Shown piece after piece: positions 1 to 64,000 of a stretch of 64,000 nucleotides of DNA. How positions within the stretch are numbered: the first letter of the stretch is position 1; every line of letters begins with the position of its first letter. The notes beneath the pieces are model-generated. The model was given only the letters and a program-made list of their open reading frames with translations. It did no database searches and was not told the DNA's origin. Position numbers and translations under genes: made by a program. The stretch is from a virus, in IMG/VR virus record IMGVR_UViG_3300045988_145033, positions 96,001 to 160,000 of that record, one strand, 5' to 3'.

Positions 1-2
1 TA

Positions 3-836
3 CAGTATGGAAAGGCTACAGCACACGCTCAAAGTGATGAGCTTAATTTAATACCTTTATATGATACAGCGGGACTTGATAGTGAGTTTGACTTATTTAT
101 ATGTGGACACTATGTTAGAAAGGAATTTTATGAATTTGTAAATTATAATAATAATTTATTTATATTCTTAAAGAAAAGATTTCCTAAGAATAACTATGTA
201 TCTTGTATTGTACATGCTGATGATATATATAATATTAAAAAGGGTACTGTAAGTGATATAGAAGGTAAGGACCATATATCAAGATATAATAAGATTTATT
301 ACGCTGGTAAACTTATTCCTTATAATCATATACACGACTTCTTAGAAGGTAAGTATTATGATATAGCTCTTGATACACTTCCTGATATAAATGATGCTAA
401 GATAGAAATACTTGAGTATAAGAATAATAAAATGTATGATTTTATATCAGACGGAAATAGTCAAAACCTTTTAAAAGGATTCCACAAGATATCAGAAGTA
501 GAAAAGAAAGTTGCAATATTTCCTATGGTCGATATCTATAACTATATAAAAACTCAAGTTTCAAATAACATCATTTTGGCTAATAATTATCCTATTCATA
601 ACCACGATGATGATATTATAAAAAGGACCAAGTTCGTATACGATTGTATTACTATTGGAAAGAAATTAAGAGGAATTGTCAGCGGGAATGATATAATAGA
701 CACAGGAGTGAAAGACTATATAACGACCACTTATCAAGATTTGATAAACTCCAATGGGGTACTGGTACTAAGTAATAATGAGACAGTTATTTCACAAGCA
801 CCTATGCCAGTTATATTTGAAAGGTATGATGATTAG
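3..836 (+). CDS. 5'-truncated CDS (hypothetical protein); open in frame 3 from the window edge to the stop at 834-836
   Basis: No stop codon in frame from nt 3. The ORF track lists only the 432..836 part because no start codon lies inside the window. Codon usage matches neighbouring genes. Confidence 0.5.
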   Translation, partial: QYGKATAHAQSDELNLIPLYDTAGLDSEFDLFICGHYVRKEFYEFVNYNNNLFIFLKKRFPKNNYVSCIVHADDIYNIKKGTVSDIEGKDHISRYNKIYYAGKLIPYNHIHDFLEGKYYDIALDTLPDINDAKIEILEYKNNKMYDFISDGNSQNLLKGFHKISEVEKKVAIFPMVDIYNYIKTQVSNNIILANNYPIHNHDDDIIKRTKFVYDCITIGKKLRGIVSGNDIIDTGVKDYITTTYQDLINSNGVLVLSNNETVISQAPMPVIFERYDD

Positions 837-1140
837 CTAATACTAAGAAAAGAGGTGAAAACTCTTTCCTTTCTTTATTTTTTAATCCTGCACAATTAAA
901 TAGCTTTTGATAAGTACATATACGGTGTATAATGAGAAAGTGTCGTTTGGCAAATTCGGTCGAATTTTAGTAGTATTCTTTATCTGAGTATATTCTAAGA
1001 TATACCTTGAACGGCAGATACAATAAGAATATGAGAAAATTCTTTATGTGGTTTTTAAATTTTATAATACATATTTCTAATATCAATTTCGTTTATAAAC
1101 AAATGAACGATGGCTATTATTAGTATTAGTAAAAATATAT

Positions 1141-1312
1141 TAGGTGTCCTTTTTATTGAAGAGTTGAATTATTAAAAGATGAAACCCCGTTCACCGATTG
1201 AACGGTAACAAATGAATTTTGGGTGTCCCACCTCATTAACGAATAGAAAATTGTGAAATTAACTATTCAGGATAAAGATTTAAAATTATAAGTTTATGAA
1301 TTTTAGGTGTCC
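1141..1312 (-). repeat. three copies of a GGACACCYAA motif (minus orientation) at 1141-1149, 1221-1229 and 1304-1312, spaced 80 and 83 bp, with hairpin ccgttcaccgattgaacgg between them
   Basis: Exact 9-mers TAGGTGTCC, GGGTGTCCC and TAGGTGTCC in an ORF-free AT-rich spacer. Confidence 0.6.
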
Positions 1313-1407
1313 TACTGTGTAATTTGTAATTGTAAAAATATAAAATTAGATATTTTCATAATGATAAAAAAGATTACGAGATATCTGGTCATGTAATAAT
1401 ACAAAAG

Positions 1408-1436
1408 ATATATGCTCCCATTATGGGAGCATATAT
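1408..1436. terminator. palindromic terminator (atatgctccc-attat-gggagcatat)
   Basis: Perfect palindrome flanked by A/T runs. Member of the CTCCC/GGGAG palindromic family. Confidence 0.5.
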
Positions 1437-1437
1437 T

Positions 1438-1710
1438 TTAATGTATTTCCTCTGCATGTGGTTTGTACTGATTAAGCAGTCTACCGTGTTTTATAAAGGC
1501 GTAAGTTGCGAGTATATTTAGAACTACGATGTTTATGAAAATAAACGACACGAAGTGTAATCCTAAGATATATAACACGCTAAGAACAAAGGCACATCTT
1601 TTAAAAAATACAGAAGCCTTTTCGTTCCACGTCCTTACATAGATATAGAATAATAAAAAAGCTATGGCAAATAATACGACAATATTCAGCAATAATTTTA
1701 AAAGATACAT
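1438..1710 (-). CDS. small integral membrane protein (about 3 TM helices)
   Basis: 90 aa, hydrophobic. RBS AGGAAGGAGG upstream. Immediately downstream of the terminase gene in the same operon. Confidence 0.5.
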   Translation of the reverse strand: MYLLKLLLNIVVLFAIAFLLFYIYVRTWNEKASVFFKRCAFVLSVLYILGLHFVSFIFINIVVLNILATYAFIKHGRLLNQYKPHAEEIH

Positions 1711-1723
1711 TCTAACCTCCTTC

Positions 1724-4270
1724 CTAAAACGGTTTAAGTGATTTTGGTTTTAATCTATTGACACGTCTTCCATTACCGAAGTAACTTCCGTTCACACCCA
1801 TAGTTATCTCCTCATCACCGCTTCCATTTTCCAAAGCATTATATATTTCATGAGCTTTACGCTCGAATTCCACCGCATCGTTTCCTCTCTTGTAAGTATC
1901 ATCTTCAAGAGTTCTAAATCCTAACATTTGTCCATTTTCTAAAGCATTTTGCTTTAGAAACTCTTGATACTTTTGCTCTTCAGTTAAACCAGCATAAGGG
2001 TCAACCTTAATATCAAATACATCTAGTTTATTGTATGATAAACTTTCATCATCCGGTACATTAGGATAATGAAGTCCGAATTTAATATCCATATCTATAT
2101 CTTTATATAGTACATATAAAGCCATAAGATATGCCATTAAAACGTCATCGTGATAACCCGGTAAGTGGTCTACTCTACCAGCTGATGATATAGTAAGTGA
2201 CATAAGCTCACGTGATATATCTTCTGATACGAAGTATGTCTTGTATCTATTAACTCTCATATTTAGAATTTCTCTTGTCATAGTTTCACGAACATCGTGT
2301 GTCATATCAAGTCCATATTTACCTTTAGATATTTTACCGTCATTTGAGTTAATATAGAAAGAACTATCGTCTTTTGCTGTTTGATAATAAATATTATCAA
2401 CTATATCAGAGCAATGTATAAGCTTATCTACAACTCCACGTCCTATACCATTTCTTTCTACTACAAATATACCATTAGGTACATATTGTCTGTAGAATTC
2501 AATTATAGTTTTAGCAAATATCTCAGTATCGTCTTCATTACTTCTAAAGGTAAAAAGTACCTTAGTGGTATCAGGGTCTATACCTACCATAGTAGAATAG
2601 TCGGAGTCTTTAGTTCCCCCACCACCTGCTATATCGACACCTATTACGACTTTCTTAAATCTTGCTAGTTCAAAGCCGTCATAAGTTGTAAATACATGTC
2701 TATTATTTAAGACAATAGTTTTCTTTCTTTGGTTTTTGGTATAAATATCAATAAGCTCCAAAGCTCTTCTTGAGAATGGTGAACGAATAAGAGTTCTTTT
2801 CCATTTAAGCATAACTTCCACATCAAAGACTTCTCTATCAAGTTTTCTTAATCTTTCTATCAACCATTCTTGAGTAAAACCAAGTTCATTATACATAAAT
2901 GAGCAAAATACTATATCTTTCTTACCATTCGCTCTCATATATGTCTTTAGTTCTTCTTTTGATAAATCAAACATTATAAGATTAAATCTTACACAGTTTT
3001 CAAATAAAAGCTTATATAACCATTCTCCTTCCTTAGTTGTAGCATCGGGTGGAGTAGAAGTCATAGTAATATTGTGTGGAGTTCCAACTTTTTCAGCGTT
3101 CGCTGCCGCTTCTTCGTGAGCAGGTTGTGCTGAACCATAAGCAAGATAATTATATTTAGACCAACCAATTTCGTCAAATCCTATTTTAACTAAACTCTTT
3201 CCCCGTCCAGTCTTCATAGCACCTTCTTTAGTTTGTCCTGTAGTTCCAGCGTATATTTTATTATTCCAAAGTTTATGATGAATTTCTATACCTTTTGCAT
3301 AATCATCACAGTCTACTATAGTTATATTACCAGTAGTATCTTCTTTTGCTTTAAATCTATAAAACTTAAGATAAGCTGGTAAGAACTGTAATATATTTAT
3401 AACGTCTTGTAAGTTATCCTTTGCTTTAGGTAAGTTATTTGCAAAAAGTGCCATATTAGCATTACGAGAAGCAAAGTTCCAACACCAACCAACGATAGCA
3501 TTATCAGTTCCTGATTTATACGTTTGTCTTGGTTGTTCAAGATAATACGTAATATCATTCGCTGTTAAATACATTGAAGTAAATGAACCTATATGAAATC
3601 TCATCTTAGTAGGTCCAGCTGGAGTTGATACTCTTGCTACTTCACGACAATAATAGAATATATTAGAACAAGTCTCAAGCTGTATTCTATCCATTTGGTC
3701 TTGTGTTAGATTTTTAGAATGTGGGTCTACACCATCAAGTGATGTATCATTTAAAAGAAGTGGTAACCACCATCTATGTACACCTAAGTTAAATAAAACC
3801 TTAGCAAAGTTAATTGCGTGTGGGTTTGTAGATTGGAATTGAACCTTTGGTATTTTAGGTGGTGGAAACTGTTTCATTAAATCTTCCATCATTCTATCCA
3901 TAGTAGATATATCTTTGGTGTCATTTATAACTCTACCAGTTTCTATGTCTATATTAGGGTCTATCTCTCCTTTTACATCATAGTCAACTTTAGGTATATA
4001 ACCCTCACTAGGTGCGTTAGGGTCATGTACCGTTTCATTAGGATTTATATAGTTAGAATAAATATGATTACCTTCGGAATCTACATCCACATGATTTTCT
4101 GAAACTATAGTTCCAGCAAGTTCTATAGATAATCTGTCAAATCCTATATCTCCTGTCATTTCATTATCTTTTTGAAATTGTCTTATATCACTTTGTACTT
4201 CTTTTTTGAAACTAGAATTTATCTCTTCTTCTTGTAAAAACTTATTAAATTTACTAAAACTATTATCCAC
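1724..4270 (-). CDS. terL: terminase large subunit (ATPase plus RNaseH-like nuclease), with a long N-terminal extension
   Basis: Nuclease motif I VVIGVDIAGGGGTKDSDYSTMVGID and C-terminal LPGYHDDVLMAYLMAL (HDD motif). Candidate Walker B IVDCDD and motif III AGTTGQT. Start is a GTG 2 nt after the upstream stop (translational coupling). Confidence 0.6.
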   Translation of the reverse strand: MDNSFSKFNKFLQEEEINSSFKKEVQSDIRQFQKDNEMTGDIGFDRLSIELAGTIVSENHVDVDSEGNHIYSNYINPNETVHDPNAPSEGYIPKVDYDVKGEIDPNIDIETGRVINDTKDISTMDRMMEDLMKQFPPPKIPKVQFQSTNPHAINFAKVLFNLGVHRWWLPLLLNDTSLDGVDPHSKNLTQDQMDRIQLETCSNIFYYCREVARVSTPAGPTKMRFHIGSFTSMYLTANDITYYLEQPRQTYKSGTDNAIVGWCWNFASRNANMALFANNLPKAKDNLQDVINILQFLPAYLKFYRFKAKEDTTGNITIVDCDDYAKGIEIHHKLWNNKIYAGTTGQTKEGAMKTGRGKSLVKIGFDEIGWSKYNYLAYGSAQPAHEEAAANAEKVGTPHNITMTSTPPDATTKEGEWLYKLLFENCVRFNLIMFDLSKEELKTYMRANGKKDIVFCSFMYNELGFTQEWLIERLRKLDREVFDVEVMLKWKRTLIRSPFSRRALELIDIYTKNQRKKTIVLNNRHVFTTYDGFELARFKKVVIGVDIAGGGGTKDSDYSTMVGIDPDTTKVLFTFRSNEDDTEIFAKTIIEFYRQYVPNGIFVVERNGIGRGVVDKLIHCSDIVDNIYYQTAKDDSSFYINSNDGKISKGKYGLDMTHDVRETMTREILNMRVNRYKTYFVSEDISRELMSLTISSAGRVDHLPGYHDDVLMAYLMALYVLYKDIDMDIKFGLHYPNVPDDESLSYNKLDVFDIKVDPYAGLTEEQKYQEFLKQNALENGQMLGFRTLEDDTYKRGNDAVEFERKAHEIYNALENGSGDEEITMGVNGSYFGNGRRVNRLKPKSLKPF

Positions 4271-4272
4271 AA

Positions 4273-5745
4273 TTATCCTTCGTAACCTTCAGGGTATGCG
4301 ATATTAATTGTCATTCTTGATTTCTTGTGGTCGAATTTTCTAGTTTCTTCTATATCTTTATTTAAAGTCTTTATAACTATATTACAAGCTTCTATTGCTT
4401 CTTTAGTCTTTAGCTTTCTTCTTAAAGCTTGTGCTTCTTGCAGTACAATATACGCATTATTTATAGCATCCTTTTTGGAATATTTAGTTGTGATATACTC
4501 CATATCTATTTTAGCAATAGATGCTTCTCTTGCTATATCTGTAACTTTCATCATTTCTTTTTCTATTTCATCTTCTGTAAATGTAATAGATTCTGCGTAC
4601 ATTCTTATCTCTTTTCTTGCCATTTTATCTTGAAGTGCTGCAAGTATATCGCAAGATTCGGCATATTTTAGAAGCTCTTTAGATGCAAGTATTTGAGACG
4701 GTCTATCAGTTTTTATTTCGCTAAATCTATTACGAGATTTGTCTATTGCTGATAAGAAAGTTTCCATTTGTCCAAAAGATGCTGGAGTTTCAGAAAATCC
4801 AGAGTTTACTGACCTCATTATTCTTGAAAGTAGATAATCAAATGATGAACCTTTTTGGTTTTTACCAAGAGCTGAACGAAGTACAGTTTCTACATTTAAG
4901 AATTTGTGAGTATGATGTGTATTTATAATATTTTTAATAATATAAGCTACAGCTTCATCTAGTATTCTAATATTTTTGGTATCTCCTTTTACAGCATCGT
5001 TTATAACCTCAAATATTGTAAGAACGATAAGAGAAGTTCTAAAAGATTCTTGTGGAGTCTTATGATAATCGTTTACCCATCTATTTATAACACCATAAGA
5101 ATTCGTATCAACATTTTCCCTATTATTAGCATAATCTATAGTAGATGAAAAACTTTGCATAAGTCTATTAGCTTTTATAATTTGAGAAAGTCTTCCACAT
5201 AATTTAGGGAAGTTAGATACATAGGCTACAATTTGAGGAATAAATTCTTTATATATCTTTTCTTGTAAAAGTTTACTATCTATAGTTTCAGCCTTTATCT
5301 TATCACTTATTGTATCTATATATAGCTCATCTATAACCACCATTAAAGATGATATTTTGTAATCATTTACAAATACCTCTAAATCTCTTTGTAAAGCTTC
5401 AGCTAAATCCATATTCTCATATTCTTCTAAATCCTCATCATATTTAGATACTTCTATAGTAGCTGTATTTTTAGGAACAGCAAGCTCAGTTGCTCTACTT
5501 TTAACAATAGTCTCCATAATAGCATCAGCAGCACTCCACTGAGTTTCGTCTACACCCTTTCTATTAGGAAAACCTAGAGAAAAAATATAATCGGGATATA
5601 TGTCTATCATATCACTTGCATCTTCTGGATTAAAGCCTCTTATGTCTCTTTTACAGTAGGTAAAATTAAGAGTTATACCAGAAGCTTTATATATCTGAGA
5701 TGCCAAGTTATATAGTGGCTCTTTAAGTATTTCCAACTTATTCAT
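4273..5745 (-). CDS. hypothetical protein, 490 aa (contains an MYAES motif; possible head/packaging protein)
   Basis: Strong RBS AAGGAGG. Late-type AACA-N6-TA element upstream. Position directly upstream of terL. Confidence 0.5.
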   Translation of the reverse strand: MNKLEILKEPLYNLASQIYKASGITLNFTYCKRDIRGFNPEDASDMIDIYPDYIFSLGFPNRKGVDETQWSAADAIMETIVKSRATELAVPKNTATIEVSKYDEDLEEYENMDLAEALQRDLEVFVNDYKISSLMVVIDELYIDTISDKIKAETIDSKLLQEKIYKEFIPQIVAYVSNFPKLCGRLSQIIKANRLMQSFSSTIDYANNRENVDTNSYGVINRWVNDYHKTPQESFRTSLIVLTIFEVINDAVKGDTKNIRILDEAVAYIIKNIINTHHTHKFLNVETVLRSALGKNQKGSSFDYLLSRIMRSVNSGFSETPASFGQMETFLSAIDKSRNRFSEIKTDRPSQILASKELLKYAESCDILAALQDKMARKEIRMYAESITFTEDEIEKEMMKVTDIAREASIAKIDMEYITTKYSKKDAINNAYIVLQEAQALRRKLKTKEAIEACNIVIKTLNKDIEETRKFDHKKSRMTINIAYPEGYEG

Positions 5746-5779
5746 ATATTAAAACCTCCTTGTTTTACTTAAAATATTA

Positions 5780-5791
5780 TATTTTGGTGTT
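5780..5791 (-). promoter_or_regulatory. late promoter AACAccaaaaTA
   Basis: Minus strand, upstream of 4273..5745 (the terminase operon). Confidence 0.4.
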
Positions 5792-5816
5792 CGTAACAGA
5801 TGTATCTAGGAACATA

Positions 5817-5858
5817 GAAAAAAAAATAAAGGTGAGGCGAACCCCACCAATATTCTTT
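5817..5858 (-). terminator. intrinsic terminator (GGUGGGGUUCGCCUCACC plus U-run on the minus strand)
   Basis: A-run, GC hairpin, T-run. The A.C mismatch on plus becomes G.U on minus, so it is minus-oriented. Member of a conserved family. Confidence 0.6.
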
Positions 5859-6292
5859 TATTTCTTTCTTCTGTAAAGAGGTTGGTTTGTTCCTTCCTCT
5901 CTAAGTTGGTCCTTACTTCTTATGTATTCATAGAACCCTTTATGCTTGAAGTCAGCCTTTTTAGTAACTGACCCATCAGGGTTTTGAGTTTCTGTTACAA
6001 TTCTTTCTGAATAAGCATAGAAGCAAGGTATCCATGAGTTAAGGTCCAAACAAATCACATTTACTGCTGGTGGGAATCCAGCTACGTGTATTGCTGTACA
6101 GAAGTTTTGTTCCATGTAGTCAATAACATCATTGCAGACATATAAGTAATTGTCTGGTGTCATTTGACTCCAAGCTTTTTTCAATTCTTCACTCAATTCC
6201 ACAACTTGGTATCCCTTTTCAGCAAGTTCTTGGATTTGATTAAGACCTAATACGTGATTTGAGCAGTTTAACAAGTTTTCTAATTTTTTCAT
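5858..6292 (-). CDS. hypothetical early protein, 144 aa
   Basis: Stand-alone cassette: class A promoter plus conserved leader upstream, intrinsic terminator downstream. RBS AGGAGG. Confidence 0.55.
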   Translation of the reverse strand: MKKLENLLNCSNHVLGLNQIQELAEKGYQVVELSEELKKAWSQMTPDNYLYVCNDVIDYMEQNFCTAIHVAGFPPAVNVICLDLNSWIPCFYAYSERIVTETQNPDGSVTKKADFKHKGFYEYIRSKDQLREEGTNQPLYRRKK

Positions 6293-6340
6293 TTTTGTAC
6301 CTCCTAGTACGGTTATTTTAAATTAAGACTATTTGGAACT

Positions 6341-6356
6341 CCTGAGCCTTCTCAGG
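6341..6356 (-). promoter_or_regulatory. conserved 5'-leader hairpin (stem CCUGAG/CUCAGG, loop AAGG)
   Basis: Between the class A promoter and the RBS. Base-pair covariation across four cassettes. Confidence 0.5.
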
Positions 6357-6368
6357 TTTATTCCTTTT

Positions 6369-6396
6369 GTCTACGTTTATTATATATAATTGAAAT
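6369..6396 (-). promoter_or_regulatory. early promoter, class A: TTTCAATTATATATAATAAACGTAGAC
   Basis: One of 11 copies of TATATWATAWAYGTAGAC, all on the minus strand. About 95 nt upstream of the ATG at 6292. Confidence 0.5.
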
Positions 6397-6410
6397 ATAA
6401 AATCGTGTAA

Positions 6411-6671
6411 TTATCGTTTATTCCAATCTTCGTCAGGGTCGAAACTATTTTCTTTCTCCCATTTAACTTGAGCTTCTCTTGCATTACGAACAGCATCATT
6501 TCCATTATTTCTTGTAATAGATGCACCTTCTGTTACAAAGAAAAAACTCATATTATATTTCTTACAAAGTGCTTCCACTTCCTTACATAACTTTCTCGCC
6601 TTTTCCAACTTCTTTTCATCAATAACCTCTTTTTGAGACTCTGCTATCTTTCTTATTAAGCTTGTATTCAT
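6411..6671 (-). CDS. hypothetical small protein, 86 aa
   Basis: ATG at 6671 preceded by AAGGAGG. The ORF-track N-terminal extension (to 6818) would overlap the divergent + gene and lacks an RBS. Confidence 0.45.
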   Translation of the reverse strand: MNTSLIRKIAESQKEVIDEKKLEKARKLCKEVEALCKKYNMSFFFVTEGASITRNNGNDAVRNAREAQVKWEKENSFDPDEDWNKR

Positions 6672-6715
6672 ATTAAAACCTCCTTTATTTAATCGTTTGC
6701 TACAAAACCACCAGA

Positions 6716-6727
6716 AACACCCGAATA
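6716..6727 (+). promoter_or_regulatory. late promoter AACAcccgaaTA
   Basis: AACA-N6-TA, 28 nt upstream of the ATG at 6755. Confidence 0.45.
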
Positions 6728-6754
6728 TATTAATTTTAAAAGGAGGACTCGAAT

Positions 6755-8212
6755 ATGTATGTAAAAAAAGGTATTCCTTATAATATAGTAAGTGATGACG
6801 GATATACTGGTAATTCATTTATTACAATGTCTGATATAATTGCTAATGATATAATAATGGAAGCGATTTTTAATAATAAATCAAGAGAGCAAATAAAAGG
6901 ATTAGAAACAGAACCAGTTTCTCGTGAACTTTGTGAAAGTGTACTAGATAATATAAAATCTGATGAAGTTGAATATTCTATAGATAAGATAATAGATATA
7001 GATGCAATATATACATCATCTATACAATCACTAGATAGAGAATTCAATGTAGATGAAGTAACTTTACAAGGATGCGAATTTATTGTAGATGATTATGGTT
7101 CTTCATTCACTGTAATAAAAGTGGTAACTTATGAAAATATCGAAGGAAATGAACTTAATCAAGTTCATTATTTACTACCGCTTTTCCACCATGATGTAGT
7201 TCTTGCAAATAAAGTAACGTATGCTTTACACGTATCTGGAAATGGAGAATGTGAATTTTTAAGACTTCCTATGATAGAATCAGGAGACACGTATGCTATT
7301 GATAGTCGTGAACTTGTAAATAAACTATTGGAAACTAAAGCATATTCTATGTGGTTTATGAACCTTATACAACATAAGAAACTTTTAGTAGTTCCGAAAG
7401 AAGATTTCGCTGTTCAACTTGCAAGACTTGGAATTGTGAACTTTATACCAGCACAAGGATTAGGAGTTTATCTTGACGGACAAAATAAAACTCTTATGGG
7501 TAATATAGTTGACAATAACATAAGACTTCAAAAGTTTGACGTTGATGAGATTAATAATTCTAAAGATATGATAGTTATGTATGATAATCGTTCATACAAT
7601 GAAAATCTTCTAAATCATAGACTTCCTATATCTATATCTATATTAGATGAGGGACAAGTTATGTATGCTGGAATGTATATGGACGATACATTTATAGAAA
7701 TAGCAGATAATAGAATGAAGTATATGGAAGCTGACACTTCTACTAAAATTGGAAGGCTTGCTGAAAAAGCTAAAAGAATACCAAGACAAATAGTAGAAAA
7801 AGGTGAAAAGCTTATATCTGAGCTTAGAGGCTTTATGGTTGAATGGAGAAAGGCAAAAGATGATGCTTTAAGAGAAAAGGTTATAAATGATGAGTTTATT
7901 CCTATTCTTGATAACTCTATGCAATGGCTTGTAGGTGCCGCAACTGGATTTGGAATATACTTTCTTGTCACAGCAAACCCACTTATTGCTATACTTGGTG
8001 GATATGGAGCTAAAGTTGTAAAAGGAGTTCATGATGCTAAAACTCGTGAAAGAGTTTTAAAGATGATAAAAGATGAACTCGAAATAATAGATGAGAAGAT
8101 AAACGATGCTAAAAACTCAGATGACAGAAAGAAGAAATATGCTCTTATGAGAATTAAGCAATCACTTGAAAAGAAGCTACTTGGTATAGTAAGAACTAAG
8201 AAATACGTATAA
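6755..8212 (+). CDS. head-module protein, 485 aa, C-terminal hydrophobic segment (portal or prohead protease candidate; function not assignable)
   Basis: RBS AAGGAGG. AACA-N6-TA element 28 nt upstream of the ATG. First gene of the plus-strand head block. Confidence 0.5.
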   Translation: MYVKKGIPYNIVSDDGYTGNSFITMSDIIANDIIMEAIFNNKSREQIKGLETEPVSRELCESVLDNIKSDEVEYSIDKIIDIDAIYTSSIQSLDREFNVDEVTLQGCEFIVDDYGSSFTVIKVVTYENIEGNELNQVHYLLPLFHHDVVLANKVTYALHVSGNGECEFLRLPMIESGDTYAIDSRELVNKLLETKAYSMWFMNLIQHKKLLVVPKEDFAVQLARLGIVNFIPAQGLGVYLDGQNKTLMGNIVDNNIRLQKFDVDEINNSKDMIVMYDNRSYNENLLNHRLPISISILDEGQVMYAGMYMDDTFIEIADNRMKYMEADTSTKIGRLAEKAKRIPRQIVEKGEKLISELRGFMVEWRKAKDDALREKVINDEFIPILDNSMQWLVGAATGFGIYFLVTANPLIAILGGYGAKVVKGVHDAKTRERVLKMIKDELEIIDEKINDAKNSDDRKKKYALMRIKQSLEKKLLGIVRTKKYV

Positions 8213-8229
8213 GGAGGTGTAATACTTAT

Positions 8230-8883
8230 ATGAGAGGTTTCTTAAATAAACTAGAAGAAGTTAATAAAAAGAAAAGACCAAATCTTTATGGTGAAGCTGA
8301 TATAGATGGCTTCGATACATCTACATTTGATTTACCTGATTATATGGGAGCAGATAATGACCCAGTTCCACCAGAACCTGAACCAGAAGAACCAGAGTTT
8401 CAAGAACCTGAAGATGATACAGGAGATGATATACCAGAACCCGAGCCTGAAGAACCAGAGTTTACAGACCCTGACCCAGATGATGGCTTTGACCCTGAAA
8501 ACCCTGAACTTCAAGAAGATGCAGGAGAACCCGGAGATACTCCAAATGAAGACAACGCTTTTACAGAAGGGGAAGATGAGGATACTCCTGTATTTAGAAG
8601 AAAGACTAAAAAACTTAATAAAGCATTTGCATCTTTGTATGACCAATATAAAGACTTAATAGCAAAGCTTAAGAATATAGACGCTACAGGAGATAAGGCT
8701 ACAGTTATAAATACTTATATAGATGAGTATGAAGAAAACTTACAAGCCTTAGTTGAGTATGTAAATGATAATACTGATACTTGGGTTATAAGATTTCAAA
8801 CCTATGTAGAATTTCGTGCTACATTTGCAACTATTAATAAGAAACTGTCTTCTATAGAGGAAGATGTAAATATACTGTCGTAA
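8230..8883 (+). CDS. acidic Pro/Glu-rich protein with tandem PEPEPEEPEF repeats (scaffold-like)
   Basis: 217 aa, very acidic. Two 30-nt near-identical repeat units at 8371-8400 and 8434-8463. Lies between the 485-aa gene and the putative capsid gene, as scaffolds do in T4-like layouts. Confidence 0.5.
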   Translation: MRGFLNKLEEVNKKKRPNLYGEADIDGFDTSTFDLPDYMGADNDPVPPEPEPEEPEFQEPEDDTGDDIPEPEPEEPEFTDPDPDDGFDPENPELQEDAGEPGDTPNEDNAFTEGEDEDTPVFRRKTKKLNKAFASLYDQYKDLIAKLKNIDATGDKATVINTYIDEYEENLQALVEYVNDNTDTWVIRFQTYVEFRATFATINKKLSSIEEDVNILS

Positions 8884-8896
8884 AAACAGTTGAAAA

Positions 8897-8908
8897 AACA
8901 GCAGTTTA
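8897..8908 (+). promoter_or_regulatory. late promoter AACAgcagttTAGATTAAAA
   Basis: Upstream of the putative capsid gene. Confidence 0.5.
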
Positions 8909-8949
8909 GATTAAAATTAAAATTGAAAAATAACTAGGAGGTATAAAAT

Positions 8950-10704
8950 ATGGATAATAATACTATGCTTGTAAGAACAAGCTTACGTTCACCTAGCAAT
9001 GACGGTAAAGCTAGAGTTAAAGCATCTATCGTTGGTGTAAAAGACGTTCTTACTGGATTTAAACAATATGCGGAGTCTCAAGGGATTAACTTCTCTTCTA
9101 ACTCAGCACCTTCAGCTATGAAAGCTCATATGCAAGGATTAAAAGACCAAATGACTGCTAAAATAGTTGCAGACAGTCAAAGCACTAGATTTGGAAATGA
9201 CACGCAAGGAAGAGTTATGTATGCTGAAATGCAAAAAATAGCTAAATCAGACGTAGCAACAATAGGAGCAAGACTTGAAAATGAAATAAACCTATATGCG
9301 GAAGGTATGATGGCAGGGGAATATCACCCATTCCAACTTGCAATATTACCACACGTGTACTTAGAAACATTATCTCAAAATAGTAGATTTTTAATGCCTA
9401 CTAAAGAATATGTATCTGAACAATTACCACCAAGAAAAATGATTACAAGACAAGTGGTAATCGAAGGTAAGAAATATGACTTCCCTCATTGCTTAAAGAA
9501 TCCTGAAGTAATGAGAAAATTAAGAACTGCTGGAAGTAAAGCTATTGAATACAAATTAACAGATATGACAAAAACTGCATTTAATATCTTTACTGAATCT
9601 CATGAAGGAACTGTAGGAGAATCAACTCTTATTCCTCAACTTGACATCATAAAAGTAAAATACCATGATGCAGGAACAGCAGCAGATGAAGAAGTTGAAT
9701 TAAATGTATCTAATATAAACCCAGATGCACATAACTACACTATGGGTAGATTATTCAAAACTTTAAAATCACCGAAAGCAAATGCTACTACAGAAGTAAC
9801 TATATCAGCTGAAGTAAACTTTGCAACTGGAGATATTAAACTTATTAAATCTACTGAAGTAAAAGAAATTACATTCAGAGCTCATATGTCTGGAGCTTAT
9901 AATAGAAAATCAGCATCAATAGATATTGAAACTAAACCAATCATACAAGTGATTAAAAATAGAATCAATATGCTATTTGACTATGACCCGGGTTCAATGC
10001 AAAACTTCTTATCTTTAGAAAATATAGATGGAGTTTTGGAAGGACAATCTATTATATTCGACGTTGTTGTATCAGCAAAAGACCAATTTGTATTTGATAC
10101 ATTAAATGGAGTATTAGACCAATTAAAAACAGCAAAAGCTGCTGGTTTTGATTTTGAAAATTCAGATATGGGATACTATACTGGAACTCACTATACTAAA
10201 CCGGGGGTAACTAATGGATTTAGACCTACATCTCCTGAACAATGGGACATTGAAGAACTAGGAAGAAGAATGAAAGAAGTTCACACTAATATGGGAACTA
10301 AATTCAAATCTGTTTCTGGTTTACAATTCAACTGGTGGGCATCTCCAGTGAACACTGCAAGATTTATAAGAAGTACACCAATCTTAACTAAGAATGAAAA
10401 CTATGGTGGTATGACAAATGAATACGCTGTATATGGACTTCAAATAGCAGGACAAACTTGCAAAATGGTAGAAACTGAAAGAGCGTTAGATAATGAAGGA
10501 TTAAAATGTGTTCCTTATTCTAATATGGAATCTCAACCAACATTTGAATTCCAACAAGGACCACACGCATTATATACTGATGGAACATTCAGAAATCCAA
10601 CAAGACCTCATATGCCAGCTATAGCATACTATGATTACTATGATTGTAACTATATCTATGCAATACTTGGACATATTGATATCAAAGATACAGTTGCACC
10701 ATAA
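8950..10704 (+). CDS. putative major capsid protein, 584 aa (two YAE motifs near the N-terminus)
   Basis: Strong RBS. Late element AACAgcagttTA at 8897-8908. Followed by a strong GAAA-tetraloop terminator, as expected for a highly expressed structural gene. Motifs MYAEM and LYAEG within the first 120 aa suggest propeptide processing. Confidence 0.4.
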   Translation: MDNNTMLVRTSLRSPSNDGKARVKASIVGVKDVLTGFKQYAESQGINFSSNSAPSAMKAHMQGLKDQMTAKIVADSQSTRFGNDTQGRVMYAEMQKIAKSDVATIGARLENEINLYAEGMMAGEYHPFQLAILPHVYLETLSQNSRFLMPTKEYVSEQLPPRKMITRQVVIEGKKYDFPHCLKNPEVMRKLRTAGSKAIEYKLTDMTKTAFNIFTESHEGTVGESTLIPQLDIIKVKYHDAGTAADEEVELNVSNINPDAHNYTMGRLFKTLKSPKANATTEVTISAEVNFATGDIKLIKSTEVKEITFRAHMSGAYNRKSASIDIETKPIIQVIKNRINMLFDYDPGSMQNFLSLENIDGVLEGQSIIFDVVVSAKDQFVFDTLNGVLDQLKTAKAAGFDFENSDMGYYTGTHYTKPGVTNGFRPTSPEQWDIEELGRRMKEVHTNMGTKFKSVSGLQFNWWASPVNTARFIRSTPILTKNENYGGMTNEYAVYGLQIAGQTCKMVETERALDNEGLKCVPYSNMESQPTFEFQQGPHALYTDGTFRNPTRPHMPAIAYYDYYDCNYIYAILGHIDIKDTVAP

Positions 10705-10756
10705 TAAGATAAAGGCGTTCCACTGCCATAAATGAAGGAGCTATATAATACATGAG

Positions 10757-10792
10757 TGCTACCCGAAAGGGTAGCATTTCATTTACTTTTTG
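10757..10792 (+). terminator. intrinsic terminator (UGCUACCC-GAAA-GGGUAGCA plus U-run) after the capsid-like gene
   Basis: Perfect 8-bp stem, GNRA loop, T-rich tail. Confidence 0.65.
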
Positions 10793-10795
10793 AAA

Positions 10796-10807
10796 AACAG
10801 CGACGTA
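10796..10807 (+). promoter_or_regulatory. late promoter AACAgcgacgTA
   Basis: Upstream of 10839. Confidence 0.4.
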
Positions 10808-10838
10808 AGAGAGAAAGAATCTAAAGGAGGAACTAAAA

Positions 10839-11204
10839 ATGAATATTGAAATTAAAGAAGATTTTGTAGCACCCTTTTTAAATGTAGACCCTACTTGGAT
10901 AGATGAGCTTATAGCATCTAAAACCGATATACAAAATAAGGTAATTTGTATAGAAGAGTTATCCGAGCTTACTAAAGAGATTACAAAGGAGATAAGAGGT
11001 GAAGATAATAAATATGAGATAGTTGATGAAATGGTAGATGTTATAATATCACTTCAAATTATGGCAAGACTGTATCATATAACTCAAAATACTCTTGATA
11101 GTGCGTATAATAAAAAGATGAGAAGAAACCTAGAGAGGATTAGAGTTAATAAGTGGACAAGTGATATTATAAATAAGATAAAGGGTGGTGTAAATGGGAA
11201 TTAA
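10839..11204 (+). CDS. MazG-like nucleoside triphosphate pyrophosphohydrolase
   Basis: EELSELTKEITKE ... EIVDEMVDVIISLQIMARL matches the MazG/HisE E-x2-E ... E-x2-D helix motifs. 121 aa. Late element upstream. Confidence 0.5.
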   Translation: MNIEIKEDFVAPFLNVDPTWIDELIASKTDIQNKVICIEELSELTKEITKEIRGEDNKYEIVDEMVDVIISLQIMARLYHITQNTLDSAYNKKMRRNLERIRVNKWTSDIINKIKGGVNGN

Positions 11205-11826
11205 ATACGAAGCACTCACAAAGAATATAGAGAAGAACTTTAAGCTAAAACTTTGTGCAAATGATGATAAGTCTATAAAGTATATAAATAGATTCATAAA
11301 GGATAAGAAATATATAGTTGTAGGGGAAGCAGTATATCTTATATCTGATATAGAAAGTGTAGGAGATGACGTTATAATTCACTGTAAGCCTTTAGATGAC
11401 GTTATGTTTGTTTATGGCTTAGATATTCAAGTAGAGACCGACTATGAGCTAGATATGGCTCGTATCGACTTTAAAGCGACGTCTGTTGATAGTAAACCTT
11501 TTCTATCCATAGATGATGAGAACTACGAAACTGAACTTAAAGAGAGTATAGTAGTCGATACTAATAAGAAAGAATCAAGTATTGATAGAGTATTTCATTA
11601 TGTAGCTTCTGTTGATTTAGTAGTTTATATAAATGGAGTATATACTGAGATAGTAGAGCCTTTAATAGACGTTAATGATTTAGTTCATCTTGATAAAGCT
11701 GACGTTATGAAAATAGGAAATACGCTATACGATAAGAACAAAGCTATCGCTAAAATCATAAAAGAGCTACCACAAAACAGTAAAAATGTGGAAAAAAAGA
11801 AAGGACTTTTTTCTTTCTTAAAATAA
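11194..11826 (+). CDS. hypothetical protein, 210 aa
   Basis: Overlaps the previous stop by 11 nt (ATG at 11194). RBS GGGTGGTG. Confidence 0.45.
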   Translation: MGIKYEALTKNIEKNFKLKLCANDDKSIKYINRFIKDKKYIVVGEAVYLISDIESVGDDVIIHCKPLDDVMFVYGLDIQVETDYELDMARIDFKATSVDSKPFLSIDDENYETELKESIVVDTNKKESSIDRVFHYVASVDLVVYINGVYTEIVEPLIDVNDLVHLDKADVMKIGNTLYDKNKAIAKIIKELPQNSKNVEKKKGLFSFLK

Positions 11827-11998
11827 TAATTTATATCTATGTATTTATTTAGGGAAGGAGTGTGTTCGATATGGATATATTGCATTGTGACATAATAGAT
11901 TTATTTAATCTGCTCATGTATGCTATTGCAACTTCATGCTATATCACAACAGTGGGAGTCCTTGATTTAATCTTAGAACCTAAATGATAAAATTATGT

Positions 11999-12030
11999 AA
12001 ACGGTGGGATTTTCCCACCGTTTATTTGTG
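11999..12030 (+). terminator. intrinsic terminator (aaacggtggga-tttt-cccaccgttt)
   Basis: Perfect stem followed by a T-run. Confidence 0.55.
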
Positions 12031-12080
12031 TAACGAACAATTTTTTGATATAAATTAATATAATTCAGGAGGTTTAAAAT

Positions 12081-12872
12081 ATGGATAAAAGACCAAAGAT
12101 TATAACTCTTTATGGAGAGTCTGAAATATCAGCAACTCCTAGAAAGAGAATAGTTGATAGAAAATATGTAGGTAATCAAATAGTATGGGTACAAGAATGT
12201 CTTACATTTGGAAGAACTACAAGAAATGGAAATGATTTCTTAGAAGAAAACTTTAGAGAAGCAGTAGAAGACCCTTTCGTTAATGACAGATTAAAAGGTA
12301 ATAGATTCTTCTCAGAACTTGACCACCCTAGCAAAAGCGATACAGAAAGATTCGTGCAAGTATACTTACAAAATATAGCATATAGAAATAAGCACTTCTT
12401 CTTTGAAAATGGAACTATGTATTCTGAATGTGAAACTATAGATACTCCATCTGGAAAGATAGTAAGAACTCTTATAGAATCTGATGCTGAAATAGCTGTA
12501 TCTTTTAGAGGATATGGAGTGCCTAAACTTGACGGAAATGGAGAAACTATAAAGCTTGTAGCATTTGACGTTGTATATCAACCAAGTGACCCAACTTCAC
12601 TTTCAAGAGAAGAATCATTTAGAAATCAAATGTATGCAGAAGGATATAGTGCATCTGAGTTCGCAAGAATAGCAATGAGGGATAATTTAGTTGCTTATGA
12701 TACTATTCCTAAAAATTCAGGACTTTATGCTGAAGCTTCATTTGAAGGTATAAGACCTAAGCAAGTTATAAAATACGGAGATGACGTTTTAGGTATTACT
12801 TATGAAACTAAGGAAGAAATAGAAAGAAATGCTAAAGCTCAAGGATTTAGAAACTTTATCATAAATCTATAA
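12081..12872 (+). CDS. head-associated protein, 263 aa, with three Y(G/A)E motifs
   Basis: RBS AGGAGG. Motifs LYGESE, MYAEG and LYAEAS. Located within the structural block. Confidence 0.45.
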   Translation: MDKRPKIITLYGESEISATPRKRIVDRKYVGNQIVWVQECLTFGRTTRNGNDFLEENFREAVEDPFVNDRLKGNRFFSELDHPSKSDTERFVQVYLQNIAYRNKHFFFENGTMYSECETIDTPSGKIVRTLIESDAEIAVSFRGYGVPKLDGNGETIKLVAFDVVYQPSDPTSLSREESFRNQMYAEGYSASEFARIAMRDNLVAYDTIPKNSGLYAEASFEGIRPKQVIKYGDDVLGITYETKEEIERNAKAQGFRNFIINL

Positions 12873-12886
12873 GGAGCTCTGATAAT

Positions 12887-13702
12887 ATGAACCCTAATAG
12901 ACTTATAAAAGATGTAAAGGAAAAATTAGGAATAGGAACTTTTATAGAAACTAAATATACAGATTATGATTTATATGATAGGATATTATCATCTGCAAGA
13001 ATGTGGTTCTCAAGAATATACGCTTATGAAATATTTATACCGTCTATGAAATTTGATAATTCTTTAAGATATAATGGTAGAGTGTATTCATATAAGATAC
13101 CAGAATATATCACAAAAGAGCTAGCTTATGAAAAAACTGGAGTTATAGATGTAAGACATTTGCGTCAAGCATTTTCAACTGTAGAAGATACAGGTATGAT
13201 GTATCTTCCTACAGCAGATACTATGTATCCGCCACCAGCTGACGGTGTAGGTTCTACCTATATGGGAGCTATGAGTGCAACTCCGTCATACTATATGCAA
13301 GGACTTGCTCCATATATAGGAATGGCTCAAACTCAAGCATCTTATGAAATGTATAGAAAACCTATAAAGGCTAAGTTCCGTTCTCCTAATATAATAGAAT
13401 TCGATTTAAGAGGAATGTCACCTGTTGGAACTAATTGGGAGCTACGTTTAAAAGTAGGACACCCTATGAGTTTATTTAGTGTAGATGAGCCACACTATCT
13501 TATATTTCAAAACTTAGCTGTATTTGATATACAGGAGTTCTTATGGAATAGTGAACTTAAAGGACTTGATGGACTTACTAACGGTTATGATAATATATCT
13601 TTAAAGATAGATGATTGGGCTAATGCCTCTGAGCGTAGAGCTGAGTATATAGAAAAGCTTGAAGCTGATGTAGTTCTAATGGAAGGAATTACGACTTATT
13701 AA
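12887..13702 (+). CDS. hypothetical structural protein, 271 aa
   Basis: RBS AAGGAG. Operon partner of 12081..12872. Confidence 0.45.
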   Translation: MNPNRLIKDVKEKLGIGTFIETKYTDYDLYDRILSSARMWFSRIYAYEIFIPSMKFDNSLRYNGRVYSYKIPEYITKELAYEKTGVIDVRHLRQAFSTVEDTGMMYLPTADTMYPPPADGVGSTYMGAMSATPSYYMQGLAPYIGMAQTQASYEMYRKPIKAKFRSPNIIEFDLRGMSPVGTNWELRLKVGHPMSLFSVDEPHYLIFQNLAVFDIQEFLWNSELKGLDGLTNGYDNISLKIDDWANASERRAEYIEKLEADVVLMEGITTY

Positions 13703-13957
13703 AATGTGACAACACTAGATTGTGATAAGTTAGGTATATAACATCTGAAGCTAGAAAAACTGGTACAAGAATATTAGTCGACAATATCTTGGATAGAGTG
13801 TACACAATTAGTTCTAACGTAAGTCCGGTAAACCGCATGGAAGCGTTCAGCAATAGGGCGGAAGTGTTACGAGTGGTTTAGAAGCCTTCGGTAGTTTGAT
13901 GCCTTTATATGCAAACCTTATCACCCGGATAGTCTTTTATACTTTTAGAATATAGAT

Positions 13958-14000
13958 AAAAAAAAATAAAGGGAGGCGAAAGCCTCTCCTTATTTTTATT
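13958..14000. terminator. bidirectional terminator between convergent genes (gggaggcgaaagcctctcc)
   Basis: A9 upstream and T-run downstream. Confidence 0.5.
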
Positions 14001-15039
14001 CTGTCATTTCTCTTAGCTCTTTATAAAGCTTTTCATTAAATAGCATTTCTTCTCTATCAAGTTCCATAACATAGCAAGTTATCTCAGTTCTTTCAAGAGT
14101 ACGAGATGTCCAGAATTCTACATATCCACTATTACGTGGGTAGAATTCTTTTGGAACATTTACCATATCTATAAAGTAGACTCTCTTATTTGCTATTTTA
14201 AGAGTCTTATACTTTTCAGGTATTTCATTCCAATCATCAGAAGGAAGCTCAAGAACTTGTACTCCAGAAAGTCCAACTTGAGTTGCAAACTCAGTATTAA
14301 TATGATTACCCTTATGATACGCTAAGATAAATGGTGTAGTTGTATCTACAGTATTTTTCTTAGAAGACGCATAATAGTTATTTAATTGGTCTTCCGTCAT
14401 ATACTTAGATGCTACTTTAAATCCGAATTCGTATATAAGATAACCTATACAAGCATCAGCTATCTTATTATCGTTATCGAATTTAATATGCTTTAAAACG
14501 TTAGATGAGTAATTACCCACCTTTAAAAGTTTCCAAAGCATAGGAAGATTTAGGAAGTTTGCTGAAATTTCGGGAATTACACCTTTATCAAGCTTGTACA
14601 TTATATCATCATAAGGTGCAAGTCCTAACGCATATACCACATTTCTACAGTGATATATACGGATTTTCTTTTCAGAAGCTTCTACAATATCGGTAAATCT
14701 TGTGTGAGCATCATTATCCCACTCACCACTATCGTAGAAATCTATCATCTCAAATTCAGCCGTTTGAGACGTCTTATCAAACTCGCCAGTGTATCTTAGA
14801 AGTTTGTGAGATATATTTCCACCACTTCTATGAGATACGCATACAACATCACCTTTATTAAGTATAAATAAACCGTGATTGTCATTTGATAAAGTTCCAC
14901 CGGTACGGATAAAAATACAATCTTTCTTATGACCATATTTATCTCCGATAAGTTCAGTATGTCCTGAGTTAGTCATACCTCCCCCTTTTTCCCAGAATGC
15001 TGGGTAACCCTTTTTAGTAAATGCTATTTGTAATTTCAT
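13996..15039 (-). CDS. hypothetical early protein, 347 aa
   Basis: Stand-alone cassette with a TA-rich early promoter variant upstream and a terminator downstream. RBS AAGGAGG. Confidence 0.5.
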   Translation of the reverse strand: MKLQIAFTKKGYPAFWEKGGGMTNSGHTELIGDKYGHKKDCIFIRTGGTLSNDNHGLFILNKGDVVCVSHRSGGNISHKLLRYTGEFDKTSQTAEFEMIDFYDSGEWDNDAHTRFTDIVEASEKKIRIYHCRNVVYALGLAPYDDIMYKLDKGVIPEISANFLNLPMLWKLLKVGNYSSNVLKHIKFDNDNKIADACIGYLIYEFGFKVASKYMTEDQLNNYYASSKKNTVDTTTPFILAYHKGNHINTEFATQVGLSGVQVLELPSDDWNEIPEKYKTLKIANKRVYFIDMVNVPKEFYPRNSGYVEFWTSRTLERTEITCYVMELDREEMLFNEKLYKELREMTE

Positions 15040-15100
15040 AATATCATTCCTCCTTTTAATTTTAAATTAAGACATTATTGCCTTTTAATATTATTTATTA

Positions 15101-15123
15101 CTATAGTTATTATATATAATCAA
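15101..15123 (-). promoter_or_regulatory. early promoter variant
   Basis: GATTATATATAATAACTATAG upstream of 13996..15039. Confidence 0.35.
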
Positions 15124-15144
15124 ATGCAAAAATTCGTAGGAGCA

Positions 15145-15190
15145 TAAAAAAAATAAGGAGAGGTTTGTGAACCCCTCCAAATTATTTTAG
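15145..15190 (-). terminator. intrinsic terminator (ggagaggtttgtgaacccctcc)
   Basis: A-run, hairpin, T-run. Confidence 0.5.
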
Positions 15191-15438
15191 ATTTTAGTCA
15201 CAGTAATAAATGCAGAGAATATGACAGTATTGTTACCGCTGTCATAAGTTGATGAATATTGTATTTGCGGAATACCATTATATCCATCATTCTTGAATTT
15301 ACAAACCATTTCCAAAACTAAATCTGTTAAAGGAGTTGCCCCCTTTTCAGAAGATGTCCAAACGTGTCCCATACAAACATCTCCTCTCATTTCTCTTTCC
15401 AATCTGTCTCCAATAGTTTCATTAAATAATGTAGTCAT
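15187..15438 (-). CDS. hypothetical early protein, 83 aa
   Basis: Class A promoter, conserved leader hairpin and terminator. Confidence 0.5.
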   Translation of the reverse strand: MTTLFNETIGDRLEREMRGDVCMGHVWTSSEKGATPLTDLVLEMVCKFKNDGYNGIPQIQYSSTYDSGNNTVIFSAFITVTKI

Positions 15439-15480
15439 TTTAAACCTCCTCAGGTATTTTAAATTTTGGCATTAAGAACT

Positions 15481-15496
15481 CTCAACCCTTGTTAAG
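15481..15496 (-). promoter_or_regulatory. conserved 5'-leader hairpin (CUUAAC-AAGG-GUUGAG, one G.U)
   Basis: Same leader position as the other cassettes. Confidence 0.5.
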
Positions 15497-15517
15497 TTTA
15501 TTCTCTTGCTCTTACTT

Positions 15518-15547
15518 TTATTATATATAATTGAAAATAAAAATTAC
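15518..15547 (-). promoter_or_regulatory. early promoter, class A
   Basis: TTTCAATTATATATAATAAAAGTAAGAG upstream of 15187..15438. Confidence 0.5.
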
Positions 15548-15569
15548 GTAACTTCTTCTAGGAACATAG

Positions 15570-15612
15570 AAAAAAAAAATAAAGGTGAGGATAAACCCCA
15601 CCAATATCTTTA
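15570..15612 (-). terminator. intrinsic terminator, same family (ggtgaggataaaccccacc)
   Basis: Conserved 55-nt module that includes CTATGTTCC. Confidence 0.6.
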
Positions 15613-15987
15613 TTAATTTTTATAAGCTGTATAGTCTCTTATAATATCAAGACAAGTTTCTAAGTTGTCAGATAGTTCAAATCCTGCTGGACCTCTATCT
15701 TTCATATCAAGCATAAGAGCAACTTCTTCTCTTATTTGTTCACGATTAAGCCATTCTCTCATCCTTGTAGGACTATAGCTTTTACCTTTCTTAAATTCAG
15801 TTAATATAAACTCATTATTCTTTATTTCAAATGATACTATAAACTCATTTCTTGGAGATAGTTCTTTATCTTTAAGCTCGTGTCCTTTATCATCAAATAT
15901 TACGGTTTCAAATAATACCTCTATAATCTTATGATTCTTAGTCCATTTCTTATTAGTTTTTGTTAGTCTTATCATTCTTGAAACCAT
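15613..15987 (-). CDS. hypothetical protein, 124 aa (last gene of a 6-gene early operon)
   Basis: Start ATG overlaps the upstream stop (TAATG). Terminator directly downstream. Confidence 0.5.
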   Translation of the reverse strand: MVSRMIRLTKTNKKWTKNHKIIEVLFETVIFDDKGHELKDKELSPRNEFIVSFEIKNNEFILTEFKKGKSYSPTRMREWLNREQIREEVALMLDMKDRGPAGFELSDNLETCLDIIRDYTAYKN

Positions 15988-16319
15988 TATTCATCACACC
16001 CTTCTGTAAAGATTTCTTGCATTTTATACGTATTAGTATCTCTATCAAAGTGAGCTAAATCAAGTCTCACCTTATTATTAATACAAGCATTTATAACAGC
16101 TGCTGTTGCTTGAGTAAGTCCAGTTACATACAAAACTAACTTATCCTCTTTTAAGTTAAAGCTGTCCCCTTCAGCACCTACTATTTCAATAACTCTTCTA
16201 TTAGCAAGTCTGAATAAATCTCCAAATGCTAGAGGATTTGCTATATCCCCTTCGAATACATATTCACTTACTGGTAATTCATGTCTCCCTTTTATTAAAC
16301 CTACTTTTAATTCTCTCAT
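15987..16319 (-). CDS. hypothetical protein, 110 aa
   Basis: RBS AAGGAGG. Part of the operon. Confidence 0.5.
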   Translation of the reverse strand: MRELKVGLIKGRHELPVSEYVFEGDIANPLAFGDLFRLANRRVIEIVGAEGDSFNLKEDKLVLYVTGLTQATAAVINACINNKVRLDLAHFDRDTNTYKMQEIFTEGCDE

Positions 16320-16339
16320 CTTTATTCCTCCTTAAAATT

Positions 16340-16702
16340 TTAATAATCGCATATAGTATATATAACTTCCATCATAGTAGCAAGCACATAATAGTAATAC
16401 TTATATTCTTCATCATTGTCTTTAGCTTTATTATATTTATCAACAAGCTCCATATATTCCTTATAAGTTGGTATTTCCTTTTTATCAAAGTATGATGAGC
16501 ATAAATCATCGCATACTTGTAACTTAAATAATTCAGGTACATCTTTTGCAAATAGTTTATCCCATTCTTCATCAACTATAATTGATATATCTGGTAGGTT
16601 AAGTATAGCATAATCATCGACTGTTATTTTGTGAGTTTCTTCCCACGCCTTAACTAAGGCTGCTACATTTAGTATTTCTTTTTCTCCTATTCTTTTTAGC
16701 AT
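16340..16702 (-). CDS. hypothetical protein, 120 aa
   Basis: RBS GGAGG. Overlaps the upstream gene by 7 nt. Confidence 0.5.
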   Translation of the reverse strand: MLKRIGEKEILNVAALVKAWEETHKITVDDYAILNLPDISIIVDEEWDKLFAKDVPELFKLQVCDDLCSSYFDKKEIPTYKEYMELVDKYNKAKDNDEEYKYYYYVLATMMEVIYTICDY

Positions 16703-17091
16703 TCTACTACCTCCAATTTTGTAACTTTATTAAGTTGCTTAGTCACACCAGTTAAAGCAGTTTCTATGTCGTGTTGTATCATGTACATTGTCTTATCGTA
16801 TCTTGAAGTTAGAACTAAATCTTCATGTGATAATACAAACGCTTCAAATATAAATATAGTGTCGGCTTGTTTTAAGATATTTTTAACTATAGCTGTACTT
16901 ACATCATTTTTGATATCTATGGATACTATCTCAAACTCTCCACAGAATATACTACACTTTAATCCAAATAATGGCTTTCTTACTTCTTCCTTATATTTAG
17001 ATACTGTAACCAAATTAGCTACAATACCTATAGTTCTTGTGTATAATAATTTATTTTCTTCAGTTTTGCTAAATTCTATATATTTTCTCAT
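16696..17091 (-). CDS. hypothetical protein, 131 aa
   Basis: RBS AAGGAG. Confidence 0.5.
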   Translation of the reverse strand: MRKYIEFSKTEENKLLYTRTIGIVANLVTVSKYKEEVRKPLFGLKCSIFCGEFEIVSIDIKNDVSTAIVKNILKQADTIFIFEAFVLSHEDLVLTSRYDKTMYMIQHDIETALTGVTKQLNKVTKLEVVEC

Positions 17092-17104
17092 AGTTATCTC
17101 CTTT

Positions 17105-17512
17105 TTATTTTGATAGAAAATCTAATATAAATTTTGGTACATTTTGATATCTAGTCAAGCATTCTACTTTAATATCATCTCTTGTGAAGTGTATAGCATA
17201 AGATACCATATAAGGTTTTGTGTATACATTATGTATATCATTATAAGTATCTTCGTAGATAGTTATAACTTTACCTTCAGGTATACTTTTCTTTATCTTA
17301 TCATACGCCACAGAATACACTCCTTGAATGATGTTTACAGCGTCTGTGATGCCCAAATTTACCTTTGAAAGATGTAAAGCGTGCATTTCATTGTCTTTAC
17401 GAAATACCACTTCAGATACCCTTACATCAGCTGATATGACACCTAGATAAAATGAATCTTTATCATCAGTGTGAATATGTCTTATACATTCAGTGTCTAT
17501 AAGTTTAAGCAT
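17105..17512 (-). CDS. hypothetical protein, 135 aa
   Basis: RBS AAGGTGGTG. Overlaps the upstream stop. Confidence 0.5.
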   Translation of the reverse strand: MLKLIDTECIRHIHTDDKDSFYLGVISADVRVSEVVFRKDNEMHALHLSKVNLGITDAVNIIQGVYSVAYDKIKKSIPEGKVITIYEDTYNDIHNVYTKPYMVSYAIHFTRDDIKVECLTRYQNVPKFILDFLSK

Positions 17513-17867
17513 TTATATCACCACCTTCTATGTCATACTCAAGCATATCATGACCAGCATAATCAAGAGCTATAACTTTTAAATCAAGAAGCTTAGGTAA
17601 GTTTATTGGTTTATCTAAGTCATCTTCATATTCATTTAAGAACTCTTCAAAATCCCAAAGAGATACCTTGTTATTATAGTCAGGATATAGAATTGAACCG
17701 TACACTTTAGAGTACATTACAACCGCCATATTCCCACCTTTAAACAGTGATACCCAATCCTTCCAAAGAGCATCATGTATTCTCATATTATGCTCCTTTG
17801 ATGAATGTCCATTCTTATAGTTCTCTATAAGACTCCTTGCCAGTGTTTTCCATTTTTGTAAATCCAT
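17505..17867 (-). CDS. hypothetical protein, 120 aa (first gene of the operon)
   Basis: RBS AAGGAGG. Class B promoter about 50 nt upstream. Confidence 0.5.
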   Translation of the reverse strand: MDLQKWKTLARSLIENYKNGHSSKEHNMRIHDALWKDWVSLFKGGNMAVVMYSKVYGSILYPDYNNKVSLWDFEEFLNEYEDDLDKPINLPKLLDLKVIALDYAGHDMLEYDIEGGDINA

Positions 17868-17915
17868 AGAATTTACCTCCTTTAAATTTTTATTTGACTT
17901 TGGCTTGATTGCCTT

Positions 17916-17937
17916 GTCTTATGTATATAATATATAG
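17916..17937 (-). promoter_or_regulatory. class B promoter (6-gene early operon)
   Basis: TATATATTATATACATAAGAC. Confidence 0.45.
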
Positions 17938-17965
17938 CTTATTATAAGAATGCTGTGGAACGTAG

Positions 17966-18006
17966 AAAAAAAAAATAAAGGTGAGGATAAACCCCACCAA
18001 TATTCT
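17966..18006 (-). terminator. intrinsic terminator, same family
   Basis: Near-identical to 15570-15612. Confidence 0.6.
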
Positions 18007-18007
18007 T

Positions 18008-18241
18008 TTATTCATTTAAAGTTAATCTGCGTTTTAGAAGATATATATAATCTTCTAAGATTTTAATATCTGTAGAGAAGTCTTCTCCAAGATATTTATT
18101 TTTTATTGGTGCGTCTGGATTATGTATCCAGTTTGAAGCCTTCATTTGTTCTGAGACTTCTCCTTTCTTTAGTGCAAACAGTCTTCCTTCGGCTGTTTTA
18201 ATTTTGTTTTGGATTACTTCGATTTCTTTTTTATTTAACAT
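18008..18241 (-). CDS. hypothetical early protein, 77 aa
   Basis: Class A cassette. Confidence 0.5.
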   Translation of the reverse strand: MLNKKEIEVIQNKIKTAEGRLFALKKGEVSEQMKASNWIHNPDAPIKNKYLGEDFSTDIKILEDYIYLLKRRLTLNE

Positions 18242-18282
18242 ATTATCTACCTCCTCAGGTATTAAATTTAGACGTCGGAATT

Positions 18283-18298
18283 CTCAACCCTTGTTAAG
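18283..18298 (-). promoter_or_regulatory. conserved 5'-leader hairpin (CUUAAC-AAGG-GUUGAG)
   Basis: Same. Confidence 0.5.
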
Positions 18299-18310
18299 TT
18301 TATTCCTTAT

Positions 18311-18337
18311 CTCTACATTTATTATATATAATTGAAA
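18311..18337 (-). promoter_or_regulatory. early promoter, class A
   Basis: TTTCAATTATATATAATAAATGTAGAG upstream of 18008..18241. Confidence 0.5.
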
Positions 18338-18353
18338 AAAAAAACGTAGAAAT

Positions 18354-18746
18354 TTACTTATTTGCAATCTTTTCTACATTCTCTGTGAAGAAATCATCAT
18401 AAGATTTTGCATACTTTAAGTAATATTTCTCTTTAGGTTTTTCTCCGTTACTTGTTTGTCTTATTATGTTTGCGAAGTCTTTAATAGATACACCTATAAA
18501 TTCTATTATCTCTTTATTTGTGAGTAGAGTCTCATCCTCACAATGATTAATCTTTACAGATATATCATTGCATATAAAACTATATCTTCTTTTAACTACT
18601 ATATCTAAGTCTATAAGTCCACTAAAACTTAATCTATTAGATTCATTCAAATCAGCTCTTACTTTATATTCTATAAATATATCACCGCACTCAATACCAT
18701 ATTGCCATATCTTAAATATGTATCTGTCATCATTTGTTCTTTCCAT
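18354..18746 (-). CDS. hypothetical protein, 130 aa
   Basis: RBS AAGGAGAG. Confidence 0.45.
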   Translation of the reverse strand: MERTNDDRYIFKIWQYGIECGDIFIEYKVRADLNESNRLSFSGLIDLDIVVKRRYSFICNDISVKINHCEDETLLTNKEIIEFIGVSIKDFANIIRQTSNGEKPKEKYYLKYAKSYDDFFTENVEKIANK

Positions 18747-18798
18747 TATATCACTCTCCTTTATATTCTATTTAAAAGTTTTTCAAAAAATAAAATAA

Positions 18799-18826
18799 TA
18801 TACTCCCCGAAGGGAGTATACATTTA
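18799..18826. terminator. palindromic terminator (tatactcccc-gaa-gggagtata)
   Basis: Same family. Confidence 0.55.
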
Positions 18827-19315
18827 TTATTTGTCATCCATTGTAGCGTGGTCTGAGTCAATGATAGTTTGTTCAGGTTCTATTCTTTCGTCATTCATAT
18901 CACCTAAAGTAACTTCACCGTCAGCTTTATTTTCAGTTTCAGGCATTATATCTGTAGCTCCTACTTTAATAGAGTCTCCATCAATAACAGCACCTGCTCC
19001 TGCTTCTAATTGGTCTATTAATGATTCGTGGAATTTAGTAGCTTTGTCTATTTTACCTAAAGCTTCAGCATATTCAACTTCAACATTAACACTTTCTACA
19101 GTGTCACTTCCCGGTTCAACTGGTATATCTACAGTTATACTTGGAACTTCAGGAGCATCAGCATCTACATTAACTTCAGCCGTGTCACTTGCTTCTATTG
19201 AAACAGTTTGAGCATCATCTAAAGTGTCAGCTGGAGCTACTTCAGATTCTCCGTAAATATTTGGTTTATTGAATAAAGAGAAGTCTACTCCGTCTTTACC
19301 TATTTTTTGATACAT
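18827..19315 (-). CDS. highly acidic protein, 162 aa, with a VEYAEALG motif
   Basis: D/E-rich throughout. Late element AACAtttttaTA upstream. Palindromic terminator downstream. Confidence 0.5.
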   Translation of the reverse strand: MYQKIGKDGVDFSLFNKPNIYGESEVAPADTLDDAQTVSIEASDTAEVNVDADAPEVPSITVDIPVEPGSDTVESVNVEVEYAEALGKIDKATKFHESLIDQLEAGAGAVIDGDSIKVGATDIMPETENKADGEVTLGDMNDERIEPEQTIIDSDHATMDDK

Positions 19316-19355
19316 ATTTATACCTCCTAGTTATTTTTAATTTTATTAATTTCTC

Positions 19356-19367
19356 TATAAAAATGTT
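19356..19367 (-). promoter_or_regulatory. late promoter AACAtttttaTA
   Basis: Minus strand, upstream of the acidic 162-aa gene. Confidence 0.4.
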
Positions 19368-19370
19368 AAT

Positions 19371-19739
19371 TTATTGCTTTCTATCCATTTTATCTGAGAT
19401 TTTGTTATACAAAGAATCGAAGGACTTATTAAGTTCAGTTCTATCAGGTATTGCACCTAGTCTATACTTAATCTCATCCATATCTTCTTGTAGCTTTTTA
19501 ATATTATCTTCATGTGTAGAAAGCCTTACATCAGATGCAACTGAACGGTGTTTAAGTTCTTCCATAGTAACCTGTATATCGTGTATAGACCCGTTTATAT
19601 GATTTATTTCTATTGCTTGCTGATAAGTTGTAATAGTAAGAGTTACAAGTCCAACTATAGCTCCTCCTATTAAGGTAGTAAGTAAGGTTCCGGCATTTTC
19701 AAGTATTGATGAAAATGGTCCTTTATTGTTATTTGACAT
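19371..19739 (-). CDS. N-terminal TM plus coiled-coil protein, 122 aa (holin-like or membrane-tethered)
   Basis: Hydrophobic segment LLTTLIGGAIVGLVTLTITTY followed by a heptad-like region. RBS AAGGAGG. Confidence 0.45.
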   Translation of the reverse strand: MSNNNKGPFSSILENAGTLLTTLIGGAIVGLVTLTITTYQQAIEINHINGSIHDIQVTMEELKHRSVASDVRLSTHEDNIKKLQEDMDEIKYRLGAIPDRTELNKSFDSLYNKISDKMDRKQ

Positions 19740-19753
19740 AACCTAAAACCTCC

Positions 19754-20197
19754 TTATTCAGATTTAGATTTTTTGTTCTTTTTCCCTTTCTTTTCTGTAG
19801 CTTCTTCAGATTCGACAGTTTCTGATGCTTCTTCTGTAGATTCTCCGGAACCAGTAGTTTCTTCTTCAACTAATCCTTCCTCTTCTTCTACAAGTTCTTC
19901 TTCGGGATACATTGCTTCTTCCATTTCTTGTGCTTCTTTTACGATATCCTCATTTACATAACCTAACTCATACAATTTATTATATAAGCTATCATTTAAT
20001 ACAACTGGTGTATCTAAATTATGAATTGTAATTTCAACTTGTCCATTTGCCTTTGCTGCTATTATATCTCCCATTCCAACCCATACTGGATTTAATATAG
20101 GTAGCGGATAAGGAAGTCCGTGTCCGTGAGTTACAGCATCACTATTGTCCTTTAATCTCGCAGTTATCAGTAATTGTCTTTCTTCTATTTTAGCCAT
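19754..20197 (-). CDS. hypothetical protein with an acidic E-rich C-terminal tail, 147 aa
   Basis: RBS AGGAGG. Confidence 0.45.
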   Translation of the reverse strand: MAKIEERQLLITARLKDNSDAVTHGHGLPYPLPILNPVWVGMGDIIAAKANGQVEITIHNLDTPVVLNDSLYNKLYELGYVNEDIVKEAQEMEEAMYPEEELVEEEEGLVEEETTGSGESTEEASETVESEEATEKKGKKNKKSKSE

Positions 20198-20216
20198 TTA
20201 TAAACCTCCTATATAT

Positions 20217-20351
20217 TTATTACATTTGAAATTCTGCCTCTTTTTGTTGATTAGCTATTATTGCAAGAGTGTCTTTATTATCTTGATATAATCCAACGTC
20301 AAGGCAGTGCATTATTTCTGGTATCAGTACATAACTTAACATAAAATCCAT
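20217..20351 (-). CDS. possible 44-aa small ORF translationally coupled to the upstream gene
   Basis: ATG lies 2 nt after the TAG of the 451-aa gene. GGAGGTG sits 8 nt upstream within the upstream coding end. No similarity evidence. Confidence 0.25.
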
Positions 20352-20352
20352 A

Positions 20353-21708
20353 CTATCTCTTCACCTCCGCTAAATCATCTAATAGGAACTTAGGGTCTTT
20401 TTGAGCTCCATCTATTGTAAGTTTTAGAAGATATAGTATTATAGGAACTATTAAGAAATCCTCTAAAGTATCATCAACTTCCAAATCTACAGTTTCATCT
20501 AAGATACTTGCTGGGTCTTCAGCTATTCTCATAATAGATGATATAATATCACTATCGCTATCCAAAAGCTTTTCTGAACTTTTCTTTAAACTGTCAAGCT
20601 CTACAAGAGTTGGAATCTTTTTAACATTCGAGCTATCCTTTATTAGATACTCAGCTGTCTTATCAGACGGTATTCCTATAGACATTAAAGCTACATTTGG
20701 AGATGCGAATTGATTTAACTGAGTTAGATATCTTTGCTTAGGAAACCATTTCATAAGCTTTGTATATCTTCCACCTACTTCAAATTCCTTTACATCAAAT
20801 CTTGAAAAATTACCCAAAAAAGAAGATAAGTCATCATAAGTTATATCACCATACATTGATTTTTCAAAATCAAATGGTGTCATATCCTCATGTGTGAGTA
20901 TAAGCTCACCTACATACTTTTGTGAAAACTCATACATTATAGGACGCATTCTTCTTTGAAACTCTACAAGCATAGGGGAGTAGTATATCATATCTATTGG
21001 GTGCTCGGGATTATCTTCACATACATGAGAATATAAAAGTAAATTATATTCTTCATTGTAAAACGTTTCCAAGTATTCATTATTAATTCTTGCATAAGTT
21101 GCAACTAGCTTTCTTATATAAGCTACCGTTCCTATATCTATGATAGTTACTTTATTGTCTCCAACATTACCCATCACAAAATCGTAATTTCCTACAGTTT
21201 GCTTTTCAAGTTGCTTAAACTTATCAGGGTCTTTGTCAGATACAGCATAATAAGTATAAGTTATATGATGATGAGGTTCTTGAAGTATCGTATTAGCATC
21301 AGCTCTTGTCACACGAAACATAAGTTCCTTTGCTCCCGGTAAGGATATTACAAGCAAATCTCCTACTTGTGGATAAAACCCCGGAAGAATTAAACTCTCA
21401 TTATCAAGCTCTATAGTTATACCTTTTATATCCGTCTTTCTAGTTTCCCTATTAAACTCTTTAAAGGCATAAAGCGGAGTATTATTAATTCTATTATATC
21501 TTACAGGTGAGTCTGGTGATAACCAGTCATATACTTGTCCCATACCTTTAGAACCCGTACTATCAGCATTTGATATATTATAGTATCTACAGAAGATAGG
21601 TTTTGACTCCATTCTTCTTACATTGTATTTATAGTATCTTCTCGCTTGATTTCTGAGCATCTTATTCGTCGTATCAACCGTTTGGTCTTTTAAATTCAAG
21701 GATTTCAC
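20353..21708 (-). CDS. hypothetical protein, about 450 aa (start more likely the TTG at 21699)
   Basis: The track start is a GTG with zero spacer to GGAGG, whereas a TTG 9 nt downstream has good spacing. Late element AACAcctttTTA upstream on the minus strand. Confidence 0.45.
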   Translation of the reverse strand: MKSLNLKDQTVDTTNKMLRNQARRYYKYNVRRMESKPIFCRYYNISNADSTGSKGMGQVYDWLSPDSPVRYNRINNTPLYAFKEFNRETRKTDIKGITIELDNESLILPGFYPQVGDLLVISLPGAKELMFRVTRADANTILQEPHHHITYTYYAVSDKDPDKFKQLEKQTVGNYDFVMGNVGDNKVTIIDIGTVAYIRKLVATYARINNEYLETFYNEEYNLLLYSHVCEDNPEHPIDMIYYSPMLVEFQRRMRPIMYEFSQKYVGELILTHEDMTPFDFEKSMYGDITYDDLSSFLGNFSRFDVKEFEVGGRYTKLMKWFPKQRYLTQLNQFASPNVALMSIGIPSDKTAEYLIKDSSNVKKIPTLVELDSLKKSSEKLLDSDSDIISSIMRIAEDPASILDETVDLEVDDTLEDFLIVPIILYLLKLTIDGAQKDPKFLLDDLAEVKR

Positions 21709-21732
21709 CTCCTATTAAAATTGTAAATTTCT

Positions 21733-21744
21733 CTAAAAAGGTGT
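21733..21744 (-). promoter_or_regulatory. late promoter (divergent) AACAcctttTTA
   Basis: Minus strand, upstream of 20353..21708. Confidence 0.4.
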
Positions 21745-21757
21745 TCGATACAGTGAA

Positions 21758-21769
21758 AAACAGCCCTTT
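21758..21769 (+). promoter_or_regulatory. late promoter AACAgcccttTAGTTAAAAA
   Basis: Upstream of 21808. Confidence 0.45.
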
Positions 21770-21807
21770 AGTTAAAAATTATAAATAAAATAGGAGGTTT
21801 AAAATAT

Positions 21808-23640
21808 ATGGAAGATATAACTTTATATGGAAATGAAGTTCTACCAGAAGTAAGAGAATATATGTATGCTGAAGCTGAAATGACAGTATCGTATAATTTA
21901 ATACAAGATTATTTCTTCAATCTTATGGATAGCTTTAGAGATGAAACTATATACTATGGTGAAGCTGATGATGATGGTGAAGTTAAAACTGGATTTTTTG
22001 CGAAGATAGGACAAATGTTTGTAAAGATGTGGAAAGCTATTATAAACTTTATTAAAACTGTATTTAGAAAAACTTGGGAAATACTTTCAAAACCATTCAG
22101 TTTTAAAATGAATAGAGCTAATAACTCGTCTGGTGGCGGAGGTGGCGGTGGCTCATCAACACCTACTGAAAGAACTGCTGGTGGAGGCGGTGCTGAAGAA
22201 ACTGCTAATAGAATAACTACTACAGATTTTAGACAATACCAAGAAATTGCAAACTTAAGAAGAAATCTAGTTTCATATCTTGGAAAAATGTCTACGGTAG
22301 AAAAGGATAAACTTTTAGCTACATTTGCTATAATGAAGGATGATAGTGTAAAAAATATAAGTCTTACTAAGATAGACAATAAAGGTACATACGATACACA
22401 CATAAAAAATATGGAAGCTATAAAGAAGAACTTGCTTGAAAACTTTAAACTTATATACGAATATGATGAGTTAAAGGATACAGATGCTATTAAAAACGTA
22501 GCAGCTACTCCAGCCATGAACCTTGTGTATAAGGAAGTACCAAAGCATTCTTTAATAAATGTAAAATATGAAAAGCCTAAAGAAGATGAAGAAGTAGTTA
22601 AAAAAGGAATAGCATCTCTATTCGGGATACAAATGATAGCTAAAAAGATTATAGAATGTACATCTAAAGTTACAGATACGACACAAACTGTTCAAAAGAA
22701 AAAGTCTGAAGCTAGTATAGCTAAAGATATTAAGAGTTTGATTAATACAATATTAGCGATAAATATGAGTGATACTGGAACTCACACTGGACTTATAACG
22801 GATAAGGATAATGATATAAAGGTATTTGGAGACTATAATATAGTAGAGCTTTCTAAAGCTGTTAATGTTATATACGTATACTCATTTGGAGAAGATGCTT
22901 TAAAATTACTTAAAAAAGACCCTACAGGTATAATACAAGCTAAATTAAATTCAAATACAGTAATAAAGCCAGAAGCATATGAAACTAATAAAGGTATATT
23001 CTTAAAGAAAATGGTTAATGTCAATATAGCTGACAAGGTGTTAGAAACTGTTCAAATTAAAGCCGATGGAAATCAACCAGAATCTTTAACTTCTATTCTT
23101 AGTAAAGAATTTAAAGCAGCCGAAGGCAAAAAACCAGCAACAACATATGATGCACTAAGAGACCAGCTACTTAATGCTTTAGCGACATTTAAAGATTTAA
23201 GAGAGAATAATGAAAAGAAAGATAACGATGGTAAAACTGAATATGATAAAATAACAGATGAAAATGAAGCAGTTAAAGCGTCTGATATGTGGAAAGGTAT
23301 AGTAACTAATGCTGCAAAGATAATTAAGAATGTAGCTAGTAGTGCACCAGAAATGGCAAGAACTATAACTAGAATAGATACAGCCATAGTTATACATAAG
23401 CACTTATATAATACTATTCTTAGTGTATCGGTTACTGCTAACTTATGGGACGTATATTGTCATATGTATAAGGTAGCTAAAGACAACTTAGAGAATAATA
23501 AAGAGTTGATAAAGGATACAACAGGAAGCGATGACGCTACTAAAGAGCACAAACTAATAAAAGAAAAGTTAGCAGCATTAGATACAGAAGTTGCAGATTT
23601 AAAAGTTCAACTACAAAAAGAACTTAAAGGAAAACAATAA
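21808..23640 (+). CDS. paralog 1 of a propeptide/hydrophobic-helix/poly-Gly family, 610 aa (candidate internal or ejection protein)
   Basis: N-terminal YMYAEAE and YYGEADDDGE, then amphipathic helix GFFAKIGQMFVKMWKAIINFIKTVF, then G7 run. Late element upstream. Confidence 0.5.
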   Translation: MEDITLYGNEVLPEVREYMYAEAEMTVSYNLIQDYFFNLMDSFRDETIYYGEADDDGEVKTGFFAKIGQMFVKMWKAIINFIKTVFRKTWEILSKPFSFKMNRANNSSGGGGGGGSSTPTERTAGGGGAEETANRITTTDFRQYQEIANLRRNLVSYLGKMSTVEKDKLLATFAIMKDDSVKNISLTKIDNKGTYDTHIKNMEAIKKNLLENFKLIYEYDELKDTDAIKNVAATPAMNLVYKEVPKHSLINVKYEKPKEDEEVVKKGIASLFGIQMIAKKIIECTSKVTDTTQTVQKKKSEASIAKDIKSLINTILAINMSDTGTHTGLITDKDNDIKVFGDYNIVELSKAVNVIYVYSFGEDALKLLKKDPTGIIQAKLNSNTVIKPEAYETNKGIFLKKMVNVNIADKVLETVQIKADGNQPESLTSILSKEFKAAEGKKPATTYDALRDQLLNALATFKDLRENNEKKDNDGKTEYDKITDENEAVKASDMWKGIVTNAAKIIKNVASSAPEMARTITRIDTAIVIHKHLYNTILSVSVTANLWDVYCHMYKVAKDNLENNKELIKDTTGSDDATKEHKLIKEKLAALDTEVADLKVQLQKELKGKQ

Positions 23641-23648
23641 TAAAATTA

Positions 23649-23678
23649 ATACTCCACCATTACGGTGGAGTATCTTTA
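23649..23678. terminator. bidirectional terminator between convergent paralog genes (atactccacc-attac-ggtggagtat)
   Basis: 10-bp perfect stem. Confidence 0.55.
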
Positions 23679-25310
23679 TTTATCATCGTCATCACTTTTT
23701 ACAGATATATAATATAGTGCTTGTACTACAGTTGATATATCTTCTTGAATCTTTTTATAGAATGGATTATTTACATTTCTTATAAATTTTTGAGATATAT
23801 CTACAATCTTTGATACAACCAGTGTTATATTGATACTACGATTTAAAATATTTTCTAATGCTATCTTTGTAGAATACTCATCGAATTGTAAAGTTTCATC
23901 TGATTGAAATTCATTTAGTTTATCTCTTATTTCCTTACCTTTACTATGTAGAGCATTTATAGATTTTGATAAATCGTTTAGTTCTATCGTATTATCGTCT
24001 ATAACCTTCATAAGTTTAGCTGTTATTCTAGTTTCTATATCAGCTAAATCAGAACGAGCTATAGCATAAACAGTTTTCTCATTATCGCTTAATTTTCTAA
24101 ATTCAGAGAAAACTAAAGTATTTTTGATTTCAGCTAAATTAGAATTTCTAACGAACTTCATATCTTGTAGTATACTCGCAAGTGTATTTAAAGTCTTATC
24201 GTCAAGTATAGGTATATTCTGAACCTTACCTTTAGTTTCGTTTATAATTCTACTTTCAAGTTTAGCGACATCTGGACTTCCTTTTAACTTATCGTCTATA
24301 GACAGTATAAGATTCGTGTATTCTGTTGCTGATTTTTCCGATAATCCCTCAAATACAGTAGAGTACCCTGTATTAATTTCTTTCTGCAACTGTGTTATTT
24401 CAGCGTCTGTAGGCTTTCTATTTGCATTACCGTCCGTATCAATCTTAATTCTTTTTATAGTCATTATAGAATTTGGAGTAGTCTGATAAATCATAGCAAC
24501 CAACATAAGAGAGTCAGCATTTATAAGAGTATCGGTCATGAAATCTGCTATAAAATATTTACCACCTTTAGACAAAGCTTGTATTTTTTCAACTTTATCG
24601 AAATATGTATCAATATCTTCGAAATCCTCAAAAGGATATTGTCTTAAAATATCGCTATATTTAGTTCCGTCAAATGCTTTATCTTCAGCGATATTTCCAC
24701 GAACAACATCAAGAACAAGATTTGCTATATCTTTTGATATAACAAATACACCATTTGATGTCTTGTCTATATCAACTCTTATATCCTTTACAGCTTCCCT
24801 ACTTATATCATTTATCATCTCGTCAGTTAAAGGTTTACCTTCTTCGTTGCTTATAATATTATCAAGTCTTTTACGTATTCTTAAAGTAGCTTCTCCGTCT
24901 CTTAAACCGCCATATTTACGTATAGCTTCTTTAGCTCTTAATGTCATCATCTTAAGATTAGCCGCTCTTATAATTTCAGGTTGACGTCCGACTCTTCCAA
25001 TATTTACAGAAGAGTAGTCTGAACCTCCACCTCCACCCGAATAAATGTCAACACGGTCTCCTTTTAGTTTATCTTTGACTTTCTTGAATATGAAGCTAAA
25101 GATACCGAATATAACAGTTTTAATTCCCATCAATATTTTAAGCAATAAAGATATAGCCGATTTAGCCATATTTCCTATAGCTTGAAAGATAGACTTTACA
25201 GATTCATCATAAAGTCTAAGTTTATTTTCTGTCTCTATTCTATCCTTTAAAGCTTGTAGCTGATATGTAGCAGCTACAGCTTCGTAATATTCTATAGAAT
25301 AATCTTCCAT
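23676..25310 (-). CDS. paralog 2 of the same family, 544 aa
   Basis: Hydrophobic helix ISLLLKILMGIKTVIFGIFSFIF followed by a GGGGG run. RBS AAGGAAGTG. Confidence 0.5.
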   Translation of the reverse strand: MEDYSIEYYEAVAATYQLQALKDRIETENKLRLYDESVKSIFQAIGNMAKSAISLLLKILMGIKTVIFGIFSFIFKKVKDKLKGDRVDIYSGGGGGSDYSSVNIGRVGRQPEIIRAANLKMMTLRAKEAIRKYGGLRDGEATLRIRKRLDNIISNEEGKPLTDEMINDISREAVKDIRVDIDKTSNGVFVISKDIANLVLDVVRGNIAEDKAFDGTKYSDILRQYPFEDFEDIDTYFDKVEKIQALSKGGKYFIADFMTDTLINADSLMLVAMIYQTTPNSIMTIKRIKIDTDGNANRKPTDAEITQLQKEINTGYSTVFEGLSEKSATEYTNLILSIDDKLKGSPDVAKLESRIINETKGKVQNIPILDDKTLNTLASILQDMKFVRNSNLAEIKNTLVFSEFRKLSDNEKTVYAIARSDLADIETRITAKLMKVIDDNTIELNDLSKSINALHSKGKEIRDKLNEFQSDETLQFDEYSTKIALENILNRSINITLVVSKIVDISQKFIRNVNNPFYKKIQEDISTVVQALYYISVKSDDDDK

Positions 25311-25322
25311 TTTATCACTTCC

Positions 25323-26765
25323 TTATTTTAAAAATTCAGCGAAATTAGTTCTAATGAATTCTTCGTTTTCTTTATCGTCTCCAGATACAAGTTGTAATAG
25401 ATTTTTCTCTTTACCTTTTATCTTTCCAGTTATGTTATTTAGTATATCTCTTCTCATGTTATGGAATATTTTACTATCTATTACATTTTTAACAACTTGT
25501 CCAATTTGTACCGAATACATAACTGAAGATGTCATAGCTATCGTAACGGTAATCCATTTATTTATTTCAGATATTATACCTTTATCTTCAATAGCATTAT
25601 TCTCATCTAAGTTATCTACTATAGACTTTATAGAATTTTGATATCCTGATAGTTTTCCAATTTTTTCTTTTATTGTTTTTATTTTACTATCGTCAATATC
25701 TTTACCTTCTGCTAGTTCACTAAATATACTATATATTTTTGATTGATTGCTTATTTTTTCAGCGTTAAATGAGATTTGTAAATTCATTCTTTCATCATCA
25801 GCACTATCATTATCAAATTCCCAAGTAAAATTATAAAATGTGCTCATTAAATTCTTATGACTTTCTGATTTTATTTGTAGAACTTTAGATATATCACCGT
25901 AGTTTAAAATGTTCTTTGGAGATGCACTGTCAGTATATAGTTTAGATAAAACTTCGTTCGAATCTTTTTCAAATTTATCCACAGACTCTTTATTACTGAA
26001 ATCAACACTTTGAGTTTTTAATGGAGCTAGTAAAGCTATTAAATCTTCTTGCACATCTTTATATAAAGACTTTGTAGTATTTGCAATATTAGAACTTACA
26101 CCTATAGCTGTACCGTCGACTTTCCCGATATATCTATTCACATTTAATTGAGTTGCAGCAGATAGTAGTAATATACCCGGTGCATTTAATACCGTTTCTA
26201 ATATGAATTTAGGAAAAGTATCGTCATTGTCACTAGATACAATCTTTTTAAACTCAGCATTTGATTTATTATAGCTCTCATCATTTAATAAAACGACTGG
26301 TTCGCTCATATTGCTGTATTTATCTCTTATCGTAGACAATGTCGCTCCTTCGAAAACTTTATTCATAAGTTCAGACCTTATTTTTAATTTAGGTGTGCTA
26401 GAAGATGAGCCTCCACCACCTCCACCACCGAAAGAAATACCATTACCTTTCTTTCTTCTGAAATACATAATAAGTCCTATAATTACTAAAAGTAGTAGTC
26501 CTTTTATTCCTAATACCATTTTAAGTATAATAAGTATAGCTTTCTTTATGAATACTAAAAGTGCCGCAAATATTCCTCCAACGCTTTCAGCATACATTAT
26601 TTCTCTTCTTTGATACATCTCAAGCATTACTCTACCTTCTTCTAAAGCCATATAACTTTCGCAAATAGCAAGCTCATCAACTTCAGGAATTTCAATATCA
26701 CGATGTCTGCTACTATTATCAATATCAGCTACAGACTCCATATATAAATTTACTATATTATCCAT
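25323..26765 (-). CDS. paralog 3 of the same family, 480 aa (strongly hydrophobic helix pair)
   Basis: MYAESVGGIFAALLVFIKKAILIILKMVLGIKGLLLLVIIGLIMYF, then G7 run. Late element with TAGATTAAAA upstream. Confidence 0.5.
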   Translation of the reverse strand: MDNIVNLYMESVADIDNSSRHRDIEIPEVDELAICESYMALEEGRVMLEMYQRREIMYAESVGGIFAALLVFIKKAILIILKMVLGIKGLLLLVIIGLIMYFRRKKGNGISFGGGGGGGSSSSTPKLKIRSELMNKVFEGATLSTIRDKYSNMSEPVVLLNDESYNKSNAEFKKIVSSDNDDTFPKFILETVLNAPGILLLSAATQLNVNRYIGKVDGTAIGVSSNIANTTKSLYKDVQEDLIALLAPLKTQSVDFSNKESVDKFEKDSNEVLSKLYTDSASPKNILNYGDISKVLQIKSESHKNLMSTFYNFTWEFDNDSADDERMNLQISFNAEKISNQSKIYSIFSELAEGKDIDDSKIKTIKEKIGKLSGYQNSIKSIVDNLDENNAIEDKGIISEINKWITVTIAMTSSVMYSVQIGQVVKNVIDSKIFHNMRRDILNNITGKIKGKEKNLLQLVSGDDKENEEFIRTNFAEFLK

Positions 26766-26796
26766 ATTAAACCTCCATTTTTTTTTGTTTTTAATC

Positions 26797-26808
26797 TAAA
26801 ACGCTGTT
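26797..26808 (-). promoter_or_regulatory. late promoter AACAgcgtttTAGATTAAAA
   Basis: Minus strand, upstream of 25323..26765. Confidence 0.5.
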
Positions 26809-26836
26809 TTAAAGGTATTTATAAGATAAAAAAAAA

Positions 26837-26866
26837 TAATACCCCGAAGGGTATTATTTTATCATA
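26837..26866. terminator. palindromic terminator (taatacccc-gaa-gggtatta)
   Basis: Same family. Confidence 0.55.
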
Positions 26867-26870
26867 TAAT

Positions 26871-28109
26871 TTATTCCTTAGCTGTAGAAGTTTGCACATT
26901 TTTCAATTTATCTAAAGATGTACATAAAGGTTTTACATAACCGATAAATCTATCAAGTTGTATTTTACCTGTGTTGAATGCAGTTACAACAGCTGTAGAA
27001 ACTCTTGTCATGTATGTAGAGTACACAGTAGATATTCTCATAAGAGCAGACGCGTTATCTTTTACATTTTGATTTTCATTTTCTTTATCAGTACGGTCAT
27101 TATAAATACCTTCGGCTTTATTTTCGATTCTTGCCATTAATTTCTTCAAGTCGTCGATTTTTTCTTTATATTCAGATACACCTTTATCTAAAGCGTCTTC
27201 TATATCATCATATACGATATTTTTAGCCGCACTATTTAATTTAGCTATAGCTTTAGGTATATCTCCTCCTTTCTTAACTGTGTCAGCTTTAGAATCCCAT
27301 AATTTTGCAATAGCTTCTGCTGGTTTTTGAGTTGAAGTGTCACCGAATATAGCACCATTTAAGTCAGGGTCAGTAATACCACCATTTTTTATAGCACTAT
27401 CGTATATGTATCTGACTAATGATTCGTCGTCTCTCATATGTCTAGCTTGTTGAACATCTTTAAATAGCCCTTCAACAGTTTTACCAGCACCTTCACTAGC
27501 AGATTTTAAATCTGTAATCTTTTCTAGTTCTTCAGTTAATTTTGAAATCGTTACAGTTTCTCCAGTTTTATCAGTTAAATTAATTTGTAGTAAAGTTTTA
27601 GTTCTTGTTGTAGCACCCTTAGCTAGTTTACTTCCTATAGTACCCATAATTATATTAGATATAGCTTCGTAAGCATAATCTTTAAAACTTATTTTATCGT
27701 CTTCATTGAAAGTTGTAAGTTTAGAAACTTTGTCTAATACATCTTTAATGTATTGAATATCCATTCTGTAGTTTTTGTTAGCTTTGAATCTTCCTAATAA
27801 TTTGATTACAAAGTCTTTTGCTTTTTCATACAATTTAACGATAGCTGCTATAATCTTTTTGAAGAACCCACCTTCAGCTTCTCCATACATAATAGCTCCT
27901 ACTAAAGATAGTCCTTTAGAATCCATTAATTCTTGAGTAGCTTCAGCATATAAAACACCATTTCTTTCCATATTTGCAGACGCTTCAGCATAAGCCATGA
28001 ATGATTCCATTAAGTCGGCTTCAGATGCTTCAGGTACTCCACCGTATAATGTTCCATGTTGTGGTAATGTTGCTTCACGATACAATTTCATGAATGTATT
28101 TTCTGACAT
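26871..28109 (-). CDS. paralog 4 of the same family, 412 aa
   Basis: AYAEAS, LYAEAT, IMYGEAEGGFFKKIIAAIVKLY. Late element with TAGATTAAAA upstream. Confidence 0.5.
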   Translation of the reverse strand: MSENTFMKLYREATLPQHGTLYGGVPEASEADLMESFMAYAEASANMERNGVLYAEATQELMDSKGLSLVGAIMYGEAEGGFFKKIIAAIVKLYEKAKDFVIKLLGRFKANKNYRMDIQYIKDVLDKVSKLTTFNEDDKISFKDYAYEAISNIIMGTIGSKLAKGATTRTKTLLQINLTDKTGETVTISKLTEELEKITDLKSASEGAGKTVEGLFKDVQQARHMRDDESLVRYIYDSAIKNGGITDPDLNGAIFGDTSTQKPAEAIAKLWDSKADTVKKGGDIPKAIAKLNSAAKNIVYDDIEDALDKGVSEYKEKIDDLKKLMARIENKAEGIYNDRTDKENENQNVKDNASALMRISTVYSTYMTRVSTAVVTAFNTGKIQLDRFIGYVKPLCTSLDKLKNVQTSTAKE

Positions 28110-28153
28110 ATTTTATACCTCCTAGTTATTTTAAAATTTATTTTGTTTTAATC

Positions 28154-28165
28154 TACACCTATGTT
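28154..28165 (-). promoter_or_regulatory. late promoter AACAtaggtgTAGATTAAAA
   Basis: Minus strand, upstream of 26871..28109. Confidence 0.5.
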
Positions 28166-28228
28166 TATTTTCCTTGAAATAGGTATACTTTTCATATAAT
28201 TTGTTAGCTTGTACGCAAAAGGGTCAGA

Positions 28229-28241
28229 AACAAGGAAAATA
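28229..28241 (+). promoter_or_regulatory. late promoter variant AACA-N7-TA
   Basis: AACAaggaaaaTA upstream of 28271. Also TTGAAA-N15-TATAAT nearby. Confidence 0.3.
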
Positions 28242-28270
28242 GTTACATTAATATATAAGGAGGTAGCAAA

Positions 28271-31200
28271 ATGTCTGATATAAAAAGAATAGCATTTATA
28301 CCCTATGACAAGAAGCATAGAAACTATACGGAAGCTGATATTGTTGTAGGGGAGCTTATTATAGATAGCGAGACAGGTTATGCGTGGATAAAAGTTAAAT
28401 CAGGCGATTTGATTCCACTTCGTGGTGCAGGATATATAGATTTGATAAACTATATCGCTTCCACTATGGCGATAGGAATAGAGCCTAAAGATATACATTC
28501 ATTCTTACTAGATACAGCAAAAAGAATTCCTAATGAGAATATACCTACAGGTGTTTTAAAAGTAAGAGTACCGAAAGGAACTTCTACAGAATTTAAAGAA
28601 ATAGGAATAGTTACAAATGGAGAAAATTGTATAATATACACAGGAGAAAAAGATAGTGTCACACAAGAACCTATCACAGTTACAGTAAAGGACGTTTATT
28701 TAGACTATTCTAAATTTAAGAAAGAAACTAAAGAAACTCTTGCAGACCATACTACAAGAATTACATCTTTAGAAACTGAAATAGCTCAAAGAGCAAAAGA
28801 TACTAAAACTTTCTATGATAAATTTACAGAAGCTGAATCTGCTGATTTGGTTTATTGTATTCACCCAGATATGACAGCAACTAAACCAACAGAACCCACA
28901 AACTACATATTTGAGACTTCTATGGTTTTACATATGGATAATGGAGAGTCTGTAAATAGACACTCACTTGGATATCATATGGATTACAAAAATCACAGAA
29001 TAGATAAAGATAATGCTTATGTAAAGGACATAGGTAATAAGGTAGATTTATCTGTAAGATTTTATTATAAAAATGAATGTATTTGGGTACAACCTACTCA
29101 AATAGACGGTGAGTTTATTTTAAGAGATAAATCACCAAACGCTGGCTCATTTGTACCTTATAAAGGACAAGTTACAAAAGAATCATTTGCAGCATCAGGT
29201 TTAACACCGGGAGATTTAATAATTCCTTTAGGTTCTTCTAATAATGAAGAATCTGTATCTTGGACTTATTATCAAGCAAATCATGGTTTTCCACCTATGA
29301 GTGCTGTATACTTTGATAAAGAAGATAATAAATGGAAACTAGCAACTTTAAAGAATAGAGCTAAAAATATAGCAATTCCTATAGATGAGAACTGGCTTAC
29401 TATATATTCGGCTGGACATATTAAAGTACCAGAAAATGCTAAAGCTAACTTAAGTGATGAAGATTTCGTATCTAATGAAATGTACTACTTAAGCCAAACT
29501 ATAAATGGTGGATTTCAAAAAGAATATCCAACTTATATTTATCAGGAACTAGGATACGCTTATATGAAATACGGTTCTATGTGGTTTGCAATTCATATAG
29601 ATACACCAGTTGAACTTGCAGCTTACACTATTAAGAATATGGCAACTAAAGAAGATTTAAAGAATAGACAACTTGTGGTACAAGTAGCAACTCCGGATAT
29701 AGCAAAGCTTGATGAACCATTAGGAACTGTAATGACAGTCGCTGATGATAGTGGAGAAGAAACTTGGCATATAAGAAAGGTACAAGAAACTAGAAAAGAT
29801 AGTGAAAGTATACAAATAAGAAATGGTTTATGGGCAAATATCATCGAAGTATCTGGTAAGATAAAAGAAGAGGATATGGCTGGTAAACTAGATAAAGGTA
29901 TAAACTTTGCAAAATATAAAGCTGAGTATCCAGATGCTGTTGCTATTATAGAAAAGATAATAAATGGTATAGGGTATAAAACTGGAGATAGATTAAAGAC
30001 TTGGCAAGAGCTTATGGAAGATTTAGAAAAGTATGTAAAGAAAGAGCAAATAACTCAATCTATGACAGAAAATAGTATAGATAAAATACCTTCTGCTAAT
30101 ATCTTTAATCAACTTCTAAAACTTGTACAAGATATTAAACTCGGACATACTGGAAGTATAGTACCGCAAGAAAATACAGCGGTACATATTCAATCTGGTA
30201 TACTTCAAAGAACTGCTGTGACTATTCAATCGAATGTAGACGTTTTATACAATCCTACATTATTTATAGACGGTCAGCAATACGATAGAGCTTACTGGTC
30301 ATTTGATGCAAATACTGGTATCATAACTTTAAAAGAGCCTTATGATATGTATACAGATGCTAGATGGACAATATTTGACGTATTTCCTACAGATATTAAA
30401 TATATATCAAATAGTGTAGGAGCAATTCAAATAGCACCTTATGCTAACTCGCTTAAAGATTATGACGTCATAAAATGTCTTGGAGAAAATTCAAAATACG
30501 ACGGTGGTTATCAACTACGTATGGTTGTACCAGAATCTGATATTACAAACTCGTCATCTCAATGGCATTTCTTAGCTAGTCAACCTAGAGTAAAATTTAA
30601 AAATAAATGGCTTGTAGAGCTTCCAAAAACTCACGTAAAAAGAGAACTTGAAAGAAAGTTAGAAAAAGAAATATTTGACGCATATGTTAAAAAGAATGCA
30701 GTATATACTTTAGAAGATGTAGGATACGATAATATCGAAGGTATAGGATACGTGAAGGGTAAATATAAACTTAAATCTGAAAATGAGCTTACATTAAGAT
30801 TTAATATAAAGGTCACTAAAGACTTACTTGTACAACCGCCACAAGGACAAACAGAAGACCCTTTAAAGAATATGCAAATGGATTATTTAAGATTTGTAGC
30901 TAATCTTCCAGAAGGTATAGAGAAGAGTGATTTATTATTTGAGTATGCTCAAGTTTCAGTATACGATTATAAAGAAGAGCCAGATTTTATAGATGTCGAT
31001 GAATATAACTTCACTGATAGTTCCAGTCAAACTCATCAAAGAAAGACTAGAATTAAGAAATTTGGTTTTGGAATTATGTATCAGTATACTTCAGATGTAA
31101 GACCGCTTACAAAATACGACGGACTTTCAAGTAGACCTACTCCTAGTGGAAATAAAAATAGAGACGGTTCACTTGAGTATATGGACGATATGTCGGTAAA

Positions 31201-31417
31201 CTATGACGTTTATAATGAGCTTAAAACTAGAGATAAGAATAATAATGTTATAGGAGAAGGAAGATTTGGAACTAATCCAATGGAACCGAAGTTCCCTAAT
31301 CATAACGCATTTATTCTTTTAATTCAAAGATACTTTGAAGGTTTGGCTGTAGGTTTTAATAAGCACTTATTTGAAGACTACTACTTAAATGTGACTATTA
31401 AAATACCTATGAGATAA
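28271..31417 (+). CDS. large virion structural protein, 1048 aa (tail fibre or baseplate candidate)
   Basis: Size and position. RBS AAGGAGG. AACA-N7-TA variant upstream. Confidence 0.4.
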   Translation: MSDIKRIAFIPYDKKHRNYTEADIVVGELIIDSETGYAWIKVKSGDLIPLRGAGYIDLINYIASTMAIGIEPKDIHSFLLDTAKRIPNENIPTGVLKVRVPKGTSTEFKEIGIVTNGENCIIYTGEKDSVTQEPITVTVKDVYLDYSKFKKETKETLADHTTRITSLETEIAQRAKDTKTFYDKFTEAESADLVYCIHPDMTATKPTEPTNYIFETSMVLHMDNGESVNRHSLGYHMDYKNHRIDKDNAYVKDIGNKVDLSVRFYYKNECIWVQPTQIDGEFILRDKSPNAGSFVPYKGQVTKESFAASGLTPGDLIIPLGSSNNEESVSWTYYQANHGFPPMSAVYFDKEDNKWKLATLKNRAKNIAIPIDENWLTIYSAGHIKVPENAKANLSDEDFVSNEMYYLSQTINGGFQKEYPTYIYQELGYAYMKYGSMWFAIHIDTPVELAAYTIKNMATKEDLKNRQLVVQVATPDIAKLDEPLGTVMTVADDSGEETWHIRKVQETRKDSESIQIRNGLWANIIEVSGKIKEEDMAGKLDKGINFAKYKAEYPDAVAIIEKIINGIGYKTGDRLKTWQELMEDLEKYVKKEQITQSMTENSIDKIPSANIFNQLLKLVQDIKLGHTGSIVPQENTAVHIQSGILQRTAVTIQSNVDVLYNPTLFIDGQQYDRAYWSFDANTGIITLKEPYDMYTDARWTIFDVFPTDIKYISNSVGAIQIAPYANSLKDYDVIKCLGENSKYDGGYQLRMVVPESDITNSSSQWHFLASQPRVKFKNKWLVELPKTHVKRELERKLEKEIFDAYVKKNAVYTLEDVGYDNIEGIGYVKGKYKLKSENELTLRFNIKVTKDLLVQPPQGQTEDPLKNMQMDYLRFVANLPEGIEKSDLLFEYAQVSVYDYKEEPDFIDVDEYNFTDSSSQTHQRKTRIKKFGFGIMYQYTSDVRPLTKYDGLSSRPTPSGNKNRDGSLEYMDDMSVNYDVYNELKTRDKNNNVIGEGRFGTNPMEPKFPNHNAFILLIQRYFEGLAVGFNKHLFEDYYLNVTIKIPMR

Positions 31418-31428
31418 GGAGGACTGAA

Positions 31429-32229
31429 ATGAAACATACACCAAATAAAATACATATATACTCAGCCACAGGAAAGTATATAGCAACGCAACCATATACA
31501 CTAAAAGACTTTCAAGAAGACCCAAAAAGATTTTATGATGCTTGGGATAATTCTATGATAGTTACTGATACTTGGTATGATTTCCCTTGTCTTGACGGAA
31601 CAAAACGTGGCATAAGAGAGATGACAGCGGAAGAACGTGTAACTTCAGGAAGTGTCGACTTGCAAGACGGTCAATATCTTGAACTGGCTACAGGTAAGAT
31701 AGTATCAACTCCTATTCCTGAATGGCTTTTAAAACCTAGATGGAATAAAGATAAAAAAGAATGGTATGAGGGTGCAACTCCCGATGAGCTTCATGATTAT
31801 ATTGTAGATATGAGCTATAAATGGAGAGATGAAAGATTTGAGCTAGGTTTTCAGTGGCTTGATAAAAAAGGTGGTAAACATCATCAAAGAGTAAGAGAAA
31901 ACGATAGAAGTCGTTTCTTGGAAGCTAAAGCTGTACTTGAGATTACAAAGGAAATAGACCCTAACCAAACTATAGAATGGCAATTCTCAGATACTGATAG
32001 TTTTGATGTAGATTATAACGACATTAAAGCTTTAATGGTTATGGGTGGAATGCTAGTTCAAGTTGGATACAGAGTAAACTCAGCTTGGAGAAAAGTTCCT
32101 AAAGATAAAATAGATTTAAAAACTATGACTAGAGAGAACTTCTTTAAAACTATTGATACTGAGTTTAAAAAGGTTATGGTTAAATATGCACCAGCACCTA
32201 CTCCTCTTACACCAGCTCAAGAAGATTAA
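31429..32229 (+). CDS. hypothetical protein, 266 aa
   Basis: RBS AAGGAGG, 11 nt after the previous stop. Confidence 0.45.
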   Translation: MKHTPNKIHIYSATGKYIATQPYTLKDFQEDPKRFYDAWDNSMIVTDTWYDFPCLDGTKRGIREMTAEERVTSGSVDLQDGQYLELATGKIVSTPIPEWLLKPRWNKDKKEWYEGATPDELHDYIVDMSYKWRDERFELGFQWLDKKGGKHHQRVRENDRSRFLEAKAVLEITKEIDPNQTIEWQFSDTDSFDVDYNDIKALMVMGGMLVQVGYRVNSAWRKVPKDKIDLKTMTRENFFKTIDTEFKKVMVKYAPAPTPLTPAQED

Positions 32230-32237
32230 AAAAAAAT

Positions 32238-32262
32238 AAATGGTGGCGTGATGCCACCATTA
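32238..32262. terminator. bidirectional terminator (aatggtggc-gtga-tgccaccatt)
   Basis: Between convergent 31429..32229 and the primase gene. A9 upstream. Confidence 0.55.
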
Positions 32263-33249
32263 TATTTCATATTTATAAATATCCATAGGTTTTGTCATAT
32301 CTCCCACATCTTTATATGCTTTATTTCTCACAACGTAGATATCCTTTACTCTATATCTTATATCCTTAAAGAAGGATTTAATAAGTCTGTCATCTACATC
32401 ACTATCAGCAATGTAAACTATGTGTCTATAAGGATTGTACTTAGTTATAGCTTTTATAAAGCCTTTTTGATTTGTAACCGTTCCTGAAACCCATATACCC
32501 TTATTCTCAGGCATTATATACTCCATGGTATTTATAAGGTCAAATGGACCTTCACAAATAGTAATATAAGAATTATCATCTAAATAATTATTAGCTCTTT
32601 CTATAGTATATGGTTTATGAGTTATAAATCTTGACATATTAGAATTATCAAGAAGTGAGAACTTCATAAATCTTTTAGTATCATCTACACTACGAAGAAG
32701 TATATTAGTTCCAGTGGGATTTAGAAAACCTATAGATTTTACATTGTAATCTAAAAGTTTATCTTTAACTAAATCTGGTAATATATCTTTATTTATTTCT
32801 ACAAAGGAACGTAGATTTTCAACTATTCTGTATTTATTCTTTGTATTCATATTAAGTTCTAATTTCGTTCTATTGTAGAAATACTTTTGAACATCGCTAT
32901 CTTCTTTAGTTTCTATATTGTATTTAATCTCTGTAGTAAGTTCTTGTGATATAAGCTCATGTGTTATACTTCTATTGCTTTCCACAAACTCCGTAATATC
33001 GCTATCTAGTATTCCCATTCTTAGAAGATGAGATTTATTCATAATACCGGACGCTGTACACTTAAGTTGAAAGCAATGAACTATTAAAGCATCATCACTT
33101 TGTGATACTCTTATATTGCAATGCCTAGTATGTGGGTTTGGACTATCTCCACAAAAAGGACAAGAAATGGTGTACCATACACCATTTGATTGTCTTCTTG
33201 CATTAAATTTATTCATAAGAATAGATACCAGTTTTTCTTTAGGTTTCAT
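32260..33249 (-). CDS. DnaG-like DNA primase (CHC2 zinc finger plus Toprim)
   Basis: CPFCGDS...H..C...C zinc ribbon at the N-terminus. Toprim motifs ICEGPFD and YIADSDVDDR. Confidence 0.6.
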   Translation of the reverse strand: MKPKEKLVSILMNKFNARRQSNGVWYTISCPFCGDSPNPHTRHCNIRVSQSDDALIVHCFQLKCTASGIMNKSHLLRMGILDSDITEFVESNRSITHELISQELTTEIKYNIETKEDSDVQKYFYNRTKLELNMNTKNKYRIVENLRSFVEINKDILPDLVKDKLLDYNVKSIGFLNPTGTNILLRSVDDTKRFMKFSLLDNSNMSRFITHKPYTIERANNYLDDNSYITICEGPFDLINTMEYIMPENKGIWVSGTVTNQKGFIKAITKYNPYRHIVYIADSDVDDRLIKSFFKDIRYRVKDIYVVRNKAYKDVGDMTKPMDIYKYEI

Positions 33250-33260
33250 AGTATCTCCTT

Positions 33261-33467
33261 TTAAATAAGCTCAACTAAATACTTAATAATTGTATATATC
33301 ATAAAGTACCACATACAAGTAAGTATAAAGAATTCTAAATTTACCGAAAATACAGTCTTTTCCTTTTTAGAATTAAGATGCACCATAAAGTAATCTATCA
33401 TCATAACTAATGCGAATACGATACCTATAATAAGAGCAATGTAGTGAAGTATTTTAAATAATAGCAT
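33261..33467 (-). CDS. small membrane protein, 68 aa (2 TM)
   Basis: Hydrophobic. Start overlaps the upstream stop (TAATG). Confidence 0.4.
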   Translation of the reverse strand: MLLFKILHYIALIIGIVFALVMMIDYFMVHLNSKKEKTVFSVNLEFFILTCMWYFMIYTIIKYLVELI

Positions 33468-34618
33468 TAGAATACACCAACCTTTCTCATATCAAATATA
33501 GATTTAATAAGTTCTATATCGGAACCTAGTCTTCTTTTCTCATCTTCAGTCACTATCTTATAGACGTCTTCTATATCATTTGAATTTACAGATAGATTAC
33601 CTTCATAAGCAAAACACATATCATTAAAGTTAGTTTTACCTTTATCTGGAGTATCACGTCTTATATCTGTACTACCTTTTCTTAGCTTATCTTGATATTT
33701 CCAAGCAATATCTGCAAAGTCTATAAATATACCATCCATACATTCAAATTTCAAAAAGTATTCAAAGAACTCTAAACTGTATCTTTTTACTATATCATTT
33801 ATTTCTGGATTCTTCTCAGCTATTTCTTTATTCTTTCTATCTATACCCATAGCAAGAGATGAGTTGTGAACACCGTCATTTGTTATAGATACTGTAACAT
33901 AGTAGTCTCTATACTTTTCAGATAAAAGCTCTTCTTTCTTTGCAGTTGCAGCTTCTACCCATTCATCTAAAGGTACAGTAAATATATCAAAGACATAAGA
34001 GTATTTATTTCTCTTGTCTCTTAAATCCACAAGCTTTGCAAATATATCTCTCATAGTTTTAGAAGATAAATCTTTTTCCATACGAATAGCTACATCTCTT
34101 TCTATATTATACCTTTTTACGAAATCAGAATAAGTGTATAAATCCTTCATTTCAGTACCTTCAAGTAAGTCTTTTATACAAGCATAAAAGAACGAGCCTA
34201 ATACATATTTGTATTGGTCGTCGCTACTTTCAGGATTTATAGTATGTCTCCATTTATCATATCCTTTCATATCTATAATTTCTCCGAAGTCTCTTATTTC
34301 TATGATATGGTAAAGTCCTTCATCGTCTTTTATAAGTTCTCCATTTTTGTCAAGATAGCTTATAGCATAAAAATTGCTAGTTGCTAAAGTTTTATCTTCT
34401 TTATTAAGTTCAAGATATGATACAGCAAGAATTACCATATCGTTATCTATGTTTGCGTCGTAGAACGCTTTACTTCCTGTAGAATATATCTTTCTTTGAT
34501 ACTCTACCTCTCTTTTATAAGCGGTTTTAAGCTTTTCCTCATACTTATCATTTTTCAAAAACTCTCTTAACTTTTCACTTACATTTGCTAAAATTAGTGT
34601 ATTAACTACTATTTCCAT
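33467..34618 (-). CDS. hypothetical protein, 383 aa
   Basis: RBS AAGGAGG. Confidence 0.45.
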   Translation of the reverse strand: MEIVVNTLILANVSEKLREFLKNDKYEEKLKTAYKREVEYQRKIYSTGSKAFYDANIDNDMVILAVSYLELNKEDKTLATSNFYAISYLDKNGELIKDDEGLYHIIEIRDFGEIIDMKGYDKWRHTINPESSDDQYKYVLGSFFYACIKDLLEGTEMKDLYTYSDFVKRYNIERDVAIRMEKDLSSKTMRDIFAKLVDLRDKRNKYSYVFDIFTVPLDEWVEAATAKKEELLSEKYRDYYVTVSITNDGVHNSSLAMGIDRKNKEIAEKNPEINDIVKRYSLEFFEYFLKFECMDGIFIDFADIAWKYQDKLRKGSTDIRRDTPDKGKTNFNDMCFAYEGNLSVNSNDIEDVYKIVTEDEKRRLGSDIELIKSIFDMRKVGVF

Positions 34619-34640
34619 AACATTTCCTCCTTAAAATTTA

Positions 34641-35612
34641 TTAATTAAATATTTGGTTACTATCTATTAAATTTCTCATATAAACTTCAGTGTCTTCTAT
34701 ATTCTTTAGAATCCTTTTCTTAATATCATCAGTTATTGCTTTACTCTCAAGTAAAGATGATACATAAACACCTTTAGCTAAATCTCCTTCTATATTAAGT
34801 TTATCCTTTATAGGATATATCTCTTCTCTTACTATACGAATAAGTCTCAGCCAAGCATCACATTCGTGCATATATCTTGGAATACTAAACTTATCTAAAA
34901 CTGGATTTACTTTAGTATTTACATACTCAAGTGCTGTGTCATAGTAAGCGTCCGTAATTGATAAACCTCTTGAAGTTACAGAAGTTTCACCATCTGTACA
35001 AGTTCTAAAGTTTAGGAACATACAGTTTTTATCTGTAGCTCCAATATCTTTCATTATATCGACTCCTACAAGTTTTGATATATCATCAGCCGTATACTCT
35101 AGCATTATAACGTCAAGAAGATTAGGATTGTCAAACATATCATTCACAAGGGAAGAGCTACAGCATTCCTTAATCTCTTCCCATATAAGTGCATCTGTGC
35201 AATCATCTTTTATTTTATATATTTTCTTTGTCCATTCTTTCATACTATACTTTTTAGGATTTCTCATATAATCATAGTATACAGGCATAAGTATATTATC
35301 TACCGCATAGCATTTAGATAAATCTAGTTTATCCTTAGACTGTATATATGAGCCTTTATATGTAAGAGTGGTATCTTTATCTTTAAGTCCTGTAAACACG
35401 TAGTCTTTAGTATGATGAACTTCATTATTTTCATCAGTATATACCTTTCTTATAACACGAATATCTACTTCTTTACTATCATATGTCTCCAATATAGCTT
35501 TGACTATATCCTTTCCAAATATAGACGTGTACATACTTTTAAAGAACTCGGTATCATTTTTGTGTGCTACTGCTGTATATATTTCAAATTTATGTACTTT
35601 ATATTTTCTCAT
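34641..35612 (-). CDS. hypothetical protein, 323 aa
   Basis: ORF. Weak RBS AAAAGGA. Confidence 0.4.
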   Translation of the reverse strand: MRKYKVHKFEIYTAVAHKNDTEFFKSMYTSIFGKDIVKAILETYDSKEVDIRVIRKVYTDENNEVHHTKDYVFTGLKDKDTTLTYKGSYIQSKDKLDLSKCYAVDNILMPVYYDYMRNPKKYSMKEWTKKIYKIKDDCTDALIWEEIKECCSSSLVNDMFDNPNLLDVIMLEYTADDISKLVGVDIMKDIGATDKNCMFLNFRTCTDGETSVTSRGLSITDAYYDTALEYVNTKVNPVLDKFSIPRYMHECDAWLRLIRIVREEIYPIKDKLNIEGDLAKGVYVSSLLESKAITDDIKKRILKNIEDTEVYMRNLIDSNQIFN

Positions 35613-35626
35613 ATTATTATATCCTT

Positions 35627-37366
35627 TTAAAAATATTTATTTATATCAAATGAAGACCAATCTTCATCATAATTTACATTACTAAAATCTAAGTCTTCTG
35701 ATATCGTAGGTTTTTGCTTAAAATATTTGTGAGCATTACTTAAGAAATCTATAAACTCATCTCTTATCTCAACAGGCTTAGATTTATTTTGCATGGTATT
35801 TCCTACCTTCACTTTAAGCTCATATAAATACTTCTTCTCAACTATATGAGTTATAGAAGATAGACAACCGTCTACATTCGCTGCTATAAATGTAGGTATA
35901 GTTCCTCCGAAATCAGCAAGTGTAACTTGAGCGTTATTTACAGATGAGTAAACCTTACCAAATAAAGCAAGAGCTAGGTTTTCATAGTCTTTATGTATTA
36001 AATCAAATATGTGTATAACCATAGCTTTATAATCACTCATAGTCATAATATTAACAGGCTCTGATATAGAGTATCTCATATTAAGATATAGCGATATTAA
36101 AAACTTGCCTAAGTTGTGCTTTTGAATATGAAAGTTACGACTCATAGCTATAGTTCCATTATCAGTAAGAGATACGGCTTCTTTTACAGCTTCATCTCTT
36201 ATACTTATCATATACTCGTAGTTCTCTTTATTCTCATTTATACGAGCATCAAATACATCTTTTTCTGCATTCAAATCAGCTCCTTCTACTCTCATAGAAT
36301 AACTAGGTTTGAAGTTAGTTAAAGTATTTTGCAAAATTTGATTTAGAGTCGCTGATAAGTATTTTGCTATCTTCATAAAATAGAACTTTCTTTCAGCTGG
36401 GTCCATATCAGAATTCACATCAAAATCATCTCTTTCATCATTTTTATCTTCATCATCTTTTCTTGCAAGACGTGAAGCTTTCTGTGCTTCTATTGAAAGA
36501 GACGGCACAATTCTGTGTATTCCATTAAACATTTCATAGATTACTTTTTGATATAGATATGGCATATTAACTCCAACTATACCAAATTTATCTATGATAG
36601 TTTTGTCTGATAGTTTCTTAGAATCTATATAAGGCGATAAGTAGTCAAATGCCACTTTATCAAAGAAGTTCTTTCTTATAGCTCCTATAGATTCTGGGTA
36701 ATACTTCATTATTGTATTTCTAAGTATTATATCAGAAAGTCCATTTGGGAATTCTTCCATTCCTTGAGATGTATCAAATATAACATCTGAAATCATAGAC
36801 ACGTAGTCCCCTGCATCCATTACTGTAAGATAAGATATATAAAATATCCTAGAGAAAGTGAATAGCATAGAGAATGTATATATGTCATAACTTGCAAGTC
36901 TTGCTTCTTCTTGGTCTCCACCTTGAATATTATCTACAGCTACAGCATGCGTGTATCTGTCTATAATATCTATTATTCTTTCATCTTTAGCGAATCTATT
37001 TAAAACATTCGTAAAGTATTTCTTTTTAACAGCATGTGCTGACAGTTTCTCTCCGTATAACTCCTTTGAGTTTTCAAGCATATAAGAACATCTTTTCTGA
37101 ATTGTATCAGTCTGTAAAGACTTTGCTAGTTCAAACAAGTGTCCTATTATGTATCTGTAGTCTGTGTCAGTTTCAGACTCATACGGTGCTCTATTTTGCT
37201 TAACCCACGTAAGCATCCTATTTAGAGCATTAACAACAGATACCGCAGTGGGAGATGTCATTCCCCCATTGCTTCTTGCTCTTTTGAAACGAAGAGGTGT
37301 ATTACCTATGTGAAATATAATATCCTTTCCATTTTCCAAAAATTTAGCATAAACATTATTACTCAT
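35627..37366 (-). CDS. hypothetical protein, 579 aa
   Basis: RBS AAGGAGG. Class B promoter upstream. Confidence 0.45.
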   Translation of the reverse strand: MSNNVYAKFLENGKDIIFHIGNTPLRFKRARSNGGMTSPTAVSVVNALNRMLTWVKQNRAPYESETDTDYRYIIGHLFELAKSLQTDTIQKRCSYMLENSKELYGEKLSAHAVKKKYFTNVLNRFAKDERIIDIIDRYTHAVAVDNIQGGDQEEARLASYDIYTFSMLFTFSRIFYISYLTVMDAGDYVSMISDVIFDTSQGMEEFPNGLSDIILRNTIMKYYPESIGAIRKNFFDKVAFDYLSPYIDSKKLSDKTIIDKFGIVGVNMPYLYQKVIYEMFNGIHRIVPSLSIEAQKASRLARKDDEDKNDERDDFDVNSDMDPAERKFYFMKIAKYLSATLNQILQNTLTNFKPSYSMRVEGADLNAEKDVFDARINENKENYEYMISIRDEAVKEAVSLTDNGTIAMSRNFHIQKHNLGKFLISLYLNMRYSISEPVNIMTMSDYKAMVIHIFDLIHKDYENLALALFGKVYSSVNNAQVTLADFGGTIPTFIAANVDGCLSSITHIVEKKYLYELKVKVGNTMQNKSKPVEIRDEFIDFLSNAHKYFKQKPTISEDLDFSNVNYDEDWSSFDINKYF

Positions 37367-37396
37367 AATATCCTCCTTTTAAATTTAGACTATATT

Positions 37397-37419
37397 GTCC
37401 TTACATATATTATATATAA
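37397..37419 (-). promoter_or_regulatory. class B promoter
   Basis: TATATATAATATATGTAAGGAC upstream of 35627..37366. Confidence 0.45.
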
Positions 37420-39890
37420 CTTAAATACGGTATAACTTTCAAGTCCCCCACAGAAGTCATTTCTATAACCCCTATGCTGTCAGCCTCTGTTGCAGAATAG
37501 TATTCGTTATGTGATATAGCAAATACTTGTAAGTCTTTAACTGATGCAAAATTAACTATTATATCTAAGAACTTTCTTTTATTTTCTTTAGACAGAGTTG
37601 CGTCCATTTCATCAAGTATAAAGACATTATAATTTGGTATCATGACGCTATTTAAAGCAAGAGTTGTAGCAAGAGCCATAATAGCCTTCTCACCATCACT
37701 CATCTTAGATATATCGTCTGATACAAACTCATCTTTTTGAACCTTTATTATAAAATCTTTTTCAGTTATTGTAAAATCGTGAACTCTATAAGGAATGTCT
37801 GTAAGCTCTAAGAAGTTATTAGTAATTTCCTTTAGGTTTAGAACTATTCTTCTCATAACTTTAACTGGTAAATGTTTAGTTAAAGTCTCTCTTATTTTTT
37901 CACTATCCTTTTCATCTATTGTGGCTTTTTTGAGTTCATCTTCTACATATTCCCTTAAAGATATATTAAAATCTATTTTCTTTAAACTTTCTTCAAGTTC
38001 TTTTATATTTTCTTCAACTCTTTTAAGTTTCTCTTGAGTCTCAGCTTGCTCTATTCTTTTTGCTTTATCTTTAGCTATGATATTTCTTATGGATACACTA
38101 TCTTCTATTATAGAGAGTTGTATCTCTTGCATATCATTTAAAGACATATTAAAATATTCAGAAGTTTCTATATCTTGTGATACTCTTGGCATCTTCTCAT
38201 TTACCTTTTCTATCTTAGCTAGAGTTTCCTTATATTCTACGTTCCAAGTATCAAGGTTTGTCTTAATTACAACTATATCTCTATTGATAGCTTTATCGTA
38301 CTCTTGTTTCTTTTCAAAATAAGATATAGCAACTCTTGATACATATATTATATCTTCAACAATACCGTCAAAAGAAAAAGCATTGCCATTAAGCAAGTAT
38401 CTTCTGAAGTTATCTTTTGATTTTAGAAAATCTCCGAGTATAGATAAAGTATCATTATTCTCTATAATAGAATATACAAGTTTTATATTATATAGTGCAT
38501 TTACTTGAGTATCATACTTGTCAAGCTTTAACTTAACTTCTGATAATCTTTCTTTACTATCTTGTATATCCTTTACTATAGCTTCATATTCTTCAAGTCT
38601 TGCCCTCATATTTATAAACTCTTTTCTAAGTAAGCAAGTCTCATCTTTGCAAGACTCGGGTGGAGAAACTAGATTATCAGCTACGTATTTCTCTTCTCTT
38701 AATCTTTCTAGTCTTTCTATCTTATTTTCTAATTCACTATATAAAGCTTTAATAGGTGCTACACTTGTGTGTACTTCATTGTATACATCTTTCATATCTA
38801 CAAAATTAGAAATGTCTTCTATATTACTTAGAAACTCTTTAATCTGATTATAACCTAATATAAAAGAAGATAGCTTATCGTTTGTAGTAAAATGTCTTTT
38901 ATTATTAATAGATAAATATTCGTGATTATTAAGTTCTTTCTTTATTACATCTACGTCTATTTCAGATGCTATCTGACTTTCTGCAAGTCTTAAGTTAGCA
39001 TCTACTATATTTTTAGATAGAAGCTCTAATGCTCCTTGAAGTTTTGACTTTTCATTTCTTCTAGCGGACATATAATCTCCTAGAGTTGTAAGTATCTTAT
39101 ACTCATCTATTATATCTCTTATCTTAGTTATTATATCGGAATCTCTATCAAGTTCTTCTACTTGCATTTTAAGCTTTAATACTTCTTCATCAGACATACA
39201 GACATTCTCGTCTTTTACTTTATTTTCTAAATTCTTAAGTTGAGCTATCTCAGCCATAGTATTTGATTTATCCATGAGTAAACTCTCAGAACTTGGAAGA
39301 TTTGATAGTTCTTTTTCTTTTGCTTCTCTTGTCTTTTTAGAATGAATGTATTTTTCAGATATAACTTTCACAAGTTCTTTTGTATCTCCTATCGGTGATA
39401 TAGATTGCATGAAATCTCTTCTTGCTCCAGATTTCATATTTACTATACCTCTGTCTTCAGAATTAAGATACGCAAGTTTCATAAGTTTTGTATCAAGTCC
39501 TATCATCTGCTTAATACGAGCTTTAACTTCATTAACTGATGAACTTTCAACTATCTGAACTTGCTTCCCGTTTTCTATCTTAGCAAGGTCAGCAATACAA
39601 GAATGTGACTCTCCATTAGGTTTATATATATAATGAACTTTATAATCTTCGCTATTATATGTAAAATACACAATCTTCTCACCAGTTTCGTAAGGTACAA
39701 TATCGTATCCGTCGGAAATCGACGGAAGCAAGTTAAGTTCAGATGCGAGTGTTGATTTCCCAGTTCCATTATCTCCTACTATCATAATAGTGTGATAATC
39801 TTGTGGAAATTCTATATCTATTTTAGTTCTTTTTGTTCCTTTTACAAAACGATTAAAATTAACAAGTATTATTCTTTTAAGTTTAACCAT
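37410..39890 (-). CDS. SbcC/Rad50-like (T4 gp46-like) recombination ATPase with a long coiled coil
   Basis: Walker A GDNGTGKST at the N-terminus. ABC signature MSDGEKA and Walker B VFILDEMD at the C-terminus. About 500 aa of coiled coil between them. Confidence 0.6.
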   Translation of the reverse strand: MVKLKRIILVNFNRFVKGTKRTKIDIEFPQDYHTIMIVGDNGTGKSTLASELNLLPSISDGYDIVPYETGEKIVYFTYNSEDYKVHYIYKPNGESHSCIADLAKIENGKQVQIVESSSVNEVKARIKQMIGLDTKLMKLAYLNSEDRGIVNMKSGARRDFMQSISPIGDTKELVKVISEKYIHSKKTREAKEKELSNLPSSESLLMDKSNTMAEIAQLKNLENKVKDENVCMSDEEVLKLKMQVEELDRDSDIITKIRDIIDEYKILTTLGDYMSARRNEKSKLQGALELLSKNIVDANLRLAESQIASEIDVDVIKKELNNHEYLSINNKRHFTTNDKLSSFILGYNQIKEFLSNIEDISNFVDMKDVYNEVHTSVAPIKALYSELENKIERLERLREEKYVADNLVSPPESCKDETCLLRKEFINMRARLEEYEAIVKDIQDSKERLSEVKLKLDKYDTQVNALYNIKLVYSIIENNDTLSILGDFLKSKDNFRRYLLNGNAFSFDGIVEDIIYVSRVAISYFEKKQEYDKAINRDIVVIKTNLDTWNVEYKETLAKIEKVNEKMPRVSQDIETSEYFNMSLNDMQEIQLSIIEDSVSIRNIIAKDKAKRIEQAETQEKLKRVEENIKELEESLKKIDFNISLREYVEDELKKATIDEKDSEKIRETLTKHLPVKVMRRIVLNLKEITNNFLELTDIPYRVHDFTITEKDFIIKVQKDEFVSDDISKMSDGEKAIMALATTLALNSVMIPNYNVFILDEMDATLSKENKRKFLDIIVNFASVKDLQVFAISHNEYYSATEADSIGVIEMTSVGDLKVIPYLSYI

Positions 39891-39919
39891 AATATGTTCT
39901 CCTTTATACTTTTATTCTC

Positions 39920-39931
39920 TAGTGGGGTGTT
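39920..39931 (-). promoter_or_regulatory. late promoter AACAccccacTA
   Basis: Minus strand, upstream of the SbcC-like gene. Confidence 0.4.
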
Positions 39932-39947
39932 TGTGAAAAATTACAAA

Positions 39948-39978
39948 AAAAAAGAATATGGGGATTTCTCCCCATATT
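39948..39978 (-). terminator. intrinsic terminator (atatgggga-tttc-tccccatat)
   Basis: Ends the RNAP / membrane-protein operon. Confidence 0.5.
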
Positions 39979-39981
39979 AAT

Positions 39982-40554
39982 TTATACATAATATATTGAC
40001 ATATTTCTTAGCTTATCTATCTTGTCTTCTAATTTTCCTATAAGAGCTACTTTCTTTGCTTCAGGAATATCATCGCAAGTTTTAAGCCAAATCATATATT
40101 TATCTAAAGACTTAATAGCAAACTTCTTTTCATAATCATCATAGATAAGCTTAGTAGATAGATTCTCTAAATATCTATCTATATCATCAAGGACTGTAAG
40201 AGTTAAGTCTTTATCATTAGCTTTAGAGTAATTAGATAGTATGAAGAATTTTAAAGTAATTAGTTCATCCATATCACCGTACTTCATAGAACGTTCACTT
40301 TCTATCCAATCTTTTTGAGTTTTCATATAAGACCTATACTCAGCTTTCTCATCGTGACTCAATTTATCATAATCTACAGACGATAGGGTCTTGTAAATAT
40401 CAGACGTTCTATCAAGAATGTATTTTGCTTTATTCTTAGCTTCCATTATATTTTTATATCTCGCTTTTATAAGAGATATAAGCATAAGAGATACCATCAC
40501 CACAAGTGTAAAAACAGCTCCAAGATACACTATCATATCAGTTTTTGTTACCAT
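39982..40554 (-). CDS. N-terminally membrane-anchored protein, 190 aa (paralog of 42080..42643)
   Basis: TM LGAVFTLVVMVSLMLISL. Shared blocks with the 187-aa protein (W-x-S-E-x-M-x-G; VL-D/E-DID; Y-x-WL). Confidence 0.5.
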   Translation of the reverse strand: MVTKTDMIVYLGAVFTLVVMVSLMLISLIKARYKNIMEAKNKAKYILDRTSDIYKTLSSVDYDKLSHDEKAEYRSYMKTQKDWIESERSMKYGDMDELITLKFFILSNYSKANDKDLTLTVLDDIDRYLENLSTKLIYDDYEKKFAIKSLDKYMIWLKTCDDIPEAKKVALIGKLEDKIDKLRNMSIYYV

Positions 40555-40564
40555 ATTTTCCTCC

Positions 40565-40906
40565 TTATTCTCCTAATACAAATCTAATATCTTTTATCCA
40601 TTTAACTCTTTCTTTCTTAACTAGAAAGAAAGCTTCTGGTGATTTAAGCCAATTCTCATAGAACTTAAGTTTATTCTTAATTCCTACTCTTTCCTCTTTA
40701 GTAGCCCTATCTATTTTAATATTAGAGAATAACTCTCTCATTTCATCATAGATAGCATAGGCTTTAAATCTTTCCTCTTTTTTCTTTTCCTTAGCTTCTA
40801 CATTTTTAGCAAATCCGTCAGCAAATGGTTTTATTACTAAAAACCACAAAATTGCAAGTCCGCCTAAACTCATAAGTCCTTTAATCAATCCTTCTCCGTA
40901 TGTCAT
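40565..40906 (-). CDS. N-terminally membrane-anchored protein, 113 aa
   Basis: TM GLMSLGGLAILWFLVI. RBS AAGGAGG. Confidence 0.45.
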   Translation of the reverse strand: MTYGEGLIKGLMSLGGLAILWFLVIKPFADGFAKNVEAKEKKKEERFKAYAIYDEMRELFSNIKIDRATKEERVGIKNKLKFYENWLKSPEAFFLVKKERVKWIKDIRFVLGE

Positions 40907-41448
40907 TTTTCTTCCTCCTTATTACCATGCGTATAATAGAAAACTATAGCATCTAATAATTCCTTTTCATCTTTATAATATTCTAAAGGTTTTTCATTGA
41001 GATAATTCTTCATATCTATATTAAGTTTTACCCATACTGGTTGTATATCAGTTTCTTCATATAGCTTTATTTCCTTAGCATATTTATCGAGTCTACTATC
41101 ATCTTTTATCTCAGTAAAGCAATAATCTATGACAGCATCTAAAAGCTCATCATTACTTTTATGAAACTTTAAAGGCTTCTTACTTTTGAAGTTCTCTATA
41201 TCTTCTAATACACAAGGGTTTATATCTTCTACACTTGCAAGTTCGTCCATAAGTTTTTCGAGTTCTAAATGAGCTTTATGTAAATCTACCATTTTAGTTT
41301 TGTCTTCTTCAATTTCAGCAATTATCTTATCCATATTATCTACAGCATTTTGTGTACGCTTTCTCTGAATGTATACACGTATAAGAGTATAGATACTCAT
41401 AGCTATAGATATAATTCCTATCGTCGATGATATAATTCTTAGAAGCAT
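40903..41448 (-). CDS. N-terminally membrane-anchored protein, 181 aa
   Basis: TM IISSTIGIISIAMSIYTLI. RBS AAGGAAGTG. Confidence 0.45.
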   Translation of the reverse strand: MLLRIISSTIGIISIAMSIYTLIRVYIQRKRTQNAVDNMDKIIAEIEEDKTKMVDLHKAHLELEKLMDELASVEDINPCVLEDIENFKSKKPLKFHKSNDELLDAVIDYCFTEIKDDSRLDKYAKEIKLYEETDIQPVWVKLNIDMKNYLNEKPLEYYKDEKELLDAIVFYYTHGNKEEEK

Positions 41449-41660
41449 TAGTATTCACTTCCTTTACCATACTTATAATCCATAAGTATTGAGTTATATT
41501 CATCTATAGATACTGTAAATTCGGTTTCTCCAGTTTCTTGCTTTTCAAGATAAGGTATTATAACTTCATTTGTATCTTGTGTTAGTTTAACCGTATTCAT
41601 TCTCATAGCTTCTATAATAGCCTCTCTTTTTTCTTTAGTCATTTTCTTATCCCCTTCCAT
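41448..41660 (-). CDS. small hypothetical protein (63-70 aa; start at 41660 or at the internal ATG 41639)
   Basis: ORF in operon context. Confidence 0.35.
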   Translation of the reverse strand: MEGDKKMTKEKREAIIEAMRMNTVKLTQDTNEVIIPYLEKQETGETEFTVSIDEYNSILMDYKYGKGSEY

Positions 41661-41938
41661 TCTTTAAAGTTATAGTTTAAGATTTCTCCACTCAAATGAT
41701 TTAACTCATTTCTAGTATCGTTATCATCAGTTTGTATAGATAACGCTGACATCAATGAAGAATATCTGCCTATATGCTTTTCTAAATTATCTTTAATATT
41801 CTCTATGATATTATCTCTATTTATTACAGCTGAAATTAAAGCTTCTTTAGAAAGTGTATTTAAAAACTCTTTATCGGATTCTTGAAACTTATACCCTTCT
41901 ACATCTCCTACCTTGTCAAGAATGGCAGTTTCCTGCAC
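41639..41938 (-). CDS. hypothetical protein, about 99 aa, GTG start and weak RBS
   Basis: ORF only. No in-frame ATG upstream. Confidence 0.3.
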   Translation of the reverse strand: MQETAILDKVGDVEGYKFQESDKEFLNTLSKEALISAVINRDNIIENIKDNLEKHIGRYSSLMSALSIQTDDNDTRNELNHLSGEILNYNFKEWKGIRK

Positions 41939-42079
41939 ATTCCTAACGGATTCTGACTTAGTTTGCTCGGAACTTAATTCTTTCTTTTTATTATCCCCAA
42001 ATAAGAACCTTACAGTCCCGTCAGCTTCTATTATTATCTCACTAGATTCTCCTACAAGTTTATCAAGTATTTCATCCTA

Positions 42080-42643
42080 TTATCTTATACTTTGTAAATG
42101 TAAAATAGCTTTCTCTAATTTAGCTTTATATAATTCTCTTTCGCTATTACTTTCACACAAAAGGTCATTACTATTAAGCCACGATATATACATTCTATAA
42201 GCTTTTGTGTAGAACTTTATCTTATAATCATATGTAGAAGATAGTCTATTCGTTTCCCACGTAATATCATCTATATCTTCTAAAACTACACTTCTTAATG
42301 AACGATTCATACTATTAGAAAATAAGTCAAGACATTCACGTCTTAATCTCATTACATCTTCTACATTTCCGTGACGCATAACATCTTCGGATTTTAACCA
42401 TTCGAGTTGTAATCCCGCATACTCACGGTAGTTGTCTATAATAGAATAGTGTCCTGTATATATTACCTCTGAAGATGCTATCTTTAAAGCGTCACAAACA
42501 TCTTTCATTCTGTCCTCTATATATTTTCTCTTTTCTTTATTACTAGGTGTATTACCATATCTATCATTAATTTCATTAAATATGATAATTAGCATGAATG
42601 AGGTAAGTACACCAAGCATAAATATTATAAAATCTCTATACAT
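42080..42643 (-). CDS. N-terminally membrane-anchored protein, 187 aa (paralog of 39982..40554)
   Basis: TM FIIFMLGVLTSFMLIIIF. RBS AAGGAAGG. Follows the RNAP beta-N gene directly. Confidence 0.5.
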   Translation of the reverse strand: MYRDFIIFMLGVLTSFMLIIIFNEINDRYGNTPSNKEKRKYIEDRMKDVCDALKIASSEVIYTGHYSIIDNYREYAGLQLEWLKSEDVMRHGNVEDVMRLRRECLDLFSNSMNRSLRSVVLEDIDDITWETNRLSSTYDYKIKFYTKAYRMYISWLNSNDLLCESNSERELYKAKLEKAILHLQSIR

Positions 42644-42645
42644 AG

Positions 42646-43950
42646 TTACTTACCTTCCTTATGTGATAAATGTACATCTGGTATAGAAAACGCAAGAAGT
42701 CCAGCAAGTCCTACGTTATCTGAAGTTGAAGTTCCTATTGGGTCTATTATACCTAGCTGGTCCATTCTAAAACTTCTATCACGAGTTATCTCAGCGTCAT
42801 CTTCTATATTTGAGATATAACCAAAGAAGTTGTATACATCAACTTCATTCGCAGACTTTGTGATAGCGTACTGATTATTATTCTTAATAATAGTACACAC
42901 GGTTCTTGGGTCTACATTTATCTTAGATTTATATGTATTCAAGTTTTGCTTTTTCGCTTTCTTACCAGCTATTTTGAGTCCCTTTTTAATCTCCATTCTA
43001 AGTTTACCTCTTAGAGATGTATGAAGTGATATTACTTCTTCAGTACCACCATAAGTTGTAGCTATTATGTATCTATACAAACTATCAACAACGTCAGTTG
43101 GTGGAATACTATCTCTTACATTTTCAACATCCATATCTTCTAAATCCCAGTGGTCTAAATCTTCTATGGTATTTTCTAAGATTTGAGCAAACTCAGCCTT
43201 TCTATCTTCATCTTCTATATCTAGTATCTTCTCTACATCCTTTTTGGTAAGCTCTGGATTTCTTCCTAAGAATAGCAAAGGATTATAGTTACTTGAGAAT
43301 ATATTAGTTATAAATATAGGCTCTCCAGTATTTGGAGATTTATCTACAGATAAGTAACTCACATAGCTTGGATGTTGACATTTAAGCTTTCCTTCTTTTG
43401 TAAGAGATATACTATCTTGTATATGAAACTTATTGAAATAATGATTTCCATTAAGTCTTATTACATTATTTATAAGTCTCGGAATGTACAAATTCACTCT
43501 TATGAAAAGAGATTGTGGTTCTTCTTCAGTACTCATCATATTTAAATCATATGTAAGTATTTCTTGCTTTAAGTGCTCATCATACCATTCAAGTTTAGGC
43601 AAACTTAAAAGTTCTCTTCTTGTATTTGCTTTACCCGGTCCTATGGTGTTATCCGAAACCTTATCTTCGGATAGTAAAAACCAACATTCCATACAAGATA
43701 TAACATCATCTGACATATCTATATATATGTCTTCCTTTGTCTTTGTCTTGTGCATATAATCCACATTTGTCATTCTGAAATCTTCCTCTAAATTAACAGG
43801 AAGCATTCTGTAACCATAAAGTCTTACTCCAGTTACAGTCTTTAATATATCAACTACTATAGTTTTAAGTTCTCTTCTTTCTTTATCTACAACCATAGGG
43901 TTAATAGAATTTATCGAAAGTTTCTCTCTTATTCTATTATTAAACTTCAT
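42646..43950 (-). CDS. multisubunit RNA polymerase beta subunit, N-terminal module
   Basis: The C-terminus TRDRSFRMDQLGIIDPIGTSTSDNVGLAGLL aligns with bacterial beta [34 protein letters not shown] (E. coli residues about 545-580). Confidence 0.55.
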   Translation of the reverse strand: MKFNNRIREKLSINSINPMVVDKERRELKTIVVDILKTVTGVRLYGYRMLPVNLEEDFRMTNVDYMHKTKTKEDIYIDMSDDVISCMECWFLLSEDKVSDNTIGPGKANTRRELLSLPKLEWYDEHLKQEILTYDLNMMSTEEEPQSLFIRVNLYIPRLINNVIRLNGNHYFNKFHIQDSISLTKEGKLKCQHPSYVSYLSVDKSPNTGEPIFITNIFSSNYNPLLFLGRNPELTKKDVEKILDIEDEDRKAEFAQILENTIEDLDHWDLEDMDVENVRDSIPPTDVVDSLYRYIIATTYGGTEEVISLHTSLRGKLRMEIKKGLKIAGKKAKKQNLNTYKSKINVDPRTVCTIIKNNNQYAITKSANEVDVYNFFGYISNIEDDAEITRDRSFRMDQLGIIDPIGTSTSDNVGLAGLLAFSIPDVHLSHKEGK

Positions 43951-43969
43951 TATAGCTCCTTTCTAAAAA

Positions 43970-43998
43970 AGAAAGGCGAGCTTAACTCGCCAATCTTA
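43970..43998 (-). terminator. terminator or attenuator hairpin (ggcgag-cttaa-ctcgcc) directly before the RBS of the RNAP beta-N gene
   Basis: Hairpin plus TTTCTTTTTTAG on the minus strand, followed at once by AAAGGAG-N5-ATG. Confidence 0.45.
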
Positions 43999-44577
43999 TT
44001 ATAAAACTGATGTATGTTCAACGTCAGATTTGAACGCCATATTAACTGAGTTATCGGTTGAATATTTGTAAACTACAGTTGGCTCTCCGTGTTCATCAGT
44101 TACAACAAATGCTGCAATTCTTAATGGACCTATTGCAGCCTCTTGTTTAGCAAGGTCTGTATACAATCTGTAAGTTAATCCTTCAGATTGTAAGAAATCT
44201 ACATTTTCTCCAGATTCTATACAAATTCCTATTGCTTCCATTAGCTTATTTTCAATAAGCATTAAGTCATACAGAAGACTATCAATATAATCTTTTGAAG
44301 TAGCTCCTTTGAACTGAGCTATAATTAATTTAATATTTTCTGGTATTCTCATTTCATCTTGAACGCTGTATCTTTTGATACTTGGAATACCATTCACGTT
44401 TTTGAATTGTAATGATATAGTCGAATCTATATCTTTTGCTTCAGCATGCAATACAGCTCCACCTTGAATTAAACCAGTTATAAGATAACTTAATTGGTTA
44501 TTATCTGTCCAAGTTAAACCACCTTCAAGTTGTTCTGCTACCCATTGTTCCGCTTCTTTCTTTAAATTTCTTGCCAT
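43999..44577 (-). CDS. hypothetical protein, 192 aa
   Basis: RBS AAGGAGG. Lies between the two RNAP beta module genes. Confidence 0.45.
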   Translation of the reverse strand: MARNLKKEAEQWVAEQLEGGLTWTDNNQLSYLITGLIQGGAVLHAEAKDIDSTISLQFKNVNGIPSIKRYSVQDEMRIPENIKLIIAQFKGATSKDYIDSLLYDLMLIENKLMEAIGICIESGENVDFLQSEGLTYRLYTDLAKQEAAIGPLRIAAFVVTDEHGEPTVVYKYSTDNSVNMAFKSDVEHTSVL

Positions 44578-44604
44578 TTTTATTCCTCCTTAAAATTTGT
44601 GTAA

Positions 44605-45870
44605 TTATTTATTATTATTTTCGTCTAAAGCTGTATATCTTCTTAATAAATCTACTAAGTATTGTACATCTTTAGATTCATAGTTACCAGACTCAAATGC
44701 CGCATAAAGTTCAGCAAAACCATACGCACCTATAGGTACTTCCATTCCACCTTCAGATAGAAGCTTGTATTCATTTTGTGTCATATCTGTAGCTTCATAT
44801 CTTTCTTTATTACCGTCATTTACTTTAGGTAATTTAATAAGAGCTGTTCCTGATACATATTCTTCAGGAACTACTGTAAATTTAACCTTTAGAATATGAG
44901 ATAATTTCTTAAGTTGAGAAAGTGTTACACTATCACTTTCTATAGCATTACATATTGCTTTTGCTTGAGAAACCATTTCTCTTGGAACATAGAAAGTTTG
45001 TCCACTTATAGCTTCTTTTATGTAGTTGAAGTTCATAGGGTCTATATCACCTTCTGTGAATACATAGTTAAATTCTATATACTCATCAATATCACCACCA
45101 AATATGTCAGAAACTCCCATAAGCTCAGACAGTCTGTATTCTGATATATCATTACCAGAAGCAATATTATATATAACATACGATGCTATCTTATTACTAC
45201 TTGTGTAATCTCTTGATAGTTTTAGATTAGCTAAATCTACTACATTATGGTGTATTAAATCTGATACAAACTTCAAGCCATTTCCCGGAACTATATTTAT
45301 ACCATTCCAAGAAAGTGTATTAGATATATCAAATTCATCAGGATATGTTATTCCCATCTTACTTGAATGTATTTGAACTGAGCTAAGTTCTTCTATTGGA
45401 ATAGCGATACCTTCTTCTGTATTAGATTTAACATAATGCTTACCGTCTTTACTGTAAACTGATAAATCATAACTTGGATATAGAGCGTCTTTATGAGCTA
45501 CCCACCCAAAGCATACCTTTCTTACATCAAAATCTTTATATTTACTTTCTAATACGAGATGAGATGAATTGTTCCATACAATATCTTTCAAGTCCTTTTC
45601 TGGAATAAGATGAACAGCTTTACCGCTATCAACACTCGGTACTACAACTAAAGAAGTTAGCTCACCAAAATTATCCTTTTGCTTTCTAAGTATTCTTTCA
45701 GCATCACTATTTTTTGGTTTTTTGTTTTCAAAAAGTATTGCGTTTTCTCTCTCTTGTAGTTCCTTTTGTTTCTTTTCTTCTAATGCTTTTGCATCTTTAA
45801 CAGCTTCACGAGCAGCTGTTCCAGCTCCTTTTGCAATTTCTGCATTTTTCTTTGTCATTCTAATTGTCAT
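44605..45870 (-). CDS. hypothetical protein, 422 aa (start at ATG 45870, MTIRM...), adjacent to the RNAP genes
   Basis: AAGGAGG 8 nt upstream of the ATG at 45870. The track's longer ORF would overlap the upstream gene. Class B promoter 50 nt upstream. Confidence 0.5.
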   Translation of the reverse strand: MTIRMTKKNAEIAKGAGTAAREAVKDAKALEEKKQKELQERENAILFENKKPKNSDAERILRKQKDNFGELTSLVVVPSVDSGKAVHLIPEKDLKDIVWNNSSHLVLESKYKDFDVRKVCFGWVAHKDALYPSYDLSVYSKDGKHYVKSNTEEGIAIPIEELSSVQIHSSKMGITYPDEFDISNTLSWNGINIVPGNGLKFVSDLIHHNVVDLANLKLSRDYTSSNKIASYVIYNIASGNDISEYRLSELMGVSDIFGGDIDEYIEFNYVFTEGDIDPMNFNYIKEAISGQTFYVPREMVSQAKAICNAIESDSVTLSQLKKLSHILKVKFTVVPEEYVSGTALIKLPKVNDGNKERYEATDMTQNEYKLLSEGGMEVPIGAYGFAELYAAFESGNYESKDVQYLVDLLRRYTALDENNNK

Positions 45871-45906
45871 TTTTAATTCCTCCTTAAAATTTTTATTATG
45901 ACTTTC

Positions 45907-45926
45907 GCCTACATATATAATATATA
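45907..45926 (-). promoter_or_regulatory. class B promoter embedded in an inverted repeat
   Basis: cgccTATATATTATATATGTAGGCG. The GTAGGCG half-site is the reverse complement of the CGCCTA start of the element. Confidence 0.45.
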
Positions 45927-45937
45927 GGCGAAATATC

Positions 45938-47824
45938 TTATTCTTCATCATTGAAATTAGGATTGTTTAATTTAACACCCATAGCCATAAATAGAGCATT
46001 TACATTTTGTATACTTTCTTGCTCTGTCATAGAATTTATGTATTTCAAATCATCAGGGTGAAGTGAGTTCACTTGAACGTCAGCAACAAGCGATGATTTT
46101 CTAACTGGTGTATTTCTTATTCTACTTTCACCTGTTCTTAATATAATACCACGAGAGTCAAAGCTACCCTTTGCTCTTAGAGACAACTGAGTTTCAGCAA
46201 CTTGCTTCAAAGGTGTTACAAAAAGTTTAGATACAAATGCTTCTCCTAAACACATTTCTCCATGTTCTGTATTCATATAAACTTTAGTTCTTTTTACGTT
46301 AAGTCCTACAGAGTTCATATAGTTACGAGCTTCATAGCAAGTACCAATAGTAGTTCCACTATGATAAGTAGATTGATACCAACGAATTTGTGGGTCTTTT
46401 ATAAAATCTTCAAATCCGCCATTTTCAAATTCATACTTATAAGCTTCATACATCTTCTTATCCATAATAGATAATATCTTTAAGATATGAGTTTTCATTT
46501 CATCTAGTGGCTTTAGCTTCTCTCTTATAAATCTTTCTATTACCATTGTGATATAAGTTTGAAACATTTCCATCGGAACTTCCATAATAGCACGATTAAA
46601 TAGTGCTAGACAGTTTCCAAGATATTCAAGGTTTCCATATTCTTTTGTGTAATATTTACCACTATTAAATACACTAGAAACTGTGAACTTATTTCCACAT
46701 CTACCTGTAATCTTTTGTCCATTTATAGGAACTTCTCTATCGACAGTTGTAATCTTTAAAACTATTGCTTTCTTTGAAAGTATTTTCTTATATTTAAAAC
46801 CGCCTTCTTTATCATAGATAGTTCTTAAGAAGTTATACTTATCTATAAAATCATATGAGAATTTAGATTCAGAATACTCATCATTTTCATAGAATTCTTT
46901 TAAGGAATCGAGTACCTCTCTTTCATACTTTCTAGTAGCTTCTATAAGTCCCGCAAGATATGTATTTTGACATTGTTCTCCAAGTTTTTGTCTACAAGTT
47001 ATATCAACTACTTTTCCTCTTGCATATACTCTTTTGTCATTCTTATTAACTGAATCCATTCCACTTGCGAGTTTCACTCTTTGATACTCTCCCTTTTGCT
47101 TTGCTATTGCTAAAAGTAAATCATTTTGTATATCTTCTCCTACAAGTGGGAAAGGTCTATAAGTATCATCAGTTCCATATAGATTCTTTAGTATATCATT
47201 ATCGACATCTATTATCTCCTCCGTAACTTGATACTTCCAACCAGCAAATCTTTCAGCTAGGCTCGTAGAAATCAGTCCTGCATCTTCGATAGATTTGACA
47301 TCAATAGATAATACAGATAAAGCATTTACTCCCCATTTATACTCCATATCCTCTCCATATGAATTAGTACGTATGATAGATTCGTCTTTTGGTATTTCAT
47401 CTCCTTCTTTATACGAAGATAAGTCATCTATCATTTTAACTCCATAGCCAGCTCCAGTTTCTTCATATCCGTGGAACTCTATATAGTTAAATTCATCGTT
47501 TTCTTTATCATATAGAATATACGAAGTCACACCACAATATTCTCCATTTATATACTTCGGAATAGCTTTACAAAGTGTATAGTTATTCTCGGCAAATATA
47601 TTTTTAGTAGATTTAAGAATATCATACGAGTATGCTGTATCTACTATTGGAACTTCACCGTTCTCTATTGGACGATACTGGTTCGAGGCATTCGAGAACA
47701 TATTACCTCTATTTTTGGAAACCATACCCTCGTGTGGTATTATGTTACCTTTACCATTGAACCTATCGAGCATTTCATTCCATTCAGGAATTTCCTTGTA
47801 TAGAGTTGTCTTTAATTCTTTCAT
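45938..47824 (-). CDS. multisubunit RNA polymerase beta subunit, C-terminal module
   Basis: GQKITGRCGNKF matches beta GDKMAGRHGNKG. Downstream HGEMCLGEAF matches FGEMEVWALEAYG. N-terminal GNMFSNASNQYRP resembles motif NMQRQAVP. 628 aa. Confidence 0.6.
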   Translation of the reverse strand: MKELKTTLYKEIPEWNEMLDRFNGKGNIIPHEGMVSKNRGNMFSNASNQYRPIENGEVPIVDTAYSYDILKSTKNIFAENNYTLCKAIPKYINGEYCGVTSYILYDKENDEFNYIEFHGYEETGAGYGVKMIDDLSSYKEGDEIPKDESIIRTNSYGEDMEYKWGVNALSVLSIDVKSIEDAGLISTSLAERFAGWKYQVTEEIIDVDNDILKNLYGTDDTYRPFPLVGEDIQNDLLLAIAKQKGEYQRVKLASGMDSVNKNDKRVYARGKVVDITCRQKLGEQCQNTYLAGLIEATRKYEREVLDSLKEFYENDEYSESKFSYDFIDKYNFLRTIYDKEGGFKYKKILSKKAIVLKITTVDREVPINGQKITGRCGNKFTVSSVFNSGKYYTKEYGNLEYLGNCLALFNRAIMEVPMEMFQTYITMVIERFIREKLKPLDEMKTHILKILSIMDKKMYEAYKYEFENGGFEDFIKDPQIRWYQSTYHSGTTIGTCYEARNYMNSVGLNVKRTKVYMNTEHGEMCLGEAFVSKLFVTPLKQVAETQLSLRAKGSFDSRGIILRTGESRIRNTPVRKSSLVADVQVNSLHPDDLKYINSMTEQESIQNVNALFMAMGVKLNNPNFNDEE

Positions 47825-47862
47825 TTACTTTTCCTCCTTTAAACTTAAATTAACACATCTTG

Positions 47863-47882
47863 TGTCTACATATATAATATAT
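47863..47882 (-). promoter_or_regulatory. early/middle promoter, class B (drives the RNAP beta-C gene)
   Basis: TATATATTATATATGTAGAC, about 50 nt upstream of the ATG. Confidence 0.5.
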
Positions 47883-47888
47883 AGATAA

Positions 47889-47922
47889 AAAATAAAGGGT
47901 GGGTTTAACCACCCCAGTATTT
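47889..47922 (-). terminator. intrinsic terminator (gggtgg-gtttaa-ccaccc)
   Basis: Downstream of the lipoprotein gene. Confidence 0.55.
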
Positions 47923-48552
47923 TTAATTTCCAGTTAATTCTCTAGCTCTTTTTGCAAAGTCTGTAAAATTTTGACTTTGATATTGAACTGAAGTTACAAC
48001 GTGGTCCACTCTTTTGATTTGGTTGTTATACCATTGAATAGCTTCTTGCGGACCATATGTTCTTTCTATTCCGTTTTTGATAGATGCGATATGTTGTAAG
48101 AAATCTTTAGATTGTCCTAATATTAATATCTTATCATCACCTTGAATAGTGAATGGAATAAATATAGCCATTCTATCCCAAGTAATCATTACTTGTCCGG
48201 AATAGTCATTGAAGTATATCATATAAACATAGTGTCTTCTAACTCCAATACTATCAGCATACTTATCTACTCTAGCTACAGTATCTCCAATACTGTATCC
48301 TTTATAAGTAGATTGTAATACCTTATTAGTTATAGATAAATCAAATTCATTGAAATCTCTAACATCCCACGCTTCAGTATCATTTATATAATACTTAACG
48401 TAATTAAGATATTCAGATGAAGATAAATAACTGTAGTCTACATTACTCGCGTATCCCACATCTTGATTCTTTCTACCAGCACAATAAGCATCACAACTTA
48501 CAAACATTAAACTCATTACCATAACCATTAAAACCTTTACTAATTTTTTCAT
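47923..48552 (-). CDS. secreted protein or lipoprotein, about 209 aa
   Basis: Signal peptide MKKLVKVLMVMVMSLMFVSC with Cys at the end of the h-region. ATG at 48552 preceded by GGAGG. Own promoter-like element and own terminator. Confidence 0.5.
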   Translation of the reverse strand: MKKLVKVLMVMVMSLMFVSCDAYCAGRKNQDVGYASNVDYSYLSSSEYLNYVKYYINDTEAWDVRDFNEFDLSITNKVLQSTYKGYSIGDTVARVDKYADSIGVRRHYVYMIYFNDYSGQVMITWDRMAIFIPFTIQGDDKILILGQSKDFLQHIASIKNGIERTYGPQEAIQWYNNQIKRVDHVVTSVQYQSQNFTDFAKRARELTGN

Positions 48553-48601
48553 AATAAATACCTCCATAAATTTTTTATTTTGCTTTCGGATATTTCCGTC
48601 G

Positions 48602-48625
48602 CTTACGTTTATTATATATGTATAC
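48602..48625 (-). promoter_or_regulatory. early promoter variant (drives the lipoprotein gene)
   Basis: ATACATATATAATAAACGTAAGCGAC. Confidence 0.4.
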
Positions 48626-48660
48626 AAAAAAGAAAGGTGTAAGTAAATTACACCAATCCT
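48626..48660 (-). terminator. intrinsic terminator (ggtgtaagtaaattacacc) overlapping the HTH gene stop
   Basis: Hairpin plus TTTCTTTTTTG on the minus strand. Confidence 0.5.
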
Positions 48661-48989
48661 TTTAGTGATTTGAATTTTTTAATTAGGTTATAGACCTTAA
48701 CCAAATCGCTTTGAGATAGACTAACTATCTCACTATTTATTTCAGAAATGTAATCTACCAAATCCTCACATAAAAGGTAACGGATATCTACCTTCAATGC
48801 TCTTGACAAGTTAGATAAAGATGAGACCTTAATTTTCTTAAACACACAAGTCTCGTACTTGTGAACTTGCATATATGTCTCTCCAATTAAGTCACCAAGT
48901 TCACTTTGAGAAAGCCCTAATCTAGTTCTTTCTCTGAAAATCCTTCTTGCCATTTCTCTAGTCAATTCCACTCTTAGTATTGCTGTCAT
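48648..48989 (-). CDS. XRE-family helix-turn-helix transcriptional regulator
   Basis: LGLSQSELGDLIGETYMQVHKYE is a typical HTH_3. 113 aa. Class A promoter plus leader. Confidence 0.6.
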   Translation of the reverse strand: MTAILRVELTREMARRIFRERTRLGLSQSELGDLIGETYMQVHKYETCVFKKIKVSSLSNLSRALKVDIRYLLCEDLVDYISEINSEIVSLSQSDLVKVYNLIKKFKSLKGLV

Positions 48990-49031
48990 ATCTAGTACCT
49001 CCTTAAGGGTATTAAATTATCCCGATGAGTT

Positions 49032-49047
49032 CTTAAGCCTTCTTAAG
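49032..49047 (-). promoter_or_regulatory. conserved 5'-leader hairpin (CUUAAG-AAGG-CUUAAG)
   Basis: Same. Confidence 0.5.
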
Positions 49048-49058
49048 TTTACTCTTGG

Positions 49059-49086
49059 GTCTACATTTATTATATATAATTGAAAA
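49059..49086 (-). promoter_or_regulatory. early promoter, class A (drives the HTH regulator)
   Basis: TTTCAATTATATATAATAAATGTAGAC. Confidence 0.5.
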
Positions 49087-49094
49087 AAAAACGT

Positions 49095-49475
49095 CTATTT
49101 TCGTATTTCTATAAATCTATCTCCTTTATATACTATGACTTCTATAAGAGATTTATATTCATCTTGTATTTCAAATAGTATAGTAAATCTAGGTTCATTT
49201 TCGGTATATACACCTTTTGCTTTAGTTTCTTTATATAGACGTATATTAGATATATCTCTCATAGATACTTCTAATACCTTTACATCTTTATGATATTTAT
49301 TAATATAATAAACTGTAAGCTCATTCACGTACTCATCTACGGTTTTAACAACTGGTGGCTTAGGTCTCATAATAGACATATTAATATTTAAAATTGTTAT
49401 ACCTATTGATGCGAATATTCCTAGTACAAGAAAAAGGGACACAATATCCCTTTTAGTAATTTTTTGTAAATTCAT
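49095..49475 (-). CDS. N-terminally membrane-anchored protein, 126 aa
   Basis: TM IVSLFLVLGIFASIGITILNI. RBS AAGGAGG. Confidence 0.45.
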   Translation of the reverse strand: MNLQKITKRDIVSLFLVLGIFASIGITILNINMSIMRPKPPVVKTVDEYVNELTVYYINKYHKDVKVLEVSMRDISNIRLYKETKAKGVYTENEPRFTILFEIQDEYKSLIEVIVYKGDRFIEIRK

Positions 49476-49487
49476 TATATAACCTCC

Positions 49488-50807
49488 TTAAAATATCTCA
49501 TCTAACATATTTCTCATTTTAGTGACTTCAGCAAGGTTATCTACGTGTCTTGTATACTTTTCAAAGTTCTTAGCGTATACTTCAAATACTTTTCTTCTAA
49601 AAGCTTCGTCTTCCATAAACTTAGGGAAGAAGTCTTTTCTATAAAATTTATTTTCTTTGTCTCCTTTTAAATACTTATAAGAACCAGCGTCTTCTAAAAC
49701 TGTATGAGTTGACATCATATCAACTATAGTTGACATAAGTGGATTAAATCCATAAAGTGGGTCAGCTACTATACAGAATTTAGTTGTAGCATCGTGCATA
49801 GCAAATCTTGATTTATACACATTACATTCAACTGTCTTTGAGTCAGGAACTTTAAGTCCTAAATCTTCTTCAAGTTTTGCTGCACTATCATATTTATACT
49901 TATTAAGTATTACACCAAACTCAGTTTCGAACTCAAGTTGTTTTCCACCAGAGATATTAACTTTCTTATCAAGTACAGCATAAGACTTTTGAGAATAAGT
50001 TACGTCCATTCCAATCTTTTCACCGACGTGTACTATCGCAAATAGCATAATATTAGCTTCTAGCATAAATGGTCTCATTTGTTCTAAATACATTCCATTG
50101 AAGTTATTTCTTCTTGCGTGGAAAGTGTTAGAAGCTTCGTCTGTTATATCAAGTTGTGTACTTCTAAGCTGTGTCCACGAATCGACCACAAGAACTGTAG
50201 GAACGTACTTCTTTGTAGGTTCGCCGTCCATATTTATAGTATCATACATAAATTTATCAGGAGCTTCAGTCTTTAATTTATATAAATCCATAACTAACTT
50301 AAATAAGCCTTCGATAGATGTGTGCTTTTTATGTCTGTGAGTTATTCTTATAAGATTATTACGAATAGCATCGTTTCCTAACCCACAACACACTTGCATC
50401 CAGTCAGCTTCTAAACCTTCTTCGGGAGTAAAGTATTCTATCCAAGATGGCATACCTTTTTGTATGAATGGTCTCACAATATTACCCGCTATATTCATTG
50501 CAAATACCGATTTACCTTTATGTGTAGTTCCACCTATAGTAAATAGAACCCCATCTCTTAATCCTCTATTTTTAATAATCTTATCTTTGTCTACTCTACT
50601 TGGATTATTTCTACCTAAAAAGAAATCAATAGTCATAAATCCTGTAGGATAGCAAACTCTATTTAAGTTATACTCTGCTCTTTTATCTCTTACTTTTTGA
50701 TATTTCTTAAGCTCCTCATCAAGTTGATTTGAAATCTTCATCTCGATTTCTTCCATTTGTTTTATTTCTTCTTCTGTCATATCTTGAAAGTCTTCTTTGA
50801 TAGCCAT
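49488..50807 (-). CDS. DnaB-like replicative helicase (RecA-fold ATPase)
   Basis: Walker A FTIGGTTHKGKSVFAMNIAGN matches DnaB GxxxxGKTAFALNIA. Walker B VLVVDSWTQL. ATG immediately after the upstream TAA. Confidence 0.5.
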   Translation of the reverse strand: MAIKEDFQDMTEEEIKQMEEIEMKISNQLDEELKKYQKVRDKRAEYNLNRVCYPTGFMTIDFFLGRNNPSRVDKDKIIKNRGLRDGVLFTIGGTTHKGKSVFAMNIAGNIVRPFIQKGMPSWIEYFTPEEGLEADWMQVCCGLGNDAIRNNLIRITHRHKKHTSIEGLFKLVMDLYKLKTEAPDKFMYDTINMDGEPTKKYVPTVLVVDSWTQLRSTQLDITDEASNTFHARRNNFNGMYLEQMRPFMLEANIMLFAIVHVGEKIGMDVTYSQKSYAVLDKKVNISGGKQLEFETEFGVILNKYKYDSAAKLEEDLGLKVPDSKTVECNVYKSRFAMHDATTKFCIVADPLYGFNPLMSTIVDMMSTHTVLEDAGSYKYLKGDKENKFYRKDFFPKFMEDEAFRRKVFEVYAKNFEKYTRHVDNLAEVTKMRNMLDEIF

Positions 50808-51080
50808 TTATTCATCTTCTCCTTCTTCTCCGTCTTTTATTACATTGTCAATCCTGTCTTTGATATCGTAAGTAAAACTCATATTTCTTGAATTTAATGT
50901 AACTATACTTCCAGCATTTACTAAGATATCTGTGAGCACATCTGTACTATCTTCAGTCATATTTCGAGTACACACATTTATAATTCTTTCGATAAACTTT
51001 AATATCTCTGTATTATTCTTGGAGATATTATCAGCATTTACTCGTATTAAATCATACTCCCCTTTTAAATATAAACCCAT
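50808..51080 (-). CDS. hypothetical protein, 90 aa
   Basis: RBS AAGGAGG. Late element with TAGATTAA upstream. Confidence 0.45.
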   Translation of the reverse strand: MGLYLKGEYDLIRVNADNISKNNTEILKFIERIINVCTRNMTEDSTDVLTDILVNAGSIVTLNSRNMSFTYDIKDRIDNVIKDGEEGEDE

Positions 51081-51105
51081 TTGTTGCCTCCTTTTTAAAT
51101 TAATC

Positions 51106-51117
51106 TAAAATCGTGTT
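51106..51117 (-). promoter_or_regulatory. late promoter AACAcgatttTAGATTAA
   Basis: Minus strand, upstream of 50808..51080 and the helicase operon. Confidence 0.5.
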
Positions 51118-51134
51118 CCTTGCAAAAGACAAAA

Positions 51135-51160
51135 AATATGGGGTTTTCACCCCATATTAT
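51135..51160 (-). terminator. intrinsic terminator overlapping the SLT gene stop (atatggggt-tttca-ccccatat)
   Basis: Palindrome spanning the TGA. Confidence 0.45.
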
Positions 51161-52178
51161 AAACTATTTTTCCTTTTAATATATTATTTGCTTCTTTCCT
51201 TGAAAGTCCTAAAGCTACCATATTATTTACAAGTTTAGTTCTATAACTATTTGCATAATATTTAGGAGAACCACAATACTCTCCCATAGCTCTATCGTAG
51301 CTTCCGTGCTTTTTAAGATACTTAAAATATCCTAGCATATACTCTATACTAACCATAGGGTCTTTTAATCTTTCGTGGTTATACGGAGTATTGTAACCAA
51401 GTACATTACTATGTATATACTCTCCTGTACCTCTTACTATTTGTCCTAAGCCTGTTGCTGATGATTTCTTATTTTTAGCACTAGCATAGAAGTTTGATTC
51501 TCCCGCAACTATTCCTAAAACTACATAAGGATTTACATTATATTCTCTTGCCTTATCAAATACATCATCTAAGAAGTCATAAGTCATATAAGATACATCT
51601 CTTCCATATGATTTAGCTTTAGCTATTATTATATCATATTTTGCATATTTATTCAGAAGTCTAGCTTCATTCTTTTCAACTTCTTTTTCTATCTCTTCTT
51701 TATACTCTGATTTAGTTTCAGGTATCTTAAGTTTCCCATTTATTATATCAATTTCTACATCTCTATAATACATAGTAGGAAAGCTTATATGGTATACACT
51801 ACCAAGTGGAGTTAGATTAAATACCTTTTTAACTGAAGCATCTTTTCCTTTTGGTTTATATACTTGCTTCGCTTCTTTATGCTCTCCTATAGTCTTTATT
51901 TCTTTTTCTTCTATTTCTTTACCACTTTTAACTATAACCGCATCTTTTTTAGATTCTAAATCTGCTATTTTCTTTTTAAGTTCAATATTTTCTTTTGTAG
52001 CAACGTCAAGCTCATACTTTGCATTTTCTAAATCCATTTTAATTCTATTAGCTTCTTTCTTTCCAGCATGAGAAGCTATCATATAAGTCATTGCAAAGTT
52101 CATTATAAATATTATACCCGTAAATAGTATAAACATTTTGAACGCCCGTTTATTTAATTTTCCTTTATTATCTACCAT
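51147..52178 (-). CDS. membrane-anchored lytic transglycosylase (SLT domain) with a coiled coil
   Basis: N-terminal TM. SLT catalytic motif GESNFYASAKNKKSSATGLGQIV. Confidence 0.55.
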   Translation of the reverse strand: MVDNKGKLNKRAFKMFILFTGIIFIMNFAMTYMIASHAGKKEANRIKMDLENAKYELDVATKENIELKKKIADLESKKDAVIVKSGKEIEEKEIKTIGEHKEAKQVYKPKGKDASVKKVFNLTPLGSVYHISFPTMYYRDVEIDIINGKLKIPETKSEYKEEIEKEVEKNEARLLNKYAKYDIIIAKAKSYGRDVSYMTYDFLDDVFDKAREYNVNPYVVLGIVAGESNFYASAKNKKSSATGLGQIVRGTGEYIHSNVLGYNTPYNHERLKDPMVSIEYMLGYFKYLKKHGSYDRAMGEYCGSPKYYANSYRTKLVNNMVALGLSRKEANNILKGKIVYNMG

Positions 52179-52189
52179 TATTATACCTC

Positions 52190-52873
52190 CTAGTAATCTT
52201 TATCTAAAAATCCCGGCTCTATACCCATACCGTAGTAACAAGCCGTAATGTATTTAAGTGCTACTTTGCCATCTTCAGGTGCTTCAGGAATATTAGTTCT
52301 TCCTGTATTTCTTATATTAGTATATGCTTCCTTTTTAGCTATATCATTATCTGCTCTAAAAGTAAACATTTCTTCTATAACTTTTTCATATCCTCCAGAT
52401 AGAAGTTGAGCAACTTCGTTATCTGAAATACCTGCACCTTTTGAACCGTTTACAACTTGGTTAGTCTTATCTCTCATTACTATATCTTCAGAGTGACGGT
52501 TTTCCCCTTGAGCCGTTTGCATAAGCTTTATAACAGGAACACGAAGTATTATCTGTTTCTTGTCTGATATGGGTGCTCCTATTTCTGGGTCATTCATCAT
52601 AAAAGGCATAGTAACTCTTTCCTCTAAATTACGTCCAAGCACTTCTTTATAAGACTTTGCAATATTTGCTAAAGTAAAAGTCTTTTCAAGTGGAAGCTCT
52701 TTTACTCTCATAACTCCCTCTTTTAGAAACGCTTTAAACTCATTATCGTCCATAGCTCCAAATAATACTTTATAATGATTATAATTTGCAGCCTTTTTTG
52801 TATCTCCACCTTCAGCTATAAGTAACATATCTAAAAGTCTTTTCTTACATTTTTCTATTTTAGCATCAGCCAT
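52190..52873 (-). CDS. hypothetical protein, 227 aa
   Basis: RBS GGAGG. Confidence 0.45.
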   Translation of the reverse strand: MADAKIEKCKKRLLDMLLIAEGGDTKKAANYNHYKVLFGAMDDNEFKAFLKEGVMRVKELPLEKTFTLANIAKSYKEVLGRNLEERVTMPFMMNDPEIGAPISDKKQIILRVPVIKLMQTAQGENRHSEDIVMRDKTNQVVNGSKGAGISDNEVAQLLSGGYEKVIEEMFTFRADNDIAKKEAYTNIRNTGRTNIPEAPEDGKVALKYITACYYGMGIEPGFLDKDY

Positions 52874-52882
52874 TTAAACCTC

Positions 52883-54031
52883 CTAACTCATCTTAACGAT
52901 GATATCATATATTAAAACTATGTGTAGCTTTAAAAAGCTTCTTGGGAACTCTCTTCCTCTTATTTGATATTTAGCTTTCATTGCTTCAGGAAACGTCATA
53001 TCAATATGCTTTGCTTTTGCTACTATTCCTACGAAGTTACGCTTCATCGCTTCAAATGAAAATGATGGAGCTTTTTCTCCATAGAAATCAACTAGATACT
53101 CACAGTAAGTAATTACATCTTTTAAATGTTCTTCATATATCTTTTTAAATTCTTCATAATACATAGTATTATTTGTACGACGAACGAGTGATGCGTCAAG
53201 TCCTAATGATAACTTTTCAGCAATTTGTGCTTTAAGCGAAGCAAGTTTTATAGTTTCGTTTTCTACAGTTATATTAGTTTCTTCATCATATACGTCCTTT
53301 TGGTCATATAATCTTTCGTTCTTGTATTGGTCATATAAATCTCTTACACCTCTCATATTATGATTTACACGAGTTCTTATACTCATCAAGATATATACAA
53401 CAACATCATCTATTAAAAGCTCATCTTTTTTAAATTTATTTTTAATAAACTCATCTGTTACAGTTTTCATTATAGCCTTAACCATACCTAAAGATGAACC
53501 TTCAGATTTTAAAAGATACTTTTGTGACATTACTGGTTTATTATCTTTCATTCCATATACTATAAATCTCATTATCCCCGGATTTAAACTACCATTTTTA
53601 GTATAGTATTTATACATAAGTCCAGTTAAGAATTTAATACCTAGAAATTCTATAAACTCTCTTTTTCCAGTTTCTAAATAAGATATAAGTAAGGCTAAAG
53701 ATAATGGGTCATTAGGAGTATCCCAGCCAAGTTTTAATATTCTATGTGTATGAGCAAATGCTCTAAACTCACCCTCATCAATTCCATAAGCCTGCATGAA
53801 TTTTCTTCTTTCTCCATTTCCAAATACAACAAGTTCAAGAAGTGGAGTAGCAAGAGCATCAGCATTTCTTGTCATATAATCAGCTATCAGTCTTAGAACT
53901 TGTGGGTGCTTCTTAGTTATGTCTTTACCGCCGAAAAACTCATATATTTCTCTTGTAGCTTCTTTTGGGTCATAGACTTTCAGATTAATATCTGAACTTT
54001 TCTTTTCTATGTCCTTATCGTTAAACTTCAT
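52883..54031 (-). CDS. hypothetical protein, 382 aa
   Basis: RBS AGAGGTG. Confidence 0.45.
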   Translation of the reverse strand: MKFNDKDIEKKSSDINLKVYDPKEATREIYEFFGGKDITKKHPQVLRLIADYMTRNADALATPLLELVVFGNGERRKFMQAYGIDEGEFRAFAHTHRILKLGWDTPNDPLSLALLISYLETGKREFIEFLGIKFLTGLMYKYYTKNGSLNPGIMRFIVYGMKDNKPVMSQKYLLKSEGSSLGMVKAIMKTVTDEFIKNKFKKDELLIDDVVVYILMSIRTRVNHNMRGVRDLYDQYKNERLYDQKDVYDEETNITVENETIKLASLKAQIAEKLSLGLDASLVRRTNNTMYYEEFKKIYEEHLKDVITYCEYLVDFYGEKAPSFSFEAMKRNFVGIVAKAKHIDMTFPEAMKAKYQIRGREFPRSFLKLHIVLIYDIIVKMS

Positions 54032-54077
54032 AAATTATCACCTCTTTCTCAAAAAAATGTTAGTGACAGATATGAAA

Positions 54078-54116
54078 ACCAAAAATAAAGGGTGAGGATA
54101 AACCCCACCCAATATT
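54078..54116 (-). terminator. intrinsic terminator, same family (gggtgaggataaaccccaccc)
   Basis: Downstream of 54117..54950. Confidence 0.55.
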
Positions 54117-54950
54117 TTATCTTTTCTTTAAGCTACCTTTGAAACTTGGTTTTTCAACCGAACCTTCACCAGCTTTATTTATAGCGTTACCTGTTCCAAA
54201 AGGAGATTTGAATTCCTCTCTTCTTATTGGACCATGTGCTGTAAGTCTTGGACCGAAACTTTCACGTTTGTTAATTTCTGTAAAAGTTTCAACTATTTCA
54301 CTACCTTCAACGAAAGCATCAGCCGCAGTTGTTGCAGGTACGACACTAGCTTGACTTGCTATCTTACCATTAGTAAGATTAATTAAGTCTTGGAATATAC
54401 CGATTTCCCCGTCGATATATTGTAAGAAGTTCGCTCTTGTATATTTCATAGCGTCTTCTGTTAAAAGTCTTAGTGCATAGTTTTGTCCTACGAATCCCTT
54501 GTATGCTGGGTTTTCCATACCAGAGTTCGCAACGTCAGTTAAAGTTCTTGCAGGTATTGACCAATATTGCATATCTTTAACCATTTTTAATAAGTCTCTC
54601 GCAGTTTCAAATAAGTTCAAAAGACTTCTTTGTTCTTCTCCAACCTTTACCATATTTGGTTGGAAAAATGTATAGGCATATTTACCAGTAGCTTCATTTT
54701 TAGCTACTCCATAAACAGTGCCTTTTAAAGTTAAAGTATCTTCACCAATTCTGTAAGTACGAGTTTCCTCTTTAATCTTTTGTAAAGATACCTCGAAACC
54801 TGATACGTTTCCTGTCGTATCGATTTTTGGAACAACCCCTATATCTAGTTGTCCCGGATTGATGTGTTCTATGATATCGTTTACTGATTCACTGAACACT
54901 CCTTGCACATTTCTTGTTGATGGTTTGACATTCTTAAAGTTTACTGTCAT
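54117..54950 (-). CDS. hypothetical protein, 277 aa
   Basis: RBS AAGGAGG. Class B promoter. Terminator downstream. Confidence 0.5.
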   Translation of the reverse strand: MTVNFKNVKPSTRNVQGVFSESVNDIIEHINPGQLDIGVVPKIDTTGNVSGFEVSLQKIKEETRTYRIGEDTLTLKGTVYGVAKNEATGKYAYTFFQPNMVKVGEEQRSLLNLFETARDLLKMVKDMQYWSIPARTLTDVANSGMENPAYKGFVGQNYALRLLTEDAMKYTRANFLQYIDGEIGIFQDLINLTNGKIASQASVVPATTAADAFVEGSEIVETFTEINKRESFGPRLTAHGPIRREEFKSPFGTGNAINKAGEGSVEKPSFKGSLKKR

Positions 54951-54988
54951 TTTTAATTCCTCCTTAAAATTTTTTATTTAACCTCTCG

Positions 54989-55010
54989 GTCTACGTATAT
55001 AATATATATT
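54989..55010 (-). promoter_or_regulatory. class B promoter
   Basis: TATATATTATATACGTAGAC upstream of 54117..54950. Confidence 0.5.
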
Positions 55011-55881
55011 AAAAATCTGGAATGTTGATGAAGTCATTTAAGACTTCTCTCTCGAAGTCTTTTGTACATTTCAACTTTACAGACATTATTGTTGAAGGGA
55101 TATTCCATACAGACGGAATATACGATTCAGTATATTGTTTGTGATTTTCTTCTTTTCTATTTTCCTTTAATTTTTCAAGAACTTTTTGTAATATATTTTT
55201 CTTAACTTTAATATACTTCTCATCAGCTTTATAAAGTAAATCCATAGGCATACTAAATACAGGACCTTCGTACACAGTTTCAAAAGTAGACATAATTCTT
55301 TCTCCTACTTCTTTTGGAGAAAGCATATATCTTGTACCTCTACCTATATTAGTTCTAAGTCTATTATTAAAGTCAGTTATATTAGAAAGTATTAAAGCTA
55401 CGAACTCAGAGCATATAAAAGAAGTTTCATTTGCATATTTAGTTATTCTTTTCTTAGGTATCCAAGGAGCAAATCTTGCAAGTTTTCCAAATGAATAAGA
55501 TACCTTTTTATAGTTTTGCTTGAATTGCTCAATATTGTAAACCATCTTCTCATAGGTATCTATTGGAATAAATCTACGAGTTATCTTCATATCTTGGTCT
55601 CTTGCGTGTTCAGGAAACTCAAATATACTCTCAACAGCAACACCATTATTTTTAGCTGTATTTCCTACAGATACAGTTTCATAATAATTCATAGCAACTA
55701 TAGCGTGAGAGTATTTAGAACGAGTAAAGGTTTTGATAACTTTAGATATCCAAGAAGAACCTGATGTAAGAATTACATATATCGGAACCATTCCATTATT
55801 AGTTGCAGCTTCTGAATATAATGTAGACGTTCTTAAAGGATTAAAGATTTCACTTTCAGCTATCTCTTTTAATATACTCAT
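55009..55881 (-). CDS. permuted papain-fold (YiiX/YaeF, NlpC/P60-like) cysteine peptidase candidate
   Basis: His-containing SKYSHAIVAM precedes Cys-containing FICSEFVALI. The His-before-Cys order is typical of permuted NlpC/P60 enzymes. Confidence 0.4.
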   Translation of the reverse strand: MSILKEIAESEIFNPLRTSTLYSEAATNNGMVPIYVILTSGSSWISKVIKTFTRSKYSHAIVAMNYYETVSVGNTAKNNGVAVESIFEFPEHARDQDMKITRRFIPIDTYEKMVYNIEQFKQNYKKVSYSFGKLARFAPWIPKKRITKYANETSFICSEFVALILSNITDFNNRLRTNIGRGTRYMLSPKEVGERIMSTFETVYEGPVFSMPMDLLYKADEKYIKVKKNILQKVLEKLKENRKEENHKQYTESYIPSVWNIPSTIMSVKLKCTKDFEREVLNDFINIPDF

Positions 55882-57047
55882 TTCTTATCACCATCTTTCT
55901 TAGCATCTTTTTCTATTATCTTATCAAGCTCATCTTCAGCTTCTTGTGATTTCTTATATGCCTTTTTGTAATCTTCGTGAATACACTTTCTTTTAAGAGC
56001 TTTAATCCATTCTTCTATAGAGTGCTCTTCTACAAACTTCTCACCTAAGATAATCTTTGATATTATATAAAGATTAGATTCTTTCTCGGTTCTATCCTTA
56101 AAAGTATCGTATGTCATCTTAGCACCTTTACAATAGAATACTTCTATATTTTCCTGAACCTTATCGCTTTCTATATATCTCATAAGATTAACTGTAACCA
56201 TATATCCCTTTGGTGGAAATATAAAGAAAGCAAATCCATCTTCTACATTTCTTATAGGTAGAGCAAAGTATTTATCCTTTTCTCCAGAACCTAATATAAA
56301 TGCTGGAAATTCAACTCCTTCAAATTCTTTTGCGTATTTAGGTGGAGTAAACCAACCTTCACTATATAGTAAAGCGAAGTCTATTCTTGGTGGTATTACA
56401 ACTCTTCCTTTCTTTATGAGTTTCTCTATGGTGATAAAAGTGGAATCGAGTGCTTTTACTTCTTTTTCTCCTTCTACTTGAACGTAGTTAAAATTCCAGT
56501 TATCAAGTATCTCTTTAAAGATAGCGATATTCTTCTTTCTATCCTTTATAAAGTGTGGAGACATATTAGGATTATCAAGTCCGTCTTTTCCAGATATTAT
56601 AAGATTTAAAGGTTTTACAAATATATCAGGAATATGATTTAAGTTCTTACCTTCAAACTTATAAGGAATAACAACAGAAGCTGGTGCTTCTACTTCTTCT
56701 GAAGTATATCCTTTATTATCTAAGTATTCGAGTATTCCGTATTCAATATTTGATAATACTATCTTTTGTCCACCATCTTTAAACGTATAAGTTTTAGCTA
56801 TACTTCTATTAGCCATAAGTTTATCCTTTTGAAATTCAGGAATACTAGCAAGATTGGTAGTTCCATATTTATCAAGCATTCTTTTATTTCTTATCTCTAC
56901 ATACTTCTTGACACAATCATCTGAGCAAAATCTATTGTATCTTCCTTTCTCTTCATTCCAAGAAGTAGGCTTTTTACAGATGACGCATTTACCTATATTT
57001 TTTCTATATTTATTACGCTCTAAAAACGCTTTTTGTTTCTCAGTCAT
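55878..57047 (-). CDS. zinc-ribbon-containing protein, about 389 aa (start at ATG 57047, MTEKQ...)
   Basis: AAAGGAG 8 nt upstream of the ATG at 57047. N-terminal CVIC...C..C cluster. Confidence 0.45.
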   Translation of the reverse strand: MTEKQKAFLERNKYRKNIGKCVICKKPTSWNEEKGRYNRFCSDDCVKKYVEIRNKRMLDKYGTTNLASIPEFQKDKLMANRSIAKTYTFKDGGQKIVLSNIEYGILEYLDNKGYTSEEVEAPASVVIPYKFEGKNLNHIPDIFVKPLNLIISGKDGLDNPNMSPHFIKDRKKNIAIFKEILDNWNFNYVQVEGEKEVKALDSTFITIEKLIKKGRVVIPPRIDFALLYSEGWFTPPKYAKEFEGVEFPAFILGSGEKDKYFALPIRNVEDGFAFFIFPPKGYMVTVNLMRYIESDKVQENIEVFYCKGAKMTYDTFKDRTEKESNLYIISKIILGEKFVEEHSIEEWIKALKRKCIHEDYKKAYKKSQEAEDELDKIIEKDAKKDGDKK

Positions 57048-57097
57048 ATATAACTCCTTTCGGGACAAAACCCCTATTTCTCAACGAAATGTTTTAA

Positions 57098-57109
57098 AAC
57101 AGCTGGGTA
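57098..57109 (+). promoter_or_regulatory. late promoter AACAgctgggTA
   Basis: 30 nt upstream of the gp25-like gene. Confidence 0.45.
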
Positions 57110-57138
57110 AATGGTATTTTTAAAGGAGGTGCATTGAA

Positions 57139-57585
57139 ATGAAAGCTGTTCCAATACCACAGAAAGATTTGATTAAATATATAGAAACTCCTATGAGTTT
57201 ATCTGAATTTAATAAAAATGAACGCTACGAGGATATTCGTGGCATTATAAATTTTCTTTTAAATTTAATAGTAATGGTGCCGGGAACTATACCCGAGATG
57301 CCAGAAATGGGTTACGATTTGCATGGAAGAAGACACTTTATAATGAATGGAAAGTCTCTTATGAAGCAAACTGATGACCTTAAAAAACAAATAGCACTAT
57401 ATTGCAATCATAATGCAATAACAGCAACTACTGTGTATCCTACAACTGACCATATAACAGGAGAGCAATCCGTTACAGTTATAGAAATAATGCTAGCAAC
57501 TGGAGAGGTTGTAAAACTGTATGATGACGGTTATGATACAAAGATAGGCGTTAATATAATAGATGGAAAAGATTTTAGTAAATAA
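57139..57585 (+). CDS. baseplate wedge protein, gp25/GPW family
   Basis: LNLIVMVPGTIPEMPEMGYDL matches T4 gp25 LLGIITTRKGSRPFDPEFGCDL. 148 aa. Late element AACAgctgggTA 30 nt upstream. Confidence 0.65.
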   Translation: MKAVPIPQKDLIKYIETPMSLSEFNKNERYEDIRGIINFLLNLIVMVPGTIPEMPEMGYDLHGRRHFIMNGKSLMKQTDDLKKQIALYCNHNAITATTVYPTTDHITGEQSVTVIEIMLATGEVVKLYDDGYDTKIGVNIIDGKDFSK

Positions 57586-57598
57586 GGAGGAATAATTA

Positions 57599-59383
57599 AT
57601 GGAAGAAAAAATGACACTTGCCGAATATGGTAAGAAGTTACAAGAGGGAGAAGGTATAACTCCTATTAAAGAAGAAAGCGAAGTATTTGGTGAAGAAACT
57701 AAAAGTGAGAATACTGTAAGCGTTAATACTCCAGCAAGTGAGAGCTTAGATGATGTAGAAGTATTTGACCCAAAAGATGCTTCTAAATTTATACCTAGTA
57801 TGCAAAGAGTAGCAAACTTATCAGAACGTGGTGGAATAATTCCTGCTATGAATGAAGAAGAAATAGCAGATATGAATAAGAAACTTGAAGGTGCTGAAAA
57901 TCTATACATGAAGTATACAGAAAAGGACGCTATTGCATCTATAGAAGCTTTAAGAAGACACGGATATACAGATGCTGAAATAGATGAACTTCCATATCTT
58001 AAACTTCTATCTATAGGTAAAGCTATAATAGAAGACGAGAAAGCTGGAACTGTAGGAGATATGAAAGATAAAGTAGATGAAAATGGAAATATAGATATGT
58101 CTCATATGAATGAAGAAGTTACAAATAGTGGACTTAAAAAGGTAGATGAAACTGTAAGAGTCGACTCAGCTGTTTCTGGTGTTCAATCTAATAATCCTAA
58201 CCCTACAGTAATAGATAAAGACGGTAAAGACTTAACTAAAGAGGAAGAAGATGAATTAGTAGAAAAATCTCTAAATGATATGCTAGATGCTAATAAAAAG
58301 GTGTATATTAAATATGCTGATAAACCTTTAAACTCTTATAGAAGAGCAAAGGAATCAAAAGCTAAGAAGCTACTTTCAAGACAAAAAAGAGGAAATAAGG
58401 TAGAAGTATTCCTACCTAACTCAAATCTTATGCTTGAAGTATTTGAAATTCATCAACCTATGATAATAAATGAAGTTATGACTTTAACTCAAATGAGCCA
58501 AGATATAATGGCTAAGAAAAGAGTAGTGGAAGCTATACTTGAAAGGTCAAATCCTATGTGCTCAGACGGTGATGAGATAACTGTAGACGGTATGATGAAC
58601 TATATATCTTATGACGATTTAGGATACATTTATTTAGCAGCGGCTTATGCAAATACTATAGGAGAAGTTCCTTATGGTGTAAGATGTGAAAAATGTGGAA
58701 CACAAGGAACTATAAAGCTTGATATACCTAAACTATTCACAAAGGCTATACAAGATATACCTGATGATGTAAAAGCTCAATATAACCCTTCTGATAGCTT
58801 TGGTAAGTGTATAGAAAAATCGCTAGCTAATAAGATAGTAGAAGTAAAAGATAAAGATGCAAGAGTTGTAGTAACTCTATCTAATCCGTCTTTACTTGCT
58901 AACTGTACACTAGGACAAGCTATAAAGACATATATTTGCGAATCATTTGCATCTATGATACCTGAACAATTCAAGTTCCAATCTATAGATACTAAGTTTG
59001 ATTTCTTAGCAAATCTTGAATCTAATGAGATTATGAAAACTGTATCAGCTTGTGTAATCTTGTCTTATATAGAAAAGGTAGATATATTCACATTTGAAGG
59101 CGGAGAAGATAATTGGGATAATCCTGAATTCTTAGATGCTTCTTATGATAGTGATGAAGACGGAGTGGACTTAATGATAGAAACTATGCTATCTTTAGAA
59201 AAGTCTACTATGGATATAATAGAAAAGACTATAGAAAAGGAATATATAAGAAAGAGAATAGAGCTTGATACTGGAGCTTGGTCTTGTCCTAATGAAAAGT
59301 GTAAAGCTATTAACTCTTCGAGGGTTGAGGGTTTAGAGCTATTGATTCTTTCTTTGTCTCACAAGATGGAAGAAAGCAAATAG
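57599..59383 (+). CDS. putative baseplate protein, 594 aa, acidic
   Basis: Directly downstream of the gp25-like gene. RBS AAGGAGG. Confidence 0.35.
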   Translation: MEEKMTLAEYGKKLQEGEGITPIKEESEVFGEETKSENTVSVNTPASESLDDVEVFDPKDASKFIPSMQRVANLSERGGIIPAMNEEEIADMNKKLEGAENLYMKYTEKDAIASIEALRRHGYTDAEIDELPYLKLLSIGKAIIEDEKAGTVGDMKDKVDENGNIDMSHMNEEVTNSGLKKVDETVRVDSAVSGVQSNNPNPTVIDKDGKDLTKEEEDELVEKSLNDMLDANKKVYIKYADKPLNSYRRAKESKAKKLLSRQKRGNKVEVFLPNSNLMLEVFEIHQPMIINEVMTLTQMSQDIMAKKRVVEAILERSNPMCSDGDEITVDGMMNYISYDDLGYIYLAAAYANTIGEVPYGVRCEKCGTQGTIKLDIPKLFTKAIQDIPDDVKAQYNPSDSFGKCIEKSLANKIVEVKDKDARVVVTLSNPSLLANCTLGQAIKTYICESFASMIPEQFKFQSIDTKFDFLANLESNEIMKTVSACVILSYIEKVDIFTFEGGEDNWDNPEFLDASYDSDEDGVDLMIETMLSLEKSTMDIIEKTIEKEYIRKRIELDTGAWSCPNEKCKAINSSRVEGLELLILSLSHKMEESK

Positions 59384-59610
59384 GTTTTTTACATAATGTC
59401 GTTATCATCTTAGAAGGTAAGTATTCATATGAAACTCTAGCAGAAATGCCTATGAGTGAAATAGAAGCTCTACTTCAACATAATCAAGAATTTATAAGGA
59501 TTAGAGATGAGATGATGGAGAAACAAAGACAGAAAGCAGAGCAAGAATCAAGAAACGGAAATAAAAAAGGTAGAACTACTAAAGAACCAATATATTATTA
59601 AAATAAAAAT

Positions 59611-59636
59611 ATATGTGTGGGATATCCCACACATAT
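59611..59636. terminator. perfect 26-nt palindrome atatgtgtgggatatcccacacatat
   Basis: Follows the baseplate gene after an A-run. Bidirectional hairpin. Confidence 0.45.
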
Positions 59637-59728
59637 ATTTAGAAATACAAAATATTTCGGAGATAACTTTTATGAGAAGACAATATAAAGAATATTATCG
59701 ACTTACAAAAAGTTATTTAAGAAGATGT

Positions 59729-60315
59729 GGGACACCCAATGAATATTGATATTGACATTTCAACTCAAAGAAGTGTTCCTAATATTGTAATAAAAGATTT
59801 AGGTAGGCTTTCGCCTACCAATGTCATACATTATTAAATAACTTGTATAAAAGGACACCTAAATAATCTACATAAATTTAAGTACGAGTGATATAATATT
59901 CAAACCGAAAAGGATGAAATTATTTCAAATACGTGTTGTGCATATTTTAAGGTGGGCATATGCCCACCCGAGATGTGTCTTGTTAGTTGAATTTGAACCA
60001 AATAGTTCAAGCTCTCTTCACAAGTGGTAGAATAGGACACCTAAGAGAACCTTGATAAAATCATTATCATGGCTATTAATAGCCATATAAATGTTAAATT
60101 GAGGGGTGGAGCTCAAAGCTCCACACAATAGGACACCTAAGTCATTAATTAAATTTTATTAAGTTTTCTTCATGGGGTATCATACTTTGATATCCAAAAA
60201 AGTAATTAAGAATCTTCTCACTTAAAGAGGATTCTGATTCTTAGAAGAGAAAGTAAAGAGAACTACCTCTATCGTAATTCTCTTTCCTTGTCTAAATGAA
60301 TAAAGTGGGACACCC
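59729..60315 (+). repeat. five copies of a GGACACCYAA motif (plus orientation) at 59729, 59852, 60034, 60130 and 60307, each preceded by a short perfect hairpin
   Basis: Copies are GGGACACCCAA twice and AGGACACCTAA three times. Adjacent hairpins: ggtaggctttcgcctacc, ggtgggcatatgcccacc, gtggagctcaaagctccac. Confidence 0.6.
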
Positions 60316-60405
60316 AAGGTATTATATGATTTCTACATGAGTAATAAGATAACAATTTTTCCAAATGTTTATGCTATCATTTATCTTGTTAGTCAATTTT
60401 AAAAA

Positions 60406-61104
60406 TTACATAGTAACCATACATAGTCCATCTGAGCTATCAAGAGATACAATCTTACCGAATATCTCTTTTATCTCTTTATCATAATCTTCTACAGATT
60501 TATGCTTTTCGTATGTATTTATTATATTATCTAAATAATGAACTATTTGAGCTATTCTTTTAACCCAAGTTTCATCTTTAGCACTTTCTATGTGATGGTC
60601 AGGTTTACCGTCTTTCATTACTATCTTATATATAAGCTCATCAAATACAAAAGTATATACTTTAGCATTATTACCTTCAGGGTGTATAGATAAGCTATCA
60701 AGAACCATAACACTATCAGTTATTGCTTGTTCATTCTCTCTTTTACTCATATCAGTAATAAGTACATTCACATCAAATAACTCATATCCATTATTTCTCA
60801 AATCATTATGAGCTTTATATCTTTCAAGTATAGTCTTATTAGCATCCCAAGTAATATCAGCTTTTTCTATATTATGATTACCTATTACTATTATCTCATT
60901 CTCAGTTCTTATTCTAATAGTAATATCATTATTAAAAGGATGTCCGTTATATATCCCTATTTCAGTTTCTACACTCTTACCTTGCTTTCTATAATGTGAT
61001 GATACACCTTCTACTATATTTGATATAAATATACCTTTATCCTCTTTACTTAAATACTTAGTAGTACCTATTATATCAATATTTAAAACTACCTTACATT
61101 TCAT
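60406..61104 (-). CDS. hypothetical protein, 232 aa
   Basis: RBS AAAGGAGG. Late element AACAttttcgTA upstream. Confidence 0.45.
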   Translation of the reverse strand: MKCKVVLNIDIIGTTKYLSKEDKGIFISNIVEGVSSHYRKQGKSVETEIGIYNGHPFNNDITIRIRTENEIIVIGNHNIEKADITWDANKTILERYKAHNDLRNNGYELFDVNVLITDMSKRENEQAITDSVMVLDSLSIHPEGNNAKVYTFVFDELIYKIVMKDGKPDHHIESAKDETWVKRIAQIVHYLDNIINTYEKHKSVEDYDKEIKEIFGKIVSLDSSDGLCMVTM

Positions 61105-61132
61105 ATTAATTATCCTCCTTTAAACTTAATTA

Positions 61133-61144
61133 TACGAAAATGTT
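61133..61144 (-). promoter_or_regulatory. late promoter AACAttttcgTA
   Basis: Minus strand, upstream of 60406..61104. Confidence 0.4.
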
Positions 61145-61204
61145 CATAAACTCTCAAGTTACAATACTTTTTATTTTTATTAAAAAACTTTTTTCAAAAA
61201 AGTG

Positions 61205-61395
61205 GAAACACTGTTGTGTAAAAAACAACCTTGACGTTGGTTGTTGTCCGAGCAGAGCGAGGAGCTGAAGCGTGAGCGGAACCCCAAACCATCCCGACCG
61301 GTGCCCCTAAGGCAAGGAGTGGAGGGTGGTTAGGGGTTGCCGAGGAACGAGCAAGAACTAATGGCAACGGTGGGAATATCGACCAAGGCAAAAGA
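61205..61395 (-). ncRNA. GC-rich (>55% GC) structured element, candidate small non-coding RNA with its own terminator; identity unknown
   Basis: Sharp GC island in 30% GC DNA. The only ORF here (65 aa) is Pro/Ala-rich, unlike every other protein. Minus-strand hairpin ACAACC-N8-GGTTGT plus T5 lies at 61218-61244. Confidence 0.35.
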
Positions 61396-61500
61396 ATAAA
61401 TAAAAATATAATATAAATGTTACTAAATATACAGAAATAGTAATCCTAAATGGATTATTAATTAATATAAAAAATTATAAACAACATATTGCAGTAGCAA

Positions 61501-61540
61501 AAAAGAAACGGCTTCGCCTACTCCGCCTGCGGCGAGCCAT
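61501..61540 (-). terminator. GC-rich hairpin plus U-run (minus strand)
   Basis: Revcomp ggctcgccgcaggcggagtaggcgaagcc then GTTTCTTTTTT. Confidence 0.4.
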
Positions 61541-61686
61541 ACGATACTGGTTACAGTAGTAGTAATACTATATGTAAATACTTATATAAACAAAATAAAT
61601 GATATTATTTGAGATAAGTATGTCAAAAATGTAATAGTAATATTTCGTTTTTAATTCAGCCTTATTTAGAATTTTTCTTCTAAAAA

Positions 61687-61714
61687 TATATACTCCCGAT
61701 ATGGGAGTATATAT
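61687..61714. terminator. palindromic terminator (atatactccc-gatat-gggagtatat)
   Basis: Same family. Confidence 0.5.
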
Positions 61715-62239
61715 TTACTTTTTATTATCATAAATTGTAGTAGTAGATAAAAGGTATCTTACTTTCTTTTCTACATAGGTTTCTAAATTCATTCCTAAAG
61801 CATCTAATATATTAGATACAATAGTATGATACTTATCTGGTAGTATGTAATCAGCTTTAGTAAGTTTATAGTTATCTTGTCTTTTAAACTTATAGTAAAA
61901 CTTATATATTCTTGCAAATAAAGTATTATTAACTGAGTGCATTATATACCAAGTAATAATAGTAGTTACAAGTTCATATTGTGATATATAGAAATGGTCA
62001 TCTTTCACTTCTCCATTTATTTGTATCCAATTATCCCTATAATTATTAATATCTTCTAAAGGATATTTATAATCGGAATTATCTTTATCATGTACTATTC
62101 TTATATCCAGTTTATTCCATAATGTAAAGTAATCATCAAAATGAATACTTCTTAAATAGTAAGCTATTCTATTAAACATAAATTCATTTTCAAATAATTG
62201 TGGATACATAAATGTGGGTACTTTATAACCTTCTTGCAT
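61715..62239 (-). CDS. hypothetical protein, 174 aa
   Basis: RBS AGGAGG. Palindromic terminator downstream. Confidence 0.45.
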   Translation of the reverse strand: MQEGYKVPTFMYPQLFENEFMFNRIAYYLRSIHFDDYFTLWNKLDIRIVHDKDNSDYKYPLEDINNYRDNWIQINGEVKDDHFYISQYELVTTIITWYIMHSVNNTLFARIYKFYYKFKRQDNYKLTKADYILPDKYHTIVSNILDALGMNLETYVEKKVRYLLSTTTIYDNKK

Positions 62240-62346
62240 ATTAAAACCTCCTATAAATTATAATTCTATAAATAAGTTTTTAAAATCGTATGGAACACGA
62301 ATATGACGATTATATCACTTTAAATAATGTAAAAGGAGGTAGGAAT

Positions 62347-62586
62347 ATGGATTTAAAGAATACTAATAATACAATATCATCTAAAATATATAATATTCCT
62401 AAAGTAGTATTTAAAGAAGGAAGTTTAAAAATAACAGCAGGAGCTATGAGGGAAATAGTTGATATGTTATGTATAAAAGATGTAGATAATGTATTAGAAG
62501 AATTAGGAAAGATAATTCCTGTTAGTGAATCTCTTAAAAGTGATATAAAGATTAGAAATGGATTGCTTACAAACTGTAAAGTGTAA
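62347..62586 (+). CDS. hypothetical protein, 79 aa (start at ATG 62347)
   Basis: AAAGGAGG precedes the ATG at 62347. The track start at 62290 lacks an RBS. Confidence 0.4.
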   Translation: MDLKNTNNTISSKIYNIPKVVFKEGSLKITAGAMREIVDMLCIKDVDNVLEELGKIIPVSESLKSDIKIRNGLLTNCKV

Positions 62587-62601
62587 AGGAGGATTGGGAA
62601 T

Positions 62602-62820
62602 ATGTTTGAGAATTTGGCTCCGGTTACCCCCCTTGAAATTACGGTAATGAACTCAATAAAAATATCATTTTATTTCTATGCTGGAGTAGTATGTGCATAT
62701 CTTTTGACAAGACTTGAAGGAGATATGGAATCGCCATATATAGATAATGCGATAAAAGTTTTAGATATATGGTTTTTTACTTCAATTACAATGTATATAC
62801 TTCTAAAGATAGCGGGGTGA
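62602..62820 (+). CDS. small membrane protein, 72 aa
   Basis: RBS AAGGAGG. Two hydrophobic segments. Confidence 0.45.
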   Translation: MFENLAPVTPLEITVMNSIKISFYFYAGVVCAYLLTRLEGDMESPYIDNAIKVLDIWFFTSITMYILLKIAG

Positions 62821-62826
62821 TATTAA

Positions 62827-64000
62827 ATGCCACAAAAAATGAATTTTTTAACAGCTACAAATCTTGTAGGAGATAAAACTAAAATGGACTTCTCGTATAA
62901 GTTTACAGTATCAATACTTGATAAGAAAATACCTGATGCTTTTGTGCTGTCTTATTTTTATGATAGAGATTTCTTAAATTATATGTATCCGAAAAGGATA
63001 CTTAAAGTTTTACTTCTTCCACAAGACTATTATGATATAGTATCAAAACTTGCACCTGATAAACCTTTCGTTCCTGTTACGATTACAATAGATATAACTG
63101 CAAGACAAAGTGAGATTAATATGACACCCGTACACGTTACAGCGTCTTATTTACAAGGAGAGTTTACAGGTATAGTAGATAAGACTAAGGTTGACTCAAC
63201 TGTCCTTAAAACGGCTCAGCAAGCTTCTCAGGCAACAGGAGACAAGCAAGCTATAGGAGTTGAAAATGTATATGAACTTAATATAGCTTTATTTGATTTT
63301 GATGATTTAAACTTTACAAAAGAAGGAGTAGTATCTGGAAATATTGGAAGTGGTAAGAAAGTAGAAGATATAATAAAACACGCATTCGACGTATGTAAAG
63401 GAAAGAATAAGTGTAAACTTGCAATGGCACCGCCTGATAATAAAACTCCTGTAAAAAATTGTATCATATCAGCACAAGGATTTTTAGACTTCTTAAAATT
63501 TATAGATAGAGAATACGGGGTTTATAAATCTAAATACAATGTCTATGTAGAAGACGGAACTTGCTATATACTAAATACCGAAAAGAACGATACAGGTATG
63601 AATAAGGTTATGCAAGGAACGAAAGACGATAAGATAGATATAAATGTATATGAAGCTAAAAATAAACCTTTACAATTATACGGTATATCTTTAAACGAAG
63701 ACCACTTTAGATATAATGTATTTAAAAATAGTATGATACAAGATGAGATAACACTCGATGCTATAATGCGTCCAGTTGAATATACTATTAACTCATCAGG
63801 ACAAAAGTCTAAATCTCAAGAATCTCAAAATAAAAAGGAAACTATATCACCTACAGTTAAGGTAAATGCTGGAAGAACTAGAAGTATCACAAAGGATAAT
63901 AAAAATCCGTCTTTTAAAGGTGTAGTAATACTCGATGATGTTCCAGTCCACGTTATGCCTTATACGATTGTGAATTATGTAGCTGATAATAGAAAGGGTA
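62827..64000 (+). CDS. 3'-truncated CDS (hypothetical structural protein); open to the end of the window
   Basis: ATG at 62827 after GGGGTGA. No stop codon was seen in this frame to nt 64000 on a manual read, so it is absent from the ORF track. Confidence 0.45.
   Translation, partial: MPQKMNFLTATNLVGDKTKMDFSYKFTVSILDKKIPDAFVLSYFYDRDFLNYMYPKRILKVLLLPQDYYDIVSKLAPDKPFVPVTITIDITARQSEINMTPVHVTASYLQGEFTGIVDKTKVDSTVLKTAQQASQATGDKQAIGVENVYELNIALFDFDDLNFTKEGVVSGNIGSGKKVEDIIKHAFDVCKGKNKCKLAMAPPDNKTPVKNCIISAQGFLDFLKFIDREYGVYKSKYNVYVEDGTCYILNTEKNDTGMNKVMQGTKDDKIDINVYEAKNKPLQLYGISLNEDHFRYNVFKNSMIQDEITLDAIMRPVEYTINSSGQKSKSQESQNKKETISPTVKVNAGRTRSITKDNKNPSFKGVVILDDVPVHVMPYTIVNYVADNRKG

Follow-up and report, generated by a model that had tools for sequence, protein, structure and literature searches.

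What does a GC-rich island lying between two minus-strand protein genes of an AT-rich Fusobacterium phage genome encode? The window (the whole 64,000-nt stretch of phage DNA analyzed here) is 95 to 98% identical to the Fusobacterium phages JD-Fnp1, 4, 6, and 7, whose records carry no annotation at the island. When the GC content is calculated over 100 nt, it amounts to 0.52 to 0.64 at 61200-61399, against 0.16 to 0.30 in the flanks. When it is calculated over 80 nt, the peak within 61200-61400 (0.65) is the maximum of the 64-kb window, for which the mean and the 99.9th percentile are 0.31 and 0.60, respectively. The second-ranking GC island in the window (22105-22218) corresponds to a Gly-rich linker within a 610-aa ORF. 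In the complete genome of JD-Fnp1 (180,066 bp), the homologous island at 88699-88902 is the single strongest GC island. The GC-rich island that the original prediction described (61196-61395) is thus borne out as the site of highest GC content both in the window and in a whole genome.

The gene for a 232-aa protein (60406..61104, minus strand) adjoins the island in every related phage. As to this protein, a generic fold is all that was recognized. The phage is a myovirus of 180 kb with large terminase and its own polymerase genes.

We consider that the island is a gene for a structured noncoding RNA of a new family, which would be transcribed from the plus strand and would act in trans as a stable, protein-binding molecule with an exchangeable module. 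This reading as a whole has, in our judgment, an even chance of being correct. The candidate RNA in the window, which belongs to type A as described below, occupies 61206..61392 on the plus strand (approximately 187 nt), the ends being placed from conservation and composition.

Five types of the island in related phages

Related contigs were gathered via the 232-aa neighboring protein (15 clusters, 50 to 94% identical) and via scans with a 5' signature pattern, AAACACT-N2-3-GTKTAA-N1-12-GACGTKR. A GC-rich island is found in every related locus with enough upstream sequence, including where the neighboring protein is only 50% identical. In each of the 14 loci examined, the distance from the start of the AAACACT word to the downstream ATG of the divergent gene is 105 to 109 nt. 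The islands are divided into five discrete types: A (the window, JD-Fnp1, 4, 6, and 7, and the loci L006 and L043), B (L005, L012-L015, L017, and L095), C1 (L008, L009, L011, L028, L031, L045, and L152), C2 (L010, L021-L023, L050, L062, L084, L093, L098, and L150), and C3 (L018). Further contigs fetched via the neighboring protein gave no additional island types.

All types share a 5' block, which consists of AAACACU, a 5-bp hairpin, and GACGUKG, and a 3' block, AAC-R-NN-GGG-NN-U-NN-C with an A-rich run after it. Purines make up 55-65% of the plus strand in all five types. The middle 120 to 150 nt are unalignable across A, B, and C, and no conserved core beyond the two end blocks was found across the five types. 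A covariance model of type C, searched against the window, JD-Fnp1, and the type B loci, detects type C only and neither A nor B, so that homology of the A, B, and C middle modules is unproven. Types A and B are found in phages with neighboring proteins that are 88 to 96% identical, and the middle therefore behaves like a swapped cassette.

Conservation within a type and coding status

Among five type A phages, 6 of 196 columns are variable in the island (3.1%), compared with 38 of 196 in the flanking intergenic DNA (Fisher p = 2e-7), where 21 of 92 and 17 of 104 columns vary (16-23%). In the 5' block, none of the 45 columns is variable. The low variation in the island is apparently due to purifying selection, judging from these alignments. 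Inside the GC-rich body, the variation is confined to the hairpin at 61277-61343 (positions 61286, 61300, 61304, 61320, and 61324). The substitution A61286U in JD-Fnp6 converts an A.A mismatch into a U-A pair, and position 61320 switches between G-C and G.U on the plus strand. Within-type variation falls in predicted loops and mismatches in both type A and type B, and the type B variable positions sit in two predicted hairpin loops.

On the minus strand, the island contains a Pro/Ala/Gly-rich ORF of 65 aa with a TTG start (61194..61391). The frame of this ORF is broken by 1-base indels at 61304 and 61324 among near-identical phages, and the same indels disrupt a 30-aa plus-strand ORF. The 65-aa ORF is absent outside type A islands. 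In C1 and C2, the same 21-nt block is in different frames, the hairpin loop differing by 1 base, and indels and loop-length changes shift every reading frame. ORFs are thus not conserved on either strand. The dismissal of the 65-aa ORF in the original prediction is supported, since the ORF is frameshifted in close relatives and missing from other types; the island is noncoding.

Parts and predicted fold of the candidate RNA

The conserved 5' block (61206..61239, plus strand) is composed of AAACACU, a short hairpin, and GACGUUG, and these words are found in types B and C as well. The 5' hairpin, GUUGU-GUAAAAA-ACAAC (61213..61229, plus strand), is read directly from the sequence. An alternative hairpin, AACAACC-UUGACGUU-GGUUGUU (61224..61245), pairs 61224-61230 with 61239-61245 and, when read on the minus strand, is followed by UUUU. 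This hairpin arises from an 8-nt insertion that type C does not have, and it is therefore restricted to types A and B. The hairpin and the adjacent minus-strand T-run had been pointed out from the letters alone and are indeed present, as are the complementary segments CCCCAAACC/GGTTAGGGG and GGCAA/TTGCC.

The following parts are all described on the plus strand. The first GC-rich domain (61247..61280), closed by UCCG/CGGA with purine-purine appositions, is a thermodynamic prediction only. It holds four GAGC words, and GAGC occurs 5 times in the type A payload where 1.1 occurrences are expected (p = 0.001). A long imperfect hairpin, in which CGGAACCCCAAACCAUCCC pairs with GGGUGGUUAGGGGUUGCCG (61277..61343), appears in the consensus fold of four type A sequences. 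Within its span lies AAGGAGUGGAGGGUGG (61315..61330), the complement of a tract discussed below for its anti-Shine-Dalgarno (SD) character, with a substitution and an insertion within type A. A possible local hairpin, GUUGCC...GGCAAC with a purine-rich loop of 21 nt (61336..61368), is seen from the sequence and competes with long-range CAACG pairing to the 5' block; the consensus fold pairs 61365-61373 with 61209-61217. The conserved 3' block, CAACGGUGGGAAUAUCGACC (61365..61384), is defined by the alignment of types A, B, and C. A long-range helix that closes the 5' block against the 3' block could not be established for all types; plausible pairings are seen in A and B, but in different registers, and the pairing is weak in C.

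The type A plus-strand fold has a predicted energy of -71.5 kcal/mol with z = -3.7, compared with z of about -1.2 to -1.4 on the minus strand. The z values for types B and C are -0.2 to -2.7, and strong thermodynamic support is found in type A only. The type A fold is paired at its ends and open in the middle, with a long arm; types B and C form several short hairpins.

Covariation between types

Pairing-preserving changes are observed in several helices. The type C hairpin reads UUCG-GA-GUUC-GAA-GAAC-GA-CGAA in C1 and C3 and CUUC-GA-GUUC-GUGA-GAAC-GA-GAAG in C2. Three of the four outer pairs differ on both sides between the two forms, which have the inner stem and the tandem G.A loop in common. 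In this tandem-GA helix, all of the 40 alignment cells of type C are paired. For the two type C helices tested together, 95.6% of the cells are paired, as opposed to 30 to 52% when the partners are slid by 1 to 3 columns. The 5' hairpin has five pairs in all types, namely UCGUG-UAA-CACGA in C1 and C3, UCGUU-UAAC-AACGA in C2, and GUUGU-GUAAAAA-ACAAC in A and B. In C2, a G-to-U change plus an inserted A restores the fifth pair.

Further changes of this kind are seen at the base of a variable arm (CCGAA/UUCGG to CCGGA/UCCG), in an inner hairpin (GCC-GAAA-GGC to GGC-GUCAA-GCC), and in another hairpin, in which one pair is gone from both strands (GCAC/GUGC to GCC/GGC). Very few lineages underlie these apparently compensatory changes, the comparison being essentially that of C2 with C1 and C3. 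The near-invariance within type A and the changes that preserve pairing in helices correspond to the behavior of a conserved gene for a structured RNA, in agreement with what had been predicted from the window.

Probable strand of the candidate RNA and alternative explanations

Structural features suggest that the RNA is probably read from the plus strand. The folding z is lower on the plus strand in all of the eight sequences. The consensus minimum free energies are -34.5 (plus) versus -25.3 kcal/mol (minus) for type C, and -63.1 versus -51.6 kcal/mol for type A. The original prediction had assigned the element to the minus strand and proposed folding with homologs as a check; in both sets, the minus orientation gives the worse consensus energy. 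The plus-strand loops include GAAA (twice), GUGA, and GAGA, and the reverse complements contain neither GNRA nor UNCG loops (UUUC, UCAC, and UCUC take the place of the former). The conserved tandem G.A on the plus strand becomes a U.C/U.C loop on the minus strand, and several plus-strand G.U pairs turn into A.C mismatches. The island is purine-rich on one strand and both flanking genes on the other. Watson-Crick covariation is neutral with respect to the strand.

Signals for transcription of the plus strand should also be noted. No convincing plus-strand promoter was found in types A, B, and C2. In C1 and C3, TTGACA-17-TACAAA is seen by eye directly 5' of AAAACAC; the promoter scan missed it because its -10 element ends in A. 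No plus-strand terminator was found 3' of the island. As a separate possibility, AAACACU was considered as a general phage promoter motif and rejected, since the 64-kb window contains its GTGWWA form at two sites only; the AAAACACT form, found in types B and C, has one occurrence, at an unrelated site.

An RNA from the minus strand would run in the direction of the flanking genes and stop at the hairpin and U-run, immediately ahead of the promoter of the 232-aa gene; it would be either a small RNA rich in C and U or the 3' portion of a transcript begun farther upstream. On the minus strand, a short hairpin and then a T-rich run close the island in every type: AACAACC/GGUUGUU and UUUU in types A and B, and UCGUG-UUA-CACGA followed by AGUGUUUUGU in type C, a terminator-like arrangement that was picked up by the scan against an expectation of 0.2 sites. 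The invariant AAACACU is read as AGUGUUU directly 3' of the hairpin on this strand, and the orientation of both neighboring genes as well as the covariation, which suits either strand, fit the proposal. The putative terminator stems are, however, weak (5-7 bp with 2-3 G-C pairs), the U-run in type C does not abut the stem, the minus strand folds worse in every comparison described above, and anti-SD content is not a feature of the family. We regard a minus-strand RNA as rather unlikely. The original prediction also included a riboswitch or attenuator for 60406..61104, that is, a cis-acting minus-strand leader that works through the hairpin and the U-run. The order on the minus strand (GC-rich domain, hairpin with U-run, approximately 100 nt, RBS, and ATG) is what such a leader would have. 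However, the sensor domain is replaced wholesale by unalignable sequence in phages that retain the same gene, and a good predicted sigma-70-like promoter for the 232-aa gene, TTGAGA-17-TATAAT (61129..61157, minus strand; 11 of 12 consensus matches), sits between the hairpin of the island and the gene. Adding that no riboswitch family matches at E<=10 and that the structural features favor the opposite strand, we consider such a leader very unlikely.

The remaining alternatives concern what the island does rather than its strand. The purine-rich plus strand in all types, the low GC content of the next 100 nt beside the island (0.16) and of the type C spacers (approximately 0.10), and the conserved genome position would suit a replication element, in which a transcript rich in purines and in G stays hybridized as a persistent R-loop beside an AT-rich unwinding region and primes DNA synthesis (compare T4 and ColE1-type origins). 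This is very unlikely, since the compensatory changes, the GNRA loops, and the tandem G.A point to selection for a folded RNA and not for a hybrid; moreover, the repeat search of the intergenic region detected neither iterons nor repeated boxes, and the cumulative GC skew follows gene orientation with no switch at the island. A compact, GC-rich RNA with GNRA loops that is nearly invariant within each type could also be a new self-cleaving ribozyme or an aptamer soaking up a small molecule. The five types, however, have no common core beyond the end blocks, no ribozyme or riboswitch family is matched, and neither hammerhead nor twister core words are found by inspection, so that a catalytic or ligand-binding RNA is scarcely likely. 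The foreign composition and the small ORFs on both strands might finally be taken as signs of functionless captured GC-rich DNA or of a small-protein gene. Such an origin is hardly credible for a segment that is far more conserved than the neighboring intergenic DNA, is kept at the same site across phages with proteins diverged to 50% identity, matches no other phage group or plasmid, has its 5' signature in no Fusobacterium record of the genome scan, and carries ORFs that are frameshifted between close relatives.

Anti-Shine-Dalgarno tract and G-tracts

The original prediction emphasized a C-rich minus-strand tract, the complement of 61315-61330, as a single-stranded-looking, anti-SD-like sequence. 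The tract is present, but it is partly paired in the predicted fold. It is located in the sole variable part of the island among the type A phages, and types B and C have no counterpart. The plus-strand counts of GGAG, GAGG, and AGGA match those of dinucleotide shuffles in A, B, and C1, and such SD-like 4-mers are below expectation in C2 (0 observed versus 4.3) and C3 (1 observed versus 4.8). The proposal of an sRNA that titrates or targets SD sequences is thus not upheld, as the tract is not constant within type A and has no equivalent elsewhere, and the SD-like words are unenriched and, in C2 and C3, depleted. A G-quadruplex in the DNA, also suggested, depends on G-tracts that are not common to the other island types and is likewise set aside.

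Database and literature searches

The 4227 models of Rfam 15 give nothing at the gathering score in the whole window and nothing at E<=10 on the type A island. The type B island gives nothing relevant, and likewise C1, C2, C3, and B at E<=1. ARAGORN finds no tRNA or tmRNA gene in the window, in four related loci, or in the whole JD-Fnp1 genome. When the type A and type C islands were compared by BLAST with 50,697 phage records and 72,556 plasmids, the type A matches were the four JD-Fnp relatives only, and no island sequence matched any other phage group or plasmid. Scans of IMG/VR and a metagenome collection with the 5' signature detect the same phage group only, with no new type. In 185,579 bacterial and archaeal genomes, the pattern has 38 matches, none of which is from a Fusobacterium record. 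The family signature appears to be confined to a group of Fusobacterium phage contigs of approximately 175 to 180 kb.

A match to a known RNA, which would have spoken against the original prediction, was not obtained: the Rfam search is blank on the island at E<=10. A captured fragment of a host structured RNA, another origin that had been suggested, appears to be excluded as far as the Rfam search and the genome scans reach. No earlier description of the RNA family was found in the literature. The JD-Fnp genome paper does not mention RNA genes (PMC9670143) and leaves more than 80% of the genes in these ~180-kb phages without assigned function (PMC9670143). Absent from both Rfam and that paper, the family is one that has not been described.

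Proposed mode of action and comparison with known RNAs

The preferred reading, a trans-acting RNA from the plus strand, can be drawn as follows. The RNA would be approximately 185 to 190 nt long, transcribed divergently from the 232-aa gene, and would start at or just before the conserved AAACACU and the 5-bp hairpin. A 5'-terminal stem-loop is a typical protection of bacterial RNAs against 5'-end-dependent decay. The molecule would fold into successive GC-rich hairpins that carry GNRA loops and G.A internal loops and are joined by purine-rich linkers, and it may build up as a stable scaffold or decoy that acts in trans by binding a protein of the host or the phage. A shared frame for expression, stability, or partner docking may be provided by the conserved 5' and 3' blocks, and the exchangeable middle module (A, B, or C1-C3) would determine specificity. 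More speculatively, the locus could be the RNA counterpart of hypervariable anti-defense protein loci, with a fixed frame and interchangeable, highly structured GC-rich cassettes, each of which would trap a different target in the host (an immune effector, a nuclease, or a signaling molecule) as a decoy or sponge and would be swapped by recombination between coinfecting Fusobacterium phages. We give this extension only a small chance.

Several known RNAs resemble the candidate in part. The species 1 and 2 RNAs of T4 (RNA C and RNA D) are small stable RNAs with no assigned role, located in the tRNA cluster and processed together with tRNAs. As in T4, the candidate is a compact noncoding RNA of 100 to 200 nt in a large contractile-tailed phage; unlike in T4, tRNA genes are absent from the phage, and the island lies by itself, flanked by two protein genes. 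The phi29-type pRNA (RF00044) is likewise a phage RNA (approximately 120-175 nt) whose sequence diverges almost wholly while its genome position is kept. The candidate differs from it in having no Rfam match at E<=10 and no secondary structure demonstrable across A, B, and C, and the phages of phi29 pRNA are small protein-primed podoviruses, as opposed to a 180-kb myovirus with large terminase. The 6S RNA is similar in length (approximately 185 nt) and in the paired ends, open middle, and long arm of the type A fold, and a decoy for RNA polymerase would suit a phage with its own polymerase genes. No Rfam match to 6S RNA is found, however, and types B and C are multi-hairpin rather than rod-shaped. 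Identity with 6S RNA was rejected, since a rod with a central bubble is formed in type A only and not in all types.

The several hairpins and purine-rich linkers are reminiscent of CsrB/RsmZ sponges and of pseudo-ToxI and RNA anti-CRISPR decoys, and discrete alleles at a fixed locus are what an arms race would be expected to produce. Neither a ToxI repeat unit nor a CRISPR-repeat mimic is present in the island. The words GAGC and GCGAG are enriched in types A and B only. Fusobacteria are described in a preprint as lacking CsrA, Hfq, and ProQ (bioRxiv 10.1101/2023.10.30.564711). A CsrA-type sponge was rejected, as the protein to be titrated is missing from Fusobacteria according to the same preprint (bioRxiv 10.1101/2023.10.30.564711). 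KhpB offers no lead as a sequence-specific partner, because it binds RNA without sequence preference (PMC12408800).

The island can also be compared with orphan structured RNA motifs. The Breaker laboratory has reportedly sought such motifs as GC-rich intergenic regions in AT-rich genomes. The island shares with motifs of this kind a conserved, GC-rich intergenic location and covarying helices. It matches none of those curated in Rfam and differs from them in that its middle is exchangeable and unalignable.

Significance

Few lytic phages are available against Fusobacterium nucleatum, which has been linked to colorectal cancer, and the ~180-kb phages are some of these. The island is the most GC-deviant and one of the most conserved noncoding stretches, and it is therefore likely to matter for infection. 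The 610-bp intergenic region, which appears "empty" in these genomes, would hold at least one and probably two RNA genes. If confirmed as an RNA, the island would represent a new phage-specific family with an unusual architecture, in which conserved ends enclose a swappable structured middle, and it would provide a handle on RNA-based host takeover or anti-defense in a host without Hfq, ProQ, and CsrA.

A second RNA candidate convergent with the GC-island RNA

The minus strand beside the GC island (the candidate structured RNA at 61206..61392, for which the plus strand is favoured) carries a candidate small RNA of approximately 95–100 nt within window positions 61495-61626. A near-consensus promoter, TTGACA-16-TATCAT, is predicted at 61626..61599, and the GC-rich hairpin GGCUCGCC...GGCGAAGCC at 61545..61510, followed by UUUCUUUUUU, would form the 3' end. 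In this orientation, the candidate is convergent with the GC-island RNA. The element is kept in the phages with type A and type B islands, and two type C phages (L011 and L018) show a diverged version of it.

The place occupied by this candidate in type A corresponds, in the type C phages, to that of a 30-aa strongly hydrophobic ORF, MKKKNILTLSTICFFFSINSFIIYYISYLI, located between the island and the 176-aa gene (L008 2502-2594). The ORF lies on the same strand as the 234-aa gene and is preceded by GGAG 11 nt upstream of its ATG. In the type B phages, approximately 300 additional AT-rich bases are found downstream of the island (L005 2440-2745, and at the corresponding position in L012, L013, and L015). 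This extra segment, which may be a further RNA element, includes a long hairpin that is conserved, CCTATTAGA...TCTAATAGG, together with another small GC patch, GACGAGTATAGTAATACGTCC...GGGATTTAC.

Variation at and within the island

The hairpin at window 61441-61457 should be noted. Its sequence, TAATCC-TAAAT-GGATTA, is identical in the type B contigs L012 and L015, and the loop is reverse-complemented in L005 and L013 (TAATCC-ATTTA-GGATTA). This flip, at the margin of the variable region, represents either a small inversion or a scar left by recombination. Several metagenome contigs (L150, L151, and L017) terminate within the island itself; the end of L150 is just inside the variable arm, at GGCAGAG|UGCUCC. 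Assemblers break contigs where one sample holds several coexisting alleles, and such behaviour would account for these terminations.

Other non-coding regions with the opening motif

Besides the main island, the window contains only one other match to the island-opening motif ACACU-N-GUGWWA (0.72 expected), ACACUAGAUUGUGAUAA, at the start of a second non-coding stretch at 13703-13995 (JD-Fnp1 38781-39070). The stretch includes a patch with a GC content of approximately 0.5 at 13811-13905 and is closed off by a strong bidirectional terminator, GGGAGGCGAAAGCCUCUCC. A closing helix between GUGAUAAG and CUUAUCAC is possible. Both strands fold with only modest z-scores (−1.2 and −1.6), and an Rfam search of the stretch gave no match.

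Beyond the window, a 650-bp intergenic region at JD-Fnp1 153,683-154,337 (L036 3683-4337) contains four copies of (C/A)GGTGTCC(C/T) and two of the hairpin GGTAGGCGAAAGCCTACC, and its minus strand bears another ACACT-ATG-GTGTAA motif. The region may be regulatory or origin-like in nature.

Other genes of the phage

The 396-aa ORF at window 55878..57068 matches an endonuclease/homing-endonuclease PHROG (E = 2e-25). The whole genome of JD-Fnp1 (L033-L036) contains no tRNA genes. At least five of its genes are annotated as multisubunit RNA polymerase fragments, suggesting that the phage encodes polymerases of its own.
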